33,431 bases of DNA from the IMG/VR virus record IMGVR_UViG_3300035698_024751. One strand, given 5' to 3'. Positions 1 through 33,431 of the stretch are shown one piece after another. The notes under the pieces were generated by a model. It was not told where the DNA came from and did no database searches. It saw nothing but the letters and a program-made list of their open reading frames with translations. The stretch's first letter is position 1; every line of letters starts with the position of its first letter. This DNA is from a virus. The position numbers and the translations under genes are program-made.

Positions 1-691
<691 letters not shown>

Positions 692-692
<1 letters not shown>

Positions 693-1102
693 TATTCTAT
701 TAGATCTTGACTAATCATAGTCACATCTTCGTTCACTAAAATTACTTTATCTGTGACTATCGTGACATTACCATTACCATATAAACGGTTTCCGTCTTGC
801 CAAGACCTTGCCTTATTAAGAATTTTAGCTGGCTCGGAAGCATTTTCAATTAAAAAGTCAGTAATAATGTCGATAGTCCTGCTCGGAATTTCACCAAAAC
901 GATTATCAGCAAATCCCAAAAAAATATAATCGTTAAAAATTTCCTCAGTGAATGGGCGATTGTCTTTGATTTTGCAGAGTATTACCCTTCCATTGGTGCT
1001 ATGTTGGACCGACAACCCAACAGAATTATACGCTTCTTCTAGCGCATATAACATGTCGTAGTTGGTGCAATTCCGAACCTTCTTAAGGACCTTTGCAAGC
1101 AT
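692..1102 (-). CDS. Hypothetical protein (136 aa)
   Basis: ORF with SD GGAGGAAATAGTATG. Its stop overlaps the start of the collagen-like gene. Confidence 0.6.
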
Positions 1103-1197
1103 ACTATTTCCTCCAACATGTTTCCGCTTTATTTTTGATTATATACACACGCCAGATTAATCGTGTCTAAAGATTGCATGTTAGTTATCAAGATGAT

Positions 1198-2487
1198 TTA
1201 ATCTGCTGCAGGACCACTGCCAGGGCCTTGTGAAGTTGAACGCGCCAAACCGAATGGATCTGCAGTTTTGGAACGTTTCTTGCCTCTAAGTGATGTTCTT
1301 CCCGGATAATCACCACCTTTTATTGGTTCAATAGCTCTTTCTGGTGGGCTTTCTGGAGGAATATCATTCTTTCCTGTTGTGGAACCTTCGGGGGCATCGT
1401 CTGCATAAGACGCAAAACATTGTTTGGGGTAAGATTTGACCATCCGATGCGCTGATATGCCGAGGCCCTCTTTAAGAGCCTCGAGACGCTTGTCAATATC
1501 CTCTATCGCTGTCTCGGTCCTACTACCCAATTTTGACATCCGTTTTTGGGGTATCCGAGGTATTTCTTCCGTTGCTCCTTTACCCCAGCTAGATCGGCCT
1601 ATGCCAAGCTCGGCCAATTCTTCTGGTTTAAGCTTGCTTAAGTCCCCTATCTCCCTAATGCCAGTCGATGACTGATTAGGATCTTCAATCTTGTTAAGAA
1701 GGGCCTCTGTCTCGGCTGCGTTGCGTAATGCAATAATTTGTTTGAACACCGTACTTTCATTTCCCTTGCTTCTGAATTCACTTAATGGCTCAATAATCCA
1801 CTGCGAGGGCTTTTTCTCAACGAATATTCGTTGATATGCCTCTGCAGCTCGATTGGCCGCAGCTATTTTATTGGCTTTCCGAAAGGCTTCACTTGCGCCT
1901 CTCTCTAGTGGTGGCGATATGCAACACAAAAGAGCATCAGTCTCTCCCCTTATGCCAAACTTGTCAATTTTCTCTTCTATTCGTGATCGTACCATTCGTT
2001 CGTACTGTCTAATACCGGCTTCGTGTATCTCTTCTTCAAAATCTGGAGTAATTTCGCCTGATGTAATAATATACACATCGGCTATGAGCGACTCCGTCTC
2101 TCTATCGGCTATGGTTAGAAGCCGTCTTACATATTTGCCATTTGCTCCCATATAGTGGTGAATAGCCACGTCTTCTTTTTTGCTTAAATAAGGCCAAGTA
2201 TCATCAGTATTATCGTGGCCGTAAAATTCTTTTCGCCTCGAGTTATAATACAAATCGAAAGTTTCGCCTTCATATTTTAATTCGAGACCTTGCGGAATAT
2301 TTGAATATTCGTCTTCCGACAAGAGACTTTTGAGTAGCCTATCACCAAATTTCTTAGTTTCTATCATGCCCATCGATTTTAGGAATTTATTCCTATCCTT
2401 CTTTCCCTTGAGAAGAAAGGACAGATCTTTTTCTCCCATTATGGGAGAACCAGGATGATTAGAAATTGGTTGCCAATGGCTCATCAA
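1198..2487 (-). CDS. Hypothetical protein (429 aa), Gly/Pro-rich C-terminus
   Basis: Long ORF with SD GGAGTAAGTTGATG. Its start overlaps the stop of the 74-aa ORF (ATGA). Confidence 0.65.
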   Translation of the reverse strand: MMSHWQPISNHPGSPIMGEKDLSFLLKGKKDRNKFLKSMGMIETKKFGDRLLKSLLSEDEYSNIPQGLELKYEGETFDLYYNSRRKEFYGHDNTDDTWPYLSKKEDVAIHHYMGANGKYVRRLLTIADRETESLIADVYIITSGEITPDFEEEIHEAGIRQYERMVRSRIEEKIDKFGIRGETDALLCCISPPLERGASEAFRKANKIAAANRAAEAYQRIFVEKKPSQWIIEPLSEFRSKGNESTVFKQIIALRNAAETEALLNKIEDPNQSSTGIREIGDLSKLKPEELAELGIGRSSWGKGATEEIPRIPQKRMSKLGSRTETAIEDIDKRLEALKEGLGISAHRMVKSYPKQCFASYADDAPEGSTTGKNDIPPESPPERAIEPIKGGDYPGRTSLRGKKRSKTADPFGLARSTSQGPGSGPAAD

Positions 2488-2708
2488 CTTACTCCATGTA
2501 TATTTTTGATCGCCATCTCCGATCGTATGTCTTCAGTTAGGCTTTTTGCTCGAATCATGTTTGTCCGCACTTTGGTGCTAGCAGATCTTAGTCCGTCCTT
2601 GGCGTCACAGTAATTGTCTATACTGTTTACAATCAATATGTAAAGCTTTCCTAAGTTAGTGCCAATGATCTCTTTGGGGACACCATTCCTCTTTCCATTC
2701 GAAGACAT
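2484..2708 (-). CDS. Hypothetical small protein (74 aa)
   Basis: Perfect SD AAGGAGGTAATTTATG. Confidence 0.55.
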   Translation of the reverse strand: MSSNGKRNGVPKEIIGTNLGKLYILIVNSIDNYCDAKDGLRSASTKVRTNMIRAKSLTEDIRSEMAIKNIHGVS

Positions 2709-2738
2709 AAATTACCTCCTTGCTCGAATGAACATGGG

Positions 2739-3167
2739 CTATTTTAGTATGTTATTAAGCTGTTGGTTGAATTTATTTCGACCGGGCACTCTATCCGATA
2801 GAATATTGCTTAATCTTTTTTCAAAACTTTCCTGAGTTGCTATTGCCGCTTTCACAGCAGTTCCCGCTGGAACTGCTCCTGTTTTTGTCGCTATTTCCCC
2901 TGCCTTTTGCGCTTCTTCGGCCTTCTTGGCTATGCCTTTTGTCTCCGCTTCTCTAGCTTGTGTTTGGGTTTTTTGTCTTACTTGCAGCTCTTTAGACATG
3001 GCGGCTTTCGTATTGGCCACGCCTGCTTCGCCTTTAGCAATCTTCTGGGTGGCAGTGGCCTTTAAATCGGCGGCTTTAGCCGCAGTCTTGGCAGCTTCGG
3101 CTTTTTCCTCTTCCCCACCTCTAATTTCTGATTGTGGTTTTGCTAGTCTGGAATCTGGTTCGGCCAT
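2739..3167 (-). CDS. Low-complexity Ala/Lys/Glu/Thr-rich helical protein (142 aa), possibly scaffold-like or DNA-binding
   Basis: ORF with SD GAAGGATG. Composition KAEAAKTAAKAADLKATATQKIAKGE... Confidence 0.55.
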   Translation of the reverse strand: MAEPDSRLAKPQSEIRGGEEEKAEAAKTAAKAADLKATATQKIAKGEAGVANTKAAMSKELQVRQKTQTQAREAETKGIAKKAEEAQKAGEIATKTGAVPAGTAVKAAIATQESFEKRLSNILSDRVPGRNKFNQQLNNILK

Positions 3168-3223
3168 TTAGAACATCCTTCTCTCTCGGGGACCTCTCTA
3201 TTTTTGCGGTCTACCCAATCCGA

Positions 3224-3727
3224 TTATTTATCCGCGAGCTTCTTAATTCTTCGGTACCGATGTATCTCATATCGGTCTTCTGGAAATTGACGCGCAACTT
3301 CTGCGTCTTCTGGATTGAAATACTCTATATAGAGGTGGTCATCAACAACCAACGACATAGCGTGCGCCTTGCGATGTGAAAATCTCTTGGCGACATTAGG
3401 CAATTGATCTGGGTCTCCAATGATAATGGTCTTACGCGGAAAAGTCAACATAAGCGGGTCATAGTTTTTAAATACACCATGGTCATTGAGGCTATGATCA
3501 GAAATAAACGGCCTTATTGGTCTATCTCGAAGGCCATTTTCTGCGACGAATTTCTCGAGAGTGGGGAGAAGCTCTCTACCATTTAAGCCACGATGAATGC
3601 TAGTCATAGTCCGGCGTCTATATCCACCAGACATCGACATCTGATCATGTAGATCAGGCGCATTCTGTCGTAACCATACATGAAAAGGCTTGAAATCAAC
3701 CAGCCTATATAATTCTTTTATTTCCAT
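3224..3727 (-). CDS. Hypothetical protein (167 aa)
   Basis: ORF. Its start overlaps the stop of the upstream gene by 1 nt. Confidence 0.6.
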   Translation of the reverse strand: MEIKELYRLVDFKPFHVWLRQNAPDLHDQMSMSGGYRRRTMTSIHRGLNGRELLPTLEKFVAENGLRDRPIRPFISDHSLNDHGVFKNYDPLMLTFPRKTIIIGDPDQLPNVAKRFSHRKAHAMSLVVDDHLYIEYFNPEDAEVARQFPEDRYEIHRYRRIKKLADK

Positions 3728-4461
3728 TAATCATTGCTGGGGAAAATTATAAAAGGAATTTTAGAAACGTCACCGACTGTACTAATTGCTTGCCCATTGC
3801 TGATTTTCTCAAGCAATTCAGTAGATAATGTTTCATTTTCTATGAATCCTTTATATCCTGAATTAGGAACTCCCAAGCCCTCTAAACCATCTAATGTTGG
3901 CCAGGCCATTGCTGGATGGCCTCTTCCTTGCTCTATTGGGACTGTGATGCATGCGCTGGTTTCGGATTCACCACCACCACAAGTTACATCGGCACCAATA
4001 CTACGCTTAATGACAAGCCATTGTTGCCCTGCGTATTCAACATAAGCACCACAACATGCGCCAGTTCTCCATCCTCTTATATAAAATTGGATCATTTTGT
4101 AATACATTTGGCATCCGACTTCAGCCTTGGTAAATATTAGTTTGTCGCCATTGAGGGTGCCTGCGAGTGCATTTGTGCTCGACGCAAATGTCAAAGACCC
4201 TCCGCGAGAATCAGTAGCTATGATATCCTTTATCGCACCCAAGTTGCCCATGGTAATTGTTAAAGACCAACCTGAATTAGGAGTCGATTCCAAATATCCT
4301 ATAGTCCCGCCTTTAAAGTTTGGCAAAGCTGTTAATTCCCAATCAGCAGCAAATGCATTCACATCAGAACTCAGCGAAATAGGAATAAGCTCGCCGGTTG
4401 CTTCTGAAACTTCTATCGACTGATTGTAACCGCTACCCGAAGCAGTTATGTTATATGACAT
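3727..4461 (-). CDS. Hypothetical Gly/Ser/Thr-rich protein (244 aa) with a Cys cluster, probably structural
   Basis: ORF immediately downstream of the 1022-aa gene (stop 4462, start 4461). Confidence 0.65.
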   Translation of the reverse strand: MSYNITASGSGYNQSIEVSEATGELIPISLSSDVNAFAADWELTALPNFKGGTIGYLESTPNSGWSLTITMGNLGAIKDIIATDSRGGSLTFASSTNALAGTLNGDKLIFTKAEVGCQMYYKMIQFYIRGWRTGACCGAYVEYAGQQWLVIKRSIGADVTCGGGESETSACITVPIEQGRGHPAMAWPTLDGLEGLGVPNSGYKGFIENETLSTELLEKISNGQAISTVGDVSKIPFIIFPSND

Positions 4462-7400
4462 TCACCCGTCTGGGCATGCACTGACTGTTTCACTGCTGTT
4501 TACAAAGAACACGGCGAGTCTATCATCATATTGCGTGAAAAAGACCTTAGCTGTGTCAGCTTCAGCTTCAGTACCAGCCGGTGCACTACCAGCCATCATC
4601 AGCGACCAGAATGTACTGGGATCACTACTAGTGACAAAAGGCCTAATGGCACCAATTAGTGTTTCGGACCTCACCTCATTCCTAAAGACATAGATGGCAT
4701 CTGCATCTTCGCCAGCTGTCAAATTCTCAAGAGGATCGTCGAAGCACGATGCGTCATTAATGCATATGATTATTGGGTCGCCCGCATTGTCCGAGGTGGT
4801 TGTGTCATCAATGAAAAACTTAATGTCGCCACCTGAGTGACTAAAGATAGTCGTAATGCCTTCATATGCTTCTCTAGCCTCATCCTCTGAGATAAACCCG
4901 CCTTGATATCGAGCCTCCCCCAGTTCCGGGAATTTGATTTCCGTGGGTGGTCCTGCAATCCTTTGGTCAGTTTGTATATCAGCAACGAAAGAATTATAAA
5001 TTATCGTGACATCTCCACGATAAATGCTAGTTACCTTAGACTTGACTTTTTTGGTGGTGGCAGGCGGTCTGATTGTAACCTGAACAGTCTGATAGCCCCC
5101 GATAGTTACAATCTTCGGGCAGCACTGAATGATTTGAGCGACATAGTCACCAGCTGGAAGATCAATGATGACTGCATTGTTCTCGTCTCCCGCATTCAAT
5201 AGCGGATCGACTTCAATCTCTATATAGCAACCAACACAATCGTCTGGGCCTGTGATTATTGGAATATCTTCATTTGCTTCGTCTTCAGTGCAGTTTTTCC
5301 ATTGGTCCCATTTGTATTCTTTTCGGTTATCTAAACCATCAACAACAATCGATTTATCAGCTTGAATAGCGGCTATCCTTGCTGATTCTATATATCTCCT
5401 CTCGCCCTGATTTTTAGTCCTGCTCCTACAATTCTCTAAAGCGCAACATAAAGCATATTTCTGCTCGTAGAAAAGGGTGGACATCGTTTTAATCCACGAT
5501 TGGACTAGAAGTTCTTTTTCCTGTTTCATGCCATTCAGCAATTGTAGGAATCTTTCATTGAACTGATTCACTATTGTGGTCAAGTCTATGTAATACAAGT
5601 TTGTACAAACCTTGCAAGCAACAGCGCAATCAGGTGATAAGGTGTTCGTCCTGACTACGTTAGGGCTGTCCATGTTTATAGCTAATATCCATGGGCTTCT
5701 TAAGTCAGTTGGCTGAATAAACTCAGAACACGCATTGACATCACCAACGTATCCTCGGGTAGCAACTAGGTAGTTCTCGTCGGGACCAACTTTTTCTACG
5801 TTGATGTCCACAATTGCCTTGAGTATGTCCTGATCGATTGCCTCGAAGTTTGATCCTTCAGGTAACAACGAGATATTAAATGGCGCGTTAGACCCATCGA
5901 CTCCAACATCTCCTGCGGGGCCGGTTTCTAAACGGTCTATGCCATCGGCACCACGTAAGCCTGTATTTCCCTTACGGCCTTGGATCTGAGTATAAGTTAG
6001 ATTGCCTCTATTGACCATCTCTTCGATTAATTGCGCCCAGTTAATCTTGAAAGAATAGCCTGCTGTATTCTCGTGCAAACCCCATGGATCTTCAGTGTCA
6101 ATGGCGTATCCCTTTAATGCCAAGCTATGCTCTATAAACAAATCCCTATCAAGCGAGTATAAACCAACCTGCCCAGATTTGAATGTTATAGGACAGTCTT
6201 GGCCCGTAATCGTTGTACGCAATGGCGGGATTAAGAGCTGTTGCAGTTTCTTGTAGTCGGTATTAGCCATTAGGCCATCACTTTGAGGACTTGCAAGACC
6301 TAACGCGTCATATCCACTTACTAAAATCCAAGCGTTAGTACCAGCATCATATTTGAAGAACACACCCTTGATGATTTCGAAAATTAAGCCATGTGGAGGG
6401 TCTGCGGGGAATCCTATTGAAGATATATTGAAACCTAAATCAGCGAAAAACTTTACCCCATTAGTAAAACTCATAAAGTAATGTATCGAACCTATGTATC
6501 CGTAATTGCTCAACAACGGACCACATTCGAATTGTTCATAGAATTCACGATCTGGTTTAACCCATTTTCCATTTTTTAAGCGATAGATCTTATTCTCTTC
6601 TGCCCATTCTAAATGCTTGTCGACATCGCACCCTGATCCATCTTGGTGCGCACCTGATATCGAATGATTGTAGATTAGCTCTTGATGATCTTTACGAGAC
6701 AAATCGAGCAATTCACCGGTTGTGATTGGGTCACCGGTAACATTAAATTTAAGCTCACCATCTCGATGATATATTACTACGATTTCGAGCGAAATAGAAT
6801 GGGAAAGCAAATCGATTGTATTACCGACTTCCGATCGAATAGCATGTTTATGAGTGCCATATTTCTCGCTCGTCGCGTATTGAACTAGGCCGTTAAGCAC
6901 CTGATGGATATGGTCATCGGCCTTAGTCGATACCCCGTTAATTCTTTCTATTTTAACAGCCGATAGAGCCGAGAAATAAAGCAAATGATCGTGGAAACCA
7001 TCGCTTAGGAGCTGTGCCTCGTTATCAATAGCGCCAGTAAAATTTGGTGGACTGCCGTGGGTTGGTGGAGTAACATCTTCGATGGTGACAGGTAGGCCTT
7101 CCACCTTCCAATGCTTTCTCTGTTCTTCTATAATTTCAGTTGGGTTTTCTGTGCCGCCTGTGGGTTCTAGTTGACTATCGTCATATTCAGTGGCCACAAA
7201 ATCCAAATTGTCGCGATTGGCAGCAATAAGGCTGTAACTGATTTGCTCGGGCTCGTAGAAATAGGTCGGTGGCGTCCCAGTAACAATAGTCAAGTTGTTA
7301 GTTGGTTGGGGCACTATTGTTACCGGCCCCTCTTCGATCATCGCCTCATAAAAACCATCAGCGTTAGTAAAGATCCATTCTTTTACTGCAAATTGGCCGC

Positions 7401-7530
7401 CCACAACGATTGCTGTGATCTCTATCAAGATATTTGGTAGAGTGTCGCCAGCATCGTCAGTTATGTAGCCAGAAACCCTGATTGCTGGTTCAGGCGTAGG
7501 TGTTCCAGCTGTGAAAGTCGTCAGTGCCAT
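4462..7530 (-). CDS. Large structural-type protein (1022 aa) with an internal collagen-like segment (GRKGNTGLRGADGIDRLETGPAGDVGVDGSNAP, approx. nt 5915-5995); tail-fibre/baseplate-like by analogy
   Basis: Uninterrupted 3-kb ORF. TAATG overlap with the upstream 665-aa gene. Gly-X-Y run read directly. Confidence 0.8.
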   Translation of the reverse strand: MALTTFTAGTPTPEPAIRVSGYITDDAGDTLPNILIEITAIVVGGQFAVKEWIFTNADGFYEAMIEEGPVTIVPQPTNNLTIVTGTPPTYFYEPEQISYSLIAANRDNLDFVATEYDDSQLEPTGGTENPTEIIEEQRKHWKVEGLPVTIEDVTPPTHGSPPNFTGAIDNEAQLLSDGFHDHLLYFSALSAVKIERINGVSTKADDHIHQVLNGLVQYATSEKYGTHKHAIRSEVGNTIDLLSHSISLEIVVIYHRDGELKFNVTGDPITTGELLDLSRKDHQELIYNHSISGAHQDGSGCDVDKHLEWAEENKIYRLKNGKWVKPDREFYEQFECGPLLSNYGYIGSIHYFMSFTNGVKFFADLGFNISSIGFPADPPHGLIFEIIKGVFFKYDAGTNAWILVSGYDALGLASPQSDGLMANTDYKKLQQLLIPPLRTTITGQDCPITFKSGQVGLYSLDRDLFIEHSLALKGYAIDTEDPWGLHENTAGYSFKINWAQLIEEMVNRGNLTYTQIQGRKGNTGLRGADGIDRLETGPAGDVGVDGSNAPFNISLLPEGSNFEAIDQDILKAIVDINVEKVGPDENYLVATRGYVGDVNACSEFIQPTDLRSPWILAINMDSPNVVRTNTLSPDCAVACKVCTNLYYIDLTTIVNQFNERFLQLLNGMKQEKELLVQSWIKTMSTLFYEQKYALCCALENCRSRTKNQGERRYIESARIAAIQADKSIVVDGLDNRKEYKWDQWKNCTEDEANEDIPIITGPDDCVGCYIEIEVDPLLNAGDENNAVIIDLPAGDYVAQIIQCCPKIVTIGGYQTVQVTIRPPATTKKVKSKVTSIYRGDVTIIYNSFVADIQTDQRIAGPPTEIKFPELGEARYQGGFISEDEAREAYEGITTIFSHSGGDIKFFIDDTTTSDNAGDPIIICINDASCFDDPLENLTAGEDADAIYVFRNEVRSETLIGAIRPFVTSSDPSTFWSLMMAGSAPAGTEAEADTAKVFFTQYDDRLAVFFVNSSETVSACPDG

Positions 7531-9527
7531 TAAGCACCTTCATGAATTCTATAAACTCTTAATTGAATAGGGCCCTGCCCAGACGAACAAAGCATCCCGA
7601 ATGCTGTTGGGTATCCCTGAGTCCATGTGCCAAACCCAAAGCGAATAGCTATCCCTCGCCCTTTTTCCTGTAACGCCGAAACAGCTTCTTCTCCTGTAAG
7701 ATTCAACCCCCCATTGCCAGTAATCTCAATCTCCATAGTTCTCTCAGTCAGTAGTGTTGATTTGTATGCGGCCTCTACCGAAACTTTGTCCATTTTATCG
7801 TAGGCTACAGAAACAGTTGGGAACCATATAGTCCCAGGTGGTTGGTATGAACCACGAGGATAGAGGTTAAGACCAACTGGGACAGCTTCGCTGTCCTGCG
7901 GCCCAATTCTCCACCCAAAAGATGCGTCCCACGGAGCGCTCATGGCCCCACCTACATATTCGAAAATATAAATCCCATCGGGAATCCCTCGCTCCGAGTA
8001 GGCCGCGTCTTTATTTGGATAATACAATGTTTGCGAGGACCTACCAGTGTCAAGGTCTTGACATGGAGACCACCCTGTTACTTCTACTATTCCGAGATCT
8101 TCGCATTGTGGGTCTACATATGGAGAGGACGAGCCATAATATGCTTCGATTATTCCGCTGCAGTTGCCCGGAACCGGGTCCCCCTCACTATGACAATCTC
8201 TCAGGTCCATACAGTATTCTAGTGGCATGTCCCATTCGCATTCAGCAACAGAATTAGCCAAATTAGTTAATAGCTCTCTGGCATTAGCATCTTTCTGCTC
8301 GATAAATTCCCGAACTTGTTTATTCATAGTCGTTTCGGCTTTGGTAAGCTTACTTCGCAAGATTGAACTCATTGAATCTAACACGCTCGACAAATTGGTA
8401 ACATTAAGTTGAGTTTGGTGAATCGAGTTATCTTCAATGTCTCGTGATATTTCAACTCCCTCTGGATAATAGCACACCTCTATGTCAGTTGGTGTTGTAT
8501 CGTTTGCTGCTTTAGAAATCTCATGTGCAAGTTCATTGTCTGTAAATACCATTGATCTCGTGATTGGCTGCACAATTACCTTGCTAGCAGGGAGACCGGA
8601 CGCAGGCGTTCTTACCTTCCCTTTAATAATGTTCAACGTGCCGCCTTCATTGTCTAGCTCCATATCGACAACAGCAGTGTCATAAACCTCATCAACATCT
8701 TGAATTTTAATGCCTGTAAAAACGGATGATGCTACCGCGTCATCTCCAGAATCTCCAGATTCACCTTGCGGCCCATCTCCAGTACCATCAGTGCCAGAAA
8801 GTCCCTTGGGTCCTACATTTCCTTTTAGCCCTTGACATCCTGGCACAACAACACAAAACATCTTAAGGAATTTCTCGCTCATGGTAAAATTAAGCCCTGA
8901 TGGTAATTTGCCTTCTTGGTCTACCCAGTTGGCTCTCGTACACACCTCGATCGGATTGCCGTCTCCATCAACACAAGCAATATCGAGTGACTCACTTAAA
9001 AACTCAATATCACCATGCATAATGCCGCTTGGGTCAAGCTGTGTTGATTCAAAAATTGAAAATTTATTGTCTCTGATATTCTCGAGAATATCCCCCTCAA
9101 CATCAATGAAAGCAGTTCCACTCTCGAATATCAGATATCGCTGGTCTTTATAGGACCCATCATCAAATTGTAAAATCTGACCAGAATGGTCAGCCGCCAA
9201 ACTATCTACAGTAATCCGAGTGCCAGACGGAATCATCTGTGATTTCAACACTACACCTGTGAGAATTGGAGTGGGATTAACTTCAACTAGACTAAGTAAA
9301 GGACGCGTCAAAAGCCCAAAATGCCCGCCCTTGGTCGGGATTCCATCAAGCAATATCTTGTGTCTGGCCGTCAACAATCCAAACTGCTCTTCTGTAGCAG
9401 CAGGAATTTCTGTGGCTCGACCTATTTTACGCCACACCCTGCTCTCTTCATCATATTTCCACCTAATACGATCGTAAGATATAAATATCTGACCATCGAA
9501 AGGCCTCGGAGGAAATGATGTCGCCAT
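7530..9527 (-). CDS. Large structural-type protein (665 aa) with a collagen-like segment (GCQGLKGNVGPKGLSGTDGTGDGPQGESGDSGDD, approx. nt 8755-8865)
   Basis: 2-kb ORF with SD AAAGGATTTAAGATATG. Gly-X-Y run read directly. Confidence 0.8.
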   Translation of the reverse strand: MATSFPPRPFDGQIFISYDRIRWKYDEESRVWRKIGRATEIPAATEEQFGLLTARHKILLDGIPTKGGHFGLLTRPLLSLVEVNPTPILTGVVLKSQMIPSGTRITVDSLAADHSGQILQFDDGSYKDQRYLIFESGTAFIDVEGDILENIRDNKFSIFESTQLDPSGIMHGDIEFLSESLDIACVDGDGNPIEVCTRANWVDQEGKLPSGLNFTMSEKFLKMFCVVVPGCQGLKGNVGPKGLSGTDGTGDGPQGESGDSGDDAVASSVFTGIKIQDVDEVYDTAVVDMELDNEGGTLNIIKGKVRTPASGLPASKVIVQPITRSMVFTDNELAHEISKAANDTTPTDIEVCYYPEGVEISRDIEDNSIHQTQLNVTNLSSVLDSMSSILRSKLTKAETTMNKQVREFIEQKDANARELLTNLANSVAECEWDMPLEYCMDLRDCHSEGDPVPGNCSGIIEAYYGSSSPYVDPQCEDLGIVEVTGWSPCQDLDTGRSSQTLYYPNKDAAYSERGIPDGIYIFEYVGGAMSAPWDASFGWRIGPQDSEAVPVGLNLYPRGSYQPPGTIWFPTVSVAYDKMDKVSVEAAYKSTLLTERTMEIEITGNGGLNLTGEEAVSALQEKGRGIAIRFGFGTWTQGYPTAFGMLCSSGQGPIQLRVYRIHEGA

Positions 9528-9676
9528 ATCTTAAATCCTTTTTCGAACTTGCTCTTCCCTGCGTTTTTATTTGCGAGAGCTATCTGGACAACCCTTTACA
9601 TGCTAGAAGGCCAGAGAAATACCTTCCTGAAGCCAAGAAATATGGCCCTCGTACTGTACCTAATGTGTAGGGAAGC

Positions 9677-11431
9677 TTAAGGTGTCTGCCATGTGTCGCC
9701 ATTAAAGAACATGACATTGGTGCCGTTATACCATCTATCACCAAAGATGGGGTCGCGCCCAAGCAATATTTTAAGCCTTGGCAAAATATCTGTATCATAA
9801 TCATAAGTAGGACTTGCGCCTCCCTTAACCACCATCTTGACCAGCTTATGAATATAAGTCGCAGCCCAGGCGTTTCTCTCAATATCTGCATTGTTGCCCA
9901 GCGCTGTAGGTAGTTGCGGGTCATTCAGCCAATCATGTTTTAATCCCAGACCTTCATCGGTCTCTACCACATATCTATTAGCTAATTTAGGGTCACCACT
10001 AATGTCCGTGCGAGTGCTCAATGAGCCTCGTAAAGCTTGCGCCTGGCCTATAGTTGGTGCGTACTTAGGCACTCTACTAACTGCAAAAGCAGACAATCTT
10101 GTGATTGTGTCTATGAAGTTAACAGTAGGTGGGACATCCAGCACGGAAATAAACATGTTAAAGAAATCGTCGATAGCGCTAGATGTTCCGCTCCATAGAG
10201 ATGAGAGCACCACGTGACCAAGACCAAAGCCTTGCAGCCATTCAGTTCCCGTTTTATTCCATAAATTTACGACTGGCGTTATAGTTTTGATAGTTGCAGT
10301 AGTGTCAGTCCTGTTGAGAACTAGCTCCGCGAACTCGATCGGAACTATACTAGGAGTAGCCACATTATAAGTAGCGAACATGACCTTTATTTGGTTAGAA
10401 GAAGCGTCTTGTCTTATGATGCTACTAACATAGACAGGGAAAAAATCTCCAGAGCCAATAGAAGGCTTATCTCCAGCCGGTGCACAGATATTGAGCTCAG
10501 TGAATAGCCCGATTGGAATTTCGATATTGGGATGACTAGAAGACACTAAATTGGTTACATTGGAGTCGAATGGGTAGTTTGCCGCAGCTATCCACGCACC
10601 AAAATCCGAATCCATAGGCGGCACATTTATGGTCGCACTATCAGTCAGCATACCGGTTCCATGGCTAAATGCACTCAAGCTAAAGTCATCATGCTGAGTT
10701 GCGCTACCAGCGACTGAATCCATCAGCTCATATACTGCTGGCGTCGTATAGAATCCATCAGTTCCAATAGTTCCACCAGTCGGTGGCGCAACCCAATCGA
10801 AGAATGCTTCTGCCTCTTCCTCATCAACATCTAAAGTAAGGAAAGTGACAAAACCATCAATCGTCTCTTCTTCACCAGCTGGAATTCTCACTGGCTCTTC
10901 AAGGATCGATGGAATAGAAACTCTGTCAACTTGGTATGTTAAGACACTATCTATTTTGTAATCAACTTGGAATAAAGACACCTCCACACTCGAATTCTTT
11001 TCTCGTCCTGTGAAGACAAATCTGATAATCCCAGTATAATCGCTGCTAGTGCCGCCTGTGCCTGGATTATCGCCAGACATACGCTTTACCTTAGCTAGTC
11101 GGATCCATTCCCATTTAGCCGGTAGAGATGCATGCATGTCCCAGATCATACTAACCGGCACTGTAGTGACTGAAGTTCCTGACTGCAAATACGGCTGGAC
11201 CCTGAAAGGGAATATAGCCTGATGACCGAGGCTCACATTAAGTGTGTCTATCGCTTTAGCTAAAATTAGCTGGCGAGCAGCGATATCGCTCATGGGGCGG
11301 TTGGTAGCACCAAAATAGACAGGATCTGCAGCAGATAGCCATCTGATATTCAATGTATCATCAGTGGTAAATCTGCTAAACAGTTGGCCTGGCGTTATCG
11401 ATGGTATTAATCCGGGATGAATCGTCGTCAT
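9677..11431 (-). CDS. Hypothetical protein (584 aa), probably a virion protein
   Basis: Long ORF with SD GGAGAAATAAGATG. Confidence 0.75.
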   Translation of the reverse strand: MTTIHPGLIPSITPGQLFSRFTTDDTLNIRWLSAADPVYFGATNRPMSDIAARQLILAKAIDTLNVSLGHQAIFPFRVQPYLQSGTSVTTVPVSMIWDMHASLPAKWEWIRLAKVKRMSGDNPGTGGTSSDYTGIIRFVFTGREKNSSVEVSLFQVDYKIDSVLTYQVDRVSIPSILEEPVRIPAGEEETIDGFVTFLTLDVDEEEAEAFFDWVAPPTGGTIGTDGFYTTPAVYELMDSVAGSATQHDDFSLSAFSHGTGMLTDSATINVPPMDSDFGAWIAAANYPFDSNVTNLVSSSHPNIEIPIGLFTELNICAPAGDKPSIGSGDFFPVYVSSIIRQDASSNQIKVMFATYNVATPSIVPIEFAELVLNRTDTTATIKTITPVVNLWNKTGTEWLQGFGLGHVVLSSLWSGTSSAIDDFFNMFISVLDVPPTVNFIDTITRLSAFAVSRVPKYAPTIGQAQALRGSLSTRTDISGDPKLANRYVVETDEGLGLKHDWLNDPQLPTALGNNADIERNAWAATYIHKLVKMVVKGGASPTYDYDTDILPRLKILLGRDPIFGDRWYNGTNVMFFNGDTWQTP

Positions 11432-11443
11432 CTTATTTCTCCA

Positions 11444-12511
11444 TTAGGCGAATATTATAGACCACCTGACGGTTATCTCCACGTCACTAGTTTTCTGAAC
11501 GGGAACCGATAATATTCTATGACTAAATATCCTTAATGTGTCTCGCCAGATTCCAACTTGCCCACTTAATGGTACTTGGTTTGAATCGGTAGGCACCCTA
11601 TCCAAAACAAGATCCCTGCCGCCGACAGCTTTAGACAACACGAGATAATAAGGAGAGAGCTGATCAAGATCGTGCAGGCTGGTTACTTGATCTCCAGCCG
11701 CAGAGATCCGGATTTGATCGCCTTCTTTAATCAGGTCAACTTGAGTTTCAGATGAGTCTATGCTAACCGATGCAGCACCAGATGCAGTAGCGAGCAATGC
11801 GCCTCCACTGGTTGAGCTGGTTGAGCCCTCTAGAAAAAGCTCTCTTGGGGTATAGTTACACGCCGAAGTTAGATCGATTGTCTTTCCAGCAGCTAATGCA
11901 ACCTCCGTGATAGTGAAATAATCGCTGTTAGTAACAGCCATGCCGTTATATTCTTCAAGCTGTAAAGTCGTCTCAAACATAGCCAAGTTATCCATTGCTC
12001 TAACATCAGATTGCAAGTAAGGAACTCCAGCTGGTTGATAAGACGACTCAAAGTTAACTGACTCTATTTTCTTAAGTGGTCTAGACGGTTCATAAATTGG
12101 AATCGCATTAATAAGTCCGCCACTATAATCGGCACCAACATCCAAAGTAATAGGTATGTACGATTGCGTAATAGGGTCGTATGTATAATATCTGACATCG
12201 TTAAAATTCAACGGAACATAATTTGCATCAAAAGATGCACCAAACAGTATGTACTTGACGCCCCAATCTTCATTGGGGTCGACGTTGGAATCTACCCAAG
12301 CACCGGTGCCGCTACCTGAACTTGGTGCCCATACTTTACTAAACGCCATCCGCTTGGCGAGTATTTCTTTGGCGAATATCTTAATGATATTGTGATCGAC
12401 GATGGTATCAAGCACATTACCATGCTTATCCTTAATGATAAATTCAAGGACACCCTTGAAATTTTCTCCACCGTATTTATCTGGTAGACTAACTAGCCTA
12501 TTCATAGTCAC
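11444..12511 (-). CDS. Hypothetical protein (355 aa)
   Basis: ORF with SD TGGAGTGACTATG. 4-nt overlap with the upstream gene. Confidence 0.7.
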   Translation of the reverse strand: MTMNRLVSLPDKYGGENFKGVLEFIIKDKHGNVLDTIVDHNIIKIFAKEILAKRMAFSKVWAPSSGSGTGAWVDSNVDPNEDWGVKYILFGASFDANYVPLNFNDVRYYTYDPITQSYIPITLDVGADYSGGLINAIPIYEPSRPLKKIESVNFESSYQPAGVPYLQSDVRAMDNLAMFETTLQLEEYNGMAVTNSDYFTITEVALAAGKTIDLTSACNYTPRELFLEGSTSSTSGGALLATASGAASVSIDSSETQVDLIKEGDQIRISAAGDQVTSLHDLDQLSPYYLVLSKAVGGRDLVLDRVPTDSNQVPLSGQVGIWRDTLRIFSHRILSVPVQKTSDVEITVRWSIIFA

Positions 12512-13011
12512 TCCAATTGAGAGAGCCGCGCATCTATATTTTCAATGATTCTTGGCTTCTTTCCCTTTTTACCCTTTTTGCCCTTGCCATACCCAGAAAC
12601 ACCACCAAACGACGTTGATGGCGCAAAAGAACTACGAAACGAAGATTGCTTCCGTAGGTGTTTGCGAGTGGAATACTTGTATTGATCTTCACTTAGCGAG
12701 ATATCAGCAATATCGACAATCACAACGTGTTCCGCATTCTGCTCAACAGCACCACGCAAGCGACTATAGCCATCAAGAAGCAGTCCGTGCGGGTAGTTGT
12801 TTGGGTCATGTGATGAGTCAACAACAATAGGAGGCTGTTCATATTGTCTGACATTCTGCATATGCGGCAGATGCTTGTGAGATTCATAAAGTGGAGTGGT
12901 CGATACTGTTTTCACTGGTATATCAAAATCTTCTGGGATTGTAGCACCCCTTCGTTCGAGTTCACGAGCGATAATTTCCTGTTGATCTTGTGGTAGTTCA
13001 CTAAATCTCAT
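12508..13011 (-). CDS. ParB/Srx-like nuclease-domain protein (167 aa) with a C-terminal poly-Lys/Gly tail (GKGKKGKKGKK)
   Basis: Motif PHGLLLDGYSRLRGA resembles the DGxHRxxA core of the ParB-like nuclease (ParBc) domain. Assigned from memory, not searched. Confidence 0.5.
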   Translation of the reverse strand: MRFSELPQDQQEIIARELERRGATIPEDFDIPVKTVSTTPLYESHKHLPHMQNVRQYEQPPIVVDSSHDPNNYPHGLLLDGYSRLRGAVEQNAEHVVIVDIADISLSEDQYKYSTRKHLRKQSSFRSSFAPSTSFGGVSGYGKGKKGKKGKKPRIIENIDARLSQLE

Positions 13012-13446
13012 CTACAGCTCACCTGCCTCTGTTGTTGCGATTTCTGCCGCTGCTGCTGCCGCCTCTGTTGCTTCTGTATCTGCTCTCTTCACCTCTGTTT
13101 CCGCTTCGGGTACTGCTTCCGTTTCTGCTTCCATTTTTGCTATCCCTGCTGCGGCTTTTGCTTTTAGTTCATCAATAAGCGGCGCTAGAGCAGCGGTAGT
13201 GACATTTCGCATATTCGGTAGATAACTGCTCGCTTTGCTATTTAATAGTCCTTCTATCCCAGGGGCGGCCAATATTTTTTCAAAAAAGAAATAAGGCCCC
13301 TCTTTGCTGGAAAGTTCCGACAATACGGCTACCGCAAGTTTATCAAATCCCGGAGGTTTTTTTATTGCTTCAACTGTATCTTCTTCGTCTTCGTAGACCA
13401 CAGCTTCAACAATAATCTTGCTTAGCTTCTTCTCAAAATCGCTCAT
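13012..13446 (-). CDS. Acidic Ala/Glu/Thr-rich protein (144 aa)
   Basis: ORF abutting the previous gene (stop 13012 / start 13011). Confidence 0.6.
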   Translation of the reverse strand: MSDFEKKLSKIIVEAVVYEDEEDTVEAIKKPPGFDKLAVAVLSELSSKEGPYFFFEKILAAPGIEGLLNSKASSYLPNMRNVTTAALAPLIDELKAKAAAGIAKMEAETEAVPEAETEVKRADTEATEAAAAAAEIATTEAGEL

Positions 13447-13454
13447 GTCCTCTC

Positions 13455-13880
13455 CTATTTGCTCAACGTCTTATAATAATGTTCGAAATATCCGCAGATC
13501 GATTCGGCCAATTGCTTTGGGTCGGTGTTCAAACCCAAGTGTTCTCCGTATTGTCTTCTAAATCGCCTGCCTCCCTGCGTGGGAGACACGTCCCATGTCC
13601 ATCTCTCCAAATCTGGTTTTAGTATGATGTCACGAGATCGATAGCTAAATCTGCACGTGCCTTTATCTAATTGTATGGTCAAGTTTGGTTGTATAACTCG
13701 CACTTCGCGGCAGAGAGAGCTTAAAAGACCCCACACTTTCTGATCGAGCATTTCCTGAAGTGTGTCGATTTCTTTTTTGTGGCCATCGATCTGTTTGAGT
13801 AGTTGGGTAATCTCTTCAACATTATATGAAAGATCGCCAATCCCCAACTTTTGTGTTAATCTATTGTCGAATTCAGTCAT
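13455..13880 (-). CDS. Hypothetical protein (141 aa)
   Basis: ORF with consistent spacing. Confidence 0.6.
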   Translation of the reverse strand: MTEFDNRLTQKLGIGDLSYNVEEITQLLKQIDGHKKEIDTLQEMLDQKVWGLLSSLCREVRVIQPNLTIQLDKGTCRFSYRSRDIILKPDLERWTWDVSPTQGGRRFRRQYGEHLGLNTDPKQLAESICGYFEHYYKTLSK

Positions 13881-13888
13881 ATTAATCC

Positions 13889-16396
13889 CTATGAACTGGA
13901 CAATTCAAGCTGTCCGTAAGTATATTCACTGAACCCCTTCACTTGATCTCTGATTTCAATTTCCCTGATTGAAGAACCAGGCCAGAGTCGTAAAGCAACT
14001 TTCCCAACTTCCACATTAGGTACAACTGGGAAGTAAGGCGTATTGACAGCCACACCTGTTGGCAAAGCTGCAGAAAGAGTAGTATCAGGAGGTACTAATA
14101 GTCCATTCCACCATACCCAAAGCTGGCCGTCTTTCAACATGACTTCAAGTACATTCCATTGCTCTGTCGTGCCACCTATTGGCGGACAAAGCGATCCACC
14201 AGTATAGCATCTGAAATCTGCGGGGTCAGATGTTACAACATCGTCAGGACAGTCAGCAAACCCATCTTGAGTGTATATTTTGCTAACAGAAAATGCACCG
14301 GGCCTAAACCCTCGAACGAAGTCGTCTGTCCTAGTAGTTGGCAAGTTAAGTTCGTATGGCTCAGCCATATCCAACAAACCAGCCCTAAACTGGAGTTGAA
14401 CTGCTTCGGCCCCAGTAGTGTCGTTGACAGAGAACTCGGTTCTGAGGCAAATTCCATCGTATTCAGCATGACAAAGGTGAGTCACTGTTGTGTCAGTTGG
14501 AATCCATACGCCATCAGTAGTCAGACCACCCGTATCAAATGGGAATGCAACTGGGCCTATTAGACCCAGGTTAGATTGGAATGCAGATCCACCAAGTGGA
14601 GCAAAGGCAGCTTTATTGAAGTAAGTCCAAGTAACATTTCTGTTGTCGCCCGTTAATATCCTCAAACTTCCAGATGGTGGTAAATCACCCCACTGAACAC
14701 CATCCACAAAGACGCAATGTTGGCCCGTGAAAGGACCTTCACTTAATTGGAACCCCGCAGCCATTCGTACATAAACGTCGTCATAACTATCAGTTGGCGC
14801 ACCGATAAGAACGTCCATTGGCGGGAATTCGCTATCCAGCGGTTGCCCTAGAAGAATTTTCGCATAAACATTCTTGTGATTGGCGCGGTGCCAGACATAG
14901 ATGGGTCTCTCAAACGTGGGCGGCTCCCCAGTAGACCCAGTGATTGTCTCTAAGACTCTAAGGCCTGGAAGACCGTAGTCGATGTCCGCAACAAATTGGT
15001 TGTTAATAGCCACAGCAGATGGCTGTCCTCCAGCCCCATCCCAAATAAACATTCTGTCTTCAAACGTGGTTATGCCCCACATGGTTCTCTCAAACAACCT
15101 AGTATCAGCCACATCGACTATATGACTGGTTAGATCTTCAGTTTCCGTGCTTGCTTCAATCTCCTCGCGCTCAATTAACAAATCACCAAACCTAATCATC
15201 CCACTCAGCGACCAAAGATGATTAGCGTTGACGTTTGGTTTGCAGTTAAAGTATCGTCTCCAGATCCTTGTTTCATTCTGCTCGCCGATGGTGAATTCCC
15301 ACAGTTGTATCAAAGTCCCAAGCCCGAGTATGTCACGAGTGATATCTAAGGTCAACGATTTTGGACTAGTGGGATCTGTAGTTGTGTTCTCTGCGTTCTC
15401 GTAATTCCAAATGTTTGTGGCGGTAAACTCTTCGCCCATCGGGGCGGCGTTTAAAATGTCCCAATACTTGATTTTATACTGATTGGTAGCAAGAACCGTG
15501 CTCGCATAATTAGTTACAACGCCCATGCGCCTTGTTAGTGTATGGCCTTTATAAAGCAACGCTCCCAACATTCCCGCTGGTGACTCGGGCAACAATTCAA
15601 ACGAGACTCGATTGCCTATGTCGTCATTCCCCATGTACCATGTGCATTCGGGAATACCCAAAGGCCCAGGCGTCATATGCCACCCAACCTTAGAGGTGAG
15701 ATTTGTGTCTCGAACCAGAACCATATCAAATTCTGCTTGGCCTGGTTGAATAGAATCGTCATAGCGCTTGAATATGAGCGTTGGGTAATTTCCCTTGGTG
15801 TCGAACGTGCCGCTAGGAACAGCAGGGTCAAAAATTGTGGATTCTGGTAGAAGATATATTTTCATCTCACCATAAATATTAGTCCCAGGCATCTTCCCTG
15901 CACAGGATGGTGGCCTGACAGCTGCGGTATCGCTTTCATCGATAAGCCAATAAATCGACGCGCATTCCTCAAGATTGCAATTCATCGGTAGAGGATTATC
16001 TACAGTAAAACGAATTGTATTGCCGATTCGCTCGAGCGATATGAATTCACTGCCCGCCGCTAAAATAATGTCGCCAGATAGCCACCCTCCATCATCGGGA
16101 AACCCGGCACCTTGAAATCCAAGGATTCCTAATCTCATTTGCAATAAAGCATCCAACTTTGCCTTGTCATCGGCGCTTTCATGGCCTTGCAAATCAGGTG
16201 TGGCCACTGGAACCAAATCGGAAGAAACATGACTCATTCCATGCGATGTAGGTATGATAACCTGTGTGTCGCGCCCATAGAATGCCCCAGTTTCAGCGTC
16301 GTAGAAGAAACCAACCTTTAGGTCATCTGGGCCTTCGATTTCAACATATTGCCTATCGACTACTTGGTTCTTTCTAGGGAGTTTATATAGAGTCAT
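13889..16396 (-). CDS. Large hypothetical protein (835 aa), probably structural
   Basis: 2.5-kb uninterrupted ORF. Confidence 0.8.
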   Translation of the reverse strand: MTLYKLPRKNQVVDRQYVEIEGPDDLKVGFFYDAETGAFYGRDTQVIIPTSHGMSHVSSDLVPVATPDLQGHESADDKAKLDALLQMRLGILGFQGAGFPDDGGWLSGDIILAAGSEFISLERIGNTIRFTVDNPLPMNCNLEECASIYWLIDESDTAAVRPPSCAGKMPGTNIYGEMKIYLLPESTIFDPAVPSGTFDTKGNYPTLIFKRYDDSIQPGQAEFDMVLVRDTNLTSKVGWHMTPGPLGIPECTWYMGNDDIGNRVSFELLPESPAGMLGALLYKGHTLTRRMGVVTNYASTVLATNQYKIKYWDILNAAPMGEEFTATNIWNYENAENTTTDPTSPKSLTLDITRDILGLGTLIQLWEFTIGEQNETRIWRRYFNCKPNVNANHLWSLSGMIRFGDLLIEREEIEASTETEDLTSHIVDVADTRLFERTMWGITTFEDRMFIWDGAGGQPSAVAINNQFVADIDYGLPGLRVLETITGSTGEPPTFERPIYVWHRANHKNVYAKILLGQPLDSEFPPMDVLIGAPTDSYDDVYVRMAAGFQLSEGPFTGQHCVFVDGVQWGDLPPSGSLRILTGDNRNVTWTYFNKAAFAPLGGSAFQSNLGLIGPVAFPFDTGGLTTDGVWIPTDTTVTHLCHAEYDGICLRTEFSVNDTTGAEAVQLQFRAGLLDMAEPYELNLPTTRTDDFVRGFRPGAFSVSKIYTQDGFADCPDDVVTSDPADFRCYTGGSLCPPIGGTTEQWNVLEVMLKDGQLWVWWNGLLVPPDTTLSAALPTGVAVNTPYFPVVPNVEVGKVALRLWPGSSIREIEIRDQVKGFSEYTYGQLELSSS

Positions 16397-16406
16397 TTAT
16401 TCTTCC

Positions 16407-16637
16407 TTATATGAGCTTCATTCTTTCCCAAAACGGTATAGGATCGATGCCAGTTATTTTCTTGTACAATCGATTTTCCCTAGTGTTGTAGTAATACGAA
16501 TCTCTAAACGTTCTGGCATCCGGCTCTCGCGCCCACAATTCTACCAATTTGCCGCCCACCAGTTCTACAAAATTGACCGCATTGCCCCCGTTAGAGTAAA
16601 CTCCCCTGATGCTTAGAATTTCTTCGCCAACTGTCAT
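16407..16637 (-). CDS. Hypothetical small protein (76 aa)
   Basis: ORF. ATGA overlap with the upstream 78-aa ORF. Confidence 0.5.
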   Translation of the reverse strand: MTVGEEILSIRGVYSNGGNAVNFVELVGGKLVELWAREPDARTFRDSYYYNTRENRLYKKITGIDPIPFWERMKLI

Positions 16638-16870
16638 TGCGCAATTGCCCTAATCAGTTCAAACCAATCCTCTGGATATCCTTCGTTCGTGTCAAATGCT
16701 GGCAATAGTATATATTCATACTTAGTGGATTTAGTATCTACATTTACCAGTGTCGATCCAGGGACAATATTAAGCACATCGATAACGCTTGCACGCAACA
16801 AATTTTGGCGATCAGGGACCGACACAAAATCATTGATGATAGGCAACTTTCTAGATATTTCAATATTCAT
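16634..16870 (-). CDS. Hypothetical small protein (78 aa)
   Basis: SD AAGGAGGCCACATG. Confidence 0.55.
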   Translation of the reverse strand: MNIEISRKLPIINDFVSVPDRQNLLRASVIDVLNIVPGSTLVNVDTKSTKYEYILLPAFDTNEGYPEDWFELIRAIAQ

Positions 16871-16937
16871 GTGGCCTCCTTTACTATGTATTTTTGAGCG
16901 GTTGAATCCGAAGAAATTTAAGGGTAGATTCTATTCT

Positions 16938-18044
16938 TCAATAGACCAGAATCCTATCGAGAGTCCTAGGCCTAGTCACAAACGGCACCCTAAAATACCC
17001 ATACGCATCGATAGGCGCCATAAACTTCGATAAAATTATCGCATCTTTCCATCCCACCATTAAAAGCGCACGCTTTCCTAAATTCCTGTACATCATTAAT
17101 CTTTTCTTGGACTCTTCAATACTAAGAGGCATTGTAGCACTTAACATGACAACATCGCATGGCTGCGTGCTAGCAAAAACGCGAGCACCAAGATAATCTG
17201 CGAGGTCCTGCATAGATTTGCTGATGATAGGCGCATGGTATTCAGCCCCCAAAAGATGAGCCGCTATCATTTTAGAAGCAAAATCTTCGGCTAACTCCAC
17301 ATCGTATATTGACTTGACATTCCCAAATATATCCTTAATAATCTCAAAATAGAAAAACGGACTAATATACGAAGGATGAAAACTTCTGTTCTGTCTAATC
17401 GACTTTAATAAATTGAATCTTGTTAAATTGTGGCCGGAGTTTAATATGCTGTCCATGCCACGTCTGAGTATGCGTTTGTTCTGCCAGGCCTCAGTCAATT
17501 GTTGATCTGCTCTCTCATAGAGATCAGGAAAGAAATGCTCGGTTAGGACACGTCCTGGCATGCAGGCTGACCCAAAAGATATAAATGCGTTATAGTAGGT
17601 CTTAGCCATTCGGTGTCGTGGTTTGATAGTTTGGATACGTTCTTTGTCTTTGGCAAGCTTTTCTTCAGAAAATTTGTATTCGAGCCATCCTTCCTCGAGC
17701 AACTGGAGGATTAGTTCATGCACTTTACATCTGATATCACAAAATCCACTAACAGCCAAATCGCGTTGTCGCACCATAAAGTGTGGTTGTATCAACCTGT
17801 CTCGTTCTTTGTCGAAAGGCAGACTTTCGAACTCTTTCAAGACAGGAATTGGGTTGCCAAATAATTGTGGTAGCTGCGGCAATTTTAGCTGGTAGTAATT
17901 CCTGCGTCGCCCGCCGAAATCCCATCGTTCTACTAAGCCGCTCTTGAAATATACGGTAATCGCTTTCTGACCAACGGCGATATCACCAATAATATCGGCT
18001 TTGGCAACCTTATTCCCGATTAATTTAGCTGTTAATTTATCCAA
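16938..18044 (-). CDS. Hypothetical protein (368 aa)
   Basis: Long ORF. Its start overlaps the stop of the HTH gene. Confidence 0.7.
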   Translation of the reverse strand: MDKLTAKLIGNKVAKADIIGDIAVGQKAITVYFKSGLVERWDFGGRRRNYYQLKLPQLPQLFGNPIPVLKEFESLPFDKERDRLIQPHFMVRQRDLAVSGFCDIRCKVHELILQLLEEGWLEYKFSEEKLAKDKERIQTIKPRHRMAKTYYNAFISFGSACMPGRVLTEHFFPDLYERADQQLTEAWQNKRILRRGMDSILNSGHNLTRFNLLKSIRQNRSFHPSYISPFFYFEIIKDIFGNVKSIYDVELAEDFASKMIAAHLLGAEYHAPIISKSMQDLADYLGARVFASTQPCDVVMLSATMPLSIEESKKRLMMYRNLGKRALLMVGWKDAIILSKFMAPIDAYGYFRVPFVTRPRTLDRILVY

Positions 18045-18411
18045 GGCTTGGCCTGGGTGTTATGTTGTATTTCTTAAGTCTTTTCTCTACTATTCGAATT
18101 GGCCTGTCAATCATCTTAGCCAACGTTACAATACCTTTTTTGCGATTGATGTACATTTCCTTGAACCACTCCTGGTTATCCCAGTCTTCACTTACTTTCT
18201 CCACGTTGCTATATGTGGCCCGTTTCCATTCCTTGCCCGCAAATTTATATTTCCAATACCAGATAGTGCTCAAGCTTTTCTTAAGTAGCGTTGCTAGTTC
18301 TCCGTTGGTAAGAAAATCATAATCTTTAAAGAATTTCTTTAGAGACTCCGGATCCTCAGTGTTTACGATTGCGGGATCTATTAGATCAAATTCGACGCCT
18401 TCTATTTTCAT
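18037..18411 (-). CDS. Small helix-turn-helix-like DNA-binding protein (124 aa)
   Basis: Segments GELATLLKKSLSTIWYW and KKGIVTLAKMIDRPIRIVEKRLKK look HTH-like. A purine-rich tract (AAGAGGAAGAGAA) immediately upstream serves as the SD. Confidence 0.55.
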   Translation of the reverse strand: MKIEGVEFDLIDPAIVNTEDPESLKKFFKDYDFLTNGELATLLKKSLSTIWYWKYKFAGKEWKRATYSNVEKVSEDWDNQEWFKEMYINRKKGIVTLAKMIDRPIRIVEKRLKKYNITPRPSLG

Positions 18412-18680
18412 TTCTCTTCCTCTTTCTCTTTCTCTTTCTTCTCTCTAAACATTCGTTCGGCACTGGCATTTCGCATTTTGGATACGTTGTAGGATCTATA
18501 TATCTTCTCTGATCCTCTGATTTTCCTGAGGAACAGCAGAACCCTGTCTCTACCAGATTCTTTATAAATTCCTTCAAGTAGTGGTTTATGAGTCTTAAGT
18601 TGTCTTTCTATATGATTATTTATCTTTATGCAGGCGCATAATGGGTTGCCCGTAGAGTCCTTGACATACTTATCAATCAT
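18408..18680 (-). CDS. Hypothetical small protein (90 aa) with a C-terminal KEKEKEEEK tail encoded by the CT microsatellite
   Basis: ATGA overlap with the downstream gene. Preferred over the alternative frame 18386..18577. Confidence 0.5.
   Translation of the reverse strand: MIDKYVKDSTGNPLCACIKINNHIERQLKTHKPLLEGIYKESGRDRVLLFLRKIRGSEKIYRSYNVSKMRNASAERMFREKKEKEKEEEK
18411..18447. repeat. CT-rich hexanucleotide microsatellite (ctcttt)n
   Basis: Direct reading tttctcttcctctttctctttctctttcttctctct. Confidence 0.8.
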
Positions 18681-18813
18681 GACGACGCGCCTTTTCTTGC
18701 CATCGTCATATCTAAATTCTAAGATCCAAATATCTTCTACGTTCGGAAGTTTTCTGATTAAATTTCTAGCTGCGGAAGGATTGATGGCGACTTACTCCAA
18801 TAGGATCTTTCTC

Positions 18814-19173
18814 CTATTTTTGAGCCGCCACTTCCTTCTTGGGGTAAGAAAAAGCTAGATCGTTGGTGGTGATCTCGTCGATGGGGTCGTATTTGAGCAT
18901 AAACCGAGGAAATTCCACAAGTGCCTTGTTATTCGAATTTACGAATTCGAAAATAACCTCTAATAAATCTGGGTCCGCAAGATTTACACTTCCGTCTACG
19001 TACCCATCAAATGCCAAAGAATATTCTCTACCATTTTCAAACCTAAGTGACCCAAGGTATGTCTTCTTAGCATTGTAAAAGTGGGCCGCATCCTCAGTGG
19101 TCCTATAAGATATAGAGAATTTGCGCTTGATTCTCTTGGCCAGATCTTTTAATATAAGCTTTTTGAGTTCCAC
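18814..19173 (-). CDS. Hypothetical protein (119 aa), probable GTG start
   Basis: ORF. The codon at 19171-19173 is GTG with GGAG 6 nt upstream. Confidence 0.5.
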   Translation of the reverse strand: MELKKLILKDLAKRIKRKFSISYRTTEDAAHFYNAKKTYLGSLRFENGREYSLAFDGYVDGSVNLADPDLLEVIFEFVNSNNKALVEFPRFMLKYDPIDEITTNDLAFSYPKKEVAAQK

Positions 19174-20171
19174 AACATCTCCATGATAGCATCAAATGAT
19201 TCATGCTCGAGCGATTCAAACACTCCGCCTGCTTCCTTTACAGGCTTGCCCTGCGCAAAATCTGTGATATCATCAATCCTAAAATCTCTTCTAAAGAAGA
19301 TGCCTTGCTTAGTGCTTTGAATGTATTTTCTGAAGTTCAGTTTCCCACTTTTGCCAGCAAGTTCGGGGTCAATCATGAAGTTCCTGACTGCGTCGTCCCA
19401 TGCCATTGTTACATCTCTGCCGCTCATCGGGATCCTTATTTGATCTCGCAAGATATAGAAACCTTTGGCAACGTCAGGGGAAAATAACATCACCGCCTTT
19501 TGATACTTGCCCGACTTCGACTTTAAGACTATATAATTCTGAAATTTTGGTAAATTTCCCACTTCTGAGGAATCCACCAACCCCTGGTCTTCTAACTCGC
19601 CGATCTTCTCTCTAAGCTCTATCAACCACCGGCTAGCTTCGCCACCACCTTCCCGCTCTCCAGCTACCGGAAGTTGAATCGCCTGCCTAATTTTTACCGG
19701 CAGCGGCATGTAGAGCAATTTCGAGACAGGTATGTCGCCCATGTTTTGTTGAGTAACTTTAGTAACGGCTATGCTACCTACTTGCTGGTCTCGTACGGCT
19801 CTCTCTCCCTCGCTGGCGATACTCCACGGCAAAACCTGGCTAACATTGCGATTAAACCAAGCAGGTCTACCATGAATTTCTAGTTCTCCAGTTAGACTAG
19901 TTAACCAACTTATAGCGGTCCACACTCTGCTGCCGTCCCGCTCAGCTGCCTTGCCATAAAGAAATAACGGCAAATAGATGCTAGCTCCCCCTATCCGCTC
20001 GACGATAGATTGGTTAATTCGGGTTGTTTCTCTAAGTTGGTCTTGATTTATGGTAATGGCTTTCTCTTTACCAAAGGTATCCTTAGTTTCCCAGTCTTTT
20101 GGAGATATGTTTAACGTATAAGTCTCCGCAAGCAGATTCTCAAAAACTGTGTCTAACCGTTTGCTCAGCAT
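19149..20171 (-). CDS. Hypothetical protein (340 aa)
   Basis: Long ORF upstream of the adenosine deaminase gene. Confidence 0.7.
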   Translation of the reverse strand: MLSKRLDTVFENLLAETYTLNISPKDWETKDTFGKEKAITINQDQLRETTRINQSIVERIGGASIYLPLFLYGKAAERDGSRVWTAISWLTSLTGELEIHGRPAWFNRNVSQVLPWSIASEGERAVRDQQVGSIAVTKVTQQNMGDIPVSKLLYMPLPVKIRQAIQLPVAGEREGGGEASRWLIELREKIGELEDQGLVDSSEVGNLPKFQNYIVLKSKSGKYQKAVMLFSPDVAKGFYILRDQIRIPMSGRDVTMAWDDAVRNFMIDPELAGKSGKLNFRKYIQSTKQGIFFRRDFRIDDITDFAQGKPVKEAGGVFESLEHESFDAIMEMLWNSKSLY

Positions 20172-20208
20172 TATTCTTCCTCCATCAAGGTGATAGATGT
20201 AACCTGCT

Positions 20209-21231
20209 TTATCTTTGAATCCTTGATGCTAGTCCGCCCTTAAGCATTCCCGACGATCTCGTCGATGGGCTACTGGCAAAGCCAAGAGCTTCAGTTACGG
20301 CATTTTCTCGTAACTTTTCTTCTTCTTGTTGAGTCAATTTCAAAACCTCTCTGGCCAGTTTATATTCCTGGTCCAGCGTGTTTTCCAATATCACTGGGTC
20401 GTCAGTGCCTATAGATATCGTACATCCATTGTCAATCATTGCTCTTGCCGGATGTGTCTCTAGATCCGGCACTACTCCTGTTTTTAAGTTCGAAGTTAAA
20501 CAGATCTCGAAAGAAACCCCATGATCATTGGCCAATTTCATAATGTCCGGATCATCTTTGACTATTTTGATTCCGTGGCCTATCCTATTCACACGCAGAA
20601 TTGTTATCGCTTCCCGAACATTAGAGGCAGCTTGCGATTCCCCAGCATGAGCCAAAACACCTTTTCCAGACAAACGCCAATATCGGCATATTGGTTTATA
20701 AAAATAAGAATCAAAGTAAGTTTCATCGCCTACCAAATCGATTCCAACCAATCTCTCTGCTATTTGCCAGGTATCAATAAGCTTGGCCATGCGCTTCTGC
20801 TCCACCTTGGGCGCTTCATATTTCAGCGACAAGACTAGCCCAATAGTTATCCCATATTTAGAGGCGTAATGATTAAACCGATCGGCCAAAAACAGCGTAG
20901 CTTCTCTCTCGTTCCACGGCAGATGATGAAGATATTTGTTAATAGAAAATCGCATCTCTGTATAGTCAATGCCCTCCGCCTTAAGAGATTTGACAATGTC
21001 CTTTATTGTCAGATCTATTGCGTCTTCGGTCCAACGAATATGGTTGAGTATCTCGAATTTGTTTAAGAACTTCTGAAAATTATATTCGCTGGTTCCCTGG
21101 AACGTCATTAACTGTTTCACCTTGTCTAGGCTGGTAGCGACGGTCTGTTGTTTATCTTTCTGGAGGATTTCCCATACGGTCCGAGTTGGGATCGAACCCC
21201 CCATATGCCTGTGGAGATCTACAACAATCAT
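20209..21231 (-). CDS. add: Adenosine deaminase (Add/ADA family, amidohydrolase fold), 340 aa
   Basis: N-terminal metal-binding HxH block VDLHRHMGGSIPTRTVWEIL (cf. E. coli Add DIHRHLDGNIRPQTILEL). HAGE block LAHAGESQAASNVREAI...RIGHGIKIV...EICLTSNL. C-terminal SIGTDDP block (cf. SINTDDP). SD AAAGGAGCACACATG. Confidence 0.85.
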   Translation of the reverse strand: MIVVDLHRHMGGSIPTRTVWEILQKDKQQTVATSLDKVKQLMTFQGTSEYNFQKFLNKFEILNHIRWTEDAIDLTIKDIVKSLKAEGIDYTEMRFSINKYLHHLPWNEREATLFLADRFNHYASKYGITIGLVLSLKYEAPKVEQKRMAKLIDTWQIAERLVGIDLVGDETYFDSYFYKPICRYWRLSGKGVLAHAGESQAASNVREAITILRVNRIGHGIKIVKDDPDIMKLANDHGVSFEICLTSNLKTGVVPDLETHPARAMIDNGCTISIGTDDPVILENTLDQEYKLAREVLKLTQQEEEKLRENAVTEALGFASSPSTRSSGMLKGGLASRIQR

Positions 21232-21313
21232 GTGTGCTCCTTTCTACTTTTTAAATACGAAAGCAAAATAGGAGGATTAAGAACGATTTATGAATCTAAA
21301 ATCTTAAGATTGA

Positions 21314-21748
21314 CTAATAGGGCGTGTCTCGATAGGACGGCTCAGGGTGTGGTCCTCTGCGCTCTGGTCTATCTCCCGCAAATCCAGAACTTGGATCCGA
21401 ACCCTCATCTGCTTCCTTTGCATGCTCAACCATTTCACTTTCGAAACGGCTTTCCAAAGCACGATAAAGATTGGGGTCCGTTACTTCAACTCCGTCGATT
21501 GTTATAGATTCCATATCGTCTACAGTGGCATTTACACTCATGATTCCAACGTCCGGGTCCGCTGGCTCAACATAAATGTAGTATTCGAATTTCACCACTG
21601 GCGGATCGACAGTCTCGTACCCAAACTTCTCTGCTACGTCTTCTGGCATCCCCACACTATAGGTATGCTCGTTTATTGTTCGAGGATCCCTAGTCATGTC
21701 AGGATCTTCTGTAATAATTTTAGCAATCTTCTTGATGTCATCGCCCAT
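21314..21748 (-). CDS. Acidic hypothetical protein (about 144 aa)
   Basis: The ORF-track start at 21763 is a TTG. The ATG at 21746-21748 has a perfect SD (ACAGGAGATAATATG) and is preferred. Confidence 0.6.
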   Translation of the reverse strand: MGDDIKKIAKIITEDPDMTRDPRTINEHTYSVGMPEDVAEKFGYETVDPPVVKFEYYIYVEPADPDVGIMSVNATVDDMESITIDGVEVTDPNLYRALESRFESEMVEHAKEADEGSDPSSGFAGDRPERRGPHPEPSYRDTPY

Positions 21749-21877
21749 ATTATCTCCTGTCAACTCTATCCGCTTCAGCTTGAAAGATTGCTTCTTCTAA
21801 TCCTTCAAACATAGAAGATTCTAATTTCTCAACATCGTACTCGACATATTGATCGTCGCCTATTTCTAACCAGGCCT

Positions 21878-22108
21878 CTACAAACCTATTGTTGCTTTGT
21901 ATGGTGGCTCTTCACGAGACCCTAAACTTCCGGAATCAACCTCATAAACAATAATCACTTCAGGCTCTGTAGCTTCCATTGCCGCTGGGATAGCAGTAGT
22001 GTAAACATGAAAACCATTTGCTTGAGCGGATCTAAAAATTTCTCCCTTTAACTGTGTAATAGCTTCGCAAAAGACTTTGTCTAGTCTTTCTTTGAAATCG
22101 TCCATCAC
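21878..22108 (-). CDS. Hypothetical small protein (76 aa)
   Basis: ORF in the consistent orientation. Confidence 0.45.
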   Translation of the reverse strand: MMDDFKERLDKVFCEAITQLKGEIFRSAQANGFHVYTTAIPAAMEATEPEVIIVYEVDSGSLGSREEPPYKATIGL

Positions 22109-22114
22109 TGTCTC

Positions 22115-23290
22115 CTATAGCATCCCAGCTATCCTGTTTATTTGCTCCACTGCAGAGCTTGGTATAATCGGAAAAGATAGGATAATATTGTCCCCATCCA
22201 TTTTAATAGGCGTAGCATTGTCAGTATCTGGGCGTCCATCTATGTCCCATCTCGTGGATAGAGCTAGTTCTTCTTCTCTGCTGATAATGGGCGCGTCTTG
22301 TATTTTCTTTTGTGGGTTCCGCATATAGCTCTGTAGCACATCAAGAAAACTCTTGGTGCCTATAAATCCACGATGAGCGCTGCGTTCAATTTTGGCAGCG
22401 GCAATATCGATTGAACTGCTAATTTTATTAAGCAACGTACCAAGACCTTGCATTGGTCTATACTTCATGGTTATAGATTTTTTGCCCTTCACATCAAGCA
22501 TAAATCGCGCTTGACCTGTTGCTTCAACCTGTAGATCCCTTAAATATTGAGAAACCAGTCCATTAAATAGTGAATGGATATTAATAAAATAGGACATGTA
22601 TACTTCGGCACGGGACTTTAGGCCTGTTTCTCTCTCTTCTTCGTTTGGTATTCTCACTCTAACGTTTGGTGCTTTGTAAAGAACATCCCAGTTTACGAAG
22701 AGCTTGCCTGGAGTGCCAGCAGGCAATGACGCTGCCATCAAGAAATCTGCCCATTTACCAGGAAGTGAACCAAGATATTGGCTCTTAATCATCTTGCTCA
22801 CATCGCCTGTGTATTCGGCGTTAGTAACTTCTATTCCATAGCCTCTCAACTTTAAAGGATCAAGCTTCCGCTTCCAATCATCACCACACAAGAGTTTAAC
22901 AACTTCATCCTCGAACTCTGCGAACCTTTCATATGGCACACCACCACGTGATAGTAATTCTTTCTTCTTCTCTCGTCTCTTCTCTGTTGATGTTAATTCT
23001 TCAGGCTCTTCTAGGCTTGGCTCCTCAGGCAGTTCTCTTGAACTTGGTCCCTCAGGTGGTTCTTCTGGGCTTGGCTCAATAGCATCCGTTTGAGTTCTTT
23101 CAAGTTCAAGCTCATTTAATTCAATAGCAAGTTCGATCTCGATCACCTCTCTAACAGTGTCAATCGACGAACTTTCAATATTATGAATTTTACTAATTTT
23201 ACCAGTACGTTGTGCAAGCTGAGCTTGCCTACGAATATCTTCAACATCCTCGATTAACAATCGAGCACCAAGAAAGAATACTTTATCCAT
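22115..23290 (-). CDS. Hypothetical protein (about 391 aa) with an acidic Pro/Glu-rich N-terminal region (PEEPPEGP...PEEPSLEEPEEL)
   Basis: The ORF-track start (23329) is GTG. The ATG at 23288-23290 (MDKVF...) has SD CCGGAGGAGCGATG and gives an 8-nt overlap with the upstream 68-aa gene. Confidence 0.7.
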   Translation of the reverse strand: MDKVFFLGARLLIEDVEDIRRQAQLAQRTGKISKIHNIESSSIDTVREVIEIELAIELNELELERTQTDAIEPSPEEPPEGPSSRELPEEPSLEEPEELTSTEKRREKKKELLSRGGVPYERFAEFEDEVVKLLCGDDWKRKLDPLKLRGYGIEVTNAEYTGDVSKMIKSQYLGSLPGKWADFLMAASLPAGTPGKLFVNWDVLYKAPNVRVRIPNEEERETGLKSRAEVYMSYFINIHSLFNGLVSQYLRDLQVEATGQARFMLDVKGKKSITMKYRPMQGLGTLLNKISSSIDIAAAKIERSAHRGFIGTKSFLDVLQSYMRNPQKKIQDAPIISREEELALSTRWDIDGRPDTDNATPIKMDGDNIILSFPIIPSSAVEQINRIAGML

Positions 23291-23489
23291 CGCTCCTCCG
23301 GTCATGGCAAATGCATTCGGACATTCCACATTTGTGACATGCTACCGAGCTAGCAATTAAGTCGATATCCGACATATTGCGCGTAGATTCTGCTACAGCT
23401 TTAAAATCGGGCTTTTTAAACCCGAGCCTGCTGTAATCTTCCGCTAAGCCCTCAACTATCACAATCGTTCTTGGTTTTAATTTTACCAT
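23283..23489 (-). CDS. Small Cys-rich protein (68 aa; CHKCGMSECICH)
   Basis: SD ACGGAGGTTAGTATG. Confidence 0.5.
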   Translation of the reverse strand: MVKLKPRTIVIVEGLAEDYSRLGFKKPDFKAVAESTRNMSDIDLIASSVACHKCGMSECICHDRRSDG

Positions 23490-23490
23490 A

Positions 23491-23949
23491 CTAACCTCCG
23501 TTATTATTTTTGAGATATGTCATCATTGCGATGAGATAATGTCTCATAAAGTGTTTGTCGTAGTCAATGCCCACATAACTCCACAACTTCAGCGCAGCTT
23601 CAATAGCTTTGTCCTCTTCCATTTCCAGCATCTTATGTATGCATTGTTTGGCAAAATGTCGATGGTGGTCAATTTTAGTACATGTTTGAAATTTAAGATG
23701 ACCAGAAGTTCCAGCTCCTCGTGTTTTGAAAGACGTATACACAAAATTAACTTCAAGCCTTTGGATTCTTTGAGTAATATTAACCCAGTATAAAATATTC
23801 TTGTCATATCCGATTGGCAATGCGAAGATCAATCCGCCTTGCATCATTTTTATAAATCGATAAGCCACAGGAATAGAAACAAATTGATCTGCCATATTTA
23901 ACAGATCTTCGTGTGAAGTGCTAAATAACATTATGCTATGATCTGACAT
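23491..23949 (-). CDS. Hypothetical protein (about 152 aa)
   Basis: The ORF-track start at 23955 is TTG. The ATG at 23947-23949 (MSDHSIML...) is preferred. A strong hairpin lies immediately upstream. Confidence 0.6.
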   Translation of the reverse strand: MSDHSIMLFSTSHEDLLNMADQFVSIPVAYRFIKMMQGGLIFALPIGYDKNILYWVNITQRIQRLEVNFVYTSFKTRGAGTSGHLKFQTCTKIDHHRHFAKQCIHKMLEMEEDKAIEAALKLWSYVGIDYDKHFMRHYLIAMMTYLKNNNGG

Positions 23950-23955
23950 AAGCAA

Positions 23956-23991
23956 GCACCGCTCAACCTACACAACAAGATTGAGCGGTGC
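23956..23991 (-). promoter_or_regulatory. Stable stem-loop (11-bp perfect stem gcaccgctcaa/ttgagcggtgc, 14-nt loop) between two genes, abutting the start region of the 152-aa gene
   Basis: Inverted repeat read directly. GC-rich stem in an AT-rich intergenic region. Confidence 0.45.
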
Positions 23992-24023
23992 AAGAACTCC
24001 TTCTACACGTGGTAGATGAGCAA

Positions 24024-24530
24024 CTACGCTGGTGTCCAAGAAATGCTACTAAACGCCTTCTCCAACACTTTCTCAAATACGCTAGTATAAGCGACTGAGC
24101 TCAGGAGTTGGTATGACATATCCAACCCAGTAGCTGGCAAATGATCTACAATGTTCCCATTGTCGTAAGTTATCGACAACGGCATTTCGGTTCCGTCGTC
24201 ATATGTTAGATTTCCAAAAATCTTAAGATTTATAGAGTTAAGCGTTTTCTGGTTGGTCGGTACAGGCAGTCCAGCCCCTTCTCCGAAGCTGCTCACAGCA
24301 TCAAGATTCTCGACAAATTCCTTAACGATATTGTGCCACGGATAACTAGCGTCTGCGCCTGGGTCCCACAGTTCTTGTGCTGTTGTTTCTGCCACTGTGG
24401 CACCATCGGTACTATACACTTTGGTGGTGTCAATTCCACCATGGCTGACACCATGGAAAAATCCTTCTGTCCCGTCCGTATATGTTACTTGTCCGGACAT
24501 AGCAAGTGTGAGGTCGTTAATATTCGCCAT
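24024..24530 (-). CDS. Hypothetical protein (168 aa)
   Basis: SD AAGGAGTAATTATG. Confidence 0.65.
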   Translation of the reverse strand: MANINDLTLAMSGQVTYTDGTEGFFHGVSHGGIDTTKVYSTDGATVAETTAQELWDPGADASYPWHNIVKEFVENLDAVSSFGEGAGLPVPTNQKTLNSINLKIFGNLTYDDGTEMPLSITYDNGNIVDHLPATGLDMSYQLLSSVAYTSVFEKVLEKAFSSISWTPA

Positions 24531-24620
24531 AATTACTCCTTATTTCTTGTTTTGGAAACCAACTCAAACTACGATATCGTATTTTTGCTTGTATACGCAA
24601 GGAAGACATCCGAATAGATG

Positions 24621-24971
24621 TTAAGCTGCTTCTATCAATCGCAACTGCGATTGAACTTTTGCCAGTTCTTGATCATACAGGTGTGGCCCGGCTAACCAAA
24701 TGTTATGCATAAGTCCGTCAAGTTCTCTATCTAAAACCCATTTGGCTATTTTGCGACCTATTTGGGGGTCTTCTAGTCTCCCAAGATCAAATGGAGTATT
24801 AGATAAAGGCCACGTGCAAAGGACTTCTGTATTATGTAATTTGAATATGTAAGTTCCAGCTCGCCTAGTACAGATAGCTATGGTGTTAGGACTCGAAGAG
24901 GATTCTCTTCGGATAGAATATCCGAAGTTTTTCAGCTCAGCTAATACAAATCTGAGTAACTTTAGTTCCAT
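24621..24971 (-). CDS. Hypothetical protein (116 aa)
   Basis: ORF in the consistent orientation. Confidence 0.55.
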   Translation of the reverse strand: MELKLLRFVLAELKNFGYSIRRESSSSPNTIAICTRRAGTYIFKLHNTEVLCTWPLSNTPFDLGRLEDPQIGRKIAKWVLDRELDGLMHNIWLAGPHLYDQELAKVQSQLRLIEAA

Positions 24972-24986
24972 TGTTATTCAAATACA

Positions 24987-25184
24987 TCATCGACCAAACC
25001 TGGGTCCTATGCCGATGCCCTTGCTGCCAAGCACAGCCATACCAGGCCCAAACCTAGCCTTACCAGTTCCCTTGTTGGAAGGACGAGAAGTAGTAGGAAG
25101 CGCTTGACCCATCTTGGGTCCACCCATGGAACTTTGTTTACTGCCTCTACCTATTGGAACATCGATCTGCGTATGGGGTTTCAT
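24987..25184 (-). CDS. Small Gly/Pro/Lys-rich protein (65 aa)
   Basis: SD TAGGAGAAGACATG. TATAAT hexamer (revcomp of 25195-25200) just upstream. Confidence 0.4.
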   Translation of the reverse strand: MKPHTQIDVPIGRGSKQSSMGGPKMGQALPTTSRPSNKGTGKARFGPGMAVLGSKGIGIGPRFGR

Positions 25185-25266
25185 GTCTTCTCCTATTATA
25201 CCTTATATTTGCGTGACATGGCGAATATCATGAACCAGTGAAATTGAGGGGCGAGCGTCTTTAATT

Positions 25267-25404
25267 CTAAACCCTTATTGTTGAGGAGCCATTGCAAACA
25301 TGACAAAAATGCCATATCTTAGCATCGGGCCCAACAGTCGCATTCTCTACAATGCTAGTTTCATGGACAAAAGATTCATTGCTGACCCATTTGTTTGTGG
25401 CCAT
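25267..25404 (-). pseudogene. Truncated remnant (45 aa) of a hexapeptide-repeat (left-handed beta-helix) acyltransferase of the LpxA/sugar N-acetyltransferase family
   Basis: Translation MATNKWVSNESFVHETSIVENATVGPDAKIWHFCHVCNGSSTIRV*. The segment ESFVHETSIVENATVGPDAKIWHFCHV parallels the LpxA N-terminus [28 protein letters not shown]. Stops after 45 codons, with no continuation in other frames. Overlaps the 3' end of the methyltransferase gene. Confidence 0.35.
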
Positions 25405-25921
25405 TAGCTATCTCCAATAAATAAGCATTGCCGATGCTTGTAACTGATCCTCTTGATGATAACTCTTCCACTGTCCAACTTGATATGTGTGATTCATACT
25501 CATTTCCATTCAAGGGCCCTTGATTGGAAACTATCACGGGAGTAATGACAGCAGCATAATTCGATTTTTGAGCGATCAGGTCAAGAAAATTAATCCCATC
25601 ATCTTTCGCAAGATGCTCAAGAATATCAGATGCGATTATGAGGTCATATGTTTGCAAAGTTGGTAAGATATCTATGGCATTCCCAATATAAATATTGTCG
25701 TAGATTTTATATTGTAAGTCAGTTATGTATTTCTTGAAAATTTCAACACCATCAATACGGGTCGTCCATTTAAATGGACGACCCCACCAGATGTCTGTAT
25801 ATTCTCTGGCAAGAAATCCAAATTTTCCGAATCCTACTCCAATGTCTAAAACAGACATTGGTCTTAGTGCGATGATTTTGTTGCAAATGTGAGGTAAAAA
25901 TTGAGGTCTAGACGATGGCAT
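25376..25921 (-). CDS. Class I SAM-dependent methyltransferase (181 aa)
   Basis: Glycine-rich SAM-binding motif LDIGVGFGKFG followed by acidic residues at beta-2/beta-4 positions (IASDILEH). Overlaps the glycosyltransferase gene start by 14 nt. Confidence 0.8.
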   Translation of the reverse strand: MPSSRPQFLPHICNKIIALRPMSVLDIGVGFGKFGFLAREYTDIWWGRPFKWTTRIDGVEIFKKYITDLQYKIYDNIYIGNAIDILPTLQTYDLIIASDILEHLAKDDGINFLDLIAQKSNYAAVITPVIVSNQGPLNGNEYESHISSWTVEELSSRGSVTSIGNAYLLEIANGHKQMGQQ

Positions 25922-27728
25922 TTAAACAGCTCCCCCACAATAGCCATGGCTTTACTCTGTTGACCGAAGCAGTCTGCTCGGTATCGTTTCCTACATTTTT
26001 CGCAAATATCGTTTGGCTGTGATCAACCAAGGTCGAATGTCTAATCCATCCTTGGCGGTGAGACACCACAATCATCGGAATATGTTGTTTCTGAGCCTGC
26101 AGTCCAAACCAAATATCCGCAGAATTAGGTGATTCAAAATCTTTTAAGGTTAGCCCTAACACGCTCGTGTGGAATGCCATTACTCCTGTGCCAAGAAGAT
26201 GCACAGGTGTTTCCATTGCTACGTGGCCTAAGCAGGGGAAAAAATAGCGATCATAATAGTAATTATTGACTTCTTTCTTTAGTATAACTCCGTGCGCTCC
26301 AACAACTGCAGCTTTATTATAACGCTCCACAACTTGTATCATTTTCGACACATAATCTTGTGGGTAAATCAAGTCGTCATCACATGAAAGATAATAACCA
26401 TTTGCATCTTCTATGGTAAAGAATTTTCCAACATCTCCAAGGTCTCCTGCGTGATCTTTTGATAAATATGCCGTAATCTTCTCATCATCCAGAAAATCAG
26501 GTATTTCTTCATAGCCGTTAAGATATACATGAATCTTATCGACCTGGCCTTTTAATGACGCGATTGTATCTTGTAGTGCTTTTTTACGACTAGGAATAGA
26601 TGCGATACCAACAATCACTGGATCAACACGGATCTGATTTTCAACACAAGAAACCCAGTACTCAATATTGGTCTTAAGTCTTTTCTTTTGATTCAAAGGT
26701 ATGCCTTTGGATAGCGCAACCAAACCAGCCTTCAAGGCATGGTCATGATCTCCAAGCCTGTGATAAGCCATTGCTAAGCGGTCCCACGCCGCCCAACCAT
26801 AACTTGCTTCATCAAGAAACACAAATTCTGTAGGCTTCTCAACTATAGTTGAGAATTTTGCCCACATCATTGCTTTGGTTAAATCTTCATCTCTTGTGTA
26901 TAAATCAGACAAGAATATCATCGTTTCAGCTCTAACACTTTCCCCGAGAGCAGCCAAAGCAAATCCAATGGCTTTTGACCTGTCTCTACTAGATTCAGCC
27001 ATTCTCGCTAGTATCATTTGAGCTTCCCAGCGTTCTGGTTTCCATTTGGCAATGTTTAGATAATCTTGGAGTTCTGTTGTCGCTTCATCGTTCCTTCCAT
27101 TTTCCCACAATGTTTTGCCAAGATAAAATCTCGATCTAGTGTCTGTTGGATTTTCCACAACTTTTTGTTTTAATATTTCTACTCCCATCAAAGCTCTTTG
27201 TTTGCTTCTTTTGTTGCGCAGCTCTACATCTTGACCTGTCCTGTCATGGATGATCTTTACTCCATCCATAGTTAAGGTTTGTCGCAAATCAACATTTAAT
27301 ATGTTGTGGACATCATTTTTCCATCTAAACTGTTTGCGTGACACTCTCACCTGCGGAACAATAGCCCCAGAAAAATGTAACGGAATCCGCACACCTTGAA
27401 TGCCATCAGATAGTGAAAAGAGATACTCGCGAACATCATTTTCACATTCAATATATTCATGCCCATCGAGATGCAGTATCCAATCCCCTGAGCACCTTTC
27501 AACCGATCTATTCCTAGCGTCGGCGAAACTACCATGAGGCTTATCGTTATTTTCAAAATCAAATTCGAAACAGATATCAGCAAGCTCACGCGCCAATTTC
27601 AGCGTGTCATCTTCAGATTTTCTGTCGACGCCAATAACAATCTCATCAACAAGATTGCGAGCACTCTCAATCGTTTTTGATAGAGTGCTCGCTTCATTTT
27701 TAACAATCATCGCTAAGCTAAGTTTCAT
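25908..27728 (-). CDS. Multidomain glycosyltransferase (606 aa): N-terminal GT2 (GT-A) domain, central TPR repeats, C-terminal second GT-A-like domain with a DDD (DxD) motif
   Basis: N-terminus MIVKNEASTLSKTIESARNLVDEIVIGVDRKSEDDT...HLDGHE is typical of GT2. TPR-like helices RFYLGKTLWENGRNDEATTELQDYLNIAKW.... C-terminal SCDDDLIYPQDY in a Rossmann-like context. Confidence 0.8.
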   Translation of the reverse strand: MKLSLAMIVKNEASTLSKTIESARNLVDEIVIGVDRKSEDDTLKLARELADICFEFDFENNDKPHGSFADARNRSVERCSGDWILHLDGHEYIECENDVREYLFSLSDGIQGVRIPLHFSGAIVPQVRVSRKQFRWKNDVHNILNVDLRQTLTMDGVKIIHDRTGQDVELRNKRSKQRALMGVEILKQKVVENPTDTRSRFYLGKTLWENGRNDEATTELQDYLNIAKWKPERWEAQMILARMAESSRDRSKAIGFALAALGESVRAETMIFLSDLYTRDEDLTKAMMWAKFSTIVEKPTEFVFLDEASYGWAAWDRLAMAYHRLGDHDHALKAGLVALSKGIPLNQKKRLKTNIEYWVSCVENQIRVDPVIVGIASIPSRKKALQDTIASLKGQVDKIHVYLNGYEEIPDFLDDEKITAYLSKDHAGDLGDVGKFFTIEDANGYYLSCDDDLIYPQDYVSKMIQVVERYNKAAVVGAHGVILKKEVNNYYYDRYFFPCLGHVAMETPVHLLGTGVMAFHTSVLGLTLKDFESPNSADIWFGLQAQKQHIPMIVVSHRQGWIRHSTLVDHSQTIFAKNVGNDTEQTASVNRVKPWLLWGSCLNAIV

Positions 27729-27787
27729 ATAACCCCCATGGTAACTCCCCAGTTATTATATACTTGCTAGTTTACAAGGGATTCGGA

Positions 27788-28405
27788 TTATGTAGGAAGG
27801 AGATGTTCAAAACGTTTCATATGTTCGCGAATGGATTTTGCAAACAGCTCGCCGGAGCGATTTTCTTTTTCTATGCTGTCCGCATATGCGAGTGCAGCAA
27901 CTACAGCATGCGGATCCTGGTCTATTCGCAATATGAAATGACAAGCGTCTGGATCGCTTTCGACCCCATTAGTCTTTAAAATTGTATATCGCGTTTCGTA
28001 ATCAGCACCAAATTCATAAGGCCGAGGAAGTTCAAATATTGGTCGTCCAGTGGCAAAATCTTCTTTGCCATATCGCAATAATTCTGATACTGTTAGTTGC
28101 TCGTAGCCGCTGCATTTCTTACATATGCCAGAAGCATTTTTGCAAAAAGGACAATCAACATACACTTCTTCTGAAATGGATCTTAATTTTTTATTGGTGA
28201 TTAAATTTCTTTTTTGTGCCTCAATCATTACAACGATGAAGTTTATTCCACCTTGCTCATTCTCTTCGCCTAAATTCAATATTTTGATAATATGGTCATC
28301 CTTCATCTCCGAAATAGCAACATTACCATCATCGAAGCTACGCCATATGGCATGCTTTATGAGCAGATTAGTCCAGGATTCATCTTTGAGGATCTTATCA
28401 AACAT
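27788..28405 (-). CDS. Hypothetical protein (205 aa) with a central zinc-ribbon CPFCKNASGICKKCSG
   Basis: ORF with CxxC-x7-CxxC. Confidence 0.65.
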   Translation of the reverse strand: MFDKILKDESWTNLLIKHAIWRSFDDGNVAISEMKDDHIIKILNLGEENEQGGINFIVVMIEAQKRNLITNKKLRSISEEVYVDCPFCKNASGICKKCSGYEQLTVSELLRYGKEDFATGRPIFELPRPYEFGADYETRYTILKTNGVESDPDACHFILRIDQDPHAVVAALAYADSIEKENRSGELFAKSIREHMKRFEHLLPT

Positions 28406-28423
28406 TGAATTTCCGAGAGACTG

Positions 28424-28459
28424 CTGCTGGCCCTCCGAGAAGCCAGGGAGGGCCAGCAG
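28424..28459 (-). promoter_or_regulatory. GC-rich stem-loop (13-bp perfect stem ctgctggccctcc/ggagggccagcag, 10-nt loop) 10 nt downstream of the MVP stop codon and about 20 nt upstream of the next start codon. No U-tract, so not a canonical intrinsic terminator
   Basis: Inverted repeat read directly. Confidence 0.45.
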
Positions 28460-28468
28460 CTGGGAATG

Positions 28469-33431: not shown

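Follow-up and report, generated by a model that had tools for sequence, protein, structure and literature searches.

The 33,431-nucleotide virus sequence analyzed in this study (IMG/VR record IMGVR_UViG_3300035698_024751, hereafter the window) encodes a zinc deaminase of the adenosine/AMP deaminase superfamily (amidohydrolase fold) that, as judged from its residues, is catalytically complete. It belongs to an undescribed branch, referred to here as type A, that is almost exclusive to one broad lineage of very large uncultivated tailed phages, in which it is vertically maintained and near-core. The gene is neither an Add orthologue nor a recent host capture. Whether the window enzyme is an active, near-core phage deaminase that probably takes a nucleotide substrate and so remodels purine pools is, in our estimation, an evenly balanced question. 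The gene and its functional codons are located as follows.

20209..21231, minus strand: gene for an ADA-superfamily zinc deaminase of the phage type A subfamily, 340 aa, ATG start
21237..21243, minus strand: Shine-Dalgarno sequence AAAGGAG, 5 nt upstream of the ATG, read from the sequence
21196..21213, minus strand: codons H7-R-H9-M-G11-G12, two zinc ligands and the Gly at the mouse ADA Asp19 position, from alignments
20932..20946, minus strand: codons S96-I-N-K99-Y100 (FSINKY motif), shortened loop after strand beta-2, from alignments
20638..20649, minus strand: codons H195-A-G-E198, third zinc ligand and catalytic Glu, from alignments
20575..20577, minus strand: codon H219, equivalent to mouse ADA catalytic His238, from alignments
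20398..20403, minus strand: codons D277-D278, counterparts of mouse D295, a zinc ligand, and D296, which binds adenine N7, from alignments

The initial annotation had placed a zinc-dependent adenosine deaminase with three signature blocks at this position, and this was borne out: the open reading frame is exact, and all of the residues, including every catalytic His, Glu and Asp, are retained on alignment. Pfam A_deaminase (PF00962) matched the protein with an E value of 2e-49 and 168.9 bits (cut-off 27), with residues 4-315 covering model positions 3-313 of 330. The signature blocks read DLHRHMGG (H7-x-H9), AHAGES (H195-A-G-E198), RIGHG (H219) and S-I-G-T-D277-D278-P, and H7, H9, H195, E198, H219, D277 and D278 align with mouse ADA H15, H17, H214, E217, H238, D295 and D296. 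When 147 family sequences were aligned, these seven zinc and catalytic residues were invariant wherever they were covered, yet the median pairwise identity of the family is only 41%. The AlphaFold2 model (mean pLDDT 92.8) is a (beta/alpha)8 barrel, and its top Foldseek match in the PDB was Vibrio cholerae Add (6n91; TM 0.85, 28% identity, E 5e-22); 123 matches were found at E <= 0.001, and the best 50 of the 123 were all ADA-family. A PDB sequence search returned Add/ADA1 matches down to E 2e-29 with all catalytic positions aligned. By whole-length sequence and fold the nearest solved structures are the nucleoside-specific Add/ADA1 enzymes, not ADAL or Cad1, and on the base side the HxGE and TDDP motifs likewise resemble those of ADA; both points count against a shift in substrate. 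Taken at the level of its residues, the enzyme is apparently active. Residues 320-340 form a low-confidence, non-conserved C-terminal tail.

The likeness to E. coli Add that had earned the gene its "Add family" label holds at the superfamily level but not at the orthologue level, because identity to enterobacterial Add is only 23-28%. The window protein scored 185.9 bits against the Add equivalog model TIGR01430, which has a cut-off of 216.55 bits, and fell far below the cut-offs of all PRK09358 sub-models. None of the cellular ADAs tested exceeds about 28% identity to it, a lower figure than the 32% found between mouse ADA and Vibrio Add. In a neighbour-joining tree, 70 family members split from five reference ADAs and did not group with host add. 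Additionally, a family-motif scan of 185,579 species genomes recovered only two 5.6-kb contigs from metagenome-assembled genomes, one of which has four neighbour families in common with the phage loci. The tree, the equivalog score and this near-absence from reference genomes argue against a recent passenger copy of a host add gene, the outcome that would have undone the initial annotation.

The closest homologues are more than 140 metagenomic proteins, 40-54% identical, that are carried on phage contigs of 30-400 kb, and their gene contexts were phage-like wherever examined (HNH, LAGLIDADG, RF-1, PhoH, Tail_P2_I and Mom genes). An IMG/VR scan with the single sequence returned nothing and an alignment was needed to find relatives; the family was found on 22 IMG/VR contigs of 33-408 kb. 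Type A is defined in this study by the combination HxHx[G/A/S]G, S-x-x-K-[YF], LKYE and GTDDP in a protein of about 320 aa, encoded on contigs of huge phages alongside the 835-aa marker described below, and the window protein falls within this definition. The view that an ADA is unusual in viruses was upheld, as PHROGs gave a marginal match only, no structure in BFVD was ADA-like, and just 7 distant matches came from GenBank phage records. That the family was already present among GenBank phages was considered and rejected, since the two matches examined were a canonical HxHLDG Add (an UNVERIFIED_ORG record) and a high-GC sequence (an UNVERIFIED record). No GenBank phage matched in a megablast with 23 kb of the window, and an exact-sequence look-up of the window ADA found no record. 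The type A family is currently absent from catalogues of phage proteins, and its members would be wrongly annotated as host "add".

Retention of the gene was assessed with a lineage marker located in the window as follows.

13889..16396, minus strand: 835-aa tail-fibre-like protein, lineage marker, carries the GLMSADDKAKLD motif

An ADA-family gene was present in 27 of the 30 contigs that bear this marker, and divergence of the ADA was correlated with divergence of the marker (Pearson 0.59, p 2e-5). In four of the 27, the gene in this neighbourhood is instead of the canonical Add type (type B); these phage genes pass TIGR01430 (216.9-227.6 bits) and retain Asp19. The occurrence of a canonical Add in the same neighbourhood of four contigs argues that the lineage needs the deaminase chemistry; should either type be able to stand in for the other, the substrate may after all be plain (deoxy)adenosine. 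Sequence and profile searches of the PDB with the conserved 835-aa, 584-aa and 355-aa proteins gave nothing usable.

Type A departs from ADA in the substrate pocket. At the position of mouse ADA Asp19 the window protein has Gly (G11), as do 130 of 133 family sequences; essentially every type A and A' sequence has Gly, Ala or Ser there. K99 and Y100, in the motif S-x-x-K-Y, are near-invariant across family sequences that are only about 40% identical. The absence of Asp19 and the fixation of K99 and Y100 at this level of identity look like selection for a different pocket, not drift. In ADA, Asp19 makes both ribose hydrogen bonds, to the 5'- and 3'-OH (cited in PMC12669630). The same study found that in Cad1, which acts on ATP but does not deaminate adenosine, the corresponding residue is a Gly that contacts ATP, and that an N549D/G264D double mutant abolishes ATP deamination just as N549D alone does, G264 having been mutated only in the double (PMC12669630). 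MAPDA has Asn at the Asp19 position and binds the 5'-phosphate with Thr98 and Lys100 in the same loop (PMC6451127). In TaqCAAD, a Ser...Tyr pattern after beta-2 (S352/N355/Y356) reportedly contacts the phosphate as well as the ribose; FSINKY parallels it by residue numbering only, not by alignment.

When a profile of the N-terminal half of the family was compared with the PDB, the nucleotide-specific human ADAL was the best match (1.3e-9), followed by mouse ADA (4e-8) and Vibrio Add (3e-6). K99 and Y100 putatively line the 5' pocket, and the change of Asp19 to Gly together with a fixed Lys-Tyr pair in the adjoining loop suggests that the substrate is probably a 5'-anionic adenosine. A substrate of the dAMP, AMP or ATP type is probably preferred over free adenosine. 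An earlier idea that K99 and K137 replace mouse ADA Leu106 and Met155 was dropped, as MAFFT places K137 opposite Arg156 and K99 in the shortened loop. A 41-residue motif query gave no match in the PDB.

With Add/ADA1 (EC 3.5.4.4; TIGR01430; 6n91, 1a4l) type A has in common the (beta/alpha)8 fold (TM 0.82-0.85), a single zinc held by His, His, His and Asp, the catalytic Glu, His and Asp, the FLxKF lid helix, the GDE strand, and a size of about 330 aa without extra domains. Besides its low identity, sub-threshold equivalog score and Gly in place of the ribose-binding Asp19, the phage enzyme differs in having a post-beta-2 loop that is 4 residues shorter and contains an invariant K-Y, an LKYES motif after beta-3, and a gene encoded by phages, not cells. 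With MAPDA/ADAL, an N6-methyl-AMP deaminase (6ijn, 8qch), it has in common a non-acidic residue at the Asp19 position (Asn in MAPDA, Gly in the phage), a shortened beta-2 loop and a basic residue beside a conserved Ser/Thr, which in MAPDA binds the 5'-phosphate. However, identity is only about 20%, and where MAPDA/ADAL has HxHLNGS, HxSE, CTDD(K/F)GVF and the N6-methyl-sensing residues, the window protein reads HRHMGGS, HAGES and GTDDP.

The Gly at the Asp19 position is common also to Cad1/CAAD, an ATP deaminase that is fused to a CARF domain and belongs to type III CRISPR systems (9c67, 9ebt). The PADLOC CARF_ADA model matched residues 4-315 of the window ADA (E 2.4e-28), through the deaminase part of the model only (261-579 of 605). 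By sequence, Cad1 matched with E 6e-10 over just 140 residues, which is weaker than Add. Unlike Cad1, the phage enzyme has no CARF domain by Pfam and is about 340 rather than about 600 aa long; no cas genes or CARF proteins were found among the window ORFs, so the type III CRISPR context is lacking. Hexamer formation and cOA activation are not applicable to the phage enzyme, and it retains the Asp equivalent to D296, a residue that is Asn in TaqCad1. RADAR RdrB is several hundred residues longer than the 340-aa window ADA and is paired with the RdrA ATPase; the window gave no PADLOC match to RADAR and has no AAA ATPase neighbour. KomA of the Kongming system was compared by description only: in bacterial defence islands it is encoded together with KomB (HAM1) and KomC (SIR2) in one operon of three genes, and no match to PF01725 or PF13289 was found in the window ORFs tested. 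The suggestion that the gene is a defence-system effector was not sustained, as no CARF, RdrA, HAM1 or SIR2 partner occurs in the window. KomA is nevertheless a small stand-alone PF00962 deaminase that experimentally prefers dAMP (bioRxiv 10.1101/2024.12.20.629578), which provides a precedent that small enzymes of this family can be nucleotide-specific.

The mechanism proposed here follows the ADA paradigm as read onto the conserved residues. H7, H9, H195 and D277 would hold the zinc-bound water, E198 would protonate N1, H219 would act as the base, and D278 and the G168 backbone would hold the adenine ring, such that mononuclear-zinc hydrolysis would convert the adenine C6-NH2 to the C6=O of hypoxanthine and release ammonia. 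During infection, adenine (deoxy)nucleosides or nucleotides would be drained to the inosine/IMP pool. One possible benefit is that host-derived purines could be recycled towards guanine nucleotides, and another is that there would be no build-up of dATP, which would shut down ribonucleotide reductase. The T4-type dCMP deaminase is a phage nucleotide deaminase that re-balances a nucleotide pool derived from host nucleic acids. The analogy to that enzyme is functional only, as it acts on a pyrimidine and its fold, that of the cytidine deaminase superfamily, is unrelated. If type A acts on nucleotides, it would be the purine counterpart of this classic phage enzyme, and as a compact, unregulated deaminase it might be of use in studying or manipulating nucleotide pools.

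Another account is that type A is a conventional deaminase of adenosine and deoxyadenosine (EC 3.5.4.4) serving purine nucleoside salvage as a classical auxiliary metabolic gene, with the change of Asp19 to Gly and the K-Y pair due to lineage drift that leaves the substrate unchanged. The top whole-length sequence and fold matches to Add/ADA1, the base-binding and catalytic residues, which are all of the ADA type, and the four phages of the same lineage whose TIGR01430-passing, Asp19-containing Add suggests that the types are interchangeable all fit this account. However, the loss of Asp19 with K99 and Y100 fixed has the appearance of selection, the window protein lies below every Add equivalog cut-off, and Cad1, with the same Gly, is without adenosine activity (PMC12669630). 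We regard ordinary salvage as possible but doubtful; if it is correct, purine salvage or the avoidance of dATP toxicity would be a conserved need of these phages. It is unlikely that type A is a constitutive stand-alone nucleotide deaminase, in effect a free Cad1 deaminase domain, directed against immune messengers (cyclic oligoadenylates or related signals) or used for ATP/dATP control during takeover. Were the immune-messenger or ATP/dATP reading true, it would represent a new class of counter-defence or host takeover through base editing of small-molecule nucleotides.

Deamination of an adenine-based immune signal or its precursor, such as the cyclic oligoadenylates of type III CRISPR or CBASS, the ADP-ribose-derived signals of Thoeris or the ATP/dATP pools used by signalling cyclases, as a means of counter-defence that blunts host immunity appears quite unlikely. 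The Gly at the Asp19 position would free the 5'- and 3'-OH contacts, as 3',5'-linked nucleotides would need, kinship to the Cad1 deaminase domain extends over the full length, and near-universal retention in a huge-phage lineage fits an important function in infection. There is also precedent for ADA-family enzymes that act on cyclic nucleotides in the Leptospira cAMP deaminase CadD. However, no phage deaminase acting on immune signals was found in the literature searched, no recognisable sponge or nuclease anti-defence genes lie near the ADA, the protein is without a sensor or regulatory domain, and the apparent substitution of a canonical Add in four relatives is hard to square with specialised signal destruction. 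A role in DNA or nucleotide modification or sanitation, whether the removal of dATP/dAMP in favor of a non-canonical purine, MAPDA-like action on N6-modified nucleotides, or the clearance of by-products such as SAH or 5'-deoxyadenosine from SAM-dependent and radical-SAM enzymes of the phage, is very unlikely. Among 22 loci scanned, SAM methyltransferases were found within 3.5 kb of the ADA in 5-6, radical-SAM genes within 3.5 kb in two, and a Mom-like gene within 10 kb in one, but methyltransferases are common in phages and their co-occurrence is therefore weak evidence. The N-terminal half is most ADAL-like, and one homologue has been auto-annotated as an aminodeoxyfutalosine deaminase, an enzyme with a 5'-substituted adenosine substrate. 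Against this, the N6-methyl-sensing residues and the HxSE and CTDDxGVF motifs of MAPDA do not occur in the phage enzyme, and no PurZ, DatZ or other genome-modification genes were seen in the window.

RADAR, Cad1 and Kongming use the ADA fold as an anti-phage weapon that poisons or signals through inosine nucleotides. Type A places the fold on the phage side of this conflict, as a near-core gene in a lineage of 100-400 kb phages, with a pocket change in common with the ATP-specific defence enzyme Cad1.

The virus-like gene setting described for the ADA was confirmed, as the window contains tail-fibre-like genes and tRNAs and has relatives among IMG/VR contigs. Against the proposed role in purine pools, no gene for IMP dehydrogenase, GMP synthase, ribonucleotide reductase or a nucleotide kinase adjoins the ADA in the window, and thymidylate kinase and NUDIX genes lie near it in only a few relatives. 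The genes that follow the ADA are listed here.

19149..20171, minus strand: 340-aa ORFan immediately downstream of the ADA, not a conserved partner
18408..18680, minus strand: 90-aa ORF, weakly matched in position to the "X" family, found after the ADA in related phages
18037..18411, minus strand: "Y", 124 aa, helix-turn-helix-like, syntenic with the ADA, fused to Z in some phages
16938..18044, minus strand: "Z", 368 aa, syntenic with the ADA in 12 of 27 non-redundant sources (the window and 26 loci)

Both the 340-aa and the 368-aa proteins had been put forward as possible partners of the deaminase. The 340-aa protein had no homologue among 5.8 billion proteins (word-indexed set) or in related loci and no Pfam, PHROG, NCBIfam or PADLOC match, and since it is not conserved beside the ADA, that proposal was abandoned. 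For Z the association in position stood but the partnership did not: its synteny with the ADA belongs to a phage backbone that is conserved in general, and nothing was found to link the two in function. A word-indexed search of the 5.8 billion proteins with Z was blank; full HMMER searches gave 123 representatives, none with an informative domain. A single-sequence AlphaFold model of Z had a pLDDT of 34.6. A Rossmann or methyltransferase-like identity was not adopted, the evidence being METTL5 at E 0.09 and an hhalign probability of 15.6% on SAM motif I, of which the window copy is without the Pro and Gly. The match of the 90-aa ORF to the X family was marginal (hmmsearch E 0.006 among approximately 100 window ORFs).

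The open reading frame at 20209..21231 (minus strand) has 340 codons, starts with ATG and is preceded by an AAAGGAG ribosome-binding site 5 bases 5' of the start. The initial annotation had proposed an adenosine deaminase (ADA) here on the strength of three zinc-deaminase signature blocks, and this was borne out. The window protein matches Pfam A_deaminase (PF00962; E 2e-49, residues 4-315), and solved bacterial and mammalian adenosine deaminases match it with E 2e-29 to 1e-25. All three blocks were found (DLH7RH9MGG; AH195AGE198S with RIGH219G; SIGTD277D278P), and in alignment they fall on the residues that bind zinc and carry out catalysis in mouse ADA (H15, H17, H214, E217, H238, D295 and D296). 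An AlphaFold2 model built from 41 homologues has a mean pLDDT of 92.8, with disorder confined to the final 20 residues, and Foldseek places it on Vibrio cholerae Add with a TM of 0.85. The window protein is thus an intact ADA-fold zinc deaminase.

A host add gene is ruled out by several lines of evidence. On TIGR01430, the adenosine deaminase equivalog of NCBIfam with a cut-off of 216.55, the window protein reaches 185.9 bits, and it falls far under the cut-off of every PRK09358 sub-model. Its nearest relatives are metagenomic proteins of about 320 aa with 40-54% identity, and an alignment-based scan of IMG/VR found the family on 22 viral contigs of 33-408 kb. The contigs carrying the closest homologues, which reach 177-408 kb, are phage-like, with HNH and LAGLIDADG endonucleases, release factor, PTH2, Cpn10, Mom, PhoH and Tail_P2_I. 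When 185,579 prokaryotic species (one genome each) were scanned for the motifs FSINKY and LKYES, only two 5.6-kb MAG contigs were recovered, and four neighbouring gene families of the phage loci also occur on one of these two. A neighbour-joining tree that included mouse ADA, human ADAL, Vibrio Add, an Enterococcus Add and an actinobacterial homologue set 70 family members cleanly apart from these five references. Identity to any reference was at most 28%, whereas mouse ADA and Vibrio Add share 32%. These data show that the window protein belongs to a phage-restricted subfamily. PHROGs gave only a marginal match, BFVD held no ADA-like viral structure (best match TM 0.56), and full-text literature searches turned up no phage ADA family at all. 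GenBank phage records gave only seven matches, all distant; the two examined were a canonical HxHLDG Add (an UNVERIFIED_ORG record) and a high-GC sequence (an UNVERIFIED record).

The surroundings of the gene were compared in 27 non-redundant sources (the window and 26 loci). A pair consisting of a 124-aa HTH-like protein (Y, window 18037..18411) and a 368-aa protein (Z, 16938..18044) was present in 12 of the 27, an 835-aa protein in 10, a family named "X", whose genes come after the ADA gene in relatives, in 10, a 584-aa protein in 9 and a 355-aa protein in 5. The 835-aa protein (13889..16396, minus strand) served as an independent lineage marker. It has a tail-fibre-like motif, GLMSADDKAKLD, at its N-terminal end and many invariant Cys, Trp and Gly residues, has no match in Pfam, PHROG or PDB, and shows 38-63% identity across about 30 huge-phage contigs. 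Among the 30 IMG/VR contigs retrieved with it, 27 carried an ADA-family gene (17 in the prior ADA set and 10 found in flanks), which makes such a gene near-core in this lineage. Pairwise identities of ADA and marker are correlated (Pearson 0.59, p 2e-5), which is what vertical inheritance predicts.

Two ADA types occur in this lineage. Type A, which includes A' forms of greater divergence as well as the window protein, has HxHx[G/A/S]G and S-x-x-K-[Y/F] motifs. Type B has HQHxDG, RYSP and TDN motifs, keeps the aspartate equivalent to mouse Asp19, and is encoded on four related phage contigs:
L046:8893-9939, type B gene
L047:470-1474, type B gene
L048:8913-9896, type B gene
L050:8830-9843, type B gene
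The type B proteins of L046, L048 and L050 were scored on TIGR01430 and lie above the cut-off (216.9-227.6 bits), and type B is 34-37% identical to Enterococcus Add versus 24-27% to the window protein. The type B gene directly adjoins the 835-aa marker gene, is on the opposite strand and occupies the same Y-Z-to-marker neighbourhood, as if one ADA class had displaced the other in place. The presence of one or the other type in the same place suggests that the lineage needs deaminase chemistry.

In an alignment of 147 family sequences, 15 of them without the N-terminal H7/H9 region, the catalytic and base-binding residues are constant wherever covered. The change in the sugar pocket is one shared with nucleotide-specific relatives. 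Mouse ADA uses the carboxylate of Asp19 to form hydrogen bonds with the 5'-hydroxyl and the 3'-hydroxyl of adenosine (PMC12669630); the aligned residue is Gly in 130 of 133 family sequences. Relative to mouse ADA, four residues are missing from the loop that follows strand beta-2, in which Lys99 and Tyr100 are near-invariant, and an LKYES motif after strand beta-3 is another sugar-side departure from canonical ADA. TaqCad1 deaminates ATP but not adenosine. At the Asp19 position it has Gly264, a residue that contacts ATP; the ATP deamination of TaqCad1 is abolished in an N549D/G264D double mutant and likewise in N549D alone (PMC12669630). Arabidopsis MAPDA holds the 5'-phosphate of N6-methyl-AMP through Asn17, Thr98 and a salt bridge to Lys100 (PMC6451127), and here Asn17 occupies the position of mouse Asp19 while Lys100 lies in the equivalent shortened loop. 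Going by residue spacing from HxH and not by alignment, S96, K99 and Y100 could correspond to TaqCAAD S352, N355 and Y356, which touch phosphate and ribose (PMC12993439).

We consider the chances about even that the enzyme deaminates 5'-phosphorylated adenosine (of the dAMP, AMP or ATP type), so that adenine nucleotides freed in infection would move to the IMP/inosine pool; the benefit might be purine re-balancing or the prevention of dATP accumulation. A family profile restricted to the N-terminal half has human ADAL as its best match (1.3e-9), ahead of mouse ADA (4e-8) and Vibrio Add (3e-6). ADAL is nucleotide-specific, and KomA of the Kongming system is a precedent for a small PF00962 enzyme able to prefer dAMP; both fit a nucleotide substrate. 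However, the nucleoside-specific Add/ADA1 enzymes are nearest by whole-length sequence and fold, and the base-side motifs of the window protein are of the ADA and not the ADAL type, both of which count against it. Plain salvage of adenosine or deoxyadenosine is possible but rather doubtful; in its favour, types A and B might do the same job, their shared position being the main argument. Counter-defence and modification or sanitation roles share the small probability that remains. The ADA enzyme class is well established, and nucleotide-pool enzymes are a well-known subject in phages. The novelty lies in a coherent, uncatalogued ADA subfamily that is specific to phages, has a Cad1-like pocket substitution and is kept by nearly the whole huge-phage lineage.

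Other features of the window are as follows:
7530..9527, 665-aa protein with a weak tail-fibre match
25376..27728, minus strand, GT2 glycosyltransferase-TPR fusion (606 aa), then a small SAM-methyltransferase-like protein (181 aa)
28469..30922, minus strand, 817-aa homologue of the eukaryotic Major Vault Protein (MVP) (Pfam MVP_shoulder 2.6e-24, Vault_3 1.5e-12, Vault_2 1.6e-4)
31567..31642, minus strand, phage-encoded tRNA-Ser (anticodon CGA)
31920..32693, minus strand, 257-aa protein (Pfam DUF7873, E 3e-50) between the MVP homologue and tRNA genes
33281..33354, minus strand, phage-encoded tRNA-Met (anticodon CAT)
The remaining proteins have almost no Pfam or PHROG matches. Together with the tRNAs, the tail-fibre match, the 835-aa protein and the glycosyltransferase and methyltransferase, this paucity of family matches points to a tailed phage whose translation signal is of the bacterial type. 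At the DNA level the window resembles no phage in GenBank. All substantial ORFs share the strand of the ADA gene, the minus strand carries essentially all credible genes, and every 1-kb bin has a negative GC skew, consistent with a single long co-directional transcription and replication block. The only report of viral MVPs found was a 2023 preprint on two gut phages (bioRxiv 10.1101/2023.11.10.566534), and in the 30 related loci the 10 kb on either side of the 835-aa marker contain no MVP homologue.

The initial annotation had also suggested the flanking 340-aa and 368-aa proteins as partners. The former (19149..20171, minus strand, with a good Shine-Dalgarno) had no family match, and neither a search of 5.8 billion proteins nor the related loci gave a homologue; it is an insertion, an ORFan specific to the lineage, that separates the ADA gene from the conserved genes downstream of it, and not a conserved partner. 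The only window match to the X family is a 90-aa ORF (18408..18680), and it is marginal. The window has no CARF, RdrA, HAM1 or SIR2 defence partner. For the 368-aa protein Z, which belongs to a family of 123 representatives, synteny in 12 of 27 sources stands, but a functional partnership is not supported: Z is missing within 10 kb of many ADA loci and travels with structural genes, which reads as conserved backbone synteny more than as a functional module. Y precedes Z or is fused to it; in the window the two genes share 8 nt (16938..18411, minus strand), and fusions of 550-570 aa occur in other phages (L007:11900-13573 and L026:14775-16433). The C-terminal domain of Z carries a degenerate VlD..P..G.KA.A...Y that hhalign relates to SAM-methyltransferase motif I (probability 15.6%). 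A reading as a Rossmann methyltransferase was set aside, as this weak likeness is below significance and key residues are absent in the window copy.

Near the ADA gene, related loci carry GDP-mannose 4,6-dehydratase/epimerase genes (7 loci) and SAM methyltransferases (5-6 loci); this recurrence, with the GT2-TPR protein, suggests a sugar-nucleotide pathway in the lineage. In a sister subclade, the ADA gene has an Rrf2-like winged-helix protein of about 120 aa and a protein of about 100 aa immediately upstream of it and a SAM methyltransferase of about 265 aa some 1 kb downstream. Kept in 5-7 loci, this order differs from that of the window. Coordinates for the sister subclade, among others, are:
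L004:9342-9707
L009:9612-9989
L010:9304-9657
L012:9327-9707
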